Shown one piece after another: positions 1-64,000 of a stretch of 64,000 bases of DNA (its first letter is position 1; each line of letters starts with the position of its first letter). The notes under the pieces are model-generated. The model was not told the DNA's origin. It made no database searches and was given only the letters and a program-made list of their open reading frames with translations. A program made the translations under genes and the position numbers. Source of the stretch: Eubacterium sp. (GTDB lineage: Bacteria; Bacillota; Clostridia; Oscillospirales; Acutalibacteraceae); contig JAFWKC010000041.1 in NCBI GenBank assembly GCA_017514345.1, positions 326-64,325 on the forward strand, written 5' to 3'.

Positions 1-437
1 GCACCTTGAGAAGAAGTATCAACTTCTTCAATATCTTTTCTACTCACATTAAACTTATATATCTTTTGCACCTTACCATTGCCGTTTTCTTCATATCCAG
101 CAACTAAAAAATCTGTATTTGGGACAACATCCAACCCATTAAAATAATCAATGATGATTTGTGGCATATCACTAATAACACAATCCGACTTAATCTTAGT
201 CCTTATCATATCTTGGATATACCCAGTAATGGGCTTTCCCATTAACGAAGCATCACCACAAGTAGATATTCCCGCATTATTTGGACATAAAAAAGTCTTA
301 TCCGTAGAATTAGTAGTGTGAACACCGATGTTGTGAATGATTTCTAACCCGTTATGCTGAGTATTGGTATATGTAGTGCGGCGGTCACTCGCTAAAACAA
401 TGCCTTCATTCACGTGAACTGCTATTAAAAACGACAT
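1..437 (-). CDS. Proteasome-beta-like Ntn-hydrolase (3'-truncated by window edge; absent from ORF track)
   Basis: Manual translation: GGAGGA RBS (441-446), ATG at 437, MSFLIAVHVNEGIVLASDRRTTY...TNSTDKTFLCPNNAGISTCGDAS..., open to position 1. Ser1/Gly11/Asp17/Arg19 spacing matches proteasome beta/HslV N-termini. Confidence 0.7.
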   Translation of the reverse strand, partial: MSFLIAVHVNEGIVLASDRRTTYTNTQHNGLEIIHNIGVHTTNSTDKTFLCPNNAGISTCGDASLMGKPITGYIQDMIRTKIKSDCVISDMPQIIIDYFNGLDVVPNTDFLVAGYEENGNGKVQKIYKFNVSRKDIEEVDTSSQG

Positions 438-467
438 ACTTCCTCCAAAAAAATTGCTGTGTTTAAT

Positions 468-2435
468 CTATATGTTGCTACTTAAACAATCTTCATACCA
501 TTGATGAGGCGGTAAATTCGATTGATAAGCAGTTTCAAATACGCCGTATAAACTACGGTATAACAAGTGCCTATGAATTATCGCTTTAAGTGTATCCGTA
601 TTCAATGGAATGATTTTCATGCCATCTACAAACCGAGTGGTATCTTGTGTGTCGTAGTATGGCGTGTTCTTTCTTGACCTGAAATCAGAGATAACATTAA
701 TATCAAGATACGGAGTAATGAATACACAATATGAATTCATATTGCCCGTTCTGATTAAGTGCCTACCAAGATGACGGGATACCGGCTCCATTTCCATTCT
801 TCTCTGGTTGGTATCACTCGCAAGTGTAGCTTCAATAAGCAAGCTGTGTTCCGGATAGTCAGCCGTTTCTGAATACTCATAAACTAAGTCTGCTTCTCCG
901 CCTCCGGCATGTGTAACAGGCAACAAATCTGCATCACGTGACAATTTCATATAATTTAATATGTCGCCCTGCATTTCGCTCACCTTGTACCAAATGACGC
1001 CCAATACATACTCAAAAATAGTTGGTATATCGGCGTTATCAGTTACCATTCTGTGAATTTCATCATCGTTTCTGTTTTCAAAGTGTTCAAGAAGAGCCAA
1101 AAGCTTTTCATCTGTAAACTTATCGTCAATAAGCTGATGAAATCTTTGATATCTATCTTCACTAACGAAACGATAAACATCGCTTATTGTGGTAATATGA
1201 GTTCCGTACTCCTCGTTTATTCCGAATATAATCGTCGTTTCATTAATTGCCAATACAGGATTAATTCTTTCTATGCTACAATCGGCAAACAAACAATCAC
1301 ATTCATCATAAGCAGTACCATATAACTCTTCAATAATCGGTTTAAAGTACTGTTTTGGAATAATATCGAGCTTAACCTGATTATCTTCAAAAATAACAAC
1401 CTCTGTTGTTTTTATATACCTGCGGTTTAAATCTAAATAGTCTGATAATGTAGCCTTTGCTTTTAACAAATGCATTACTTTGAAGAATGCAGTTTTAAAC
1501 TCAGCCACATTGTTTATGTTATCAAAAAGAGTGTGATTAAGATGAGCATTTGGCTCACGCTCAATTTGAACTTTGGATACAGTATCAAATAAGTAACTTC
1601 TCCACAGTCTGCCTATCTTAATAGCTATTGTATCTGTATATACTTGTAATGCGCAATCGTAATTGTGATTTACGTACAAATCAAACAAATGCTGATAAAG
1701 CGGGAAGTATGTTTTGTCATAATTCCTGCTTTTTCTATTCATTCCAATGTTGCAAATCACTTCTTCCGTTACAGCGTTTTCTTGTAGCATTTGTAACGCT
1801 TGCTGATAATTATCCATTGTTAGTAATCTTTCAATGATAATCTCATCAATGGTAATTTGACTATTTCTGAGTGCACTAATTTCACGAATAATTCTATCCG
1901 TGTTCTGTGGGTCAGTACATAGCGGAAGCAGGTAAGTATATTCGTCTAAAGACAAATAATCAAGTTTTGACAACACATAAGCCATCACAATAAAAGGTCT
2001 AACGATAGTACCGTTTACCTTGTTATATGTTTTGAGCAATTGTTTAAAATATATGAAACTGTCTTTATCAATCTGAAAAGCGTTATCTGAAGAAAAGTCT
2101 CCACTTCTGCTTATTGCTAACAGGGCTTGTCCCGCTTCGGTCAGTTTTCTATCATCACTAATTAATCCAATGTCAACCAATCCCGAGGTTTTCTCTCTGG
2201 CGTCTTTGGGTTTATTGTTCGCTTCGCCTTTAACAAACCCTTTTGCGAGCATAAAATCATAATACTTAGATTGAAGTTCGTTATTTCCGGACCAGCTATA
2301 TACTGAGTTGTCATCGGTTCGCCAAAACTCATCTAATAACGCCAACTGTTCCTCAATAGTTTTATTAAAATTTTTAGTTCTGAAACTTGTCGTTCCAAGT
2401 CCCCAACAAAAGCTCTTATATGGAATACTATTCAT
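468..2435 (-). CDS. AlwI-family type IIS restriction endonuclease
   Basis: 655 aa; N-terminal WGLGTTSFR motif, C-terminal GGGEADL...LIEATL (PD-(D/E)xK-like) and EPVSRHL; directly downstream of two adenine MTases. Confidence 0.8.
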   Translation of the reverse strand: MNSIPYKSFCWGLGTTSFRTKNFNKTIEEQLALLDEFWRTDDNSVYSWSGNNELQSKYYDFMLAKGFVKGEANNKPKDAREKTSGLVDIGLISDDRKLTEAGQALLAISRSGDFSSDNAFQIDKDSFIYFKQLLKTYNKVNGTIVRPFIVMAYVLSKLDYLSLDEYTYLLPLCTDPQNTDRIIREISALRNSQITIDEIIIERLLTMDNYQQALQMLQENAVTEEVICNIGMNRKSRNYDKTYFPLYQHLFDLYVNHNYDCALQVYTDTIAIKIGRLWRSYLFDTVSKVQIEREPNAHLNHTLFDNINNVAEFKTAFFKVMHLLKAKATLSDYLDLNRRYIKTTEVVIFEDNQVKLDIIPKQYFKPIIEELYGTAYDECDCLFADCSIERINPVLAINETTIIFGINEEYGTHITTISDVYRFVSEDRYQRFHQLIDDKFTDEKLLALLEHFENRNDDEIHRMVTDNADIPTIFEYVLGVIWYKVSEMQGDILNYMKLSRDADLLPVTHAGGGEADLVYEYSETADYPEHSLLIEATLASDTNQRRMEMEPVSRHLGRHLIRTGNMNSYCVFITPYLDINVISDFRSRKNTPYYDTQDTTRFVDGMKIIPLNTDTLKAIIHRHLLYRSLYGVFETAYQSNLPPHQWYEDCLSSNI

Positions 2436-2445
2436 AAATTACTCC

Positions 2446-3387
2446 TTAGTAATTAGTAATCAATACCTCTTCTGTATTAGTGGTTCGGTCTTTTGTATGG
2501 TAGTTTGAGTTTGAATAATCAAAATTCAAATAGTGAACTATGAATCTTTCTTTGTTTGACTCTAACCAATCATTCAATATTTTGTTTTCTTTACCCTTGC
2601 TGCGTAACACATTCGATTCTGCAAACTTAATCCCTTTTTCGTCAAGTTTTTCTAAAAATGCAAGTAAATCCTTTTCGTCTTTTTCGGTCCATCCGTCTTG
2701 CTCATTGTATGAAGCACAAGTTATCAGATACGGCGGATCAATATATACAAAGTCGTTTTGATTAAGCTTAGAAATATCAAATTCACGAAAATCCTGACAA
2801 GTAAAACTGCAATCTTGGGATTGAATCCTGTCAATAAACTCATCCAATTTACTTTGCATTTTTATGTTGAAATCTCTTTTACCAACCGGAAGATTATACT
2901 CGCCGTTTGAGTTAAAACGAATTTGGTTATTAAATGCATAAACTATCATTACATATAGCATTAAATAATAGTAATAATCTTCGTTTTTGTTGTGATTGAA
3001 ATCATCTCGCAATTTCAAAAAATGCTCTCTGTTGTAATCGCCTAAACCTTTGCTGCTTTCACAGCCATAGTAATCGTATCCGTTTTTGCTTACAAGAGAG
3101 AGCTGATAATCTTCTATTATTTTGTAAATGGATTCAAATATTAAATCCTTGTCAAGATTCTTAAAGGTATTATACAAATACAGTAAATGCCTGTTCAAGT
3201 CGTTGTATATTACCTTATTGCTTTTGACATTGATTCCGACATTGCAACCACCACAGAACAAATCCACAAAACAATCAATTTCTTTTGGGAAGAAAGGAAG
3301 GATCTGAGGCAGCAATTTAAACTTGCCGCCTGTATAGTTCAATGGAGATTGAATAATCTTGATATTATCATCTAATTGCATTTGCAT
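2446..3387 (-). CDS. Dam/D12-class N6-adenine DNA methyltransferase (M2)
   Basis: SPLNYTGGKFKL, DLFCGG (SAM binding), YIDPPY catalytic motif. Confidence 0.9.
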   Translation of the reverse strand: MQMQLDDNIKIIQSPLNYTGGKFKLLPQILPFFPKEIDCFVDLFCGGCNVGINVKSNKVIYNDLNRHLLYLYNTFKNLDKDLIFESIYKIIEDYQLSLVSKNGYDYYGCESSKGLGDYNREHFLKLRDDFNHNKNEDYYYYLMLYVMIVYAFNNQIRFNSNGEYNLPVGKRDFNIKMQSKLDEFIDRIQSQDCSFTCQDFREFDISKLNQNDFVYIDPPYLITCASYNEQDGWTEKDEKDLLAFLEKLDEKGIKFAESNVLRSKGKENKILNDWLESNKERFIVHYLNFDYSNSNYHTKDRTTNTEEVLITNY

Positions 3388-4412
3388 AAAAACAATCTTT
3401 CCTCGTTATCATTGATATCTGATTTACCGGTTGAGAACGCTTTATAGCTTTCTGAAAAAACAGTTACCTCGCCCTTTGCCTTAAGGATTCTCATAATATC
3501 ATCATCGGATATCTTTGCGTTTGATCTATCGTTTCCTTTTTCAGCCATATTGTTATAAGAAAACAGTATGTATTTTGCTTTGATATTCTTAATTAAGTCT
3601 TCAAACGCTTCAGTTGCACTTTGAGTACAATACTTGCTCTTCATCGTGCTTCTATCCATTTTTTTAGCAACGCCGAACACTTCCGGCTTTTTCCATTGTG
3701 CAACATTTTCAAGAAGATGATAAGCGTCGCAATATTGTCTTGAGTTATAAGGAGGGTCTATGTAAACCAAATCTGCCTGTATTTCTTTTACAAGTTCATT
3801 AGCGTCCATATTGAAACACTGATTGTTTTTATTGTTTTCATCTTTTGCTAACGGAACATATAATTCAAGTGACTTCTCAAATTCAACGCCCTGACGATAT
3901 GCATCATAATGTCCGCAAGTATTTGCAATTTTATCCATTGCATACAGCAGAGAAGTAATCAATATTGCTCTTTCTCTCTTGTTAATATCACCTTTATTAA
4001 ACGAATCCTCAATATCTTCTCTTATGTAACCAATCTTTGCACAATCATCTCTGCTAAAGTAAGTATCTGCAAAATTTTCCGTCATATAGTTGTCGTCAAT
4101 ATTTTCAAGACTATTATAAAAAACTATTTTGTCGATAATAATTTCTTTGTCATATGTTTCGCTACCAAACCATGCATAATTGCAGATATAATTACTATAC
4201 ATCAAATCATTGGTGATTATGGTCTTATCATCGCTGAAAGCAGAAGAAACAGCCCCCGTTCCTGCAAAAATATCAGCAACAGTTTCAATATCATTACATT
4301 CTTTTTCAACAACGCCCTTAATAAATGACAATAGTTTATATTTGTTTCCCAAATATCTCCTGTTATTGATAAGTGATGTCTTATAAGTTCTTTCCTGCAC
4401 AAGCGTTCCCAT
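3372..4412 (-). CDS. N6-adenine DNA methyltransferase (M1, FokI-MTase-like half)
   Basis: RRYLGNKYKL, DIFAGTG, YIDPPYN motifs; overlaps M2 by 16 nt in a different frame. Confidence 0.9.
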   Translation of the reverse strand: MGTLVQERTYKTSLINNRRYLGNKYKLLSFIKGVVEKECNDIETVADIFAGTGAVSSAFSDDKTIITNDLMYSNYICNYAWFGSETYDKEIIIDKIVFYNSLENIDDNYMTENFADTYFSRDDCAKIGYIREDIEDSFNKGDINKRERAILITSLLYAMDKIANTCGHYDAYRQGVEFEKSLELYVPLAKDENNKNNQCFNMDANELVKEIQADLVYIDPPYNSRQYCDAYHLLENVAQWKKPEVFGVAKKMDRSTMKSKYCTQSATEAFEDLIKNIKAKYILFSYNNMAEKGNDRSNAKISDDDIMRILKAKGEVTVFSESYKAFSTGKSDINDNEERLFLCKCN

Positions 4413-4601
4413 AATCTCACCTCAAGGACATTATAACATACTATTACAATAATCCTGCATAAAACTTCTCGATAGTCCAAAAAACAGTACAATCAACATC
4501 GTTGCCGATTATCTGATAGATTTCCTATATTTACAAAAATTCCAGAAAACACTACATCTATGTATTAACCATTAAAAAAACAATATAAATATACAAGGTA
4601 T

Positions 4602-4630
4602 ATTATAATATCTATTAGTCAATAAGTCAA
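4602..4630 (-). promoter_or_regulatory. Sigma70-type promoter for the R-M operon
   Basis: Minus strand TTGACT-N17-TATAAT, about 190 bp upstream of the M1 start. Confidence 0.55.
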
Positions 4631-4717
4631 CAAAATATAATATATTAATTGGCTTGCTACGCATTTAACTCTTTCTATTATTTCGATAATTTCAATTTAA
4701 ATCGACTTCAAGAAGTC

Positions 4718-4825
4718 AGCATTTAAGAGCTCTGAAACCCGCATAATTACTGCGTTTCGAAAGGTCAAAATCGAGGGGTCAAGGGTATATCATTAAAATC
4801 CTCAAAAACCGCTTCTAAATGCTTA
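4718..4825. other. Structured ~110-nt element (copy 1), candidate single-strand origin or ncRNA
   Basis: Terminal IR AGCATTTA...TAAATGCT enclosing two inner stems; aligns with the reverse complement of 24187-24297. Confidence 0.55.
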
Positions 4826-4864
4826 CCTTGCCGAACAGAGCGAGGATTGCTCCTCGCTCCGATT

Positions 4865-5128
4865 TTATGAATATGCCTCTATTGTTAATCTTGCGCCTAA
4901 CTTGAAACCGATTTTAAAGCAATCAAGTTCAATTATTGTTGCTAATTCATTGCTACTTTTAATTAGCAAATCAAGCATGTTCTGTTGTTTTTCGCTGAGC
5001 ACTGCCTTTAATCGTTCTTGATTAAGGTTGTATGCTTCAACTGCTTTTCTATAATTTGAATCGCTTTCAAGATGGTCGAACTCCATCGGATTGATATTCC
5101 CGTTCCAAAACTCCTCAAGAAGATCCAT
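4865..5128 (-). CDS. Small IME-associated protein (DUF6809-like)
   Basis: 87 aa, LEEFWNGNINP...CFKIGFKLGARL pattern; position beside TnpV. Confidence 0.65.
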   Translation of the reverse strand: MDLLEEFWNGNINPMEFDHLESDSNYRKAVEAYNLNQERLKAVLSEKQQNMLDLLIKSSNELATIIELDCFKIGFKLGARLTIEAYS

Positions 5129-5131
5129 GAA

Positions 5132-5509
5132 TCACCTCGTATATATGACTTCATTGTTGACAATTTCTCTCGCCTGATTTGTGATGTTGTTCATCGCTTG
5201 TACCCAAGCCATCATATCGTCTGCTTTGAGTTGCTCCGTAATACCTTGCTGCTCCTTGAGTTGCTTGACAAGGCGGTCATACATCTCGGTTGCTCTGACG
5301 TCAACATCGTGCAGATATGCGTTCAGTTTGCAGTTCGTAAGCAAAGATGTGTAGAACACCTTGCGGTGCTGTTTGATATAACGAAGGTGCCGTTGTCCCC
5401 ACATTCCGATCTCATAATTCGTTTCGGCGGAGATGAGGTTAGGGAGGTAAACCTCCCCAACCAGCGTGTAATCGAGTCCGTTATTCTTATCTGAGATAAA
5501 CTCCGTCAT
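5132..5509 (-). CDS. tnpV: TnpV-family protein
   Basis: GLDYTLVGEVYLPNL...IGMWGQRHLRYIK...WVQAMNNI; start moved to 5509 on RBS spacing. Confidence 0.8.
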   Translation of the reverse strand: MTEFISDKNNGLDYTLVGEVYLPNLISAETNYEIGMWGQRHLRYIKQHRKVFYTSLLTNCKLNAYLHDVDVRATEMYDRLVKQLKEQQGITEQLKADDMMAWVQAMNNITNQAREIVNNEVIYTR

Positions 5510-6647
5510 TTTCATAATTCCTTTCATTTTGTTTTGGATGTTTTGCTGTTTCAAGCAGTTGGTCAACCTGTTTACTTCCGAGTATTTTTCGTAGCAGGCG
5601 GTAGTCTGATAACTGCTTATGCAGCTTGTGATTTTCCTTTTGATAATTTCGGTTGATTTCTTGCAAGTCAATGTTGTCAAAGCCTAACCTTGTATTTTCA
5701 TTATACAGTTTTGCATTTAGACTTCTTGATTCCATCAGCTCAACAAATACTTTTTTCACGAAGGCTTTGAGCTTGTTGAAGATACCTTCTATGCGACCTT
5801 TGTAACTCTTTGCCGACTCCAAACGCTGTGGTTCAGGGAGTGTGAACTCCTTTTCAAACTCCTCATCGTTGGATATTTCGGTTACCGTATCAATCGCTTT
5901 TGTAAGGTTTTCAGCCTTTGTTTTTAGTGCGTCAACCTCATCTTCAAGCTCCGCAACCTCCTTGCTGCGTTGCTCCCTTTTGTACTCCAAAACGGAGAGG
6001 TGTTCACGGTTGTTGCCCTGATTTTCCCATTCAATACCGTGATTTTTCATTATATAAGCAAGGGCTTCTTTTTCGGATTGCAGCCACGCCATTGTTTCCG
6101 TGTCGCTCCTTCCGGAGCCTCTGCATCCCTGCCTTTCAAGAGCCTGTTTCATGGATACTCTTGTGTCCAATCCTCTCTTGCTTTCGGTAGTAAAGGGGAT
6201 GAAATCAATGTGCAAATGGGGTGTTGCCTCGTCCATATGGAGCGTTGCGTTGAACACAAACAGGTAAGGATTTCGTGCATCAAAATGGTACATATATTCC
6301 TCTAAAACGGCTTTTGCCAACTGTTCTGTACGGGAGCCGATACCCATATCCTTGCGGTTACCGACCTGCACAATTATCTCATAAAAGGGCTTTTCCTGTT
6401 TGCTTTTTTGAATGTGTTCAAGATAGTTATCTATCTTTCTGTCGGCTCGTTTCTGCTTGTCATTATACCTCTGTAACGCTCCGTCAAAGAGGATATGATA
6501 AGCATCTTCAAGGGGGATATTTTTGTATTCCACATTGTTTTTTGTTCGTTCTCTGTCAACATTTTCGGCAATGAATTTTCGGTTGTTATGATCCAAAACG
6601 CCCTTGCCGAGTTCAATGCTGATACTTGATAAATACATATTTTTCAC
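5487..6647 (-). CDS. Mob/Pre (MobV-family) relaxase
   Basis: N-terminal HNNR, HMDEATPHLHIDF HUH motif, coiled-coil C-terminus. Confidence 0.85.
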   Translation of the reverse strand: MKNMYLSSISIELGKGVLDHNNRKFIAENVDRERTKNNVEYKNIPLEDAYHILFDGALQRYNDKQKRADRKIDNYLEHIQKSKQEKPFYEIIVQVGNRKDMGIGSRTEQLAKAVLEEYMYHFDARNPYLFVFNATLHMDEATPHLHIDFIPFTTESKRGLDTRVSMKQALERQGCRGSGRSDTETMAWLQSEKEALAYIMKNHGIEWENQGNNREHLSVLEYKREQRSKEVAELEDEVDALKTKAENLTKAIDTVTEISNDEEFEKEFTLPEPQRLESAKSYKGRIEGIFNKLKAFVKKVFVELMESRSLNAKLYNENTRLGFDNIDLQEINRNYQKENHKLHKQLSDYRLLRKILGSKQVDQLLETAKHPKQNERNYENDGVYLR

Positions 6648-6701
6648 CTGTCTTTCATAGTTTAAATTTGTCTTCGTAAAATTCGAGCTTTCTCGGTTCT
6701 G

Positions 6702-6763
6702 TTACTCTTGTCAAGAGTAACGCAATGGCACTTTTGACACTTACGCATCAAAAGTGCATTGCG
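6702..6763. other. Candidate oriT
   Basis: Two abutting inverted repeats just upstream of the relaxase: TTACTCTTG/CAAGAGTAA and CGCAATG-GCACTTTTGA/TCAAAAGTGC-ATTGCG. Confidence 0.55.
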
Positions 6764-6790
6764 CTCTCGCGAGGCGGAGAAAAAACGAAC

Positions 6791-6907
6791 CTACAAAGAC
6801 AACCGTATTATTGATTTGACATCGGCGAAAAGATTGTCTATACTATGATTGCTATACATAGCATGGCTGTCCGTATCTGCGCCAACAGATACATCAAGGA
6901 CAGTCAT
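6791..6907 (-). pseudogene. N-terminal remnant of a probable IME replication/AAA ATPase gene
   Basis: Manual translation MTVLDVSVGADTDSHAMYSNHSIDNLFADVKSIIRLSL*, overlapping the MobC-like stop; resembles the N-termini of genes I recall at this position in related elements. Confidence 0.4.
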
Positions 6908-7229
6908 TTTTATTTTCGCCTTTCATTCCATAAAGGGTTCGGTTAATTAAACAGATAGTGTCAAGCAATTCTTCGGAGGGAGTTTCGTCCTGCAATGTCT
7001 TCAACTCTTGCAGCACTTCTTCAAGCTGTCGTTTCAGGGCGATATATACCCTCGGATTACCCCGAACAATTATCTCCTTTTCAAGAGCACGATTGATGAG
7101 GTATTCCTGCTTGGTAAACCCGGAGAGTTTTACTCGGACATCCAACTCTTCATTCTCCTCCGGCGACATACGAAACGCTACCGTTTTGCTTCGCCATCTT
7201 CCTTTACGGTCATAATTCTTTCCAGACAT
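6894..7229 (-). CDS. MobC-like ribbon-helix-helix relaxosome protein
   Basis: KTVAFRMSPEENEEL...SGFTKQEYL; start at 7229 follows the integrase stop. Confidence 0.7.
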   Translation of the reverse strand: MSGKNYDRKGRWRSKTVAFRMSPEENEELDVRVKLSGFTKQEYLINRALEKEIIVRGNPRVYIALKRQLEEVLQELKTLQDETPSEELLDTICLINRTLYGMKGENKNDCP

Positions 7230-7230
7230 A

Positions 7231-8307
7231 CTAAGCGCTCCTTTCCAATTCAAGCTTGTCTGCCATCTCGTCCTGCCTTGACGGAAACATGTGAGCATAG
7301 TGATAAGTTATCTCTATGCTTTCGTGTCCTAACCTGTCGGCAATCTCTACTGCGGAGAAACCCATATTGATGAGTAGCGAGACATGCGAGTGTCTTAAAT
7401 CATGAATCCTGATTTTTGGAACGCCCGCCTTCTTGCTTCCTTCTCTCATTGCTCGGTAAAGAGCACTCTTTGAGAGAGGAAACATTCTGTCGTTGCTCTC
7501 TACTCCGTAGAGCATTGCAAGGTAGTCCGTCATCTCATCGCAGAGAAACTTTGGCAGCCGTATCGTTCTAATACTCTTCTGTGTTTTCGGCTCGGTAATC
7601 ACGTCCTTGCCATCAATTCGCTGATAGCTTTTGTTGATTCTGACCGTCTGCCGTTTGAAATCAAAGTCGGCAGGCGTCAGCGCTAAGAGTTCGCCTTCAC
7701 GGATTCCGCACCAGTAGAGCATTTCAAAAGCATAGTAGTGTATAGGCGATTCCATCATTACCTCTGCAAACTTTTTGTACTGTTCCTTCGTCCAGATTTG
7801 CATTTCTCTGTCGCTCTCCTTTTTGCCCATCGCTCCGGCTTTCCTTGCCGGGTTCTCTTTCAGTCCGTAATACTTCACAGCGTAATTCAGAATCGCGCTG
7901 ATTTGATTATGGATTGTTTTCAGATAGGTTTGAGAAAACGGCTTTCCATTCTCATCCTTCATATTCATCAACTCGTTCTGCCAAGCGATAATATCAGTCG
8001 CTTTAATTTCGTTGATTTTCTTTTCGCCGAAATATGGCAGTATCTTTGTTTTGATGATATGCTTTTTGCTATTGATGGTGTTGAGCTTCAGCCTTCCGCT
8101 TAACCCATCAAAATACAAATCCACAAAGGAATTTAAGGTCATATTACAAGCGCCCTGCAGCTTGATTAACTGTTCCCGTTCCCAAGCCTTTGCATCGCGC
8201 TGTGTAACAAATCCCCGTTTCTGCGTTTGCTTTCGCTCGCCCGTCCAGTCGGTATATCTGAACACGGCTCGCCAAGTGTTTGTTTTTGCGTCTTTATACA
8301 CAGACAT
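7231..8307 (-). CDS. int: Tyrosine recombinase / integrase
   Basis: GIREGELLAL (R), RIHDLRHSHVS (HxxR), LGHE...YHYAH (H/Y) with N-terminal arm-binding region. Confidence 0.95.
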   Translation of the reverse strand: MSVYKDAKTNTWRAVFRYTDWTGERKQTQKRGFVTQRDAKAWEREQLIKLQGACNMTLNSFVDLYFDGLSGRLKLNTINSKKHIIKTKILPYFGEKKINEIKATDIIAWQNELMNMKDENGKPFSQTYLKTIHNQISAILNYAVKYYGLKENPARKAGAMGKKESDREMQIWTKEQYKKFAEVMMESPIHYYAFEMLYWCGIREGELLALTPADFDFKRQTVRINKSYQRIDGKDVITEPKTQKSIRTIRLPKFLCDEMTDYLAMLYGVESNDRMFPLSKSALYRAMREGSKKAGVPKIRIHDLRHSHVSLLINMGFSAVEIADRLGHESIEITYHYAHMFPSRQDEMADKLELERSA

Positions 8308-8309
8308 TT

Positions 8310-8498
8310 TTATTCACCTCCTTCGTAGTCAAGTCTTTCATAAAAGTATTTGCGGTTGACTCTGCCTGCTACAACAATCTTTCCTTTTTCGGCAAGCTCG
8401 TTGTTTAACTGTTTCATTATCTTATACGCATACGACTCTGAAACACCCAGCACAGCGGCAACCTCATCCACTCTCATGAAGATAGTGCTATTTTCCAT
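8310..8498 (-). CDS. Excisionase-like HTH protein
   Basis: 62 aa, VDEVAAVLGVSESYAYKIM...GRVNRKYF; directly upstream of int. Confidence 0.75.
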   Translation of the reverse strand: MENSTIFMRVDEVAAVLGVSESYAYKIMKQLNNELAEKGKIVVAGRVNRKYFYERLDYEGGE

Positions 8499-8549
8499 CG
8501 CAACACCTCCTTAAAGTTTTAACAAATTTGGTTTTGTTTTGCTATTAAC

Positions 8550-8661
8550 CGTAACATATCTGTTACGATTTTTATATTAGCATACATTATTTTCTTTGTC
8601 AAGCATTTTCTTAACATTTTTGATAAGCTTATTGACATACCGTAACAAATATGATACAGTA
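8550..8661. promoter_or_regulatory. Divergent switch region with probable XRE operators
   Basis: Palindrome CGTAACA-N4-TGTTACG (8550-8567); degenerate copy CGTAACAaataTGaTAC (8641-8657) inside TTGACA-N17-TACAGT of the repressor gene. Confidence 0.55.
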
Positions 8662-8679
8662 ATGACGAGGTGAACAAAA

Positions 8680-9201
8680 ATGGCTATTAGCGAAAGAATA
8701 CGATTTATCAGAAAAAGGCGTAATATGACGCAGAAATATGTTGGCACGGTGCTCGGCTTTGGTGAGAAGAACGCCGATTCCCGTATTGCGCAATATGAAA
8801 ACGGAAGAAGAGAACCGAGAGAAGATGTCCTTGAGGAAATCGCCAAGATTTTGGGTGTATCCACCGATGCGCTTGATAACCCCAATCTTGATACATACAA
8901 CCGCTTAATGCATACCCTTTTTGCGATTGAGGATATTTACGGTTTAACGATTGACAGAATCGGCGGCAAGCTCTGCCTTGTTGCAGACGAAAGCAGACCG
9001 GAATGCTTTACCAATCTTTTCTCCCGTCTTAATGAGTGGAACGAAATGAAGGAAAAGTTGAAGGACGGCAAGATTGACGAAATCCAATATGACAACTGGC
9101 GTTACAACTATCCGACGCGCTTTGTGGAAATCAAACCGAGTCAAGAGCTCAGCGATATGCTTGTTGCGGAGTACAATAAGAATCATAAGAAAAAGAAATA
9201 A
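8680..9201 (+). CDS. XRE-family transcriptional repressor
   Basis: N-terminal HTH (IRKRRNMTQ...RIAQYENG); divergent from xis-int. Confidence 0.85.
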   Translation: MAISERIRFIRKRRNMTQKYVGTVLGFGEKNADSRIAQYENGRREPREDVLEEIAKILGVSTDALDNPNLDTYNRLMHTLFAIEDIYGLTIDRIGGKLCLVADESRPECFTNLFSRLNEWNEMKEKLKDGKIDEIQYDNWRYNYPTRFVEIKPSQELSDMLVAEYNKNHKKKK

Positions 9202-9223
9202 CGAAACAAGGAGCCTTTAGATA

Positions 9224-10969
9224 ATGAAATTTGTACCCGAAACAGTTGAAAGTTTTTTTGGACATCAAAAAATACAATATACAATACCTGCATATCAAAG
9301 AGCGTATTCTTGGGAAACAATTCAAACAAAGACTTTTTTGGACGATCTTTTTGAACACAGAAACAGCGATAATAACAACCCATATTGCTATGGAAACATT
9401 TTGCTTGAAACGGTTTCAGAAGGAAGGAAATATGAAATAATAGATGGTCAACAGAGAATTACTACGATCTCCATTTTTATGAGAGCATTGTTAAATGTAC
9501 TAAACGAAAGAATAAAAAGCGGAAGCAAATTTGTTATTAGTGAAGATGAAGAGATAATAGTGGAAGACGAAGAAGACATGTACCTAAAAAGTCACGGCAT
9601 TATTAAACTTCGTCCAACAAACTATGACCGTGCTTGTTTTGACACAATTATTATTGAGAATCAAAACGAGTATAATTGCATAACTCCATCTCAGAAGCGT
9701 ATGCTTGCGGCAAAGAAGTATTTTCTTGCAGAACTTTCAAAACAAAGCAATGACAATCTTTTAGCCATATTTAAAACCTTAAAAAACTCAATGATAAACC
9801 ATATTGAATTAACTGGAAAAAAAGAGTCTGCCTTAATGTTTGAACTTCAAAACAACCGAGGAAAAGATTTGACTAATCTAGAGAAATTGAAATCTTTTCT
9901 TATGTATCAGCTTTATGTTTATAGTGAGCCAGACGAAACAGAATCAAATATAGAATATGTTTCTAATCAGTTTAATCCTATTTACAACATTGTAAACCAG
10001 CTTTCATTGCGATTGGGAGATAATGATGAGAGTTTGGTTGGCAATGTTAATGAAGATAATGTACTGATTTATCACTCATACGCATATAGCAAAAGGCATT
10101 TCGGTTACAGAAACCTAAATGATATTTTTGATGAATTCAAAACGGTACCTGTTGAAGAAAAGGTTGATTGGATAAAAAATTATTCTGTTAGTCTTTATAA
10201 TAGCTTTTCTGGAATACAACTCATTCTTAACATGAAAAATGATAGTCTGGATAAACTTAAACGTTTAAACATTCCTTATTTTGTTTATCCTTTCCTTATA
10301 AAAGGTGCTAATAAACGAGAATCATTGCCAAAACTGTTTAAATTAATGGAAGTGTTAAGTTTTCGCTACAAACTCATTAATAGTCGCGCTGATATTCGCA
10401 GTAGGCTTAACGACTTAATAAAAGATTTTGACGGCAATGTCGATTCGTTAGCAAAAGAAACACAAATAAAAATGAAAGATGCATACTATTGGGGTGACAC
10501 AAATTTCATAAATGTACTCAATGGGAATATGTATAAAAACAGTATGGTTAATTATCTTTTGTGGGAATATGAACAACACTTGCAACGAAAAGGATATATA
10601 GTAAAAAGTACTGTGAAGATAGACCGTGAAAGCATTGAACACATTTCTCCACAAACAGAACCAAACGAAAAAGTAGAATCCGGATATGAGATTAACGAAA
10701 CGGGATTTTATTCTGAGGAGTTTAGAGAAAAATATATCAACAGATTGGGTAATTTAATGCTAATCTCACAATCTCACAATTCTTCTATTGGAAACAAACC
10801 TTTCAACGATAAACTTCAATCTTATTGTGAAAACCCATTATTGAGACAACAATCTGAGATTAAAGATTTTGTTGAAGACAACAGTAATCCGATTTGGGAT
10901 TCTCATTCGATTGAAAAGAGACACAAACAAATTATTGACTTTGCAATGCAAAGATGGTCGTTTAATTAA
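9224..10969 (+). CDS. GmrSD-like type IV restriction nuclease (DUF262 + DUF1524/HNH)
   Basis: IPAYQRAYSW, IIDGQQRITT, FELQNNRGKDL, C-terminal SIEHISPQ...LGNLMLIS...NSSIGN; AT-rich. Confidence 0.85.
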   Translation: MKFVPETVESFFGHQKIQYTIPAYQRAYSWETIQTKTFLDDLFEHRNSDNNNPYCYGNILLETVSEGRKYEIIDGQQRITTISIFMRALLNVLNERIKSGSKFVISEDEEIIVEDEEDMYLKSHGIIKLRPTNYDRACFDTIIIENQNEYNCITPSQKRMLAAKKYFLAELSKQSNDNLLAIFKTLKNSMINHIELTGKKESALMFELQNNRGKDLTNLEKLKSFLMYQLYVYSEPDETESNIEYVSNQFNPIYNIVNQLSLRLGDNDESLVGNVNEDNVLIYHSYAYSKRHFGYRNLNDIFDEFKTVPVEEKVDWIKNYSVSLYNSFSGIQLILNMKNDSLDKLKRLNIPYFVYPFLIKGANKRESLPKLFKLMEVLSFRYKLINSRADIRSRLNDLIKDFDGNVDSLAKETQIKMKDAYYWGDTNFINVLNGNMYKNSMVNYLLWEYEQHLQRKGYIVKSTVKIDRESIEHISPQTEPNEKVESGYEINETGFYSEEFREKYINRLGNLMLISQSHNSSIGNKPFNDKLQSYCENPLLRQQSEIKDFVEDNSNPIWDSHSIEKRHKQIIDFAMQRWSFN

Positions 10970-10980
10970 TTTCAACAATA

Positions 10981-11018
10981 AAAAGGCTAATTGATTACAG
11001 AAAATCAATTAGCCTTTT
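10981..11018. terminator. Intrinsic terminator
   Basis: AAAAGGCTAATTGATT...AATCAATTAGCCTTTT hairpin after the GmrSD-like gene. Confidence 0.7.
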
Positions 11019-11046
11019 GTTATGTTTATTTAGGATAATTCACTCA

Positions 11047-11136
11047 TGTTGCCATTTTGTTGCCAAAAGCAAATTCAAAACGGCGAAAAGTGAGTGTTTA
11101 TGCGCCTTTCAGGACTTGGGGATATTATTCCCATTC
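11047..11136 (-). other. att site of island 1 (core + arm-type repeats)
   Basis: Minus strand GAATGGGAATAA (last codons EWE* of the guaA paralogue), then TTGGCAACAAAATGGCAACA direct repeat at 11047-11066. Confidence 0.65.
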
Positions 11137-12105
11137 GATTGTGGCGGATGGTTTTGGGGTGAGGTCGAAGAGGACGCGGTTTACGTTTTCGACTTCAGTT
11201 GTGATGCGGTTTGTGATGTGCTCGAGGAGCTCAAACGGTACGTTTTCAACCGTTGCGGTCATCGCGTCTTTTGTGTTGACTGCGCGGATGATTACGGGGT
11301 ATGCGAAGGTTCGCTTGCCGTCCTTGATGCCAACCGACTTGAAATCTGGTACTGCTGTGAAATACTGCCATACCTTGCCTTCGAGTCCGTTTTTCGCAAA
11401 TTCTTCGCGGAGGATTGCATCGCTTTCGCGGACTGCTTCAAGTCTGTCGCGCGTGATTGCGCCAAGACATCTTACACCGAGTCCTGGTCCAGGGAACGGC
11501 TGACGATATACCATATTGTCAGGAAGACCGAGCGCTTTGCCGACTACTCTTACCTCGTCCTTGAACAGCAGCTTTACGGGCTCAACAAGTTCAAACTGAA
11601 GGTCCTCTGGAAGTCCTCCGACGTTGTGGTGTGCCTTTACGCCGTCGCTTTCGAGAATGTCGGGATAAATCGTACCCTGTGCGAGGAAGTCAATTCCGTC
11701 AAGCTTTCTTGCCTCTTCTTCAAAAACTCTGATGAATTCTGCGCCGATAATCTTGCGCTTGTTTTCTGGCTCAGCAACGCCAGCAAGCTTGTCAAGAAAA
11801 CGGTCAACTGCATCAACGTAAATGAGGTTTGCGTCCATCTGGTTTCTGAACACCTCAACAACCTGTTCTGGCTCGCCCTTGCGGAGAAGTCCGTGGTTAA
11901 CGTGTACGCAAACAAGATTTTTGCCGATTGCTTTGATGAGAAGCGCTGCAACTACCGATGAATCAACGCCACCCGATAGCGCAAGAAGCACCTTCTTGTC
12001 GCCGATTTGCTCACGCAGAGCTGCAAGCTGCTCGTCGATAAACTGATTTGCAAGCTCGGGAGTAGTTATTCTTTGCATTGTATCTGGTCTTTTGTTACTG
12101 TCCAT
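11125..12105 (-). CDS. guaA: GMP synthase ATP-pyrophosphatase/dimerisation domains only (no glutamine amidotransferase domain)
   Basis: SGGVDSS, QGTIYPD, RQPFPGPGL, C-terminal KPSATIEWE; 326 aa with a good RBS and no upstream GATase ORF. Confidence 0.9.
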   Translation of the reverse strand: MDSNKRPDTMQRITTPELANQFIDEQLAALREQIGDKKVLLALSGGVDSSVVAALLIKAIGKNLVCVHVNHGLLRKGEPEQVVEVFRNQMDANLIYVDAVDRFLDKLAGVAEPENKRKIIGAEFIRVFEEEARKLDGIDFLAQGTIYPDILESDGVKAHHNVGGLPEDLQFELVEPVKLLFKDEVRVVGKALGLPDNMVYRQPFPGPGLGVRCLGAITRDRLEAVRESDAILREEFAKNGLEGKVWQYFTAVPDFKSVGIKDGKRTFAYPVIIRAVNTKDAMTATVENVPFELLEHITNRITTEVENVNRVLFDLTPKPSATIEWE

Positions 12106-12269
12106 AGTTTTTACCTCGCTTTATTTTTGATGGATATATTATAACAAACTCGCCTGCGCCAGTCAATGATTATTGAAGCGCAAAAGCGTTATGCTTAGTA
12201 ATTATTAATTATTTACAAAACAACCGCATTGTGATATACTTATTATATATAAAAGACTGGAGTACATTT

Positions 12270-12446
12270 ATGAGCTTGCCAAAGGACGCCGCAATTCTGT
12301 TCGGTATAATTAATATGAAGCTTCGCGATTTTTATCCTTCGCTTGACGCGCTTTGCGAGGATTTGCAGGAAGACAGAAATGAAATCGAACAAATCCTCGG
12401 TGAGGCAGGCTTTGAATATGACGAAAAAGCAAACTGCTTTAAATAA
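12270..12446 (+). CDS. DUF4250-like small protein
   Basis: LPKDAAILFGIINMKLRDFYPSLDALCED...GFEYD; start reset to the ATG after GGAG. Confidence 0.75.
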   Translation: MSLPKDAAILFGIINMKLRDFYPSLDALCEDLQEDRNEIEQILGEAGFEYDEKANCFK

Positions 12447-12454
12447 GGAATAAT

Positions 12455-13153
12455 ATGGACGACAAACTTAGTAGAAAAGGACACAGACAAAGAGTCAAGG
12501 ACGCATATCTGAAGGGCTCTCTTGAAACTATGCCCGACCACAACTTGCTCGAGCTTGTGCTGTTTTACGCAATTCCGCAAAAGGACGTTAAGCCGCTTTC
12601 GTATACGCTGATAAATCATTTCGGCAGTCTTGACAAGGTGTTCAATGCAAGCATTGAAGATTTGATGATGGTCGACGGAGTAAAGGAGCATACGGCGATT
12701 TTGCTGTCGCTTTTTAAAAGCGTTAATATGCGGATAAGCCAAAACAACGCAAACGAAGAAATTAAGCTGAGCTCGTTTGAAAAAATCAGCGAATTTGCCG
12801 CAAATATGCTAAAGGACCAGAAGGTTGAAAACTTTTTGGTAATCACGGTTGCAAGCGACGACACGATTATTAATTCGCGAATCGTATCAAAAGGTGATGT
12901 GAAAACTACGGGTCTGAAGAAAAAGCAGCTTGCGGAGCTTGCAATACGTGACAACGCGGCAGGCATAATACTGGCTCACAATCACCCTCAGGGCTCACCT
13001 AACCCGTCGACTGCAGACATCCATATGACGCAGAACGCCTGTTCCTTTATGCGCGAGATTGGACTGTCAGTCATAGACCACGTTATTGTGGGAAAGGACG
13101 GCTCAACCGTGTCGCTCAAAAGCGATATAAAATACGCTCAATACTTTCCGTAA
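12455..13153 (+). CDS. radC: RadC/JAB-domain protein
   Basis: GHRQR, N-terminal HhH region, HNHPQG...S..D JAB motif. Confidence 0.85.
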   Translation: MDDKLSRKGHRQRVKDAYLKGSLETMPDHNLLELVLFYAIPQKDVKPLSYTLINHFGSLDKVFNASIEDLMMVDGVKEHTAILLSLFKSVNMRISQNNANEEIKLSSFEKISEFAANMLKDQKVENFLVITVASDDTIINSRIVSKGDVKTTGLKKKQLAELAIRDNAAGIILAHNHPQGSPNPSTADIHMTQNACSFMREIGLSVIDHVIVGKDGSTVSLKSDIKYAQYFP

Positions 13154-13157
13154 TGAA

Positions 13158-13482
13158 AGAGCTATCTCTGCGAGATAGCCCTCAGACTGTCGAAAAAGGG
13201 CATAACCGCGCCGAATATAGTAAAATTTTACAGTTTCGGCTTGTAGGTGGCGACGACCTCGGCGCCCCGCTAATTAAACAACCAATCTTTTGAAAAGTGC
13301 CGTGAACTCAATGTCCACGGCACTTTTGGCGCTTTTCGTCTTTTGCTCGGGGGCAGTACCATCGTACAGCTCCCACTCGCAAAATACGAAATTCTGCTCC
13401 TTTTTCGAAAGCCTTCCAGCGTGTCGATATCGTATTAATAAGGTTTTTCGACACGCTGAGAGCTATCTCTGCGAGATAGCCC
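13158..13482. mobile_element. MITE-like insertion in a terminator hairpin
   Basis: TIRs CTCAGACTGTCGAAAAA (13181-13197) / TTTTTCGACACGCTGAG (13444-13460), flanked by a 24-bp direct repeat AGAGCTATCTCTGCGAGATAGCCC; no transposase. Confidence 0.65.
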
Positions 13483-13486
13483 TTTT

Positions 13487-14740
13487 TTATTCGTCTTCGT
13501 TTTTGTATTTTTGCTTTGTAATATCAAGATGACGTATGTCGATATAATCGGGAAGTCCTGCTCGGTACGGCGTTTGCGCTACGCCGCGGATAAGCGGCTT
13601 CAGATAACGCACCATATCCTCGGTAACGTCGTTGCCTTCCTCATTAATCCACTCGCGTGGAACGAGCTTTTCTGCATTTGCAATAACCTCAATTTTTTCG
13701 GTGCCGTATTCGACGCAGTAAGGCTTGTTTGACAGTCGGCGAAGCGTTGCAAAAACGCCTGTTTCGCCGTTTTCGGCAGCAGTAACGGCTACCGTGCCGA
13801 GATTAAACGCCTCGTTAACGTCGCAAAGCGAAGCGATATGCCCCGCGCTTCTCTGGAGCACCGACGGCTCAAGCGCTCTGACCTTACAGCCAATCTGTTC
13901 CTCAATAATACCTTTGAGTACTGCGCCTGCTCCGCTGAGCTGTGCGTGGCCGAATGCGTCCTGAGAACAACCACCCTCGGCGATATAGTTGCCATTTTCG
14001 TCGTGTATGCCTTCGCTGACAACTACGATAACAGAGTTGTAGACCTCTAATTTTTCCTTGACGTCGCTGATGAACTTGTCAACGGAAAACGGAACCTCGG
14101 GCAGATATACAAGATGCGGCGCAGGCATATTATCCTGACGCGCGAGAACTGATGAAGCAGTAAGCCAGCCTGCATTTCTGCCCATAGCCTCAATAATGTG
14201 TACGCTCTTGATTGAATAAATACTCGTGTCGTACGCTACGTTACGCACGCACGTTGCAATATACTTCGCCGCTGAGCCGAAGCCAGGCGAATGGTCAATA
14301 CCGTCAAGGTCGTTATCAACCGTTTTCGGTATGCCCACGACCTTGATATCAATGCCGTTTTTCTTCGTGTAATCGGCAAGCTTCTTAACGGTGTCCATAG
14401 AATCGTTACCGCCGATATAAATGAAATAACCTATGTCGTATTTCCTGAAGGTTTCAAAAATTCTCCTGTATTCCTCCTCATTATGCGACAGCTTATATCG
14501 GCACGAGCCGAGGAACATAGCTGGCGAATGCTTAAGCCTGTTTACCTCATGAGGGATATGATTGAACATTGACGAAAGGTCAATAACGTTGTCTTCAAGC
14601 AGACCCTCAACGCCGTTAATCATTCCGTAAACGGTGCCGATTTTGTCGCTCGATAAAACGTAATCAATTACGCCCGCAAGGCTGGAATTAATAACTGTTG
14701 TCGGTCCGCCCGACTGACCGATAATAAGATTTTTAGCCAT
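13487..14740 (-). CDS. Phosphofructokinase-family protein (long/PPi-type clade likely)
   Basis: GQSGGPT, IGGNDSMDT, PKTVDND, EAMGRNAGW, VSEG motifs. Confidence 0.9.
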   Translation of the reverse strand: MAKNLIIGQSGGPTTVINSSLAGVIDYVLSSDKIGTVYGMINGVEGLLEDNVIDLSSMFNHIPHEVNRLKHSPAMFLGSCRYKLSHNEEEYRRIFETFRKYDIGYFIYIGGNDSMDTVKKLADYTKKNGIDIKVVGIPKTVDNDLDGIDHSPGFGSAAKYIATCVRNVAYDTSIYSIKSVHIIEAMGRNAGWLTASSVLARQDNMPAPHLVYLPEVPFSVDKFISDVKEKLEVYNSVIVVVSEGIHDENGNYIAEGGCSQDAFGHAQLSGAGAVLKGIIEEQIGCKVRALEPSVLQRSAGHIASLCDVNEAFNLGTVAVTAAENGETGVFATLRRLSNKPYCVEYGTEKIEVIANAEKLVPREWINEEGNDVTEDMVRYLKPLIRGVAQTPYRAGLPDYIDIRHLDITKQKYKNEDE

Positions 14741-14753
14741 AATATCTCCGCTT

Positions 14754-15656
14754 CTATCTGAAATTATGTTCAATGATTTTCGTTGTCAGCTCCTCAAACG
14801 GAAAATCGAGATAAATAGTGCCGTAATACTTGTCCTTATCAAGAGGATATTCCATAAATTTAGGATTAATATACGCCGAATTGTACTTAGGTCCCTTAAC
14901 GCCGCCCGCCGTTGAGGTGTAATCAATAACGTACTGACCGTCAAACGGCTTCATCGAATCAAGAAACGGCTTCAGGCACTCCTCCCATCGTTCCTCTGGC
15001 TTGTACTTAAATCTGTCCTGAATAATGAATACTGCGTCGTCAAGCGATTTAGTTTCAAGCACGAGAGGTTCAGGAACTGCCGTGTCCTGCTCAATCCATT
15101 CTGAAAAATCAAGCCCTGTGTTCATATCGTTGAAGTCGCTGTTTTCTTCGTCCATTTTACATCGGCGAAGCAGAACCACCTTGCCCCTTGCCTCATCAAG
15201 AGTAGGCACGCGGTTTTCAAGAAACCACTTTTCTTCATTGCCCTTGATATAGTAATAAAACAAGGCGTTAAAGCACCTTTCACGTTCCTTGTTTGAGTCG
15301 TTTTTGAATTGGAACACAACCGTTTCGCTCGGGTTTTCGTCTAAAAACCTGTAAACGAGGCGAAGCACGTCGCCGAGCTCAAGCTGTCTGCCTGCTCTGC
15401 TCGGTGCAATAAACGCTTTTGCGTATCCGTGTACCATACCGAGCTCGTCGCCGAGCGGCTCCACTCTGATATCAAGCGCGCGTATGCCCATACACAGCTG
15501 TTCGTATATGTCTTCGTCCTGACACTTTGAGATGTGCGGAAGCTGAACGTACTGAGTTACGCAATCGTGAGTTCCTGGAATTGTATAAAGAAAAAGCTTT
15601 TTATTGCCGTCAAGCTCCTTCATCCAGCTTTTTAAATCAATAGTCATTTTTGCCAC
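14754..15656 (-). CDS. PI-specific phospholipase C X-domain protein (no signal peptide)
   Basis: IPGTHD, EQLCMGIRALDIR, second His in MVHG. Confidence 0.8.
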   Translation of the reverse strand: MAKMTIDLKSWMKELDGNKKLFLYTIPGTHDCVTQYVQLPHISKCQDEDIYEQLCMGIRALDIRVEPLGDELGMVHGYAKAFIAPSRAGRQLELGDVLRLVYRFLDENPSETVVFQFKNDSNKERERCFNALFYYYIKGNEEKWFLENRVPTLDEARGKVVLLRRCKMDEENSDFNDMNTGLDFSEWIEQDTAVPEPLVLETKSLDDAVFIIQDRFKYKPEERWEECLKPFLDSMKPFDGQYVIDYTSTAGGVKGPKYNSAYINPKFMEYPLDKDKYYGTIYLDFPFEELTTKIIEHNFR

Positions 15657-15751
15657 CTGAAAAAATAATATAAAAAATTATAACATTTTTGCGTCGTTTA
15701 TTCAATAGTGTGATATAATAAATAATATATTTCGGCGAAGAAGGCGTTATT

Positions 15752-16189
15752 ATGTTGCTTTTTGAAAAAACAGGCGTTGTCACAAGCGCAGACGACAAAA
15801 CGAATATTCCGTTTTCATTTAAAGTTCCCGAGGGTGTCAAAGCACTCCGAATTAAGTATTCATACAATCCAAAAGAGGTCGAAAACGAGGCAGAAGCGCA
15901 CCGTCAGATTGAAGACGCTATGCACAAATATGGAGTAACGGATTTTGATACTGAAAAGTATATGCCTGTAAAAAACCTGATTACTCTCTCCTTTGACGAA
16001 AACGGAAAATACCGCGGCGCGTGTCACAGACAGCCTAACAGACAGCTTGTCACTATTGCTGAGGAAAACAGCACGCCTGGTATTATTAATAAGCCGATAG
16101 AAGCAGGCGATTGGGACATTGTGCTTAACGTTCACTATGCAGGCTGTGACGTTAACTATTCAATTGAAATCGAGGGAATAAACGTATGA
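15752..16189 (+). CDS. Hypothetical beta-sandwich protein coupled to the downstream hydrolase
   Basis: 145 aa; ATGA overlap with the next gene. Confidence 0.55.
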   Translation: MLLFEKTGVVTSADDKTNIPFSFKVPEGVKALRIKYSYNPKEVENEAEAHRQIEDAMHKYGVTDFDTEKYMPVKNLITLSFDENGKYRGACHRQPNRQLVTIAEENSTPGIINKPIEAGDWDIVLNVHYAGCDVNYSIEIEGINV

Positions 16190-17127
16190 GATATTATCCG
16201 TGTGAGCTTCATTGTCATACCGTACACAGCGACGGCGGATTTACCGTAAATGCGCTGCAGACCTCGGCTAAGGAAAACGGGCTTTCGCTGATTGCGCTGA
16301 CTGACCATAATACGCAAAGCGGCTTCAGCGAGCTTGACGATACAATTATTCCCGTGCTTCGCGGAATAGAGTGGACGACGTATTTCGGCCATATGCTCGT
16401 GCTCGGCGCCGACGGCTTTGTCGACTGGCGCGATGCCGTGCCTGACAATATTGATGAAAAAATCGCAGAGGTTAAAAATCAGAACGGACTTGTAGGCGTT
16501 GCTCATCCGTTTCAGCTCGGCTCGCCTATGTGTACGGGCGGAAGATGGGAATTTAACGTAGGCGACTGGTCAAAGGTGGATTACGTAGAAATCTGGCATA
16601 TGGCTTTTTCGCACGACAACGTCGAAAACCGTCTTGCGACTGAGTTCTGGACGAGTCTGCTCGACAAGGGCTATCGTCTTGCGGCGACGAACGGCAAGGA
16701 TTGGCACCGTCCCGTTGAAGGTCATTTCGGTTGTACGTATCTTCTTATGGACGAGCCGACTCCTGACGCTGCAAAGGATGCAATAAAGAACGGCAGAACT
16801 GTCGTTTCGAGTGGTGCGAAGTTCTTTTTTACTGCTGATGTTTTGGGAAAGGAATACGTTATCGGCGACACAGTTCCGAACGGTGACGCTGTATTTAAGG
16901 TGTACACCGACATTTATTCACGCCGCGAATTCTGCAACGAGGATATTGTATACAAGGAAATAAGAATTGTTACAAACGGCGGAAAATGCGCCGCAAAAGC
17001 AAGCCTTACCGACAGCGCAGTTAATGTTAAGCTCAACAGCGGCTGCTGGTACAGGGCTGAGCTATGGGGAGCATACGGCGGAAACGAGGTAATGCTCGCC
17101 GTTACCTCGCCGATTTATGCAAAATAA
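16186..17127 (+). CDS. PHP-domain (CehA/McbA-like) metallohydrolase
   Basis: ELHCHTVHSDG, LTDHN, GIEWTTYFGH, AHP, DWH motifs. Confidence 0.8.
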   Translation: MRYYPCELHCHTVHSDGGFTVNALQTSAKENGLSLIALTDHNTQSGFSELDDTIIPVLRGIEWTTYFGHMLVLGADGFVDWRDAVPDNIDEKIAEVKNQNGLVGVAHPFQLGSPMCTGGRWEFNVGDWSKVDYVEIWHMAFSHDNVENRLATEFWTSLLDKGYRLAATNGKDWHRPVEGHFGCTYLLMDEPTPDAAKDAIKNGRTVVSSGAKFFFTADVLGKEYVIGDTVPNGDAVFKVYTDIYSRREFCNEDIVYKEIRIVTNGGKCAAKASLTDSAVNVKLNSGCWYRAELWGAYGGNEVMLAVTSPIYAK

Positions 17128-17187
17128 TCTTGTATTCTCAACGCTAATTGACTATAATAATGATATTATTCTTGGAGGACGTATCAT

Positions 17188-18714
17188 ATGGAAAAAATTC
17201 TTGTTCTTGATTTCGGCGGACAGTATAATCAGCTGATTGCAAGACGCGTGCGCGACCACAGAGTTTATGCGGAAATTCTGCCCTACACCGCGCCGCTTGA
17301 GGACATAAAAAAAGAAAAATACAAGGGTATCATTTTTACAGGCGGACCGAACTCGGTTTTTGATATGAGCTCACCGCACTACACAAAGGATATCCTTGAC
17401 ATCGGCGTTCCCGTACTCGGCATTTGCTACGGCTGTCAGCTCATTTCGTGGATGGCAGGCGGCGAGGTAAAGACAGCGCCTGTCAGTGAATACGGCAAAA
17501 TCGAGCTGACTCACAGCGACTCACCGCTTTTCAGAAACATTCCGACAAGCTCCGTTGCATGGATGAGTCACACCGACTACATATCAAATCCGCCGCAGGG
17601 TTATGAGATTATCGCCAAAACAGACGACTGTCCCTGCGCCGCGATGCAGAATGAAAAGAAGGGCATTTACGCCGTTCAGTTTCACCCCGAGGTTACTCAC
17701 AGCGAATACGGCGACCAGTTGCTTTACAATTTCCTTTACGAGGTGTGCAAGTGTAAGGGCGACTGGGTAATGGACAGCTTTATTGACGACACCGTCAGGA
17801 AGCTTCGTGAACAAATCGGCGACAAGAACGTAATACTCGGACTGTCGGGCGGCGTTGACAGCTCAGTTGCCGCAGGACTGCTGTCAAAGGCAGTCGGCAA
17901 ACAGCTCACCTGTGTTTTCGTTGACCAGGGACTTATGCGCAAGGATGAGGGCGACACAGTTGAAAACACCTTTACAAAGATGTTCGATATGAACTTTGTT
18001 CGCGTAAACTGCGGCGAGCATTTTATGCAGAAGCTCAGGGGCGTAACTGACCCCGAGGAAAAGCGGAAGATTATCGGCACCGAGTTTTTCAATGTTTTCT
18101 GGGACGAAATCAGAAAGCAAAACGACAAAGGCTTCTTTGCACAGGGTACAATTTATCCCGACTGCATAGAGTCGGGCAAGGGCGATGCGGACGTTATCAA
18201 AACGCATCATAACAGGGTAAAGACGCCCGACGATGTTGAATTTCTCGGCATAATCGAGCCGCTTGCAGATTTGTTCAAGGACGAGGTACGCCGCGTCGGC
18301 GAGCGCCTCGGAATACCGAAGGAGCTTGTATGGCGCCAGCCGTTCCCTGGACCAGGACTCGGCGTCCGAATTATTGGCGAGGTCACAGCGGAAAAGGTTA
18401 AAGTGCTTCAGGAAGCAGACGCCGTTCTCCGCGACGAAATGGCGAAAAACGGGTATGAAAACGAGCTCGCGCAGTTCTTCTGCGTGCTTCCAGGCGTCAA
18501 CACCGTCGGTGTAATGGGCGACCACAGAACGTACGACAAATTAGTCGCAATCAGAGCTGTCACAACAGACGACTTTATGACAGCAGACTGGGCGAGAATC
18601 CCGTACGACATTCTCGCAAAGGTTTCAAACCGCATCACAAACGAGGTCCCCCACATCAACCGCGTAGTCTACGACATCACCTCCAAGCCTCCGGGCACCG
18701 TGGAATGGGAATAA
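17188..18714 (+). CDS. guaA: GMP synthase (glutamine-hydrolysing), full length
   Basis: GATase domain (LGICYG, QFHPE) plus SGGVDSS and KPPGTVEWE. Confidence 0.95.
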   Translation: MEKILVLDFGGQYNQLIARRVRDHRVYAEILPYTAPLEDIKKEKYKGIIFTGGPNSVFDMSSPHYTKDILDIGVPVLGICYGCQLISWMAGGEVKTAPVSEYGKIELTHSDSPLFRNIPTSSVAWMSHTDYISNPPQGYEIIAKTDDCPCAAMQNEKKGIYAVQFHPEVTHSEYGDQLLYNFLYEVCKCKGDWVMDSFIDDTVRKLREQIGDKNVILGLSGGVDSSVAAGLLSKAVGKQLTCVFVDQGLMRKDEGDTVENTFTKMFDMNFVRVNCGEHFMQKLRGVTDPEEKRKIIGTEFFNVFWDEIRKQNDKGFFAQGTIYPDCIESGKGDADVIKTHHNRVKTPDDVEFLGIIEPLADLFKDEVRRVGERLGIPKELVWRQPFPGPGLGVRIIGEVTAEKVKVLQEADAVLRDEMAKNGYENELAQFFCVLPGVNTVGVMGDHRTYDKLVAIRAVTTDDFMTADWARIPYDILAKVSNRITNEVPHINRVVYDITSKPPGTVEWE

Positions 18715-18881
18715 GAACCTCGCCCGCTTGCAAAATTGCAGTGCAATTTTGAGCGGGTACCCGAGAACCTTGTTACTCACAGGCTCGTAATAATTAATTT
18801 GCATAATATTAACTCCCGAAGCCCAGCAATAACGCGGGTTTCGGGAGTTTTCTTTTTGTAGTTGATAACAATTTGATAACA
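18703..18881 (+). repeat. 179-bp direct repeat, copy 1 (guaA 3' core + three hairpins + arm-type repeat)
   Basis: Matches 24506-24684, with 3 mismatches in the first 156 bp. Contains terminator AACTCCCGAAGCCC...GGGTTTCGGGAGTT-T-tract and TTGATAACAATTTGATAACA. Confidence 0.95.
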
Positions 18882-18917
18882 GGAAATTGAGGTTAATTAC
18901 TGCGAGGTAACAGTGGC

Positions 18918-19146
18918 TTACGGGTTACGCCATTTAACCGATGGCTTGTCGCCCGCAGTGCTGGGCCAATTCAATTTCCGCTCCATATATTCGGACTTGC
19001 TGATACTACCTTCGGCAAGTTCTTTTTTGCGTAATGCCCATTCTTCAAAGAATTCATCAAGCAGAAAATAGTTGAATTGAACGGATTTATGTAATTCATC
19101 AGGATATTCACTATCTGGAAGAGAGATTGTAAACGCCGAGGTTATC
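18918..19146 (-). pseudogene. C-terminal fragment of an XRE-family IME repressor
   Basis: Startless frame ...LLDEFFEEWALRKKELAEGSISKSEYMERKLNWP...KWRNP*, similar to the C-terminus of 8680-9201 (LNEWNEMKEKLKDGKIDEIQYDNWRYNYP). Confidence 0.55.
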
Positions 19147-19264
19147 TATGTCGTATAACGAAATTGCAGGGAGCGTAAAAACTCCCTGCTATGTACTGTT
19201 ATGTGACAATATTGTAATGGAAACTAATTAACTAATATGTTAAAATGGTATCCGAGGTGATAAA

Positions 19265-19942
19265 ATGAACATCTTTTTACTTGAAGACGATGAAGCTATC
19301 GGCGTTGCACTTACATATTCTTTGCAGAGCGAGGGGTATGATGTTACACTCGCCAAAAGCATTGCCGAGGCTAAAAGCGTTATCAGTAATAATACTTTTT
19401 CATTATATATTCTTGATTTAACCTTGCCCGATGGCAGCGGATACGACATCTGCAATGCGGTTAAGACACAGGGCGATTATCCCGTGATATTTCTTACCGC
19501 TTATGACGATGAGGTTAACGTGGTTATGGGCTTTGACCTCGGTGCGGACGATTATATTTCAAAGCCGTTTCGTCTTAAGGAGCTGCTTGCGCGAATTAAA
19601 TCCGTACTCCGCCGCTATAGTAAAGATAGCGCGGACGGCACGGTGCATATCGGAAATGTAACCGTTAATACCAACGAGGCGAGAGTGTTCAAAAACGGTG
19701 AGGAAGTTATACTGACCGCTATGGAATACCGCCTGCTTCTCACTATGCTCAACAACAGGGGCATCGTTCTCACGCGAAACAAGCTTCTTGAGGACATATG
19801 GGATATCGAGGGCGATTTCGTTAACGACAACACGCTGACCGTTTATATCAAGCGCCTTCGCAACAAGATTGAAGATAATCCGGCAGAGCCGAGCATTATT
19901 AAAACAGTAAGAGGAATGGGATATATTATCAATGAAAAATAA
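19265..19942 (+). CDS. OmpR-family response regulator
   Basis: LLEDD, ILDLTLPDGSG, DYISKPF, winged-helix TVRGMGY. Confidence 0.95.
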   Translation: MNIFLLEDDEAIGVALTYSLQSEGYDVTLAKSIAEAKSVISNNTFSLYILDLTLPDGSGYDICNAVKTQGDYPVIFLTAYDDEVNVVMGFDLGADDYISKPFRLKELLARIKSVLRRYSKDSADGTVHIGNVTVNTNEARVFKNGEEVILTAMEYRLLLTMLNNRGIVLTRNKLLEDIWDIEGDFVNDNTLTVYIKRLRNKIEDNPAEPSIIKTVRGMGYIINEK

Positions 19943-20924
19943 AGAATTGTACATACCGATAATAATATCTGCAATAATTACGGCGGTTGCGGCTGCCGTT
20001 TGCTTTAGTTTCAGCAACTCTGCCGCGCTGATTTGCGCTGCGGTTGGTATTGCAATTATTGCTGTATTCGCTTTCTTCACAATAAAAAGGTATAGGGCAA
20101 TCGCAAATCTTAACGATTACCTTTCTCTTGTGTGCAGCGGAAATTATGACCTTGATATTGAAAACAACACCGAGGGCGAGCTGTCTATATTGCAGAATAA
20201 TCTATACAAGGTTATCACACAGCTCAAAACGCAGAACGAGGTAATAGAAGCGGACAAGCTTTACCTTGCGGATTCGCTTGCCGACATTTCGCATCAGCTT
20301 AAAACACCGCTGACCTCTATGCTTGTTGTATCGGAATTGCTTGAAAACGAGGCAGACCCCGACAAGCGTAAAGAGTTTACGGACATTATCAACAGCCAGT
20401 GCGAGAAAATGAGCTGGCTTATACAGACACTACTCAAACTCTCTAAGTTAGACGCCGGTACAATTGAAATTGGTAGTGATGAGGTTGCAATCCGCGCCGT
20501 GATTGATGAAAGCTTAAAGCCGTTTTTACTCACGCTTGATTTACGCAACATCACAGTTGAAAAGCACATTAAGGATTTTTCTTTTATCGGCGACAGGGCA
20601 TGGAGCGTCGAAGCACTACAGAATATAATCAAGAACTGTATTGAACACACTGCCAACGGCGGAAAGCTTGAAATTGAAACCGACGAAACAACGCTTTGGG
20701 GGCGCGTTATTATCCGTGATAACGGCTGCGGTATTGCAGCAGAGGATTTACCCCACATCTTTGAACGCTTTTACCACGGCAAAAACGCCTCTGCCGAGAG
20801 CGTCGGAATAGGTCTTGCGCTTTCAAAAGCAATATTAAACAAAGAAAACGCCGCCGTTTCCGTCACAAGTGAGGAAGGCAGCGGCACGGAATTTGAGATA
20901 AAGTTTTATAAATCCGTAATATGA
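19932..20924 (+). CDS. Sensor histidine kinase (short intramembrane-sensing type)
   Basis: Two N-terminal TM helices with no extracellular loop; ADISHQLKTPLT H-box, NIIKN, DNGCG, GIGL. Confidence 0.9.
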   Translation: MKNKELYIPIIISAIITAVAAAVCFSFSNSAALICAAVGIAIIAVFAFFTIKRYRAIANLNDYLSLVCSGNYDLDIENNTEGELSILQNNLYKVITQLKTQNEVIEADKLYLADSLADISHQLKTPLTSMLVVSELLENEADPDKRKEFTDIINSQCEKMSWLIQTLLKLSKLDAGTIEIGSDEVAIRAVIDESLKPFLLTLDLRNITVEKHIKDFSFIGDRAWSVEALQNIIKNCIEHTANGGKLEIETDETTLWGRVIIRDNGCGIAAEDLPHIFERFYHGKNASAESVGIGLALSKAILNKENAAVSVTSEEGSGTEFEIKFYKSVI

Positions 20925-20999
20925 CTGAATTGTAATAATAAATTCACCTGATTGTAAGGTACGCGAGTTATCATTGTGTCATCGAAAGGAGATACTACT

Positions 21000-21680
21000 A
21001 TGAAAATTTTAGAAACAGTACATCTTTGCAAAACATACGGCAGCGGTGACACTATGGTTAAGGCACTCGACGACGTTAACTTTTCCGTTGAGCGCGGCGA
21101 GTTCGTTGCGATTGTAGGACCGAGCGGCTCGGGTAAGTCAACCCTCATGCATATTTTAGGCGGTGTTGATAAAGCTACAAGCGGCAGCGTTATTATTGAC
21201 AAAACCGATATTTCAGCCCTTGACGAAACGGCGCTTGCAATCTTCCGCCGCCGTCAGATAGGGCTGGTTTATCAGTTCTATAATCTCATACCTATCCTGA
21301 CGGTTGAGGAGAATATGACTCTCCCGCTCCTGCTCGACGGCAGAAAGCCCGACAAAAGGCATCTGAATAATATAATTGAACGCCTCGGCTTGCAGGAGAG
21401 ATTAACCCACCTGCCCTCACAACTTTCAGGCGGACAGCAGCAGCGCGTATCCATCGGCAGAGCATTGATTAACAACCCCGCTCTTATGCTTGCCGATGAG
21501 CCCACGGGTAACCTTGACAGCGAAAACAGCAGGGAAATCATCTCACTTTTGCGTCAGTTCAACCGCGAGCTTGGTCAGACGGTTATTATGATTACACACG
21601 ACGAGCAGATTGCGCTTTCTGCCGACCGCCTGATTGAAATCAAGGACGGCAGAATCGTCCGCGACGAGCGCAGAATATGA
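21000..21680 (+). CDS. ABC transporter ATP-binding protein (LolD/MacB-like)
   Basis: [26 protein letters not shown]. Confidence 0.95.
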
Positions 21681-21690
21681 GGTGAGCACA

Positions 21691-24162
21691 ATGAATATTG
21701 TTAACAAACTCACCCTGCGGCATATCAAAACGCACAAGCGTCGCAGCCTGCTCACGGTTCTTTCAATTATAGTTTCGGTTGCGATGATTACGGCGGTGTT
21801 CACAAGCGTATTTTCGTTCGTAACCTTTTTGAAGGACGCCACGCTTGCCTATGACGGTAACTGGCAGGCACAGCTTTTTTATGACGAAACGCCGGATATG
21901 TCTGCTTTCAAAAGCGATGACATAGAGTATTATGCAGGCAAAAACGTTTTTCAGTTCACCTTTGACAAGGATTCAAACAAGTCAAAGGCTTTTGCGCAGG
22001 CGGATGCCGTTGACGAAACGGCTGTTGATATGCGTAATATCAACATTATCCACGGTGCGTTCCCGAAAAAGGAAAACGAGCTGCTTCTTACAAATGATTA
22101 CATCGAAAAAAATAAGCTCGACTGGAAGGTGGGGGATACGGTTACTATTTACTGTCTTGATTACGCCACCGAAAAGGAGAGCTACAGGGATTATAAAATA
22201 TGCGGTATTGCCGAGGGCAACGTCAGCTTTTTTGATAGTCGCGACGGCGTAGTGGCAAACCTTGACGGCGACGTATCCTACGTAACCTTCAGTTATAAAA
22301 CACTCGACAAAACCTTTTATGAAAATGCGGACGCACTGAAAAAGCAGACGGGCGCGGCAACCATTACTTACAACACGGATTTGCTCGATTATTCGGGCGT
22401 TTCGCGCGGCAGCAGCACTATCAGAACGGTGAAAATATTTACTGCAATCATTCTCGCTGTAATCGTATTTGCCTCGGTGTTTATGATTTACGATTCCTTT
22501 GCCGTATCCTATCAGGAACGCGAGCGCTATCTCGGCATGCTTGCATCTGTCGGCGCAACGAAGAAGCAGAAGCGTGCCTCAATATACTTTGAAGGGTGCA
22601 TCCTCGGCGCTATTGCAATTCCGGCAGGTATTGCAGCGGGCTTTGCCGGTATGGCGATAACCTTTAGGAGTATACAGGATGCGTTCCTGTCTACATTTGC
22701 AATACCGATTAAGGATACTCTTAAGGTGCATTTCAGCCCTTACATTATTTTGGGCACGGTCTTGACAGCGGCGTTCACAATCTTTATTTCCTGCTATATT
22801 CCCGCCCGCCGTGCTTCAAAAACAACGCCTATTGCAGCAATTAAAGGCACAAATACCGTCAAGGTTAAAAAGGCGAAGAAGCTCCGAGTTTCAAAGCTGA
22901 CAAGCAAGCTTTACGGCTACGAGGGCGAGCTTGCAGTAAAGAACTTTAAGCGCAACAAGCGCCGCAGTTCAACAATAGTGTTTGCTCTTGTTATGAGTGT
23001 TGTGCTGTTTATGTCCGTCACTAACTTTTCGCAGCTTTTCACCGCTATGGTAGAAATGGAAACCGGCGAGCAGAACGCCGATTTTCAGGTATATGCAAAA
23101 ATTGAGGACAAAGATGCAATCAGGCAATACTTCAACGGCGCTGATATCGACGACTGCGTTTCATACCTTCAGTCAAATGCTGCAATAAAGAACACGGATT
23201 TATTTACCGCAGAGGCAAAAAGTGCCTACGGCACGGATGATAAGCAAATATACTTGTTTGTAATGGATAACAATGCGTTTGACAGTTATCTTAAATCGCT
23301 CGGCGAAAAGCCCGACGGTTATCACAATCCTGACAGTATGGAGGGAATCATATTTAACCGTGTAACTGATACCACCGGTAAGATTTCAAAGGAAGTTACG
23401 GCACTGTCCGACAGCGCGAAAGGAAAAGCACTTAACCTTTGCGTCAAAACGATTGACGAAACAGACGGAGAAACCGAAATCGAAAACGACTTTAACGTTA
23501 CTGCCGGTGTTATGACCGACAAGGAATACGACGGCAAGTTGTTCTTACCAAAGTATATGAACTACCCGTCAGTCATTGTTCCCGAGGATGTTATCAGCGC
23601 TCTTCCGGTGGAGCAAAACGGCGTTGTGTTCAACATTTTCGCCAAAGATTATAAGTCTGAAATGGAAAAAGCGGAAGAGTATTTTGACAGCAAAAATATC
23701 GCCTGCGAAATGGTTGACACCACATCGCAGATTCAGGCAATAAATGCAGTACTTCAGATAATGAAGGTGTTTATTTACGGTTTTATTTCGCTGATTACGC
23801 TTATTGCGGTTATTAACATTATCAACTCTATTTCAAACTCTATGAATGAGCGTAAAACGGAGTTTGCTATGCTTAAATCCGTCGGCGTTACGCCTCAGGG
23901 CTTCAAGAAAATGATTTATGTTGAGAGCATCCGCTACGGCGCAAAATCGCTACTGTGGTCGCTCCCGATAAGTATAGGATTGCACGTCCTGATGTATCAG
24001 GCGCTCACGAACGCAGAGGGCATGCAGATACCGTTTGCAACCAACTGGCAATACTATCTCGCGGCAGTCCTTGCAGTGTTCGTAATCATCCTTGTATCGC
24101 TACTCTACTCGGCAGACAAAATCAAGGACGACAACATAATCGAAAACTTAAAACAGGATTGA
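21691..24162 (+). CDS. FtsX-family ABC permease (duplicated)
   Basis: Two FtsX-like halves (GMLASVGAT; AMLKSVGVT) with large extracellular domains. Confidence 0.9.
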   Translation: MNIVNKLTLRHIKTHKRRSLLTVLSIIVSVAMITAVFTSVFSFVTFLKDATLAYDGNWQAQLFYDETPDMSAFKSDDIEYYAGKNVFQFTFDKDSNKSKAFAQADAVDETAVDMRNINIIHGAFPKKENELLLTNDYIEKNKLDWKVGDTVTIYCLDYATEKESYRDYKICGIAEGNVSFFDSRDGVVANLDGDVSYVTFSYKTLDKTFYENADALKKQTGAATITYNTDLLDYSGVSRGSSTIRTVKIFTAIILAVIVFASVFMIYDSFAVSYQERERYLGMLASVGATKKQKRASIYFEGCILGAIAIPAGIAAGFAGMAITFRSIQDAFLSTFAIPIKDTLKVHFSPYIILGTVLTAAFTIFISCYIPARRASKTTPIAAIKGTNTVKVKKAKKLRVSKLTSKLYGYEGELAVKNFKRNKRRSSTIVFALVMSVVLFMSVTNFSQLFTAMVEMETGEQNADFQVYAKIEDKDAIRQYFNGADIDDCVSYLQSNAAIKNTDLFTAEAKSAYGTDDKQIYLFVMDNNAFDSYLKSLGEKPDGYHNPDSMEGIIFNRVTDTTGKISKEVTALSDSAKGKALNLCVKTIDETDGETEIENDFNVTAGVMTDKEYDGKLFLPKYMNYPSVIVPEDVISALPVEQNGVVFNIFAKDYKSEMEKAEEYFDSKNIACEMVDTTSQIQAINAVLQIMKVFIYGFISLITLIAVINIINSISNSMNERKTEFAMLKSVGVTPQGFKKMIYVESIRYGAKSLLWSLPISIGLHVLMYQALTNAEGMQIPFATNWQYYLAAVLAVFVIILVSLLYSADKIKDDNIIENLKQD

Positions 24163-24186
24163 CACTTATTATTTAGGTCATCTAAA

Positions 24187-24297
24187 TAAGCATTTAGAAT
24201 CCAATTTTTAAGGGTAGCAATGGTATATCATTGCTACCCTCATATTGATGTTTTGAAACGCAGTATTCATGCGGATTTTAGAGTCCCTAAATGCTTA
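24187..24297. other. Structured ~110-nt element (copy 2, inverted relative to copy 1)
   Basis: TAAGCATTTAG...CTAAATGCTTA outer stem; inner perfect hairpin AGGGTAGCAATG/CATTGCTACCCT. Confidence 0.55.
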
Positions 24298-24505
24298 CTA
24301 TTCAACAATATATTGCTTTGTTTTGTCATATCTGTTATAATAAAGCTGCAAATAGATTGTGAAATATTATGGCTGTTATCAAGGTTGATAACGAAATGAT
24401 AACAGTACATCTGCAACTATGAATAATATGGAAAAATCAAATAATCAGGAACAAAAAGAGATAAAAATTCTAAACAAAAAAGTTTAGAAACAGAGTTTTA
24501 TTGCA

Positions 24506-24684
24506 GAATGGGAGTAAGAACCTCGCCCGCTTGCAAAATTGCAGTGAAATTTTGAGCGGGTACCCGTGAACCTTGTTACTCACAGGCTCGTAATAATTAA
24601 TTTGCATAATATTAACTCCCGAAGCCCAGCAATAACGCGGGTTTCGGGAGTTTTCTTTTTGCTATTGATAACAAATTGGCAACA
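24506..24684 (+). repeat. 179-bp direct repeat, copy 2
   Basis: Begins GAATGGGAGTAAGAACCTCGCCCGC, ends TTGATAACAAATTGGCAACA; offset 5803 bp from copy 1. Confidence 0.95.
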
Positions 24685-24738
24685 TAGTGACGCTGTGCTT
24701 TTCTTTGGTTTCTTTTTAACTGCTTTGTATATTAAGAG

Positions 24739-25308
24739 TTACGTTGCTTTTTGTCTTTCGTTATATCCTCCGTCAATAATTGACGGAAGGTTATCAATTA
24801 TAAAACGCTGTGCGGTTTCGCTGTATAATACGGCGTAATACTGACCGTACTGTCCGTCGCGTAGCTCACACGTCAAGCCTATGCTTTCGGCATTTGCAGT
24901 CGGTCGCTTGTGGTTTTTGCCGTTGATTTGTACTACGGAAAGCATATTGATATCAACAAGCCAATTTGTAATTGCTGTTACTTTTAGCTTTTTCATATTT
25001 TCGGGTTTTAATTCATTGATGCTTCTTGTGATGACAGAAACAGTAATCGGTGTTGATGAATACTTGAAATTGGTCAAATCAAGCTTTTGCAAATCAAAAG
25101 CTTCCTGCTTAGGCTTCTTTGGAGCCTTTACTCCGCAATTAATTACTTGTTCAAGAATATCAGAAACGTAGAATAAACAACGTGTTATTTTTACATTGTT
25201 TATGGCATCATTTTCGTCAACTGCTTCCTTGGTGATAGGGTTAATGCCTTTTGCTAAATCGTCAATGTAATCCTTTGCGTGTGAAACAAGTTTTGTGTCT
25301 ATATCCAT
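24739..25308 (-). CDS. Hypothetical protein
   Basis: 189-aa ORF with plausible composition and an upstream GGAG; no motif I can name. Confidence 0.6.
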   Translation of the reverse strand: MDIDTKLVSHAKDYIDDLAKGINPITKEAVDENDAINNVKITRCLFYVSDILEQVINCGVKAPKKPKQEAFDLQKLDLTNFKYSSTPITVSVITRSINELKPENMKKLKVTAITNWLVDINMLSVVQINGKNHKRPTANAESIGLTCELRDGQYGQYYAVLYSETAQRFIIDNLPSIIDGGYNERQKAT

Positions 25309-25345
25309 ATTGACTTCTCCAACATATATAGTGTGATGTTAAATG

Positions 25346-27109
25346 TTATTTTGTTTTTTGCTTTTCTGAAAACGGGAGGATGCAGAAAAGCGGGGCGCAG
25401 AGGACGAGGGAGTATGCGTATCTGAATTCTGCAAATACGGGCGTTGCGAGCATCAACGATGCGAGCACCGCCAGAGGTACGGCGTAAACAACCAGCCTGT
25501 TTTTCATCCTTCGTTGTATCGACATCATAAACGACAGTATCATAACCCAGCTGTATGCGCCGATGCACCATAAAATGCTGATAATCGGTATGTTCTGGTA
25601 TGCGTATTGGATTTTGTTCGTTATGGTCGAAAGGAATGAAAATACCGTTTCCTGTTTTGTAATGCCGATTTCGTTATCGGCAATCCAGGGGTATACCCAG
25701 TATCTTGTGTCGGGATACCAGTAGCCGAAGGTCTGCAAAACCTGTCCCTTTAAGTAAAGCAGCGGGTGCTTTAAGCCTATTGACAGCCACATTTTCAGGA
25801 ACAACAGCTTGTTGTCCTCGATGATGAACGCCGTGTTGTAGCTTCGTATCGCGTTTTTTATCGGGTCGACTATGTACGGGTCGTACGTTTCTCTTATTGT
25901 TTCTATCGGGAGAAGCTGAGTGATGTACACGTACTGCTCGTCGGTGAACGAGTAGCTTCCCGCTGCAGCGGAGCATATGTGCTGTAGCGGAACTCCGACA
26001 GTTTCGAGAATGTCAGCATTTTCGATGTTTAATAAGGTGTATACGGGTACTTTTATTATCGTCGCAACAATAAACGAAGCGAGCATCAGTACCGAAAGCT
26101 TCTTAGATCGTTTGAAAAATGCGAAAAATAAAAATGGAAGCGAAATCAAAAACGCATAGTAGCCGTTGCTCCTGAAAAGGCATACTCCGATTGCGCTGAA
26201 AAATATAAGCGTGCCTTCAAAAGCAGGAAGCTTTTTTGTATTATTGCTTTCAAAATACTTTGTTAGCCGCCACAGTGCTGTTGAAAACGCAAGGACTACA
26301 ATTGCAAAATATATGTCCTTCCACATCGTGATGTTGTAAATCGGGATTATCGGGAAGAATGCGAAAAACAAAAACGCAAGGATTATTGCTGTTTTGTTTA
26401 TTCTGAACTTATATAGCGTTACGAGGAAGTACGATACCGTCAGTCCCATCAGAACGCTTTGAACTACGCTGTATACGGCGATTCCACCCATCGGGGACTT
26501 GAATATCGATACGCCTGCATGGTACGTAAGCTTAACTATAAGCGTGTGCATTACAGGGTGCCAGTTGCACCACGGTGCAAGTCCCGTAGCCTGCTTGATT
26601 TGCTCTATTGAGTCCTGTGTCGTATAGCCTGGAAAGTACGCGAGAAAATATATCAGCCACGCGGCAAGCAGAAATACGAACGAAAGCCAGAATACCTTTT
26701 TGCTTTTTGTTCGTTCTTTTTTACTGTCGATTACTGCGTCGCGGCAGTCCGTTAACTTAAACAGGAACAAAAACAGGACGTAGAAAAGCACAAAAAATCC
26801 TATGCTCGTTACGAAAAAGGTTGTAAGCGTGCTACAGTCTACAGCATAATTACCGAAGGTTAAAAACAGCGCGAATGGTACAGCAAAAAGAGCTGAGATT
26901 ATTTTGTTTCTTCGGCTTTCCTCATTTTTTGTCCGTATAAGCAGGAACATACTGACTGCAAACACGATATAATTTACGATGCTCGTTGACGATACGACAA
27001 GGTGAACCATAAAAGCGCGCGAAATAAAATACGACATTACCGCGCTGAGAATATAGTATATTGTGTTTTGAGTTCTGCTGTTATTCAAAAGGCTTTTTAT
27101 TTTTGTCAT
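25346..27109 (-). CDS. Polytopic membrane protein (DUF6020-like, possible GT-C-type glycosyltransferase)
   Basis: Many TM segments; YFPGYTTQDS, NWHPVMHT, WKD, LFRSNG, FRY motifs. Confidence 0.65.
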   Translation of the reverse strand: MTKIKSLLNNSRTQNTIYYILSAVMSYFISRAFMVHLVVSSTSIVNYIVFAVSMFLLIRTKNEESRRNKIISALFAVPFALFLTFGNYAVDCSTLTTFFVTSIGFFVLFYVLFLFLFKLTDCRDAVIDSKKERTKSKKVFWLSFVFLLAAWLIYFLAYFPGYTTQDSIEQIKQATGLAPWCNWHPVMHTLIVKLTYHAGVSIFKSPMGGIAVYSVVQSVLMGLTVSYFLVTLYKFRINKTAIILAFLFFAFFPIIPIYNITMWKDIYFAIVVLAFSTALWRLTKYFESNNTKKLPAFEGTLIFFSAIGVCLFRSNGYYAFLISLPFLFFAFFKRSKKLSVLMLASFIVATIIKVPVYTLLNIENADILETVGVPLQHICSAAAGSYSFTDEQYVYITQLLPIETIRETYDPYIVDPIKNAIRSYNTAFIIEDNKLLFLKMWLSIGLKHPLLYLKGQVLQTFGYWYPDTRYWVYPWIADNEIGITKQETVFSFLSTITNKIQYAYQNIPIISILWCIGAYSWVMILSFMMSIQRRMKNRLVVYAVPLAVLASLMLATPVFAEFRYAYSLVLCAPLFCILPFSEKQKTK

Positions 27110-27267
27110 ACCATAACTCCTTATGCACGGTATCAATTTTATCATATGCGACAAAAAAATACAAGGCATTATCATAATATATATGATTGACACGGAGAGA
27201 TAATTAATGTATTATATATACAATCTATTGTGGTTGCTACTGATTAATATACAATATGGAGAGTAAT

Positions 27268-28104
27268 ATGGACAAAGGATATCTTACACCCGAGGATTAT
27301 GCAGAGCCGCGCTGTCTGCTTTGTGACGAGCCTTACGGCGTTACGCCCGAGGTTAAGGCGGTGCCGCAGCAGCGAATAATTGAAAAGATGAACGATTATA
27401 TGAGCCGACGCGATTACGCGGGCGCCGAAAGACACCTTAAGTATTGGCTTGAGGAGGCTCGACTCGGCAACGACAAGGGCGGCGAGCTGATGATAAGAAA
27501 TGAGCTTGTTGGGCATTTTCGTAAAACGGGTAACCGCGAGGGCGCGTTTGAAAGCGCAGACGAGGCGCTTCGTCTTATCGGTGAGCTTGATTTTGAAAAC
27601 ACCGTTAGTGCAGGGACAACGTACATAAATATCGCGACGGCGTACAACGCTTTTGACGAGGACGAAAAGGCGCTTGTGCTTTTTGAAAAGGCTATGACGG
27701 CGTATGAGGCAAACGATAATACCTCGCCTGAGCTTCTCGGTGGACTGTATAACAATATGGCGCTGACACTCGTGTCGCTCGGCAAATACGATGAAGCCTT
27801 TGCGCTTTATGACAAGGCGCTTGCCGTTATGGAAAAGGTCGACGGCGGCGAGCTTGAGCAGGCGATAACGTATCTTAATATGGCTGACGCATATGAAGCA
27901 CAGCTCGGAAGCGAAAACGCCGAAAGCAAAATATCTGAGCTGCTTGACAAGGCGTACGACCTTTTGATTAACACGACGGCTCCGCACAACGGATACTATG
28001 CGTTTGTGTGCGAAAAATGTGCGCCGAGCTTTTCGTACTACGGCTACTTTATGGCAGCAGGCGAGCTTAACAGATTAGCGGAGGAAATCTATGAACGGAA
28101 TTGA
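27268..28104 (+). CDS. Tetratricopeptide-repeat protein
   Basis: Repeats such as TTYINIATAY, GLYNNMALTL, ITYLNMADAY; CxxC at both ends. Confidence 0.8.
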   Translation: MDKGYLTPEDYAEPRCLLCDEPYGVTPEVKAVPQQRIIEKMNDYMSRRDYAGAERHLKYWLEEARLGNDKGGELMIRNELVGHFRKTGNREGAFESADEALRLIGELDFENTVSAGTTYINIATAYNAFDEDEKALVLFEKAMTAYEANDNTSPELLGGLYNNMALTLVSLGKYDEAFALYDKALAVMEKVDGGELEQAITYLNMADAYEAQLGSENAESKISELLDKAYDLLINTTAPHNGYYAFVCEKCAPSFSYYGYFMAAGELNRLAEEIYERN

Positions 28105-29032
28105 GTTATCAAGGGCGTATTTTGAGGAATTCGGCCGTCCTATGCTTGAAAACGAGTTTCCCGAGCTTATGCCGTACCTTGCGGCAGGTCTGTTCGGAAG
28201 CGGTTCGGAGTGCTTCGGCTTTGACGATGAAATTTCAACCGACCACGATTTTGAGCCGGGCTTTTGTATCTTCCTTCCAGATGAGGATACTGTTGACCGC
28301 CGCGCTGCTTTTTTGCTTGAACGCGCGTACGCTAAGCTGCCGAAGGAATTTATGGGCTTTAAGCGCGCTATGCTGTCGCCCGTTGGCGGAGCGCGAAAGG
28401 GCGTAATAAGAACGGCTGAATTTTTTGAAGAAAAAATTGGCTCGCCCGACGGTACGCTGACGCCCGAGGAATGGCTGACGGTGCCCGAGCAGGCGCTTGC
28501 CGAAGCGACAAACGGCGTTGTGTTTTTTGATAATTTCGGCGAGGTTACAAAAATACGCGAAGCACTTGCATATTATCCCGAGGACGTAAGGCGCAAAAAG
28601 CTTGCTGGAAACCTGCTTCTTATGGCGCAGTCGGGACAGTATAATTACAAGCGCTGTCTTGACCACGGCGAGGAAGCTGCGGCACAGCTCGCTGTGTTTG
28701 AATTCGTTAACAGCGCAACTGCAGCTATATTCTTATTAAATAATATATATAAACCTTATTATAAGTGGAGCTTTCGCGCGCTTCGTGCGTTGCCTAAGCT
28801 GTCGCTTGAAGCAGAGATTATGGAATATCTGCTGACTACGGGTAACGAGCCAGAAACGGCGGAGGAAAAGTATTACGCGATTGAGGGTATTGCCGCCGAC
28901 GTAATCGACGAGCTTGCCGAGCAGGAGCTGACGGACGCGATTTGCGGCGACCTTGAAAAGCACGCTTATTCTGTAAATGATAAAATCGAAAACGCTGAAA
29001 TACGAAATCTGCACGTCTTAGCGGCGGTGTAG
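28091..29032 (+). CDS. DUF4037-like protein with nucleotidyltransferase-like N-terminal motif
   Basis: GSGSECFGFDDEISTDHDFEPG, ATNGVVFFD, PYYKW. Confidence 0.7.
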   Translation: MNGIELSRAYFEEFGRPMLENEFPELMPYLAAGLFGSGSECFGFDDEISTDHDFEPGFCIFLPDEDTVDRRAAFLLERAYAKLPKEFMGFKRAMLSPVGGARKGVIRTAEFFEEKIGSPDGTLTPEEWLTVPEQALAEATNGVVFFDNFGEVTKIREALAYYPEDVRRKKLAGNLLLMAQSGQYNYKRCLDHGEEAAAQLAVFEFVNSATAAIFLLNNIYKPYYKWSFRALRALPKLSLEAEIMEYLLTTGNEPETAEEKYYAIEGIAADVIDELAEQELTDAICGDLEKHAYSVNDKIENAEIRNLHVLAAV

Positions 29033-29045
29033 CAAAGGAGCATTT

Positions 29046-29738
29046 ATGAAATTACACGGAATACAAAAAATGACGCTTCTCGATTTTCCAGGCGTCGTGT
29101 CCTGTACGATATTTTTGGGCGGCTGTGATTTTCGCTGTCCGTTTTGTCACAACTTTGAGCTGATTGACGGAACGGCTCAGCCGATTATGGACGACAGCGA
29201 GCTTATTGATTTCCTCAAAAGCCGCAAGGCGCTTCTTGACGGAGTGGCAATCACGGGCGGCGAGCCGTGCCTGCACAAAGACCTTCCAGAGCTTATCAGG
29301 AAAATTCGCGCAGAGGGCTACAAGGTGAAGCTCGATACTAACGGCTACCATCCAGAGCTGCTCAAAGAAATTCTCGACGAGGGAATAGTCGATTACGTTG
29401 CGATGGATATTAAAAACTGCGAGGAAAAATATGCCCTTACGTGCGGACTCGACACAATAGATATGGATAAAATAAAAGAGAGCATATCGCTTCTTATGAA
29501 CGGTAGCGTTGAGTACGAATTCAGAACGACCGTTGTTGACGAGCTTCACGATGAAGAGGATTTTGAAAAAATCGGGGAGCTTATCGGCGGTGCAAAGCGC
29601 TATTACCTACAACGCTTCACCGACAGGGACTCCGTTCCGTTCGGAAATCTGAGCGCGCCATCGTTTGAAAAAATGCGTAAATATGCCGAAATTGCAACAA
29701 AATTTGTAACAAATACTGAATTGCGCGGCGTTGAGTAA
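29046..29738 (+). CDS. nrdG: Anaerobic RNR activating radical SAM protein
   Basis: GCDFRCPFCHN, TGGEP; directly upstream of nrdD. Confidence 0.9.
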   Translation: MKLHGIQKMTLLDFPGVVSCTIFLGGCDFRCPFCHNFELIDGTAQPIMDDSELIDFLKSRKALLDGVAITGGEPCLHKDLPELIRKIRAEGYKVKLDTNGYHPELLKEILDEGIVDYVAMDIKNCEEKYALTCGLDTIDMDKIKESISLLMNGSVEYEFRTTVVDELHDEEDFEKIGELIGGAKRYYLQRFTDRDSVPFGNLSAPSFEKMRKYAEIATKFVTNTELRGVE

Positions 29739-29818
29739 TCACTATATATTGTGTATAAAAAATTTTTTTATTAAAATTTGCGGAATATATTGACAAATTG
29801 TCCTCTTACTGATATAAT
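29739..29818 (+). promoter_or_regulatory. NrdR-box-like palindrome and consensus promoter of nrdD
   Basis: TCACTATATATTGTGT (29739-29754); TTGACA-N17-TATAAT (29790-29818). Confidence 0.7.
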
Positions 29819-29868
29819 ACATTTTGCACGACAAAAATGACAAAAGTATTACAGTAAGAGGAGTTTTT

Positions 29869-32262
29869 ATGTATCAGGTAATTAAAAGAGACGGCAGTGT
29901 TACCGATTTTGACATAAGCAAAATCAGCGCCGCAATTGCAAAAGCCTTTGAAGCACAGGGCAAAGAGTCACATCCAAGTATTATTGATTTAATTGCAATC
30001 CGAGTTACTGCGGATTTTGAAAGCAAGGTACAGGACGGTAAGGTTTCTGTAGAGGCTATCCAGGACAGCGTAGAAAAGGTGCTTTCTGAGTCGGGATATG
30101 CTGACGTTGCAAAAGCATACATTCTTTACCGTAAGCAGAGAGAAAAGGTTCGTAACATTAATTCGACCCTTCTCAACTACAAGGAAATCGTTGACAATTA
30201 TCTTAAAATCAACGACTGGCGCGTTAAGGAAAACGCAACCGTTACTTATTCAGTAGGCGGTCTTATTCTTTCAAACTCAGGCGCAATCACAGCTAACTAC
30301 TGGCTCAGCGAGGTTTATGACGAGGAAATCGCAAACGCTCACCGTAACGCAGAAATCCACATTCACGACCTTTCTATGCTTACTGGCTACTGCGCTGGCT
30401 GGAGCCTTAAGCAGCTCATTACAGAGGGCCTTGGCGGCGTTACAGGCAAGATTACGTCTTCTCCTGCAAACCACCTTTCAACGCTTTGCAACCAGATGGT
30501 TAACTTCCTCGGCATTATGCAGAATGAATGGGCAGGCGCACAGGCATTCTCCTCTTTTGATACATATCTTGCTCCGTTCGTTAAGGTTGACAATTTATCC
30601 CAGAAAGAGGTTAAGCAGTGCATTCAGTCCTTCGTATACGGCGTTAATACGCCGAGTCGTTGGGGTACACAGGCTCCGTTTTCGAACATCACTCTTGACT
30701 GGGTAGTTCCTAACGACCTTAAAAACCTTCCTGCAATCATCGGCGGCAAGGAGATGGACTTCACCTACGGCGACTGCCAGAAGGAAATGGATATGGTCAA
30801 CAAGGCGTTCATCGAAATTATGATTGAGGGTGACGCTAACGGACGCGGCTTCCAGTATCCTATTCCTACTTATTCAATCACACGCAACTTCGACTGGAGC
30901 GAGTCAGAGAACAACAAGCTCTTATTTGAAATGACGGCTAAATACGGTACGCCGTATTTCTCAAACTATATTAATTCCGATATGGAGCCGAGCGACGTAC
31001 GTTCAATGTGCTGCCGTCTTCGTCTTGACCTTCGCGAGCTTCGCAAAAAGTCAGGCGGCTTCTTCGGCTCAGGTGAGTCGACTGGTTCAATCGGCGTTGT
31101 AACAATCAACCTGCCGAGAATTGCATATCAGTCAAAGGACGAGCAGGAATTCTACAAGCGTCTTGACCACCTTATGGATATCGCGGCCCGCAGCCTGAAG
31201 GTAAAGAGAACTGTTATCACAACTCTTCTTGACCAGGGACTTTATCCTTACACAAAGAGATATCTCGGCACCTTTGCTAACCACTTCTCAACTATCAGTC
31301 TTATCGGTATGAACGAAACTGGTCTTAACGCAAAATGGCTCAGAGCAGACCTCACTGACGACAGCGTACAGCGCTTTGCAAGAGATGTTCTCAATCATAT
31401 GCGTGAGCGTCTTTCGGATTATCAGGAAAAGTACGGCGACCTTTACAACCTCGAGGCAACTCCTGCAGAGTCGACAACGTACCGCTTTGCTAAGCACGAC
31501 AAGGAAGCCTTCCCTGATATCATCACAGCAAATATGAACGGCGACCCGTACTACACGAACTCGTCACACCTTCCTGTAGGCTACACAGAGGATATCTTCT
31601 CTGCGCTTGATATTCAGGACGATTTACAGACGCTTTACACGTCGGGTACAGTATTCCACGCTTTCCTCGGCGAAAAGCTTCCTGATTGGAAGGCTGCTGC
31701 AAATCTTGTACGCAAGATTGCAGAAAACTACAAGCTTCCTTACTACACGATGTCACCGACATATTCTGTATGTAAGGACCACGGTTACCTCACAGGCGAG
31801 CAGTACACCTGCCCGATTTGCGGAGCAAAGACGGAGGTTAACAGCCGTATCACAGGTTATTACAGACCTATCCAGAACTGGAACGACGGTAAGGCTCAGG
31901 AGTACAAGGACCGTAAGGTTTACGATATCGGCAGGTCAAAGCTTACTCACACAGGACCTAACCCTGCTCCTGTTGATTACGTTGAGCCTGAGGCAGTAGA
32001 GGCAGTAGCAGCAGACGAAGTTGCTGCAGGCGACGAGGGCGTAATCCTCTTCAAGACAGCTACTTGTCCAAACTGTAAGGCTGCCGCTGCGCTTCTTGAC
32101 AAGGCAGGCATTCAGTATACAGCACTCAACGCTGACGAGCAGCCCGAGCTTGTTAACAAGTTCGGCATCAAGCAGGCACCGACGCTCATTATCCCGAACG
32201 GAGAAGGATTTGAAAAATTCCGCGGCGTATCGGACATCAAGGGCTGGTTAATGACTCAGTAA
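29869..32262 (+). CDS. nrdD: Class III ribonucleoside-triphosphate reductase with ATP cone and C-terminal glutaredoxin-like domain
   Basis: VIKRDG ATP cone, SMCCRL finger loop, YNLEATPAE, CKDH...CPIC Zn site, RITGYY glycyl loop, then linker and TATCPNC domain. Confidence 0.93.
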   Translation: MYQVIKRDGSVTDFDISKISAAIAKAFEAQGKESHPSIIDLIAIRVTADFESKVQDGKVSVEAIQDSVEKVLSESGYADVAKAYILYRKQREKVRNINSTLLNYKEIVDNYLKINDWRVKENATVTYSVGGLILSNSGAITANYWLSEVYDEEIANAHRNAEIHIHDLSMLTGYCAGWSLKQLITEGLGGVTGKITSSPANHLSTLCNQMVNFLGIMQNEWAGAQAFSSFDTYLAPFVKVDNLSQKEVKQCIQSFVYGVNTPSRWGTQAPFSNITLDWVVPNDLKNLPAIIGGKEMDFTYGDCQKEMDMVNKAFIEIMIEGDANGRGFQYPIPTYSITRNFDWSESENNKLLFEMTAKYGTPYFSNYINSDMEPSDVRSMCCRLRLDLRELRKKSGGFFGSGESTGSIGVVTINLPRIAYQSKDEQEFYKRLDHLMDIAARSLKVKRTVITTLLDQGLYPYTKRYLGTFANHFSTISLIGMNETGLNAKWLRADLTDDSVQRFARDVLNHMRERLSDYQEKYGDLYNLEATPAESTTYRFAKHDKEAFPDIITANMNGDPYYTNSSHLPVGYTEDIFSALDIQDDLQTLYTSGTVFHAFLGEKLPDWKAAANLVRKIAENYKLPYYTMSPTYSVCKDHGYLTGEQYTCPICGAKTEVNSRITGYYRPIQNWNDGKAQEYKDRKVYDIGRSKLTHTGPNPAPVDYVEPEAVEAVAADEVAAGDEGVILFKTATCPNCKAAAALLDKAGIQYTALNADEQPELVNKFGIKQAPTLIIPNGEGFEKFRGVSDIKGWLMTQ

Positions 32263-32272
32263 AATAATAATG

Positions 32273-32301
32273 AAAACGGGAGGGCTCTTCCCTCCCGTTT
32301 T
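32273..32301 (+). terminator. Intrinsic terminator
   Basis: AAAACGGGAGGG-CTCTT-CCCTCCCGTTTT. Confidence 0.75.
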
Positions 32302-32324
32302 GTTGACATAACGAGGTAAATAAT

Positions 32325-33233
32325 ATGTACGATATAATTGTTGTTGGCGGAGGACCTGCTGGAATGACTGCGGCGCTTTATGCACAGCGAAACGGCAAAA
32401 GCGCGCTTGTAATCGAAAAGGCAGGCTTCGGCGGACAGATTACTCATTCACCGAAGGTTGAAAACTTTCCAGGCTCGCTTTCTATCAGCGGCAACGAGCT
32501 TGCCGACAAGCTTTTTTCACAGATACTTGAGCAGGGCGCCGAGTTTGAAATAGAAACGGTATGCGCCATTGAGCAGAAGGGCGATACAAAGCTTGTAAAA
32601 ACAGAGGAGGGCGGCGAGTACGAATGCAAGGCTGTCATTATTGCAACGGGCGTTAAGCACCGTATGCTCGGCCTTGAGGGCGAGGACGACCTCGTAGGCG
32701 AGGGAATTTCCTTCTGCGCCGTGTGCGACGGCGACTTTTACAAGGACAAGACAGTTTGCGTTGCAGGCGGCGGAAACTCCGCGCTTCAGGAGGCAATACT
32801 CCTTTCTGACAAGTGCAAGGAGGTTATTATGCTTCAGGACCTCGACTTTTTCACAGGCGAGGAAAAGCTGCAGCAGGTGCTTTTTGCGCGGGATAACGTC
32901 AGCGCTCATACGGGAGTAAAAATCACAAAGCTTCTTACAAACGGCGGCGAATTTGCAGGCGTCGAAATCGAAAAGAACGGCGCAAAAGAGGAAATCAGCT
33001 GCGACGGACTTTTTGTAGCAATAGGTCTTATTCCAGAAAACGAGCCTTTCAAAGAGCTTGTCGACCTTAACAGCTACGGCTACTTCGATTCTGACGAGGG
33101 CTGCCTTACAAAAACTCCTGGAATATTTGTTGCAGGCGATTGCAGAAGCAAGAATATTCGTCAGGTAACAACGGCTGCCGCCGACGGCACAATCGCCGCT
33201 CTTGCAGCCTGCAGATACATAAATGAATTATAA
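32325..33233 (+). CDS. trxB: Thioredoxin reductase
   Basis: GGGPAG, CAVCDG, GGGNSA, FVAGD. Confidence 0.9.
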   Translation: MYDIIVVGGGPAGMTAALYAQRNGKSALVIEKAGFGGQITHSPKVENFPGSLSISGNELADKLFSQILEQGAEFEIETVCAIEQKGDTKLVKTEEGGEYECKAVIIATGVKHRMLGLEGEDDLVGEGISFCAVCDGDFYKDKTVCVAGGGNSALQEAILLSDKCKEVIMLQDLDFFTGEEKLQQVLFARDNVSAHTGVKITKLLTNGGEFAGVEIEKNGAKEEISCDGLFVAIGLIPENEPFKELVDLNSYGYFDSDEGCLTKTPGIFVAGDCRSKNIRQVTTAAADGTIAALAACRYINEL

Positions 33234-33246
33234 AAAATAACCCCTT

Positions 33247-33458
33247 GGGGCACCCTACGTAAATAGGGTTAGGTTTTGTAATTCCTTTATGACCTAAAAC
33301 TACTTTGCCAAAACTGCTTTGCACCCAAAAATGAGCATATTTTTGGGTAGAACAAAGCATAAAATCACCGTAAGGCTGACGCCTTGCGGTGATTTTTAAT
33401 ACAGTTATAGCGAAAAAGATGCCATTTTTGGGCTGACACTATTTATGTAGGGCGCCCC
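33247..33458. mobile_element. MITE/REPIN-like insertion within a terminator
   Basis: 18-bp TIRs GGGGCACCCTACGTAAAT / ATTTATGTAGGGCGCCCC; removing the element restores the hairpin CCCCTTGG-N8-CCAAGGGG. Confidence 0.55.
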
Positions 33459-33487
33459 TTGGAACCATATCCAAGGGGATTATTCTT

Positions 33488-35518
33488 TTATATTGTCTTT
33501 TTCATTGTAAGAATATTTTTGTCGTTTTCATAAACGTACGAAACGCTGTCCATATTCTTTTTCACAAGGAAAATGCCGAGTCCGCCGATTTCGCGCTCGT
33601 CAGCAGAAAGCGACGTGTCAGGGTCTGCCTTTTCAAGCGGATTATACGGAGTGCCGCTGTCAGTCAGCGTGATTGACACCTCTCTGCCGTCGATAGTAAG
33701 CTCAATTGTCGCTTTTCCCGTTTCGTCGCCGTAAGCGTAATTTGCAACGTTTACAAACGCTTCCTCAAGCGAAAGGTCAATGCTCATCTGCGTTTTCATC
33801 GAGCAGCCGTTTTCCTCAAGAAACGCGTCGACAAATTCCGTAACTGTATGAAGGTTTTCGTTCGTCGCGTCAACGGTAAGCGAATTATTATCATTTTCTT
33901 TAAGCTCAACGCACAGCATAGTCATATCATCGAACTGCGGTGCGCTTCCTACGAAGTTGTCAACGCTTTTCTTTACGCCATTAATTATTTCCTGCGGCGA
34001 AGCGTCTTTGTATTCGTTGAGCGCGTCAATCATTCCGTCGATAGTGAACATCTTTTCGTTAGCGTCAGTCGCTTCGGGAATACCGTCGGTGTAAATAAAG
34101 AGCTTGTCGCCTTCGTTAAGCTGAATTTCAAATTCTTTATAAACAAGTCCCTTCATAGCGCCAAGCACAAGACCGTGCTTGTTTTTCACTATTTCAAAGC
34201 TGCCGTCCCTGCGGTATATTGCAGGGTCATCGTGACCTGCGTTTGCCGCCGTAATTATGCCTGTTTCAGTATCGATTATTCCAAGCCATACTGTAACGAA
34301 CATATCCGCCTTGTTGTGGTCGCAAATCCTGTCGTTTACCTTAGTCAGAACCTCTGCGGGATTTCCCGTAATGCGCGTAGCTTCGCTGATAAGAATGTTT
34401 GATACCATCATAAACAGCGCGGCTGGAACGCCCTTGCCCGAAACGTCGGCAATAACAACTGCAAGGTGCGTTTCGTCAATCAGGAAGAAGTTGTAATAGT
34501 CGCCGCCGACCTCCTTTGCTGGAGTCATAGAAGCGAAGATGTCAAAATCAGTCCTGTCAGGAAAAGCGGGGAAGGTGTTCGGAAGTGAGTTTTCCTGAAT
34601 AATGCTTGCTATGTTAAGCTCAGCGCCTATTCTCTCTCGCTCTGCCGTAGCAGTTTTCAGGTTTTCAACGTAATCCATCATCTTTTCTTCCATAGTATCG
34701 ATGGATTTTGCAAGCGTCGTTATCTCCTCAAGTGTGCTGATACCGTCGCCGAGCTTTTCGCCCTGCGTGTTTTCCTCAGCAAATCTGTGCGCTTCGGATA
34801 TTACGCGCCTTATCGGCTTGATGAAGCTCCATTTGATGAAGTTCGCGGCGATAATAGCAGCTACTACTGAAAAGAATATTGTCGAAATTGCAACATTCAG
34901 AAGATACGGGAGCGTGCCGTCGTGTAGCTCTCGCATAGGACGCTGTATGCAAAGCAGCGAAACAACCTCGCCTGATGAATTTTTAATAGGCACAAGCGTG
35001 GTTATGTGCGCGTGCAGACCGTTAAGCTTAGTGGTTCTGTAAACAGTTTCAAAATCCTTCTTCTGCGAGTAAAGCTCGATGTATTTTTCGCGGTACTCTT
35101 CGTTAGTCGTTTCGCGCTCAAAGCCGAGCTCCCATTCTGTATACTCGGTATTGTCAACAGAGTTGTTAACGCAGTTGAACACGGATACAAAGCTGCCGTA
35201 ATCTTTTTTGTCAGGCTTTATGACGTAAATAATCGACACGTTCATTTTTTTGCAGTAGGTGTCAAGATATCTTTTCGTCTGCTTGTATTCGTCATCAATT
35301 CCGTTTTCAAGATAGCGGTCTATGCTGTCGCCGTTAACGAGCGTTGCGGCAGTCTGCGCCATATGAAAGGTCGACGTAGAATATTCTCTTTTGAATGAAT
35401 TTGTAAAGCTGACGTAGCCTATAATACTTACAACCCAACTGAACACAAGCATCAGCAAAACGAGCGCACCGATGATATTGAACGCCAGGTTGGATCTGAA
35501 TTTTTTGAGCATATTCAA
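33488..35518 (-). CDS. Membrane sensor: HAMP + SpoIIE/PP2C phosphatase + RsbW-like HATPase fusion
   Basis: Two TM helices around a ~170-aa loop; VGGDYY, ADVSGKG, NAGH, YTDG, DDMT; then EEAFVNVANYAY, DSGTPYNP, GGLG. Confidence 0.9.
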   Translation of the reverse strand: MNMLKKFRSNLAFNIIGALVLLMLVFSWVVSIIGYVSFTNSFKREYSTSTFHMAQTAATLVNGDSIDRYLENGIDDEYKQTKRYLDTYCKKMNVSIIYVIKPDKKDYGSFVSVFNCVNNSVDNTEYTEWELGFERETTNEEYREKYIELYSQKKDFETVYRTTKLNGLHAHITTLVPIKNSSGEVVSLLCIQRPMRELHDGTLPYLLNVAISTIFFSVVAAIIAANFIKWSFIKPIRRVISEAHRFAEENTQGEKLGDGISTLEEITTLAKSIDTMEEKMMDYVENLKTATAERERIGAELNIASIIQENSLPNTFPAFPDRTDFDIFASMTPAKEVGGDYYNFFLIDETHLAVVIADVSGKGVPAALFMMVSNILISEATRITGNPAEVLTKVNDRICDHNKADMFVTVWLGIIDTETGIITAANAGHDDPAIYRRDGSFEIVKNKHGLVLGAMKGLVYKEFEIQLNEGDKLFIYTDGIPEATDANEKMFTIDGMIDALNEYKDASPQEIINGVKKSVDNFVGSAPQFDDMTMLCVELKENDNNSLTVDATNENLHTVTEFVDAFLEENGCSMKTQMSIDLSLEEAFVNVANYAYGDETGKATIELTIDGREVSITLTDSGTPYNPLEKADPDTSLSADEREIGGLGIFLVKKNMDSVSYVYENDKNILTMKKTI

Positions 35519-35531
35519 AATTGCTTTCTTA

Positions 35532-35828
35532 TTATTCTATCGTTAATATATCCGTAAAGCCCGTAACGTCAAGAATATCCATTACGTCGCTTTGTACGTT
35601 GATAAGCTTCATAGTGCCGAGTGTGTTCATAAGCTTCTGAGCCTTGAGCAGTACCCGCAGTCCTGCAGACGAGGTGTAGCTCATATCCTTGACGTCGAGC
35701 ACAAGCTCCGTAACGCCGTCTGTGTTTTCGTCAATGCACTTTTCAAGCTCGGGTGCAGTCGTTGTATCAACTCTGCCGATTATTGAAATAACGAGTTTTG
35801 AGCCTTCTTTGTTCAAATTGATATCCAT
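35532..35828 (-). CDS. STAS-domain anti-anti-sigma-type protein
   Basis: 98 aa; GRVDTTTAP, YTSSAGLRVLL (phosphoacceptor Ser). Confidence 0.9.
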   Translation of the reverse strand: MDINLNKEGSKLVISIIGRVDTTTAPELEKCIDENTDGVTELVLDVKDMSYTSSAGLRVLLKAQKLMNTLGTMKLINVQSDVMDILDVTGFTDILTIE

Positions 35829-35843
35829 ATATGTTCTCCTTAA

Positions 35844-36986
35844 TTAAAAGTAAAGTTTATCGGTTGTCGGAACGGTTTTAATAAGATAATCTTTGCAGAA
35901 ATCTATCGTAGGCTTATGCTCTGCGCTGTCAATACCGAACCTCTTAATCTGTCTGCGTAAAACACGTGTGTAGCAAATAATTTCTGACATTTTGACAACG
36001 TCGTCAAAGCTGACGTCAGTACCCTCAAAATAGTATTTGAAGGTTGCGTCAAGAAATGCAACACAGTTTTCAGTTGAAATGCCGAGGAACCTTGAACAGT
36101 TCTCCTTGTCAACGCACGAAAAGCCCTTGTATGCCGCATAAATTGCCGCAAATTCATATATCGGATGACCCATAGCGAGAGTGTCCATATCGATAAGCAG
36201 GTTTTCGCCGTTTTGCTGCATAATGTTTTTGATGTGATAGTCGCCGTGAAGCATTGTGTCTGTTTCTGGAATAGCCTTGAACAGCTCAACAAGCTTTGCG
36301 CCCGTTTCCTCTGGTAGATAAGGCAGGCAGTATTCAGCCCAGCCGATTGCTTCTGTTTTTTTGCTCGGAAGCTCGCCTGGCTTAAGCGTCGTTGAGTGAA
36401 TTGTTTTGAGAATGTCAACGCTTGCCTTTGCAAGCGCGTCAACCGATTCACCCTCGTTAATAAGCTGTGCGAACGATTTTGCGTCAAGAAGCTCGAATAC
36501 GGAGCCGTAAAGGTCGCCTACCTTAACAACGTCATACGGAATAGCAGTCGGAATTCCCATAACGAAGGCCTTTCTTGCAAGCTCGCGCTCGTTGTGTATT
36601 TCTGCAAGCGAGTCAGGGCTCTTGTAAACCTTTACGATGGTGTCTGGGTCAGTACGGTAAACGATACCGTTTGCGCCTTCGCCAATGACCTCGCAGCCTT
36701 CGATAGAAAGCTTACGGTACGCCTTAGAAATATCCATCATTTCGGTAAAGCCCGTCATATCAAATATTTCATAAACCTCTGAATTACAGTTAATAACCTT
36801 TGTGGTATTGTTTGATTTTTTGAGTCTGAGAATTACTCTCAGTCCTGCGCTTGATATGTATTCAAGCGCGTCGGCGTCAAGCATAAGCTCGCCGTCAAAA
36901 TCACCGATTTCCTGTAAGATTTTCTGTTCTGTTTCTGCGGCGTTTGCCGAATCAATTCTTCCTGTGAGTTTAATAATCTTTTCCAT
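35844..36986 (-). CDS. STAS domain fused to an APH/choline-kinase-like phosphotransferase
   Basis: N-terminal GRIDS...YISSAGLRVIL; then IGEGANGIVY, VKVY, HGDYHIKN, LIDMD. Confidence 0.8.
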   Translation of the reverse strand: MEKIIKLTGRIDSANAAETEQKILQEIGDFDGELMLDADALEYISSAGLRVILRLKKSNNTTKVINCNSEVYEIFDMTGFTEMMDISKAYRKLSIEGCEVIGEGANGIVYRTDPDTIVKVYKSPDSLAEIHNERELARKAFVMGIPTAIPYDVVKVGDLYGSVFELLDAKSFAQLINEGESVDALAKASVDILKTIHSTTLKPGELPSKKTEAIGWAEYCLPYLPEETGAKLVELFKAIPETDTMLHGDYHIKNIMQQNGENLLIDMDTLAMGHPIYEFAAIYAAYKGFSCVDKENCSRFLGISTENCVAFLDATFKYYFEGTDVSFDDVVKMSEIICYTRVLRRQIKRFGIDSAEHKPTIDFCKDYLIKTVPTTDKLYF

Positions 36987-36997
36987 ATTCGCTCTCC

Positions 36998-37564
36998 TTA
37001 GTTACAATTATCAAATACTGCGTGAACAAGCGCTTTATATTCTCTGTATGCGGGATATTCGCTCAGCTCGCTTGTGTAATCGAGTATAGTTTCGTGGTAC
37101 CAGCGCTGTTCGCGCGGGTCTGTTTCATTAAAGCGTTCAAAAATCGACGGGCCGACCTTTTCAAAATCGCGCGACAGCGAACGCATATTTGAAAGCTTAT
37201 CGCCTATCCACAGCATTTTAGTTTCCGTGCTGCCGCAGTTTTTTAGCACCTCAAGGCTTTCAACCTTCCTGATTTTCCAGGTATCCCTCGCATCCTGCTC
37301 TGGCCTTTTGTTCTCCGTTTCGTGAGCTACAAGCTCTGCAACCCTTTCGCCGAAGTTGTCAAGAATATCCTGTTCCGTAACAGGCGTGTCCTCAACCGTA
37401 TCGTGAAGCACAGCCGCCGCAAGTACTTCGAGGTCGTTTGTCATCGTTCCGACGATTGCCGCGTCCTCAAGCGGATGAAGAATATAAACTCCGCCGTCCT
37501 TACGCGTTTGTCCCTCGTGAGCTTTCAATGCAAAGACTACAGCTCTTTCAAAAATATTGCTCAT
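36998..37564 (-). CDS. Stand-alone HD-domain protein (RelA/SpoT hydrolase / Mesh1-like)
   Basis: AHEGQTRK...YILHP, LHDTVEDT, GDKLSNMR. Confidence 0.8.
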   Translation of the reverse strand: MSNIFERAVVFALKAHEGQTRKDGGVYILHPLEDAAIVGTMTNDLEVLAAAVLHDTVEDTPVTEQDILDNFGERVAELVAHETENKRPEQDARDTWKIRKVESLEVLKNCGSTETKMLWIGDKLSNMRSLSRDFEKVGPSIFERFNETDPREQRWYHETILDYTSELSEYPAYREYKALVHAVFDNCN

Positions 37565-37685
37565 AGACATCTCCAATTTAAAATATGATATATCATTATA
37601 CAACATTTATATTTAAAAGTCACTATTTAATTGAAAAATATAATTATATATGTTACATTTTATATATAAGCTGGGAGGTGACAGC

Positions 37686-39836
37686 GTGAGAAAGGTGACG
37701 AACATCAATAACGGCTGGCTTTTTGAGATTAACGGCAGCACGCAGATTGTCGATTTGCCGCATTCCTTTAACGCTTCGGACGGAACTACGCCTGACTACA
37801 TAAGGACTAAGTGCTTTTATACAAAAGAGCTTGCGCCCTCTGATATGAACACGTTTCTTCTTGTTGAAGGCGCAAATTCTGTTGCAGAGGTTTATGCCGA
37901 CGGAAAAGTAATCAATACGCACAGGGGCGGCTACAGCGCGTTCGTTACTGACCTTACTCCGTATATCAAGGACGGCTGCACGCTGAAAATATCCGTTGAC
38001 AACAGCGATTTTGAGGACGTATATCCATCGACAGCTGATTTCACCTTCTGGGGCGGCTTGTACCGCAACGTTTCGCTGATAGAAACGGAAAAGTGCCATT
38101 TTTCGTTCAGCGATTTTTCGTCGTGCGGCGTTTATGCCACACCGAAAAAAACGGACGGCGCGTGGACGCTTGACGTAAAGTGCCTTGTTGATAATATGCC
38201 CGACGGCGCAACAATCAGATATACGCTTTTTGACGGGGATAATAGCATTTTTGCTCAGAGTGACAGCGAAAAAACAGAAATCACGCTTGACTGCGGCAGT
38301 CCTATACTGTGGAACGGCATAAAAAATCCGTATCTGTACACGCTTGTATGCGAGGTTATGGAAAACGAAAACGTACTTGACAGCGTTTCTCAGAGGGTCG
38401 GCTTCCGCACTATTGAAATTGACGCCGAAAGGGGCTTTTTCCTAAACGGCGAGCATATTAAGCTCAGGGGCGTTTCGCGCCATCAGGACAGAGAAAATAT
38501 GGGTAACGCCATAACGGAAAAGGAGCACCTTGAGGACTTAAGCTTAATCCTTGAGCTCGGCGCGAATTCCGTACGCCTTGCACATTATCAGCAAAACAGA
38601 TATTTTTATGATTTGTGCGACGAAAAGGGCGTGCTCGTCTGGGCAGAAGCACCCGTTATTTCCTCGTTCAGCGAGCTTAAGCAGGACAATGCAAAGCAGC
38701 AGCTGACCGAGCTTGTAAAGCAGAATTACAATCACCCCTGCATTTTCTGCTGGGGCATAGAAAACGAAATAACGCAGAACAAAAAGAACAGCAAAAGCAA
38801 GGCGTTAATTCCTTGTATGAAGGAGCTTAATTCGCTTGTAAAATCGCTTGACAAAACGCGCTTTACCACTTGCGCTCAGCTGTCAATACTTGACCAGTCG
38901 TCAAAGCTCAACAGCATTACCGATATCCTTGGCTACAATCATTACTTCGGCTGGTACGATTTCGGCTTTGATTTTCTCAACAAATGGCTTGACAGCTTCC
39001 ACGCCGATTATCCGAACGTAAGGCTCTGCCTTTCGGAATACGGCGCCGAGGGACTCGTTAATCTTCACTCTGCCACACCTGTGCAGGGCGATTATTCGGA
39101 GGAATACCAGTGCCGTTTTCACGAGGAGTACATAAAAGCGATTTCGTCGCGCGACTGGCTTTGGGGCTCGTACGTCTGGAATATGTTCGACTTCGGCGCG
39201 TCCAACAGGCGCGAGGGCGGAGTTATCGGCAAGAACAACAAGGGACTTGCAACGTACGACAGAAAAATAAAAAAAGACTCCTTCTATCTTTATAAAGCGT
39301 ACTGGAGCGACGAGCCGTTTACTCACATCTGCGGAACGCGCTTTAAAAACAGAAAAGCAGGCTCATACGACGTTAAGGTTTATTCAAACAAAGAGAGCGT
39401 AACGCTTACAGTAAACGGCAGGGAGTATACGCAAAGCGGAAGCAAAGTCTTTCTGTTCAGGGATATAGAAATTGCAAAAGGTGAAAACGAGCTTTCAGCC
39501 GACGGACACACGATAATTATTAACGGAGCTGACGAAACGGACAAATCGTACTCAATCCCGCGTGAAAGCTCCTTTGTCAGAAACTGGGAAAAGAAGAGTG
39601 AGGAAGAGCAGAAAAGCTACCTCTCGCCCGAAAGCACGATAAAGGAGCTTGTAAATAGCAAGGACGCTCACATTATGGTCGAGGGCAAGCTCGGACGCGA
39701 CAAGCTCAGCTCTCCGCTTTGGAAGCTGATTTATCCGATGAAAATAAAAACTGCTTTAAAGTTTATGCAGCGGCTCGGCTATACGAAAAACGACTGCCTG
39801 CTGCTCAGCGAGTACACTTATGCAATACACAAATGA
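37686..39836 (+). CDS. Glycoside hydrolase family 2 (beta-galactosidase-like)
   Basis: LNGEHIKLRGVSRHQD, NSVRLAHY, WGIENE, SEYGA; GTG start after GGAGG. Confidence 0.88.
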   Translation: MRKVTNINNGWLFEINGSTQIVDLPHSFNASDGTTPDYIRTKCFYTKELAPSDMNTFLLVEGANSVAEVYADGKVINTHRGGYSAFVTDLTPYIKDGCTLKISVDNSDFEDVYPSTADFTFWGGLYRNVSLIETEKCHFSFSDFSSCGVYATPKKTDGAWTLDVKCLVDNMPDGATIRYTLFDGDNSIFAQSDSEKTEITLDCGSPILWNGIKNPYLYTLVCEVMENENVLDSVSQRVGFRTIEIDAERGFFLNGEHIKLRGVSRHQDRENMGNAITEKEHLEDLSLILELGANSVRLAHYQQNRYFYDLCDEKGVLVWAEAPVISSFSELKQDNAKQQLTELVKQNYNHPCIFCWGIENEITQNKKNSKSKALIPCMKELNSLVKSLDKTRFTTCAQLSILDQSSKLNSITDILGYNHYFGWYDFGFDFLNKWLDSFHADYPNVRLCLSEYGAEGLVNLHSATPVQGDYSEEYQCRFHEEYIKAISSRDWLWGSYVWNMFDFGASNRREGGVIGKNNKGLATYDRKIKKDSFYLYKAYWSDEPFTHICGTRFKNRKAGSYDVKVYSNKESVTLTVNGREYTQSGSKVFLFRDIEIAKGENELSADGHTIIINGADETDKSYSIPRESSFVRNWEKKSEEEQKSYLSPESTIKELVNSKDAHIMVEGKLGRDKLSSPLWKLIYPMKIKTALKFMQRLGYTKNDCLLLSEYTYAIHK

Positions 39837-41763
39837 TTATGAATTTACGGGGAAATGGATAACCTCAAAGGAGTTTGAAGGGCTTGATAAAATCAACGTT
39901 TTTCACCGCTACCTTGACAGGGTAACCGTTCCCGAAAGCAAATATCAAAACGCCCACATTCTGTTTCGCAGGCGCTTTGCGCTTGACGAGATAAAAGCTA
40001 CAAAAATCATCATCGGCGCCGACGACTGCTTCAAGCTCTATATTAACGGCAGCTTCGTAACGGAGTGCTTCTGCCAGTGCGCGCGTGAAATTGATATAAC
40101 GGAATATCTCGTCAAGGGCGAAAATATCCTTGCCGTACACACGTACTATCAGGGGCTTATTAACCGCGTGTTTGTCAGCGGCGACAACTGCCACGGGCTG
40201 ATTTGCGATGTTATCTGCGACGGAAAGGTTTTGCTGTCAAGCGACGACAGCTTCCTGTATTCGTATCACGACGCCTATTCATCAAACGGCAAAACGGGAT
40301 ACGATACGCAGTTTTCGGAGGTATACGACGCGGGTGCAAAGCAGGTCGGCTTTGAGAAAAACGATTTTGACGACTCTGACTGGAAGCAGGCGAGGTTATG
40401 CAAAAACGACCTCACGCTTTATGATACCGAAGCAAAGCCGCTCGTTTTTGAAACGGTAAAGCCGAAGCTCACAAAAACCGAATACGGATATTTTCTTGAT
40501 TTTTCGTCAAATTACGTCGGCTATCTCAGCTTTACTGCAAGGGGCAAAAAAGGAAGTAAAGTACTCGTTCGCTTCGCTCAGGAGCTGAGCGAAAACGGCA
40601 GAGTCAGATACGAAATGCGCGCTGGTTGCAGATATGAAGACGTAATGCTTTTGTCGGGCGGTGCGGACACGCTGAAAGAGTTTGATTACAAGGCTTTTCG
40701 CTATGCCGAAATCATTATGCCCGACGGCGCCGTGCTCGACGAGGACACGGTCGTGCTTACTGCAAGGCACTATCCGTTCAGCACCGCTGAAAAGCATTTT
40801 GAAAACGGCGAGCTTGAAAGCGTTTGGAAGCTCTGCGCTCACACGCTGAAGTACGGCGTGCAGGAAACGGTGCAGGACTGTCCCGACAGAGAAAAGGGCT
40901 ATTATCTCGGCGACGGCTGTTATATCGCGCTGACCTTCGGCAAGCTTACGGGCGACTGGTTGCTTTTCAGGCAGCTGATACGCGACGCGCTGAAAACGAA
41001 GGCTGTTTCGCCGTCGCTTCTGACGTGTCTTAACTGCTCGCTGATACAGGAAATCGCTGAATTTCCGCTTATTATGATTATCGCTGTGAATATTTATTTG
41101 TCGCTTAGCGGCGACCGCGCCTTTGTCGACGAGGTTATCGATGATTTAAAATCGGTGCTTGATTATTATATTAGCGAATACACAAACGGTGAGCTTGTCA
41201 CAAAAATTGACAAGTGGTGCGTAGTCGAATGGCCCGATAACTTCAGGGATAATTATGACGTAAGCCTTGAACAAAACGCGTTCCTGCACGAAACGCACTG
41301 CGTTATTAACGCGTATTTTTACGGCGCGCTTACTGCCTTCAACGAGCTTGTCAAAAAAGCCGTTTACGATACTGAAAAAATAAAAAACGCGTATCTCAGC
41401 GCGTTTTACGATAAGGACAGGTTATGCTTTAAGGACAGCGTAAACACAGACCACTCGAGTATTGTTTCAGACGTTTTCTCTTACGCCTTCGGTTTGTGTC
41501 CTGATGAAAAGACGAAAGAAAAAATCATCGGCGATTTTGAAAAAAGGGGAATAACGACCGTCAATATGTTTTCGGCGTTCCCGATGCTTTACAGGCTTCA
41601 ACGCGACGGCAGGGATATCACAAAGCACATCCTCAACCCGAACGCGTGGCTGAATATGCTGAGCGAGGGCGCAACGACGACCTTTGAAACGTGGGGCAAG
41701 GAGCAGAAGTGGAACACCTCGCTTTTTCACCTTACGCTTTCGTACGCAGCATTTTTCTTATAA
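39820..41763 (+). CDS. GH78-like alpha-L-rhamnosidase
   Basis: QDCPDREKGYYLGD, GATTTFETW, SLFH. Confidence 0.8.
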   Translation: MQYTNDYEFTGKWITSKEFEGLDKINVFHRYLDRVTVPESKYQNAHILFRRRFALDEIKATKIIIGADDCFKLYINGSFVTECFCQCAREIDITEYLVKGENILAVHTYYQGLINRVFVSGDNCHGLICDVICDGKVLLSSDDSFLYSYHDAYSSNGKTGYDTQFSEVYDAGAKQVGFEKNDFDDSDWKQARLCKNDLTLYDTEAKPLVFETVKPKLTKTEYGYFLDFSSNYVGYLSFTARGKKGSKVLVRFAQELSENGRVRYEMRAGCRYEDVMLLSGGADTLKEFDYKAFRYAEIIMPDGAVLDEDTVVLTARHYPFSTAEKHFENGELESVWKLCAHTLKYGVQETVQDCPDREKGYYLGDGCYIALTFGKLTGDWLLFRQLIRDALKTKAVSPSLLTCLNCSLIQEIAEFPLIMIIAVNIYLSLSGDRAFVDEVIDDLKSVLDYYISEYTNGELVTKIDKWCVVEWPDNFRDNYDVSLEQNAFLHETHCVINAYFYGALTAFNELVKKAVYDTEKIKNAYLSAFYDKDRLCFKDSVNTDHSSIVSDVFSYAFGLCPDEKTKEKIIGDFEKRGITTVNMFSAFPMLYRLQRDGRDITKHILNPNAWLNMLSEGATTTFETWGKEQKWNTSLFHLTLSYAAFFL

Positions 41764-41765
41764 AA

Positions 41766-41797
41766 CAAAAAAGCACTGACGTAAGTCAGTGTTTTTT
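41766..41797. terminator. Bidirectional intrinsic terminator
   Basis: AAAAAAGCACTGAC-GTAA-GTCAGTGTTTTTT between convergent genes. Confidence 0.75.
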
Positions 41798-41802
41798 GCT
41801 AA

Positions 41803-41910
41803 TTATTCGTCGTCGTCTCCGCCCATCTGGTCAGTTGATGAGGTAGCAATAACGTCAACCTCGTTGTACGCTTCAACCTCAACCTCGGGCTTTGTGTAAA
41901 GCTCTTTCAT
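41803..41910 (-). CDS. 35-aa peptide with YxxP leader-like motif (absent from ORF track)
   Basis: MKELYTKPEVEVEAYNEVDVIATSSTDQMGGDDDE*; AAGGAA RBS, own promoter and terminator. Confidence 0.75.
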   Translation of the reverse strand: MKELYTKPEVEVEAYNEVDVIATSSTDQMGGDDDE

Positions 41911-41939
41911 AATATTTTCCTTCATAAAAGTGTAAAACT

Positions 41940-41968
41940 ATTCTATACCTATATTCCGAATTTGTCAA
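41940..41968 (-). promoter_or_regulatory. Sigma70-type promoter of the small peptide gene
   Basis: Minus strand TTGACA-N17-TAGAAT. Confidence 0.7.
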
Positions 41969-42041
41969 CACTGTATTTATATAGTTGTTAAAAATTGAAA
42001 TTTGTGGTATTATGTAGCTATATGAAAAACGGAGGAAAACT

Positions 42042-42329
42042 ATGCCTGAATTACTCGAAACTGCGATGCTCGTCTGCTTCGGTCTGTCGTGGCCGATTAA
42101 TCTTGTAAAAAGCATACGGGCAAGGACAGCAAAGGCAACAAGCCTGAAATTTTTACTGCTGATAACCTTTGGTTATCTTTGCGGAATTGCGGCAAAGCTT
42201 GCGTCGCATACGATAAATTACGTGCTGATTGTGTACGTGCTTAATTTAGTCGTTGTCAGCGCAAATCTCGTCGTGTATTTCATTAACAAAAAGCACGACA
42301 GCGAACAGAACGCAGAAAGTATTAATTAA
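42042..42329 (+). CDS. PQ-loop/SemiSWEET-like 3-TM membrane protein
   Basis: 95 aa; CFGLSWP...KSIRARTAKATSL. Confidence 0.6.
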   Translation: MPELLETAMLVCFGLSWPINLVKSIRARTAKATSLKFLLLITFGYLCGIAAKLASHTINYVLIVYVLNLVVVSANLVVYFINKKHDSEQNAESIN

Positions 42330-42345
42330 CGGAAAGAGGGGTACA

Positions 42346-44295
42346 ATGAAACGAATAGCTGCTGTAATAGGCTTTTCATTCGGTATCACTCTTTTTGCGC
42401 TTAATTTCATAGGATACGAGCTGTCAAAATACGTGGGGATTTTTCTTCTTTTCGTATTTGTGACGGCTCTTGCCGTTCCAAAATACAGACAGGCTGCAGT
42501 CGTGCCGCTTTGCGCGGGTACGTCACTGCTTGCCTGCATTTTATTTTTGTTTTCGTATAACGGCATTGTTGAACCTCAGCTTTTTCTTGATACAAAAAGC
42601 GCCGACGCCGTCTTCTGTATAACAAATCTCGGCGAAAAGACCACAAACGGATATGCCTATACTGCAAAGGTCGTATCAATAAATATGGCAGGCGCGCCGC
42701 AAGGCATAAAGGTGCGCCTATATACGCCCGAAAAGCTTTCTGCAGAGGGCTATCAGCTTATTAGTGGAAAGCTAAGATTTTTCGCTGTTGCTGACAACGG
42801 CTTTGCTTCCTTCGGCGAGTGGGGGAAGCAGATATTCCTTCACGCAAGCGTTAAAAAATATACGGTGTCTGATGAATTCGTAAGCTCGCCTATGCGTAAA
42901 ATACTTGAAATCAGACAGCATATTGCAGCTTCGTTTATGAGTAACGTCGGCGGCGACGAGGGCGCGCTCGGACTCGGTATGATTATCGGCGACCGCTCGT
43001 ATATTTCGGACGAGCTGATGGACGCGTTCAAAACGACGGGAACGAGCCACCTGACTGCTGTAAGCGGACTTCATCTTAGCGCAGTAACGGGCGTGTTTGT
43101 ACTGCTTTTCAACCGCTTTGGTATAAGCAAAAAGGTATCCTCGCCCATACTTATTTGTATTATTGTGTTTTACTGTATGCTCAGCGATTTTTCAAAATCA
43201 GTAGTGCGCGCGTCAGTAATGCTTACGATAATGATGATATGCAATATGACCGACGATAAGGCGGACTCGCTGAATTCGCTCGGTATTGCGATATTGGTGA
43301 TATGCCTTAATCCGTTTGCCGTGTGCGACGTCGCAACGCTGCTGACTGTCGTGTGCGTGCTTGCGATTGTTGTAGTTTATCCGCATATTCAGCAGAGAGT
43401 TTACGTTTATCAATTATATCTTAACTGCATCCAGCAGGGAAGAAAACCGCTGATACCGCGGCGCGCTGCAGAAACACTTGCAAAAATAGTCGATATGTTT
43501 TTGCTGTCGGCAGTTCTTTCGGTCTGCACTATTCCGATAATGTGCCTGTTTTTCGGCTACTTTTCACTTATCGGAATACTGCTTAACGTCATAATCTTTC
43601 CGCTCGGAAGCCTTGCAGTAACGGTGTCTATGCTCTGCTCGGCGTTTTCGGGAGTGTGGCTTCTCGGCGATGTGCTTGCGTGGGCAGAAAGGCTCTTAAA
43701 CGGGCTTATCATTTCTTTAATCAGGGGCGCGGCAAGGCTCCCGTATGCAGCCGTAAATCTTGTGCCGTCAGCGACAGTTTTTGTGGGAATGATACTCGTT
43801 GTGATTGCTATGTGCGTTATTTTTATTCCGCGTATCACGAAAAAGGCGGCAATAATGTCGCTTGCGCTCTTTTCAGCTTTTCTTGTCGGCTTCCAGCTTT
43901 ACGACAACGGCTGTTCGCATATTTACATTACGCAGAGCGGCGCGGCGGTTATATGCAAATCGGGCAAGGCTGAGGTCTGCGGACTGACGAAAAAGAACGA
44001 TATTAACGTAATAAACGATTATATAAAAAGCAGACGCTGCGAGCTTGAATGCGTGTACTGCTCCGACAGCAAGCTCGCAAAAGCGCTCGGCTGTTCTGCG
44101 AATAATAATAAGAATTATACCGTCGACGTTGACGGCGTTACCTTCGCTTACGGCGGAAGCGGTGATATTACGCTTGACGAGGCTTCTCTTTCTGACAGAA
44201 ACGGAACGGTTATGCTGTCTGTCGGCGACGTTGAGTATACTGTGAAAAACGGCTCGTTTTCTGTTGCTTATGAGTCGCCCGTGTTGTTGACATAG
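42346..44295 (+). CDS. comEC: ComEC/Rec2-family competence membrane protein
   Basis: GTSHLTAVSGLHLS, SVVRASVM, NPFAVCD. Confidence 0.85.
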   Translation: MKRIAAVIGFSFGITLFALNFIGYELSKYVGIFLLFVFVTALAVPKYRQAAVVPLCAGTSLLACILFLFSYNGIVEPQLFLDTKSADAVFCITNLGEKTTNGYAYTAKVVSINMAGAPQGIKVRLYTPEKLSAEGYQLISGKLRFFAVADNGFASFGEWGKQIFLHASVKKYTVSDEFVSSPMRKILEIRQHIAASFMSNVGGDEGALGLGMIIGDRSYISDELMDAFKTTGTSHLTAVSGLHLSAVTGVFVLLFNRFGISKKVSSPILICIIVFYCMLSDFSKSVVRASVMLTIMMICNMTDDKADSLNSLGIAILVICLNPFAVCDVATLLTVVCVLAIVVVYPHIQQRVYVYQLYLNCIQQGRKPLIPRRAAETLAKIVDMFLLSAVLSVCTIPIMCLFFGYFSLIGILLNVIIFPLGSLAVTVSMLCSAFSGVWLLGDVLAWAERLLNGLIISLIRGAARLPYAAVNLVPSATVFVGMILVVIAMCVIFIPRITKKAAIMSLALFSAFLVGFQLYDNGCSHIYITQSGAAVICKSGKAEVCGLTKKNDINVINDYIKSRRCELECVYCSDSKLAKALGCSANNNKNYTVDVDGVTFAYGGSGDITLDEASLSDRNGTVMLSVGDVEYTVKNGSFSVAYESPVLLT

Positions 44296-44343
44296 CAAAA
44301 CGGATTTAGTATAATTGGCTTATAATGAAAAGGGGGTATTTTT

Positions 44344-45462
44344 ATGCAGGAAGTTAAAGAGAAAAAGAAATCAAAGGGCAAAACCGTTTGCCTGATAATT
44401 CTATGTGTAATCCTCGTTATTGCTATTGCGGCGGTAGTATTTATCGAGGTTACGACTAAGCCGTCGTACGATACGGACGAGGACAGATTTGCTGTCGGCG
44501 GTATGGTAATATCCGATACCGTTGAGTACAAGGACGAGAGCGGCGACGGCATCAGGCACAATCCAGTTATTAAAATGATGCAGATGGTATGGCGCTTCTG
44601 CTCTGACGGCGACGCTGCAAAGCACGCCACGCAGACTCCTCCCGACAAGGTGGAAAAGGTCAAGGATATACCGTATATTGACGACGGAAATATATATCAC
44701 AAGCTTGACGTTTATTATCCAGAAGGCACGCCTGCTGACGCAAAGCTTCCCGTAGTTATTGACATTCATGGCGGCGGCTGGATGTACGGCGACAAGGAGC
44801 TTAACGAATACTATTGTCTGAGTATTGCCGACAGGGGCTATACGGTGTTTAACATCAGCTACCGTCTTGCACCCGACGTTACCGTTAACGAGCAGCTTCA
44901 GGACACGGCGCAGGCGCTTAAATGGATAAGCGAAAATATGAAAAACTATCCCTGTGACGAAACAAAAATTATGCTCACGGGTGACAGCGCGGGCGGACAG
45001 CTTTCCGCTTATTCAGCAGTGCTTCTTCAAAGCCCCGAGCTTCGCGAAAAATTCGGTGTTGTTGACGGAAACCTTAAGCTCAGCGCGCTTCTTCTGACCT
45101 CGCCCGTTGCGTTTATGAAGGACGGCGGAGCGTTCAGCATTTACACCAAAATTCTTTGGGGCAAGGATTACAAGAGCAAGCCTACGTACGAATTTATGGA
45201 CCTCGACAAAATCGTTGATTATGCTGAGCTTCCGCCGACGTACCTCATCACAAGCGGCGGCGACAGCCTTGCTCACGACCAGACGCACAGGGCGTATGAA
45301 TTGCTGAAGGAAAAGGGCGTGAAGTGTGAAATTGCCGACTTCGGCGACGATGAAAACGGAGAGCCGCTTCCACACGTGTTCAGCGTACTTTTCCCGTTTG
45401 ACAAATCGGGAACGAAAGCTATTGACGACGCGCTCGCGTTCTTCAACGAAGCGTGCAAATAA
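44344..45462 (+). CDS. Membrane-anchored alpha/beta hydrolase (HSL-type esterase/lipase)
   Basis: N-terminal TM, HGGGW, GDSAGG, HVF. Confidence 0.88.
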   Translation: MQEVKEKKKSKGKTVCLIILCVILVIAIAAVVFIEVTTKPSYDTDEDRFAVGGMVISDTVEYKDESGDGIRHNPVIKMMQMVWRFCSDGDAAKHATQTPPDKVEKVKDIPYIDDGNIYHKLDVYYPEGTPADAKLPVVIDIHGGGWMYGDKELNEYYCLSIADRGYTVFNISYRLAPDVTVNEQLQDTAQALKWISENMKNYPCDETKIMLTGDSAGGQLSAYSAVLLQSPELREKFGVVDGNLKLSALLLTSPVAFMKDGGAFSIYTKILWGKDYKSKPTYEFMDLDKIVDYAELPPTYLITSGGDSLAHDQTHRAYELLKEKGVKCEIADFGDDENGEPLPHVFSVLFPFDKSGTKAIDDALAFFNEACK

Positions 45463-45510
45463 TATGATAATAATAAAAACGGCTGTTTCAAAACAGCCGT
45501 TTTGCTATGT

Positions 45511-46926
45511 CTATTTGTTCTGTAGCTCCGCTTTGCCCTCCTCGGTGTCGCGGTAGTACTGTGTGAACGGGTGGAAGCGTTCCTTTTCCTCCCAAATCTC
45601 CTTTGCCTTTGGTGCCCAATGCTCTGCGTAATGCTCGCACTTTGCACAAAGTGCTTCCGCGCTTTCGGGACAGTTGAGGTTTGTCGATTTTGCGCCCGTT
45701 TTGTTAACGATTTTAACAAGCGCTTCGGGGTTTTCGAGCATAGGACAGGGACGAAGCATATTGTCGTTAAAGGGCTGTCCCTTGTAATATTCCCTGAAGA
45801 GCGGCGACCTCAGGCATTCAAGCACGCTCTTTTCCCTTATATTACAGTCGCTGTAATGGATAAATACGCACGGCTCGACGTCGCCCTCGCTGTTAACGTG
45901 GAAGTAGTTTCTTCCGCCTGCGATGCATCCGCCGACAAATTCGCCGTCGTTCTGAAAATCAACTGTGAAAATCGGCTTGCCTGTTTTGTCATTTCGCTTA
46001 GCTCGGATAGCTCTGTAAACGTGCTCGCGCTGCTCGGGTGTCAGAAGCAGGTCGGTGTCGGCGTCGCTGCCTACGGGCATATAGTGGAAATACCACGCAA
46101 AAATCGCACCGTTTTCAATTTCCATATCGTAGAACTCGTCGCTTGTGACAGCCTCGTAGTTCTGGCTTGTGTAGCACACCGATGTGCCGAAAATGCACTT
46201 GTGCTTTTTGAGCGTTTGCATAGCCTCGATAACGCGGTCGTATACGCCCTCGCCGCGACGCGCGTCAGTAGTTTCCTTCGTTCCCTCAACTGAAATTGCA
46301 AGCGCAAGGTTGCCCGCCTTTTTAATATCCTCACAAAACTCGTCGTCAACAAGCGTACCGTTTGTAAACGCGAGGAAAATGCAGTCCTGATTTTCGCTGA
46401 TAAGCGTAAGCAGGTCCTTTTTTCTTGTGAGCGGCTCGCCGCCCGTGAACATAAAGAAGTGCGTTCCGAGCTCCTTGGCTTCGCGTATAACCTTTCGCAT
46501 TTCGTCAAGCGTAAGGTTTGATTTGTGACCGTATTCGGCAGCCCAGCAGCCCTTGCATTTCAGGTTGCAGGCGGACGTCGGGTCCATAAGAATTACCCAC
46601 GGGATGTTACATTCAAGCTCGTCGCGCTTTTTGCGGAGAGTAGACGTGCCGACGTATCCCGCGTCAATTGCAAAGGTGAGCGCAACGCGCGTAAACTGGT
46701 CCCTGTCGAGCCTTTTTATTCCGTCAAAAAGATACTTGTGCCATACGTTATTCTTGTCGGTGATAATATCAATCGGCTTTTCAAAAGTGCTTTTAGGATA
46801 AATACTGCCAGCGGCAAGCTTCGCAACCTTAACAAGCCTGAGCATATTCCTCTCAGGATTCTTGTAAACGTATTTCATTAGCGTGTTGCCTAAGCGGTGG
46901 AGCAGAGCAGGGCTGATGTTAGCCAT
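45511..46926 (-). CDS. Radical SAM protein with SPASM/twitch-type C-terminus
   Basis: CNLKCKGC, TGGEP, GCIAGG...EPCVF...PCP. Confidence 0.88.
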   Translation of the reverse strand: MANISPALLHRLGNTLMKYVYKNPERNMLRLVKVAKLAAGSIYPKSTFEKPIDIITDKNNVWHKYLFDGIKRLDRDQFTRVALTFAIDAGYVGTSTLRKKRDELECNIPWVILMDPTSACNLKCKGCWAAEYGHKSNLTLDEMRKVIREAKELGTHFFMFTGGEPLTRKKDLLTLISENQDCIFLAFTNGTLVDDEFCEDIKKAGNLALAISVEGTKETTDARRGEGVYDRVIEAMQTLKKHKCIFGTSVCYTSQNYEAVTSDEFYDMEIENGAIFAWYFHYMPVGSDADTDLLLTPEQREHVYRAIRAKRNDKTGKPIFTVDFQNDGEFVGGCIAGGRNYFHVNSEGDVEPCVFIHYSDCNIREKSVLECLRSPLFREYYKGQPFNDNMLRPCPMLENPEALVKIVNKTGAKSTNLNCPESAEALCAKCEHYAEHWAPKAKEIWEEKERFHPFTQYYRDTEEGKAELQNK

Positions 46927-46939
46927 TTTAATTCCTCAC

Positions 46940-48628
46940 TTACATTGATTCAGGTGCTTCAATTTTGAGCATCGTCAAAATGTTATAGATAGTGTTTTTG
47001 ACTGCTGTACAGAGATACAGTCTTGCGTTCATAAGGCTTTTATCGTCAACAACAACGCGGTGCGCGTTGTAGAATTTATGAAACAGCGTTGCAAGCTCGA
47101 TTACGTAGTGCGTAATTCTTGCAGGGTCATAGCTTTTTGCAGCGGATATTATTTCGTCCGTCAGCGCGCTGAGATGCGTGATAAGCTCGCGTTCCTCGTC
47201 GCTGCTGAGCAGCTTAAGCTCGTTCGTATCGGGCTCGCTGAGCTCAACGCCCTGTTCCTTTGCACGTCTGAGAATTGAGCAGATACGCGCGTGAGCGTAC
47301 TGAACGTAGTAAACGGGGTTGTCGCTCGACTGCTTAGCCGCAAGCTCTAAGTCAAAGTCAAAATGTGAGTTCGGCTCGCGCAGATTGAAGAAAAATCTTG
47401 CAGCGTCAATCGGTACCTCTTCAAGCAGCGTGTTGAGCGTAATAGCCTTGCCCGAACGCTTAGAAAGCTTAATCGTTTCGCCCTCGCGTACAAGGCGTAC
47501 CATCTGCATAATCACTATATCAAGCCTGTCTGCGTCAAGACCGAGCGCCGTAAGCGCCGCCTTCATACGCGGAACGTAGCCGTGATGGTCGGCGCCGAGA
47601 ACGTCGATAGCCTTGTCAAAGCCGCGCGTAACGAGCTTGTTATAATGATAAGCGATGTCGGGTACGATATATGTCGGAAGTCCGTTTGCCCTGATAAGCA
47701 CGATGTCCTTGTCGTTGCCGTATTCGCTCGCCTTAAACCAGAGCGCGCCGTCCTGTTCATACGTCGTGCCGCGCTCCTTGAGCGCTTCAATAACTCTGTC
47801 AACAGAGCCGTCGTTGTGGAGCGTGGACTCCTTAAACCACTTGTCATAAGTAATTCTGTATTTGCCGAGGTCGCGCTCAAGTCCTGCAATATTCTTTGGA
47901 AGCGCGAAGTCAACGAGAGCCTTTCTGCGCTCGTCGCTCGGTGCGTCGGCGTACCTGTCGCCGTATTCTGCCTTGAAGCATTCCGCGTGCTCGGTAATGT
48001 CGGCGCCGTGGTATGCGTCCTCGGGCATCTCAATATCCTTGCCGCACGCCTGAAGGTATCTTACCTCAAGCGAGGTTGCAAATTTTTCAATCTGGTTTCC
48101 CGCGTCGTTGATGTAAAATTCACGCTTTACGTCGTATCCTGCGTACTCAAGCACGGAAGCAAGGCAGTCGCCGATTGCGCCGCCGCGCGCGTTGCCGATG
48201 TGCATAGGACCCGTCGGGTTAGCAGATACGAATTCAACGATGATTTTTTTGCCCTGACCGAAATCGGACTTGCCGTAATCCTCGCCGCTTTCAACAACAT
48301 CGCGTAGAATTTTTGAATAGTATTCGTCAGCAAGATAAAAGTTGATAAAGCCGGGACCTGCGATTTCAGCTCTTTCAAAGAGTGTGCCCTCTAATTCAAG
48401 ATTTGATACAATGCTTTCGGCAATCATACGCGGAGCCTTTTTGTATGCTCTTGCGCCTGCCATAGCTATATTGCTCGAAAAGTCGCCGTTTTTCTTATCT
48501 GCTGGCTTTTCGATTATGAACTCGGGCAGCTCTGCTTCTGGAAGCTCGCCGTTATTTACGGCGCTGTTAACTGCCTCGATGATTTTTTCTTTTAATTCTT
48601 CCTGCGTCTGTTTAACAATTTTTGACAT
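46940..48628 (-). CDS. argS: Arginyl-tRNA synthetase
   Basis: SANPTGPMHIGN (HIGH), KLSKRSG, YVQYAHARI. Confidence 0.97.
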   Translation of the reverse strand: MSKIVKQTQEELKEKIIEAVNSAVNNGELPEAELPEFIIEKPADKKNGDFSSNIAMAGARAYKKAPRMIAESIVSNLELEGTLFERAEIAGPGFINFYLADEYYSKILRDVVESGEDYGKSDFGQGKKIIVEFVSANPTGPMHIGNARGGAIGDCLASVLEYAGYDVKREFYINDAGNQIEKFATSLEVRYLQACGKDIEMPEDAYHGADITEHAECFKAEYGDRYADAPSDERRKALVDFALPKNIAGLERDLGKYRITYDKWFKESTLHNDGSVDRVIEALKERGTTYEQDGALWFKASEYGNDKDIVLIRANGLPTYIVPDIAYHYNKLVTRGFDKAIDVLGADHHGYVPRMKAALTALGLDADRLDIVIMQMVRLVREGETIKLSKRSGKAITLNTLLEEVPIDAARFFFNLREPNSHFDFDLELAAKQSSDNPVYYVQYAHARICSILRRAKEQGVELSEPDTNELKLLSSDEERELITHLSALTDEIISAAKSYDPARITHYVIELATLFHKFYNAHRVVVDDKSLMNARLYLCTAVKNTIYNILTMLKIEAPESM

Positions 48629-48629
48629 A

Positions 48630-49055
48630 CTAATTAATCCTTACCGTGAGTTTTACTTCGTTTTCGCTTGTGAGCGCGCCGTTTACGTCAATATCGTAGC
48701 CGAAGCTGAACGTACCCTTGCCGTTTTCAAAGCAGTTGTCAATATTCTTGCCGTAAATGCCCATAAGAATATCGCCGTAGCCCGTGCCGTAGTTGCAAAG
48801 GTTGCGCTTTGAGCGCTCAACGACAAGAAGCGAGCTGTAATCGCCCGTTCGCATAAGCTCAACCTTCTGCTCGTCCTTCGATATGGTGAGCTTCGTTCTG
48901 AGCGGCTTTTGCGGCGGCTCCTGCTCCTCGTTATAGCGAAGTATGTAGCAATCGTCGGTTTCCTCAATAGTGCCGACGGTTGTCATTTCAATTTTATCGC
49001 TGTCAAGACCGTATTTCTGCCGTCCGACAATTTTTATCAGTGCGTTTTTCTTCAT
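48630..49055 (-). CDS. DUF1934-like beta-barrel protein
   Basis: 141 aa; typical position upstream of argS; YGTGYG motif. Confidence 0.75.
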   Translation of the reverse strand: MKKNALIKIVGRQKYGLDSDKIEMTTVGTIEETDDCYILRYNEEQEPPQKPLRTKLTISKDEQKVELMRTGDYSSLLVVERSKRNLCNYGTGYGDILMGIYGKNIDNCFENGKGTFSFGYDIDVNGALTSENEVKLTVRIN

Positions 49056-49871
49056 CTATATTACCTTAAAAATATCAACAAATTCACAGCTGTCAGAGAT
49101 ATCCTCGCTCAGCAGTATATTTGCAACGTCACAGAAGTTCTGCGTCTTGTCTGACACGAAAAACCTCTGTACGCCCGCGTGATTTAAGTCGTTTTGCATA
49201 TCCTTTTCTTCAAGCACGTTTTTTACGTACTGCGCTTCGGCGAGTCCCGAGTCAATCAGCGTTACGCCGTTGCCTGCGTTTTTCTGTATAATCGGTGCGA
49301 GAATGGGGAAGTGCGTGCAGCCGAGTATGATTGTATCTGCGCCGCCTTCGATAATAGGCGCAATATATCTTCGTACGGCGGCGTTTGTTACCTCGTCGTC
49401 TATGTCAATCCAATTGCTTTCAACGAGCGAAACGAGAAGCGGACAGGATACAGAAATAATTTTTGCGTCGGGTGACAGCGCGTGAATTTCGTTATCAAAC
49501 GCGCCGCTGTTTACGGTTGCGCTCGTACCCATAACGCCGATAACGTTATTTTTTGTAGCCTCTGCAGCGGCCTTTGCCGACGGCTTTGTTATGCCCGTTG
49601 ACGGCTCGTCAATTCTTGAAAGAACGTCTGCCGCCGCTGTGGAAACGGTACCGCACGCCGCAACAATCATCTTGCACGAAAAGCTTCGTAAAAACTTGAT
49701 GTCCTGCGCCGCGTACGTTTCGACGGTTTCCTTTGACCTTGTGCCGTACGGCACTCTGCCCGTGTCGCCGAAATATATGATATCTTCGTTAGGAAGCAGT
49801 TTTTTCATCGCTCTGACGGTTGAAAGCCCGCCAAGACCTGAATCAAAAACGCCTATCGGTCTTTTATCCAT
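49056..49871 (-). CDS. murI: Glutamate racemase
   Basis: IGVFDSGLGG, ACGT, LGCTHFP. Confidence 0.96.
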   Translation of the reverse strand: MDKRPIGVFDSGLGGLSTVRAMKKLLPNEDIIYFGDTGRVPYGTRSKETVETYAAQDIKFLRSFSCKMIVAACGTVSTAAADVLSRIDEPSTGITKPSAKAAAEATKNNVIGVMGTSATVNSGAFDNEIHALSPDAKIISVSCPLLVSLVESNWIDIDDEVTNAAVRRYIAPIIEGGADTIILGCTHFPILAPIIQKNAGNGVTLIDSGLAEAQYVKNVLEEKDMQNDLNHAGVQRFFVSDKTQNFCDVANILLSEDISDSCEFVDIFKVI

Positions 49872-50052
49872 ATAGCCTCAAATCCTTAAATATCCAAGAA
49901 TGTATGCTTATTCAAGTTAACTATTCTATCATATTATTTTAATAATATCAATATTAAATTTTCTTTTTTGATATAAAATAAAAATATATAGTGACAAACG
50001 CTGTCTTTAGTGGTATAATACTATGGATTAACTGGCTGAAAGGAGTTTAACT

Positions 50053-50889
50053 ATGCAGTTAAATGAAGCTTTTAAGATAATAGAAAAGAACCTTGATTCA
50101 CTTAACACGGAACTTGAATTCAAAAAAACTGAGCAGACGGACACTTCAATTACGTTTAAGGGCGAAAAGGGCGCGTACCGTCTTGTTCACGACGGCGAAA
50201 CGAGCATACTCGCTTTTGAATGCAATTACGACAGCGGCGACGACGCACAGTTCAATACTATTTCAAGAACTCTTTTTGAGCTTTCGAGCATTGACGAGCG
50301 CGACGCAAAGAGCGCGGCAAACGAGGTGCGCGACGAGCTTGAAAGAATGTTCAAGTCACGCAAGCCCGTTGACCTTGACAAGATTAAGATGCCAAAGGCA
50401 GTTTCAAGAACGAAGGCGAAAAACGGCTCCGTAAGCTATGATACGGACTCTCTTGCAAACCGTTTCGGCGTGCTTTATCCAGAATTCAAGGACGAAATAA
50501 AGATGAATATTGCGACCTACGGCGAATTCCTTCCCGAAACGTTTTTCACCGAGCACGGCAACGCAAAGGTGCTTGACGTTATCAAAAACGGCAGCGCGGC
50601 AGACCAGAAAAAGCTTTTCAAAATGCTCGGCGAGGTATTTGAGGACGGAACGAACGAGGTGCAGGATATTATCGCAGTCACTATTCTTGGCGAAATGAAA
50701 AACGACAAGGATATGATGGAGGTTGCCGACAAATATATGACGGAATATATGTCGGGCCCCGTTCACGAGGTTAACAAAATCACAGCAAAGAAGAACGGAT
50801 ACACAAAGAAGCTTGAAAATCCGCCTGCATACAAGCCGAAGAGAAACAAGAGCTTTTCGCTCGCAAATGCGCTTGGACAGGGAAAATAA
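50053..50889 (+). CDS. Hypothetical protein
   Basis: 278 aa, AAGGAG RBS, backbone-like codon usage. Confidence 0.7.
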   Translation: MQLNEAFKIIEKNLDSLNTELEFKKTEQTDTSITFKGEKGAYRLVHDGETSILAFECNYDSGDDAQFNTISRTLFELSSIDERDAKSAANEVRDELERMFKSRKPVDLDKIKMPKAVSRTKAKNGSVSYDTDSLANRFGVLYPEFKDEIKMNIATYGEFLPETFFTEHGNAKVLDVIKNGSAADQKKLFKMLGEVFEDGTNEVQDIIAVTILGEMKNDKDMMEVADKYMTEYMSGPVHEVNKITAKKNGYTKKLENPPAYKPKRNKSFSLANALGQGK

Positions 50890-50905
50890 GCTATAATCTG
50901 GTGAA

Positions 50906-51478
50906 GTGATGAAAAGAGATTTTATATTAAAAATCACCGTTTTGCCTATTGCTCTCGGCATCGTTTTTTCGATTGTCACTGTGTCAGTTTTCTGCTTCAA
51001 GGCTGATATGTTTGCGCCCGTTTATGAGGGCGTAGTGCTGTCGAAGTACGAAGCTGCAGCCGATACGTCAAAGGTTGTCGAAAAGCCGTTTGACGAAATC
51101 GAAGCAGGCGACTGTATAGGAACGCTCAAGGGCGAAAAGGACTATCCTATCGTTGCCGACGCGCCGTATCATCAGCTTGATGACGTTGTGTCGTACGATA
51201 TAGGAAGCGCCGAGTTCGGCAAAGCGGGATACGTTTATCTCAATACTGATATCAACGTTCTCCGCGAGCTCGAAAAAGCAATTGTTTTCAGAGCGGAGGG
51301 CGATTTTGAAAAGCACGACTACGTTTTGACCGATACAAAGGATTTCAAAACTCTTGAGGCGGTAAAGGCGTACGCACCGAAGCTAAACAAGTGTATTATT
51401 GTATACGCTCCCGAGGTCGGAAAAATCGGTTTGACGGGCAACTACAAGGCCTTGATTTTTGAGGAGGTGCAGCTATGA
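50906..51478 (+). CDS. Membrane-anchored protein, possibly a degenerate class D sortase
   Basis: N-terminal TM; GTL..YPI...QL..VV...GS..FG..G.V.L pattern, but no catalytic His or TC motif. Confidence 0.4.
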   Translation: MMKRDFILKITVLPIALGIVFSIVTVSVFCFKADMFAPVYEGVVLSKYEAAADTSKVVEKPFDEIEAGDCIGTLKGEKDYPIVADAPYHQLDDVVSYDIGSAEFGKAGYVYLNTDINVLRELEKAIVFRAEGDFEKHDYVLTDTKDFKTLEAVKAYAPKLNKCIIVYAPEVGKIGLTGNYKALIFEEVQL

Positions 51479-52320
51479 AAATGACGCGCTCCAGAGAAAT
51501 TCTGGCTATTATTTTACAAGTGCTTGTCACAGCGTTCACGGCTGTGCTGATATTCAGCTTTGTAATGAATCTGACCGTAGCCTCGCATAATTACTACTCT
51601 TCAAAATTCCCCGTTACGATGCTGTCGGCAGAGGCTGAAAAGCAGCTCGAAACGAAGTACGAAATGCTGTCGAAGGAAACGGGCTTCCCAACGAGAGTTT
51701 TTATGAAGATATGCGAGGACACGCCGACATCTCAGAACGTGAAAAAATCGCTTGATAACGCGCTTGCCTCGGGCGACGGCAGCCTTTATTCAACAAGCCT
51801 GCTCGACTATTTCAATACGCTTTGTGAGGATTACGCAAAGGGAAATAATATTGATTACGACAGCGCCGATATAAATATGACGGCGCAGAAGGCGGCGAAG
51901 ATTTATAACGAAACCGTCAGCGTTTCGGGTATGGAAAGCGCCGAGCGTAAGCAAAAGGAGCTCAGAAGCAACGTAACGTTTTCGCAGTTTATTTCGCTCG
52001 TTGCGATTGTCGTATGCTCGCTTTCGCTTGTGCTTATTCACGCGAGGAAACGCCTGAGCATAACGAGAATTCTGTGCGGCATTGAGGGCGGCGGAATAAG
52101 TGCGCTTTTGGCGTCATTATTACTCAGAGTCGTTAATCCCGTGCTCAGCCTTGACATCAAGCCGCAAATCTTCCTTGAATGTCTTAGCGAAATGACGGAC
52201 AAGTTTTTCACTGTTACGGCGCTTGTGTCAGTCGCGTTTATCGCTGTTTCGCTGATAATAATGATAAACATTGAAGCAAAATACGAAAAAAAGAAGAAAG
52301 ATGAAGTGAAAATTTCATAA
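51475..52320 (+). CDS. Membrane protein (1+3 TM with soluble loop)
   Basis: Hydrophobic segments; ATGA overlap with the preceding gene. Confidence 0.65.
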   Translation: MKMTRSREILAIILQVLVTAFTAVLIFSFVMNLTVASHNYYSSKFPVTMLSAEAEKQLETKYEMLSKETGFPTRVFMKICEDTPTSQNVKKSLDNALASGDGSLYSTSLLDYFNTLCEDYAKGNNIDYDSADINMTAQKAAKIYNETVSVSGMESAERKQKELRSNVTFSQFISLVAIVVCSLSLVLIHARKRLSITRILCGIEGGGISALLASLLLRVVNPVLSLDIKPQIFLECLSEMTDKFFTVTALVSVAFIAVSLIIMINIEAKYEKKKKDEVKIS

Positions 52321-52422
52321 TTTTCAGGAATGGTTTTGCGACCGTTCCTTTTTTAATTGCTTTTTATTTTTTAATATGTTAATATAAAGTTGGATAAGTC
52401 TGTCCAAAAGAGGAGAAAGGCT

Positions 52423-55400
52423 ATGAAAACGCGTAACAGAATAATATCGCTGTTATTGTCGGCGATGCTGGTTTGCAGCGCCTTTTTCGGCGTGCCTTTT
52501 AACGCTTTTTCGTATACGGCAAGCGAGGCGTCGCTCAGCGATGTTTCGGCTTCCGACTGGATGAGCACCATTCTTGACAGCACAAAGCTTACGGAAATCA
52601 CGCTTCCAGGCACTCACGATTCCTGCGCGCGAAAATTTAAGGACGAGGATATTTTCGGTATTCTGTCGGGCGTATCGAAGTGCCAGAGCATGAACATTAC
52701 TCAGCAGCTAAATGCAGGAATTCGTTTTCTTGACATACGCTGTGAGGTTGACCCGAATTCGCTGTCCGTAAAGACGGTGCACGGCGAAACTGATTGCTGG
52801 AACGGCGACGATTACTATTATCTTGACTTTGTTTTTCAGGATATATATAACTGGCTTGACGCGCACCCGACCGAAACTGTTTTCGTATGCATTAAGGAGG
52901 ATGACGGAAACAACGGCGTTCCCAAATTTACAAATGCGATTTACGAATATATTCACGGCTACGGACAGGGTAAGTATTTTTACGGCGAAAGCTATAACTA
53001 CCACGACCGCTGGTACCTCGGTAAAACCGTTCCTACGCTCGGCGCAGTAAGGGGAAAATGCGTGCTGTTTAACCGTTTTGACCAGTATATTGCAACCGAA
53101 GCGGCAGACGGCGTTGTCGTTGACGAAAACGAGTCGGGGCAGAAAATAAAGTACAACGATTATTCTGACGGCGACTATATTGAGCCGTGCTACGTAAATA
53201 TTTACAGCTATAATACGGGCATCGGTACGGCGCATATACAGGACTACTATAAGTGGCATACTGAGGACAAAATCAAAGCGACTCAGTATATGCTGAACCT
53301 TAATCACAATCGCGGCGAATACTATATCAACTATTCGTCTACTGTGTCCGACTCATCAAGACCTAATCCTGAAAACCTTGCAAAAAAGGTTAATCCGAGC
53401 TACGAAACGTACAATTATACGCGCAATAAGCCGTCGGGTATTTACTGTATGGACTTTGCAAGCGAGTATTATGCAAGGTTTATTATCAGAAACAACGAGG
53501 CTGTCTGCGCCAACGTCACGGGAACGGACGGCAATATAAACTACTCGCTTAACCGTAATACGGGTACGCTTACAATTAGCGGAAACGGCGCGATGAACAA
53601 CTATGCCTATACGTCAGCCGTCGGCGCAAACAGCGCTGGCTCAACAGCGCCGTGGGGCGACGAGCCGACAAATTGCCTTTACGAGGGACAGTATAATACA
53701 GACTATATTACCGATATTGTCATTGAAGACGGCGTAACGTCTATCGGCTCGTACGCGTTTTACGGCTTCGACCATCTCACAAGCGTTACAATTCCCGCTT
53801 CGGTTACCTCAATCGGCGAGGGCGCGTTTGCAAGATGTACTGCATTAAAACAGCTTGATATTTCGCTTACGGGTATTACGTCAATCGGCGCGCTTGCGTT
53901 CCTCGGCTGTACGTCGCTTGAACAGTTCAACACAGCCGACTGCGTCCAGAGCTTTGGCGACAACGCTTTCGGCAATTGTCCCGAGCTTACGATTTACGGC
54001 AACAGCGGCATTCCGTCGCAGACGTACGCAAACGCAAATTCAATTCCGTACAGCGAGCCAGTTGATTTTTACAGCGTAAATTATATTAGCGGAAATAACG
54101 TCAGGGAAGCTTCAAATCCGTTTGCTGGACGAGATTTGTCAAACGGCGTTACTATCAGCTTTTCAAAATACTGCGCGACTGACGACGACTGGAACAGCGC
54201 GCTTCTCAACTTCTCAACTGGCGAAGTGAACGACAACAGATATTTCATCTTTATGGGTAACGGCGCCGTATTTTTCAACGACGGCAACGGCGGCGTTGTC
54301 AGCGGCGATAACGGCTGTTACTTTGATTTGAGAACGTCGAACAGCTTTAATACTGCCGCTTCGCGCTGGATTGACGTGACCGTTACGATTTACAAAAACG
54401 AAAACGGCGAGCATATCCTCGATTACTATACCGACGGTGCGCTTGCGTCGGAGTTTAACCTCGACAGCGTTTCTGCCTGGGGTTACCCGAACGGAGTCAG
54501 CGGAGATGACGGCGTGTTCTCTTATCTGTCGAGCGAGGATATTAACCTTTATTATGGCTCGTCGTACACGATTTACGGCACGATGGGCGGCACGGCTGAT
54601 TCGTATATTGACGACGTTAAGTTCTATAGCTATGCTCTTTCAAAGCAGGAAATCGGCGCTTTTGACGCTTCGCTGTGCTACGAGGAATATTTTGACGACG
54701 ATATGGGCGGCACGGGCGTTACGCGACAGAATACCGACGGCAATTATGTGTCGTATCAGGAATACAACGACGGCAGAAGCGGATTGGCTTTTCTTCCGTT
54801 TTCCGACGGCGGCAACGGAAATTACATCAAGGCAACGCCCGACTGGTCGCCTTACGTCGGCTGTGATACGTCAAGGGGCTTTGCAATCAGCTACTATCAG
54901 CGCGTTAACGGCAATCTCTGGACAGACAACGAAACGATAACTCTCGCGCAGGGCGAAATCAGCGAAAACAAGTATTTCACTATCGGCACCGAGGGCTACA
55001 TACGCTTCAATAACGGCAACGGCGGCAGCGACGGCTCGCTTTCGTCGGCAGGTCTGTATTTTGACCACACGACCCAGAATAATTCGCTTGTTAAGGGAAG
55101 ATGGCAGCACGTTACCGTCTGCATTATCAGCGACTATCACTTCAAGGTGTATGTCGACGGCGCGCTTACGGCTGATATTACCGTAAGAGGTACCGACAAT
55201 TACGCAAACAGGGGAGGACTGCTGAGCTTCCTTGCAAACGCGAATACAAGGCTCTATTACGGCTCGTACACTCCGTACTGGGGCACTGATACAATTTCGC
55301 TTGATAACGTAAAATGCTTCGACCACGCGCTTTCTGCAAGCGAGGTTGCGGCGCTCTACAGATGCGAAACCGAAAGCAATCCCGTTGCCGTGCTTAAGAA

Positions 55401-56748
55401 CACCTTTGGCACGGGCGACAATCTTGATATAGGCGGCTTTTGCGAATGGGATTACGGCTTCGGCACGCACAGAGGTATTCTGCACTTTTCACAGGGCGGC
55501 TCAACGGGAAATACAAAAATTTACGTTAACGGCAAAGAAAAGTCAAACACCTCGCGCCTTGCCGAGGGCAGCGTGATTAGGGCGGTGTATACTGGAAACG
55601 GCGCGATTTCGGGCTGGAAAAACACGGTTGACGGAGTGGCCGTTACTGCAAATACACAGGAGTATGAGTTTACGCTAAGCGGCAACAGTGTCGTGCGACC
55701 TGTCTGCGCGGCGACCGTGCATAATTCTGATACTACGGCGCTTCTTGAAGCGCTTGCAAGGGCGCGGACCTACAGCGCCGACGGCTATTCGGCGGAGTCA
55801 TACGCAAATCTCCAGAACAAGCTCAACGCGTATTCGTCGTATAATTCATCGCTTTCACAGTTGCAGATTGACGACGCGACAGCCGATATTCTCGGCGCAA
55901 TCAGCGACCTTACGCCGTATCTCAATCTGAGCGTAAGCGCTGAAAACGGTACGGCGAGCGAAACGGACGGCACGGTGCTATTCGGCGACACAATCAGCCT
56001 GAGCGCTTATGCCGACGAGGGCTATGAGTTCTTCGCCTGGTACGAAGCAAAAACTAAGCGCCTTGTTTCTGTAAATCAAAGCTTTTCGTTTGTAATAACG
56101 TCAAACACCGATTTAAAGGCAATTTTTATTCCCGAAAATTCAGTCGTGCTTCGCTTTGAAAACGCGAGCGGACAGCTCGTTAAGTATATTGCGAAAACGC
56201 CTGCTGAGTGGGCGCAGCTTGACGATTTGACGTCGCTTGCTCCCGCAGTTCCTTACAGATACGGATACACGGGCGGAGCGTGGGATTACGCAAATGCGCT
56301 TAACTCGCTCAAAAACGGAGGCGCCGCGCTCGTAATCCCTGTATACACCGAAGAGGAAACGGAGCTTCCTCCGCTTCCAAGCTGTACTGACAAGCCTGCG
56401 CTGTCGCTTTCGTATGAGCTTGACGGTGATAACAACGTCGGCTCGTTCCTTATGGCTGTTAACGTGCCTGACGGCATTACCGTTCAGTCGATAGGCACGG
56501 CGTTCTACTATGGAAATGCGGACGCCTTTAACCCGCGCGAGCTTGATTTGACAATCTCTAACAAGCTTACAACCTCGAAGTTCGAGGTTCCGTACGATAT
56601 AAGCGGTATATATGTAACTAATATTAATAAGCTAAGCTCGCGCTACAACTGGGCGGCGAGGGGATACGTTACGTATTACGACACAAACGGCAAGCTCCGT
56701 ACAGCATACTCAAATCAAATCAACATATCCGACAGAGCGGAAATATAG
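52423..56748 (+). CDS. Large secreted multidomain protein: PI-PLC X + BspA-type LRR + two LamG-like repeats + FIVAR-like + C-terminal beta domain
   Basis: Signal peptide; LPGTHDS...GIRFLDIR...VHG; GVTSIGSYAF repeats; internal repeat YFIFMGNGAVFFNDGNGG / YFTIGTEGYIRFNNGNGG. Confidence 0.78.
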   Translation: MKTRNRIISLLLSAMLVCSAFFGVPFNAFSYTASEASLSDVSASDWMSTILDSTKLTEITLPGTHDSCARKFKDEDIFGILSGVSKCQSMNITQQLNAGIRFLDIRCEVDPNSLSVKTVHGETDCWNGDDYYYLDFVFQDIYNWLDAHPTETVFVCIKEDDGNNGVPKFTNAIYEYIHGYGQGKYFYGESYNYHDRWYLGKTVPTLGAVRGKCVLFNRFDQYIATEAADGVVVDENESGQKIKYNDYSDGDYIEPCYVNIYSYNTGIGTAHIQDYYKWHTEDKIKATQYMLNLNHNRGEYYINYSSTVSDSSRPNPENLAKKVNPSYETYNYTRNKPSGIYCMDFASEYYARFIIRNNEAVCANVTGTDGNINYSLNRNTGTLTISGNGAMNNYAYTSAVGANSAGSTAPWGDEPTNCLYEGQYNTDYITDIVIEDGVTSIGSYAFYGFDHLTSVTIPASVTSIGEGAFARCTALKQLDISLTGITSIGALAFLGCTSLEQFNTADCVQSFGDNAFGNCPELTIYGNSGIPSQTYANANSIPYSEPVDFYSVNYISGNNVREASNPFAGRDLSNGVTISFSKYCATDDDWNSALLNFSTGEVNDNRYFIFMGNGAVFFNDGNGGVVSGDNGCYFDLRTSNSFNTAASRWIDVTVTIYKNENGEHILDYYTDGALASEFNLDSVSAWGYPNGVSGDDGVFSYLSSEDINLYYGSSYTIYGTMGGTADSYIDDVKFYSYALSKQEIGAFDASLCYEEYFDDDMGGTGVTRQNTDGNYVSYQEYNDGRSGLAFLPFSDGGNGNYIKATPDWSPYVGCDTSRGFAISYYQRVNGNLWTDNETITLAQGEISENKYFTIGTEGYIRFNNGNGGSDGSLSSAGLYFDHTTQNNSLVKGRWQHVTVCIISDYHFKVYVDGALTADITVRGTDNYANRGGLLSFLANANTRLYYGSYTPYWGTDTISLDNVKCFDHALSASEVAALYRCETESNPVAVLKNTFGTGDNLDIGGFCEWDYGFGTHRGILHFSQGGSTGNTKIYVNGKEKSNTSRLAEGSVIRAVYTGNGAISGWKNTVDGVAVTANTQEYEFTLSGNSVVRPVCAATVHNSDTTALLEALARARTYSADGYSAESYANLQNKLNAYSSYNSSLSQLQIDDATADILGAISDLTPYLNLSVSAENGTASETDGTVLFGDTISLSAYADEGYEFFAWYEAKTKRLVSVNQSFSFVITSNTDLKAIFIPENSVVLRFENASGQLVKYIAKTPAEWAQLDDLTSLAPAVPYRYGYTGGAWDYANALNSLKNGGAALVIPVYTEEETELPPLPSCTDKPALSLSYELDGDNNVGSFLMAVNVPDGITVQSIGTAFYYGNADAFNPRELDLTISNKLTTSKFEVPYDISGIYVTNINKLSSRYNWAARGYVTYYDTNGKLRTAYSNQINISDRAEI

Positions 56749-56997
56749 CTAAATCAGCACTTAAGCCTCGGAGTAATCCGAGGCTTGTTCTTTATAAAAC
56801 TGCATAATCTGTTAACGTTTTTGTCAAAGTCGAGGGACCTTTTACGCGTGATTGTTAAAAATTTATCAAACTGATGTGATAATGCACAAAGATTTTGCAC
56901 ATACATTGACAATTTGTTAAATATCTCTATAATAGTTACTAACGCGTGCTAAGAAGCGCGTAAATTCAGTAATTCTATTTAAGAGAGGTATATAACT

Positions 56998-58083
56998 ATG
57001 GCAAGAGTTTACAACTTCAGCGCAGGTCCTTCAACCCTGCCCGAAAAGGTGCTGCAGACTGCAGCAGCAGAAATGATGGATTACCACGGAAGCGGTCAGT
57101 CCGTAATGGAAATGAGCCACCGTTCAAAGTGGTTTGACGACATCATCAAGGACGCAGAAAAGCTTATGCGTGAGCTTTATCAGGTTCCTGATAACTACAA
57201 GGTGCTTTTCCTTCAGGGCGGCGCATCTGCACAGTTCTCGGCAATTCCGCTCAACTTTATGAACGGCAGCGGCAAGGCTGATTACATCATCACAGGACAG
57301 TGGGCAAAGAAGGCTTTTCAGGAGGCTCAGAAGTACGGCGACGTAAAGGCTGTTGCATCTTCGGCTGACAAGACCTTCAGCTATATCCCAAAGACAAAGG
57401 CTGAGGATTTCCGCGACGACGTTGACTACGTATATATTTGTATGAACAACACAATCTACGGTACTGTTTACAAGGAGCTTCCTCCTGTAGGCGACAAGGT
57501 GCTTATCGCTGACGTTTCCTCCTGCGCTCTTTCTGAGCCGCTTGATATCAGCAAGTTCGGCGTTGTTTACTTCGGCGCACAGAAGAACGTTGCTCCTGCA
57601 GGTCTTGTTGTTGCAATCATCCGCGAGGACTTACTTGGCAACGCACGCGACATCACACCTGTTATGATGAACTACAAGGTTCAGGCAGACGCAGATTCAC
57701 TTTACAACACACCTCCTTGCTGGACAATTTATATCTGCAAGCTCGTGCTTGACTGGATTAAAGAGGAGTTCGGCTCACTCGAGGCTATGAAGGCTCACAA
57801 CGAAAAGAAGGCTGCAATCCTTTACAACTTCCTTGACAGCTCAAAGCTCTTCAAGGGTACTGTAGTTCCAGAGGACAGAAGCCTTATGAACGTTCCTTTC
57901 GTAACAGGCGACGAGGAGCTTGACGCTAAGTTCGTAAAGGCTGCAACAGAAGCAGGCTTCGTAAACATCAAGGGTCACAGAACAGTAGGCGGTATGCGTG
58001 CTTCTATCTACAACGCTATGCCTATCGAGGGTGTTGAAAAGCTCGTTGAGTTTATGAAGAAGTTTGAGGAAGAAAACGCGTAA
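56998..58083 (+). CDS. serC: Phosphoserine aminotransferase
   Basis: YNFSAGPS, EMSHRS, GAQKN, NTPP, GHRTVGGMRAS. Confidence 0.96.
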   Translation: MARVYNFSAGPSTLPEKVLQTAAAEMMDYHGSGQSVMEMSHRSKWFDDIIKDAEKLMRELYQVPDNYKVLFLQGGASAQFSAIPLNFMNGSGKADYIITGQWAKKAFQEAQKYGDVKAVASSADKTFSYIPKTKAEDFRDDVDYVYICMNNTIYGTVYKELPPVGDKVLIADVSSCALSEPLDISKFGVVYFGAQKNVAPAGLVVAIIREDLLGNARDITPVMMNYKVQADADSLYNTPPCWTIYICKLVLDWIKEEFGSLEAMKAHNEKKAAILYNFLDSSKLFKGTVVPEDRSLMNVPFVTGDEELDAKFVKAATEAGFVNIKGHRTVGGMRASIYNAMPIEGVEKLVEFMKKFEEENA

Positions 58084-58145
58084 GATAAAGAACAATATAA
58101 TTGCTTCATAAGCTTTTCATAAATCTTAAATATAAGGAGTTATAT

Positions 58146-59306
58146 ATGTATAACATTAAAACACTTAACAAAATTTCAAATGTAGGTCTTTCGAAGTTTG
58201 ACACTTCAAAATACGCTTACGGCGACGACATTGAAAATCCTGACGCAATTATGGTGCGCTCAGCTTCGATGCACGATATGGAAATGCCTGAATCTCTCCT
58301 TGCAATCGCAAGATGCGGCGCAGGCACAAACAACATTCCTGTCGGCGAATGTGCAGAGCAGGGTATCGTTGTATTCAACACTCCTGGCGCAAACGCAAAC
58401 GCAGTTAAGGAGCTTGTAATTCTCGGTATGCTTCTTTCTTCAAGAAAGGTTACAAAGGCTATCGACTGGTGCAAGACTATCAAGGACGAGGGCGACAACG
58501 TAGGCAAGACTGTAGAAAAGGGCAAGTCAGCCTTCGCAGGTCCCGAAATCAAGGGCAAAACTCTCGGCGTAATCGGTCTTGGCGCTATTGGCAGACTTGT
58601 TGCAGAGGCAGCAGTTGAACTCGGTATGAACGTTATCGGCTACGACCCGTTCCTTCCTGCTGACGCTCAGCTCAAAAACGGCATTACTCTCAACAACAAT
58701 CTTAACGAGATTTTCCCCGTAGCTGATTACATCACGCTTCACGTTCCGCTTACTGACGACACAAAGGAGCTTATCAACCGCGAAACTATTGATACGATGA
58801 AAAACAGCGTTCGTATTATGAACTTTGCTCGCGGCGCTCTTGCTAACAGCACCGACGTTGTCGAAGCTCTTGAGGACGGCAGAATGGCTGCTTACGTTAC
58901 TGATTTCCCAGACGCAGAGGTTATCGGCGTTGACGGCGTAATCGCTATTCCTCACCTCGGCGCTTCTACTCCAGAGAGCGAAGAAAACTGCGCTGCAATG
59001 GGCGCTATGGAGCTTATTGATTACCTCGAAAACGGTAACATCAAGAACTCTGTTAATATGCCTGCCGTATCAATGGCAAAGTCTGGTTCCGTAAGAATTA
59101 CTATTATTCACAAGAATCAGCCGAATATGATTTCTACAATCACCGACACAATCTCAAAGGACGGCGTTAACATCGCTTCATTTGAGGATAAGAACAGAGG
59201 CGAAATCGCATACTCAATTATTGATTGCGACACCGACGTATCATCATCAGTCGTTACAGATATCGAAGCTATCGACGGCGTAATCAAGGTAAGAGTTATC
59301 AAATAA
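58146..59306 (+). CDS. serA: D-3-phosphoglycerate dehydrogenase with ACT domain
   Basis: GAGTNNI, GLGAIG, NFARG, PHLGAST; follows serC. Confidence 0.9.
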   Translation: MYNIKTLNKISNVGLSKFDTSKYAYGDDIENPDAIMVRSASMHDMEMPESLLAIARCGAGTNNIPVGECAEQGIVVFNTPGANANAVKELVILGMLLSSRKVTKAIDWCKTIKDEGDNVGKTVEKGKSAFAGPEIKGKTLGVIGLGAIGRLVAEAAVELGMNVIGYDPFLPADAQLKNGITLNNNLNEIFPVADYITLHVPLTDDTKELINRETIDTMKNSVRIMNFARGALANSTDVVEALEDGRMAAYVTDFPDAEVIGVDGVIAIPHLGASTPESEENCAAMGAMELIDYLENGNIKNSVNMPAVSMAKSGSVRITIIHKNQPNMISTITDTISKDGVNIASFEDKNRGEIAYSIIDCDTDVSSSVVTDIEAIDGVIKVRVIK

Positions 59307-59384
59307 GGACAATTATCAAATCCTATATTGCGGCAAAAAAGAGGCTTACTCGATGAGTAGGCCTCTTAGTTCATTTTTATACCA

Positions 59385-60440
59385 TTATATGCCGAAGAAA
59401 TCCTCTGCGTTTGCTTCGCTGTTATACTTTCTTGCGCTGAGCTTTCCGCCGTCGTCGTACGTCAGAAGCTTGCCTTCGACGTCGATGAAGAACTCCGTCG
59501 TGTCGTTTTTGCCATTTACGATAATACTGCTGTCACTCATCTGATAAGTGCCGTTTTCTGTCGTAACGTCCCAGTCCTCTTTGCCGTTTTTGTAGTATCT
59601 CGTGCTGGTGTATTTGCCGTCCTCTTTGAACTTGAAGGCGTAGATTGTGTAATCGTCGCCGTCCTTTACGGGACGCGTGTACCAGTATGACTCATAAACG
59701 AAGTCCAAATCATCCGCGGCTTTTTCAGTCGTCGTTTCTTCTTCCTTCTTCGTTGTTTTTTCTGCTTTTGTCGTTTCTTCTGCGTCGTCAGCCGTCGTTG
59801 ATTCGCCCTCAACGCTGTGGTCAAAAATTATGTCCGAAACGTCCGCCGTAATGTCTTTTGTGAAATTAACAACCGCCGTATAGGTGTACGTGTCGCTGCT
59901 GCCGCTGAAGCTGAACTGCATTTCAAACGTGTAGGTGTTTTCGTCGTCGAGCTTCAGGTCAGCCGTGTCAAAGAAAATCGCCCTGAACGAGTCGTTAATG
60001 CTCTTGGTGTACTGATACTGCGTCGATACAGCAGGAGCGCCGTTTTTCGTCTGCGTTACGTCGTAGTCGTACAGCTTGACGCCGTGAATGTATTCGATGC
60101 TCGAGCCGTCCTTGATGTCGGCGTAAATGATTTTTTCATCGCCGTTTATTATACCGCTTCCGCACTCAAACGTAACGGCAGGCTTTTCGTCCTGCTTTTC
60201 ATAAACGTATTCAAAATAGTAATACGCGCCGCCGCCTATTATCGCGAGCGTAAGCAGTATGCTCAAAAACCATTTGACGCCTGATTTTTTCTTTTTCGGT
60301 GGCTTTCCGTCGGAATACACGTCCTCGAATTCAGACGACGCGAGCGAAACGAAGCCCTCGCTTTCGTCAATCAGCGCGCCGCAGTTAGGGCATATTTTTT
60401 CGTTGTCGCGGACCTTTGCGCCGCAGTTGTTGCAATTCAT
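59385..60440 (-). CDS. Zinc-ribbon membrane-anchored protein
   Basis: CNNCG...CPNCG, single TM, Thr/Glu-rich linker. Confidence 0.75.
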   Translation of the reverse strand: MNCNNCGAKVRDNEKICPNCGALIDESEGFVSLASSEFEDVYSDGKPPKKKKSGVKWFLSILLTLAIIGGGAYYYFEYVYEKQDEKPAVTFECGSGIINGDEKIIYADIKDGSSIEYIHGVKLYDYDVTQTKNGAPAVSTQYQYTKSINDSFRAIFFDTADLKLDDENTYTFEMQFSFSGSSDTYTYTAVVNFTKDITADVSDIIFDHSVEGESTTADDAEETTKAEKTTKKEEETTTEKAADDLDFVYESYWYTRPVKDGDDYTIYAFKFKEDGKYTSTRYYKNGKEDWDVTTENGTYQMSDSSIIVNGKNDTTEFFIDVEGKLLTYDDGGKLSARKYNSEANAEDFFGI

Positions 60441-60505
60441 AAATTCTCCTCCGATTTTAACATCGTTAATTATAATACCATTATTTATTGCCGAATACAA
60501 GCCTG

Positions 60506-61174
60506 TCAGTTAAGCTCGACCGTTTCGCGATGAGTAACAGTCAGCTCAAGCGAGCTGTCAACCTTAACGTCGTAGTAGTGGTCAAAATTACCTGCAATCG
60601 GCGACCGCTCCTCGATTTTCACCGACGTTGAGCCAGGCTGCAGACCTGTAAAGGTGAAATATACGTCAAAGCCCGAGCCCTCCATTTCGGCGTGCTTCGG
60701 GTTATTGTATTTTATGTCGTGTTCGTATTTGACAACCGACGGGTCGTCAATAGTTGCGCTGAAGCTTGGTCCGCCGCCGTCAAAGGAGTGAAAGCTCACT
60801 ACGGCTTCCTTCTTGTATTCCTCGTCGTCACTCGGCGCAATCATAGAATTTACTGCGCTTACCTTAACGCTGACGTCGTGAGCAGGCATCTTGAATTTCA
60901 GCACGTAGCCTTTATCTTCTTTGTATTCGGGGTTTAGCCTCTCGTCGTCAAGATAAAAGCTGTAGTCCGTGTCCGTGCCGATAAGCTCTTTTCTGTATAT
61001 CAGCGTAACGCTTGCGCCTTCGCGGTACGCGTCCTTTGCACCCTTAAAGGAGTCCTTGCTTCCGTTATAGTCGACCGAATATTTTGTGCCGCCGCAGCCT
61101 GCCAGACACGTCATAATTATCCCTCCTGCAAGCAGCACAGCAATCGCGCTGCAAATTGCTCTTTCCTTTTTCAT
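60506..61174 (-). CDS. Putative lipoprotein
   Basis: Signal peptide with LAGC lipobox. Confidence 0.7.
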   Translation of the reverse strand: MKKERAICSAIAVLLAGGIIMTCLAGCGGTKYSVDYNGSKDSFKGAKDAYREGASVTLIYRKELIGTDTDYSFYLDDERLNPEYKEDKGYVLKFKMPAHDVSVKVSAVNSMIAPSDDEEYKKEAVVSFHSFDGGGPSFSATIDDPSVVKYEHDIKYNNPKHAEMEGSGFDVYFTFTGLQPGSTSVKIEERSPIAGNFDHYYDVKVDSSLELTVTHRETVELN

Positions 61175-61285
61175 AATCTCTCCTTTAACTCTTAACGCAT
61201 TAATTTTACCATATCATCGCACATATTGCAAATATCACAGAATAAAATCCTTGCAATTTTATTTTTATATGCTATAATAGCACAA

Positions 61286-61343
61286 GTCGATTATAAACCG
61301 ACAAGCAGTACTTGGCACAACCTGCTTTAACAAAACTAAGGAG
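61286..61343 (+). promoter_or_regulatory. preQ1-I riboswitch (translational)
   Basis: P0 hairpin GTCG/CGAC, P1 AGCAG/CTGCT around TACTTGGCACAAC, tail TTAACAAAACTAAGGAG overlapping the RBS of queT; promoter TTGCAA-N16-TATAAT with extended -10 at 61251-61278. Confidence 0.8.
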
Positions 61344-61354
61344 AAAACTGAATT

Positions 61355-61885
61355 ATGCAAAACACAAAGACCAAGTCACTCGTAAGAGTAGCGGTTATTG
61401 CCGCGATGTATACTGCGCTGACGTATGCGCAGAACTTCCTGCTTCCAGGAACAACCTCTGCCGCGGTACAGTTCCGCGTGAGCGAAGCGCTCAACGTGCT
61501 CGCGCTCTTTATGCCCGAAGCTATTCCAGGGCTTACTATCGGATGCGTGCTTTCAAATCTGTATAATATAGGCTCGGGACTTCCGCTCGATATGATTTTC
61601 GGCTCGCTTGCAACGCTCGGAACGGCGTCGTGTATGTATTTTCTGCGAAATGTGAAAATCAAGAATTATCCGTTTCTTGCTATGCTTATGCCAGCAATCT
61701 GGAACGGCGTAATCGTAGGATGGGAGATTGAATACTTCTTCATTGAGGGCAAATTCCATTTTGGCGACTTCCTTTTTCAGGGAGGCTGCGTGGCGCTCGG
61801 CGAGCTCGGCGTAATGGCGGTGCTCGGTACGCTGCTGTACGTCGCAATAATAAAGCGCGGACTTGATAAAAAGCTGTTTCAATAA
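61355..61885 (+). CDS. queT: QueT-family queuosine precursor transporter
   Basis: VIAAMYTAL, QFRVSEAL, GCVLSN; riboswitch upstream. Confidence 0.85.
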   Translation: MQNTKTKSLVRVAVIAAMYTALTYAQNFLLPGTTSAAVQFRVSEALNVLALFMPEAIPGLTIGCVLSNLYNIGSGLPLDMIFGSLATLGTASCMYFLRNVKIKNYPFLAMLMPAIWNGVIVGWEIEYFFIEGKFHFGDFLFQGGCVALGELGVMAVLGTLLYVAIIKRGLDKKLFQ

Positions 61886-61886
61886 A

Positions 61887-61919
61887 AGAAGCCGTATGGG
61901 AATACCATACGGCTTTTTT
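61887..61919 (+). terminator. Intrinsic terminator
   Basis: AAGCCGTATGG-GAATA-CCATACGGCTTTTTT. Confidence 0.75.
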
Positions 61920-61925
61920 ATATGT

Positions 61926-62022
61926 AGTGTACACAGATGTACACAGACTAATATAGTATTTTTTTAAAATTAACTTATATATAGAAAAAACCTATTTTTA
62001 TGCGTGTACACCTGTGTACACT
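61926..62022. repeat. Inverted repeat of tandem TGTACAC units around an AT-rich spacer
   Basis: AGTGTACACAGATGTACAC ... GTGTACACCTGTGTACACT (1 mismatch). Confidence 0.8.
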
Positions 62023-62114
62023 TGATAAATATTGTGCAAGCGCAGCGAGTAATCAACAACTGAAAACCGACAACTGAATACTGAATACTAAAAAAGACGG
62101 CGTTGCCGTCTTTT

Positions 62115-63170
62115 TTAAATAAAGTTCATATTCACAAGCTGCTCTGCCTGACGCTGTGCGCGACGGGTGTTTTTTGTTGCGATGTTCATAAACTTAGTTA
62201 TGTCGTCAAGGCTGTAGCCGTTGTCAAGCAGCTCAGCGCGGCACAGGAAGAAGAGCGCAACGTTACTCGAAATATGCGTCAGCTCGTTCGTTTCAAAGGT
62301 GCGGCGCGCAAGCTTGAGCGCTTTTTCGCGGTTGTCAAGCAGCATAAGCTCAATGTCGCCGATTGTCTTTTTGCCGAGGAAGGTAAGCTGCTCAATGTAG
62401 CTTTCGGGGCTGATTTTCTTGTATTTCGCTCCGCTGATTTGTACAAGCTCGTCGGTAAACGTCTTGATTTCATCGTTTGTGTCAAGGTATTGCGTCAGCG
62501 TTACAAGGTCGATAAGCACCTTGCCGAGCTCACCCTGTGCAAGCATCTGAGTTACCTCTTCGCCGTACTTCTGAATATCGTCGCGGATGTTGATGAACTG
62601 GTCGTCTGCGATTTCAAGCAGACCTGCAACGCGCGACATTTCCCTCGTGATTTTCTTCGGCACACCAAACTCGCCCTTGTAACCGAGGTCGTGGCTTATT
62701 GCCGCCCAGGTGTGCTGAAGCGTTGAGCGTATCTGAATTTCAAACTTCTTTGACGAAAGCTCCTCGCCGTAGCCCATATCCTCGGGCAGCGTGCATATGT
62801 AATGAAGCGACAGATAGCCGAACGAATCGGGCGTAAGCTGATTGCGCTTGTCGACTGAGTTTTCCCAGTCAACGTCAAACGTGCCTTCTATCAGCGTCGC
62901 CGCCTTGTCAACGTCGTCAGAGAAGAAGCAAATAATCCTTTCGCCGAGAATATCGGTGATGTCCGACAGCGTGGCGTATTTTTCGCCTTTTAGCTCAAGC
63001 TTGCCCTCAAGGCTCTGCTCCTCTTTGACTCTGTGCTCAACAGCCATTACGTTGATGTCGGCTTCGCTCAGCTTCGTTTTCAAAATAGTGCTGACGATAT
63101 CGCCGAGCTTAACGTATATATCCCTGTCGCGCAGGTATTCGTCGATAATAGCTTTGTTTTTTAAGCTCAT
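62115..63170 (-). CDS. Small RelA/SpoT-type nucleotidyltransferase (alarmone synthetase-like)
   Basis: HRVKEEQSL..K, DILG.RII, FGYLSLHY, EIQIRSTLQHTWA..SHDLGYK; ~150-aa helical C-terminal extension. Confidence 0.82.
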   Translation of the reverse strand: MSLKNKAIIDEYLRDRDIYVKLGDIVSTILKTKLSEADINVMAVEHRVKEEQSLEGKLELKGEKYATLSDITDILGERIICFFSDDVDKAATLIEGTFDVDWENSVDKRNQLTPDSFGYLSLHYICTLPEDMGYGEELSSKKFEIQIRSTLQHTWAAISHDLGYKGEFGVPKKITREMSRVAGLLEIADDQFINIRDDIQKYGEEVTQMLAQGELGKVLIDLVTLTQYLDTNDEIKTFTDELVQISGAKYKKISPESYIEQLTFLGKKTIGDIELMLLDNREKALKLARRTFETNELTHISSNVALFFLCRAELLDNGYSLDDITKFMNIATKNTRRAQRQAEQLVNMNFI

Positions 63171-63928
63171 TTAATCACTCCAGTATATTCGTCAAACTGC
63201 TCGTTGACATTGTTTTTGCCCTTGTGATGATACGGGCAAAGCTTTAGGAAAATCCAGCCGATTATTCCGCCGACTGTGTTGCAGATGGTGTCCTCCATCG
63301 TGTCGATAATCGCGTATCTCATCGGGTCGCGTGCTGGTATAATATTAGGAAGCCCGATGCCGTGCGCCTTTGCCGCTTCCTCTGCGAGCTTCAGCGACCA
63401 GTGCTGTGCGTCGCCGATTTGCGGTGCAACCTGGTCAAACACGAATTCAAATATCTCCCATCCCGTTCCTGCGAAAAAGCCGAAGCCGAACGCGCCGAGA
63501 ACAACTATCGGAACGCTTGCCTTGACCTTGTCGCGCTTTTGCATACAAACGATAACCTCATATCCTGCAACGGTGCAGGCAACGCCGCCGACGGTGTGCA
63601 TTATTAAATCGTATGCAGGAATTGTGTAATAAAAATTAAGATAAGCGCCTCCGAAGGAAGCAAGAAAGAAGCCGAATACTGTAAAATCCTGTATGTACGA
63701 CGGAACGTATCTCGGCCATTTTGTTTCGGGGAACAGCATAAAGATTTCCCAAAGAAACATCAGGACGAGGTTTGACATAGTCTGTAAGCTTTGCTGAGTG
63801 TCGTGGCGGAAAAATACGCTGTCAACAAATGCTCCAACCATAAATATGCGGAGTATCCACCAGTATATTAATTCCCACTTCTTTGCACGGTTTTCGCCCT
63901 TAACAAGACGGTGTAAATAGTTTTTCAT
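63167..63928 (-). CDS. Integral membrane protein with H...WE..E motif
   Basis: YDLIMHTVGG, GTGWEIFEFVFD, DTMED; ATGA overlap with the synthetase gene. Confidence 0.7.
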   Translation of the reverse strand: MKNYLHRLVKGENRAKKWELIYWWILRIFMVGAFVDSVFFRHDTQQSLQTMSNLVLMFLWEIFMLFPETKWPRYVPSYIQDFTVFGFFLASFGGAYLNFYYTIPAYDLIMHTVGGVACTVAGYEVIVCMQKRDKVKASVPIVVLGAFGFGFFAGTGWEIFEFVFDQVAPQIGDAQHWSLKLAEEAAKAHGIGLPNIIPARDPMRYAIIDTMEDTICNTVGGIIGWIFLKLCPYHHKGKNNVNEQFDEYTGVIK

Positions 63929-64000
63929 AATTATTTGCCTTTTGTTGCATTTTAGATAGTATTTTACCATTATACCACTTTTTGTCGGAATATGGTAGAG

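Follow-up and report, generated by a model that had tools for sequence, protein, structure and literature searches.

The window analysed here, a 64,000-nt stretch of a Eubacterium sp. contig (G000:C26:326-64325), begins inside an open reading frame (ORF) that had gone unannotated and that directly follows, on the same strand, the restriction endonuclease (REase) gene of a restriction-modification (R-M) operon. We asked what this ORF encodes and what its product might do beside R-M genes. In a six-frame ORF list it ran on the minus strand from position 437 to position 3 and past the left window edge, and extension of the contig leftwards (C26:1-1200, L002) recovered the complete ORF of 236 aa, with the contig end lying 51 bp past its stop codon (Table 1). 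The initial annotation had placed its start 30 bp past the REase stop, behind a GGAGGA ribosome-binding site and with no terminator in between, and all of this was confirmed from the sequence. Specifically, the REase stop codon occupies positions 470-468 and the ATG of the ORF positions 437-435, and we saw neither a minus-strand terminator-like hairpin nor a convincing promoter between the two genes. There was no earlier in-frame start, the open frame comprising just 246 codons.

Table 1. The peptidase gene, the R-M operon and the mobile backbone at the left end of the window. Positions are those of the window unless a contig is named.
Feature	Position	Strand	Basis or remark
Remainder of peptidase gene	G000:C26:52-325		Left of window
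Proteasome-like Ntn peptidase gene, first 145 codons	3..437	-	ORF, predicted fold, conserved Ser2, Asp18, Arg20, Lys47, Gly61
Spacer from REase stop to peptidase start, 30 bp	438..467	-	Without terminator-like hairpin
GGAGGA, Shine-Dalgarno-like site	441..446	-	3 nt 5' of peptidase ATG, read from sequence
AlwI-family Type IIS restriction endonuclease, 655 aa, intact	468..2435	-	PF09491, 2.5e-74
D12-class N6-adenine DNA methyltransferase M2	2446..3387	-	PF02086, 1.9e-38
D12-class N6-adenine DNA methyltransferase M1	3372..4412	-	PF02086, 3.4e-34
DUF6809, small protein of mobilizable element	4865..5128	-	
TnpV-family protein, longest-ORF coordinates	5132..5680	-	True start probably further downstream
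Mob_Pre-family relaxase	5487..6647	-	PF01076, 6.5e-20
NikA-like mobilisation accessory protein	6894..7298	-	
Tyrosine integrase, Arm-binding, SAM-like and catalytic domains	7231..8307	-	
Excisionase-like protein, 62 aa	8310..8498	-	62-63-aa ORF at same spot in related elements
HTH regulator, 173 aa, divergent from integrase	8680..9201	+	Conserved in related elements

Single-sequence searches were insufficient to identify the encoded protein, for which a family profile and structure prediction were required. In such searches, the matches to the Pfam Proteasome model (PF00227; 14.3 bits vs a gathering cut-off of 22.4) and to NCBIfam 20S_bact_beta (13.7 bits vs a cut-off of 191.9) were below threshold and covered the N-terminal 35 residues. 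Additionally, none of the PADLOC-DB v2 defence-protein HMM families matched at E≤10, and phmmer returned nothing significant from the PDB. A word-indexed search gathered 490 clusters of relatives, all of ~236 aa and without Pfam domains, and an exhaustive search (E≤1e-3) yielded at least 763 representative 50%-identity clusters from bacteria and archaea, with the family being abundant in gut Clostridia. It is a widespread, uncharacterised family that falls outside every Pfam, NCBIfam or PADLOC model.

Within an alignment of 75 diverse homologues, residue 2 was Ser in 60, Thr in 12, Ala in two and Gly in one, while D18 (74/75), R20 (70/75), K47 (72/75) and G61 (74/75) were strongly conserved, and G114, G150 and a C-terminal VGGxxD motif were also near-invariant. 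Given that the active-site residues are near-invariant in such diverse homologues, they do not represent a chance pattern. The Ser directly follows the Met; numbered from this Ser, the residues read S1, G11, D17, R19, K46 and G60, as had been stated initially. The spacing of 14 between K47 and G61 equals that between Lys33 and Gly47 of the proteasome, and a 13-residue insertion separates the Asp from the Lys in this family. Judged by sequence and spacing, equivalents of proteasome Asp17, Lys33 and Gly47 appear to be present, and the protein is predicted to carry an N-terminal Ser/Thr nucleophile that is exposed by Met removal, with no propeptide.

Structure prediction pointed in the same direction. 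The AlphaFold2 model, for which the family alignment was the input, had a pLDDT of 97.3 and a pTM of 0.91, and the predicted fold was that of the proteasome-like Ntn superfamily, a four-layer alpha-beta-beta-alpha arrangement with core strands S1-S11 and helices H1-H4 (H1 at residues 70-81 and H2 at 88-100). The model also had a long S2/S3 beta-hairpin (residues 21-42), an insertion between H3 and H4 (~160-185), and a C-terminus formed by strands (218-231) without a helix H5. A Foldseek search of the PDB returned 248 matches at E≤1e-3, with a probability of 1.0 to 20S beta subunits and Anbu, and all 50 PDB matches listed were 20S beta-type subunits or Anbu (TM 0.55-0.68). The best structural match among viral models was an annotated proteasome beta subunit (TM 0.78/0.84). 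Finally, the family profile matched yeast proteasome beta1 (E 1.7e-5), with Ser2 in register with the mature Thr1. The proteasome-beta fold and the Ser nucleophile with its Asp, Lys and Gly equivalents, as first proposed from the sequence of the window, are supported by the model, the Foldseek matches, and the conserved residues.

We then considered where genes of this family are found. Relatives were encoded in 437 stretches among 185,579 species genomes, and the hosts were patchy, comprising Clostridia, Bacteroidota, Bifidobacterium, Kiritimatiellia, Chloroflexota, a CPR lineage, Gammaproteobacteria and Methanoregula. Our context analysis covered the best-scoring 80 of these 437 loci, related elements included. 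Among these 80, the commonest neighbour families of the peptidase were R-M components (in the proximal-gene tally, N6_Mtase 9, Methylase_S 7, DpnII 5, N6_N4 5 and Eco47II 4), and annotation of cluster representatives placed the peptidase gene within or at an R-M operon in 19 of the 80 species-level loci, a figure of 24% that is not an unbiased frequency since the loci are the best-scoring ones and include related elements. With X denoting the peptidase, the arrangements were hsdR-(x)-hsdS-X-hsdM in five loci (gaps of -34 to +79 bp), hsdM-hsdS-X-YhcG in two, hsdM-X-hsdS in one, DpnII-MTase-X in five, and C5-MTase-Eco47II-X in five or six. The AlwI system of the window and of L104-L109 constitutes a fourth unrelated REase/R-M type beside Type I, DpnII and Eco47II. 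At offsets of ±6 to 9 in the same loci, no R-M family had two or more members among 150 genes; the R-M linkage is therefore local and not a broad island effect. The enrichment of homologues beside R-M genes that would be expected of a defence-associated component was in this way borne out by the 19 loci and the distal-gene control. PADLOC tallies of the neighbours were of little further use, being dominated by redundant R-M models.

In a maximum-likelihood tree, R-M-linked members were placed in at least six clades, and one shallow, well-supported clade mixed DpnII-, Eco47II- and AlwI-linked members with unlinked ones. Of 76 loci, 61 had an upstream neighbour that was co-directional with the peptidase gene, and in 44 the two genes were ≤60 bp apart. 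Clustering of the ±4 neighbours in the best 80 loci revealed no single obligate partner gene that recurs, and no consistent unfoldase partner was found among them. We also rejected the idea that the peptidase is a backbone gene of one integrative mobilizable element (IME) family. The backbone genes were common to just 7 of the 80 loci, so a single element does not account for the R-M linkage. Among metagenome contigs, the peptidase was also seen alone, as the terminal cargo of a related IME.

A gene other than those of R-M systems also recurred as a neighbour. DUF6414, which is DolA of the Dodola defence system (bioRxiv 10.1101/2024.10.26.620412), directly flanked the peptidase, on either side, in L003-L007 (8720-9532), L020 (5139-5948) and L051 (7389-8201). 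Metagenome contigs also showed the order C5-MTase-Eco47II-X-DUF6414, inserted between housekeeping genes. Overall, members of the peptidase family recur in tight linkage with R-M systems of four unrelated types and with a DolA-like gene.

Two side observations concern the neighbours of R-M-linked members. In DpnII-linked loci (L031, 2343-3086; L032, L033 and L035), the peptidase was followed by a conserved protein of 247 aa that lacks a Pfam match. In Type I loci (L029, 10737-11801; L034), a YhcG/DUF1016 PDDEXK nuclease shared with the peptidase the slot after hsdS, which is the slot that PrrC occupies in the EcoprrI locus.

Turning to the host element, upstream of the peptidase on the same strand lie the AlwI-family REase and two D12/Dam-class methyltransferases (MTases), with no C-protein in the operon. 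Beyond these, DUF6809, TnpV, Mob_Pre, NikA and the tyrosine integrase together constitute an IME, and the mobile-element location claimed in the initial annotation was upheld by the integrase, NikA, Mob_Pre and TnpV. About 190 bp at the 3' end of Mob_Pre are shared with the longest TnpV ORF, but the true TnpV start is probably near 5509, since homologues are ~125 aa. The 3' end of guaA is located immediately upstream of related elements (L106:1-88; L011:1-257). The peptidase proved not to be the last gene of an M1-M2-R-X operon. Past it, on the same strand, the array continues with genes for a 290-aa protein and then a ClpB-like AAA+ ATPase, found in the host genome at G000:C12:9969-12010 (L113; minus strand), with an assembly gap of ~29 bp between the end of C12 and the start of C26.

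We compared divergence between the host element (window 1-9201 plus L113) and the related element L106. Backbone and R-M genes shared 95-98% nucleotide identity (dS 0.10-0.26), with DUF6809 an outlier at 91%, the 290-aa/AAA+ pair shared 87% (dS ~0.7), and the peptidase gene shared 81% (dS 1.17, dN/dS 0.08), with dN/dS being 0.02-0.09 for all genes compared. Because dS differs by block, the cargo is made up of three blocks that have been exchanged separately, and purifying selection acts on each. The peptidase ORF is a real gene under purifying selection, and it is an independently exchanged module with its own recombination history that is not specific to AlwI R-M. A cassette with conserved flanks was considered and rejected, as similarity to other loci at the nucleotide level does not extend past the ends of the peptidase ORF.

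Among related genomes, the peptidase gene was present in one of 41 and missing from 40, including 24 of the same genus. Searches with tblastn of 50,697 phage records and 72,556 plasmids gave no match, and IMG/VR (2.9 M contigs) held 10 distant relatives. A phage counter-defence origin was discarded on the basis of these phage and plasmid records without a match and just 10 distant IMG/VR relatives. The gene is accessory and horizontally moving.

Our preferred reading, to which we assign a probability of roughly 55%, is that the gene is a propeptide-less Ntn peptidase module that has been recombined into R-M and other defence cargo and has a role in the conflict between host and mobile DNA. The gene product would be a catalytically competent proteasome-like Ntn peptidase without a propeptide, in which removal of the initiator Met would expose the Ser1 nucleophile, assisted by the equivalents of Asp17, Lys33 and Gly47. 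Recombination would repeatedly put this single-gene module 3' of or inside R-M operons, or into other defence cargo carried by mobile elements, and there it would most likely be read from the upstream operon promoter. Its proteolytic activity would most probably serve in host-vs-mobile-DNA conflict, whether by assisting restriction or by acting as a defence effector on its own. The gene is best read as coding for a defence-linked peptidase, and its product is a credible candidate for a new proteolytic part of bacterial defence.

More tentatively, the peptidase may form a single-gene proteolytic immune module, a 'defence proteasome', that acts alongside restriction. It might do so by destroying unstructured anti-restriction proteins and peptides of phages or plasmids, or as a PrrC-like second-line effector that would be released upon inhibition of the neighbouring R-M complex. 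The mechanisms put forward in the initial annotation, namely removal of an anti-restriction protein or control of REase levels, are speculative. To our knowledge, almost no biological role has been assigned to proteasome-like Ntn hydrolases beyond the 20S core and HslV, and full-text searches found no literature connecting anti-phage defence with proteasome-like or Ntn proteins. A proteasome-like family now has an informative R-M and defence context, which provides a concrete, testable hypothesis for its function. If the preferred reading is correct, prokaryotic defence, or the set of R-M accessories, would gain a new enzymatic class in the Ntn peptidases, and the role of an orphan proteasome homologue without an unfoldase may be explained; if the 'defence proteasome' exists, proteasome-like degradation would enter prokaryotic antiviral immunity. 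The peptidase is a good candidate for experiments on a role as a defence component.

Among the alternatives, the one that survives best, which we judge somewhat unlikely, is that we are dealing with a general cytoplasmic peptidase or amidase of housekeeping or niche metabolic function, whose gene lands by chance in variable cargo regions that also gather R-M genes. This explanation is still viable because about three quarters of the best 80 of 437 loci had no recognised R-M or defence neighbour, and because these 80 are not an unbiased sample. Many loci adjoin housekeeping genes (DegT aminotransferase, DUF2284, oxidoreductases), vertically conserved contexts occur in Peptococcaceae and Methanoregula, and the study that described new proteasome homologues likewise reported no informative contexts for them (Fuchs et al. 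2021; PMC8665760). However, a chance passenger fits poorly with R-M genes that immediately adjoin or overlap the peptidase gene and are missing among the distal genes of the same loci, with a linkage that recurs across at least six clades and four R-M types, and with a gene that is embedded between hsdS and hsdM. The DolA-like pairing and the absence of the gene from 40 related genomes also argue against it.

It is unlikely that the peptidase regulates its own R-M system by degrading the cognate REase/HsdR or MTase, tuning the R:M balance in a naive host, either as a built-in form of ClpXP-like restriction alleviation or by making post-segregational killing stronger. Such a regulator would be at home in the tight or translational coupling between hsdS and hsdM seen in Type I operons, at the 3' end of Type II operons without a C-protein, as here, and on an IME that needs to become established in new hosts, and ClpXP degradation of HsdR would be an analogous precedent. 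Nevertheless, the family is found behind four structurally unrelated REases and also at loci without any R-M, so that a specific REase substrate is unlikely. In the sister element L105, moreover, the AlwI REase (7005-8972) has an in-frame stop at codon 84, and gene calls in L107-L109 have the same split of the REase into 83 and 570 aa. Both MTases, the peptidase, and the downstream pair are intact beside the broken REase in all four of these elements, while the REase itself is intact in the window and in L106. The history of the peptidase gene is also decoupled from that of the R-M genes, as seen in dS. The diversity of R-M partners, the solo loci, and survival beside a dead REase are hard to reconcile with a dedicated REase regulator.

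Very unlikely, in our assessment, is a three-gene protease machine in which the peptidase, the 290-aa protein, and the ClpB-like ATPase would work by the logic of HslVU or of the proteasome and its ATPase, perhaps as a Dodola-like system with a protease. The three genes do stand in a row on one strand in the host. The L104 contig carries an identical peptidase followed by a 283/290-aa protein and a 390-aa AAA+ ATPase, the same succession is present in L105-L109 of the nearest relative, and the trio appears again at deep divergence inside a Type I operon (L053). The 390-aa single-ring ATPase matches the D2 ring of ClpC/ClpA/ClpB (E 5e-25), and DUF6414 adjoins the peptidase elsewhere. Against such a machine, the peptidase occurred without the pair in 79 of 80 loci (best 80 of 437), and the pair without the peptidase in L114-L123, where it was located behind DpnII and Mrr on the same IME family, behind an XamI/Eco57I-type R-M system in Eubacterium minutum, and behind a Phd/PIN TA pair on a conjugative element. 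The 290-aa gene overlaps the ATPase gene by 4 bp and is separated from the peptidase gene by ~100-120 bp, and dS differs between the peptidase (1.17) and the pair (~0.7). The pair is an independent two-gene module, and a candidate Dodola-like system in its own right. Its 290-aa protein belongs to a large unannotated family (986 matches), for which a profile search of the PDB found nothing and the AlphaFold2 model was poor (pLDDT 44). We rejected its identification as a divergent DolA/DUF6414, with an hhalign probability of 0.8% between the two families and no PF19952 match in the host's own genome.

The least probable alternative, to which we give very little credence, is that the protein is a sequence-specific, connectase-like protein ligase or transpeptidase and not a degradative protease: the predicted active-site architecture and lack of a propeptide are shared, the family profile weakly matched connectase MJ0548 (E 0.045, residues 1-36), and the insertions may block ring assembly (Fuchs 2021; PMC8665760), yet the structural matches favour beta subunits and Anbu, and the model keeps both H1 and H2 and has a beta-hairpin extension in place of the two-helix S3/S4 lid.

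How, then, does the defence-linked peptidase compare with known systems? The 20S beta subunit, HslV, Anbu and BPH have the alpha-beta-beta-alpha fold that is predicted for the peptidase, an N-terminal Ser/Thr, and equivalents of Asp17, Arg19, Lys33 and Gly47, and in Anbu and BPH, as in the peptidase, a propeptide is absent. Unlike all four, the peptidase has a 13-residue extension of the S2/S3 hairpin and an H3/H4 insertion in the model, lacks H5, and belongs to a family that is patchy, horizontally transferred, and linked to R-M operons; unlike 20S, HslV and Anbu, it stands without HslU, Anbu operon partners or an alpha subunit. HslV is a compact subunit of ~175 aa without insertions that adjoins HslU, whereas the peptidase has 236 aa and two insertions, and no HslU neighbour was present in the best 80 of 437 loci. 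Identity with HslV was rejected on size, insertions and the lack of HslU, the downstream AAA+ ATPase being Clp-D2-like and part of a separate module. Anbu has a long C-terminal H5 coiled-coil helix and an operon with ATP-grasp, alpha-E and transglutaminase-like genes. Its identity was also rejected, as the model is without H5 and none of the Anbu partner families appeared in the top 25 neighbour families that each tally for the best 80 loci listed. Connectase has a two-helix lid between S3 and S4, lacks H1 and H2, and is restricted to methanogens; the presence of H1 and H2 in the model, an insertion that is a beta-hairpin (21-42), and a mostly bacterial family spoke against that identity.

Likenesses are also found among the 22 new proteasome-like families (PMI-1..6, FC1-5 and others) described by Fuchs, Alva and Lupas in 2021 (PMC8665760). 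An H3/H4 insertion is typical of PMI-2..6, as it is of the peptidase family, and the phylum spread resembles that of PMI-2 and PMI-4, covering Firmicutes, Bacteroidetes, Actinobacteria, PVC and Euryarchaeota (PMC8665760). The Fuchs homologues are of group-II type, with multiple insertions and no AAA+ partner, as is the peptidase, the comparison being based on insertion pattern and taxon spread only. [quoted passage not shown]

Dodola consists of DolA (DUF6414) and DolB, a ClpB-like ATPase, and in our host a pair with a ClpB-like AAA+ ATPase lies directly downstream of the peptidase. The peptidase is not among the described Dodola components, however, and the 290-aa protein is not detectably DUF6414. 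The host's own genome contains the ClpB-like ATPase without a PF19952 match, and the DUF6414-flanked peptidase loci had no ClpB-like DolB nearby. The pairing of the peptidase with DolA may be separate from canonical Dodola.

The PrrC-EcoprrI paradigm is that of a latent second-line effector guarded by an R-M complex. The anticodon nucleases PrrC and RloC likewise represent a non-R-M gene beside hsdS inside a Type I operon, and the peptidase is likened to them by position, although it is a peptidase rather than an RNase or ATPase and also occurs attached to Type II systems and alone. Lastly, ClpXP degrades HsdR, the basis of restriction alleviation of Type I systems, in which proteolysis modulates restriction. 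This is a candidate likeness for the peptidase, by analogy, with the difference that ClpXP is a housekeeping protease of the host while the peptidase described here is encoded in the R-M operon itself.
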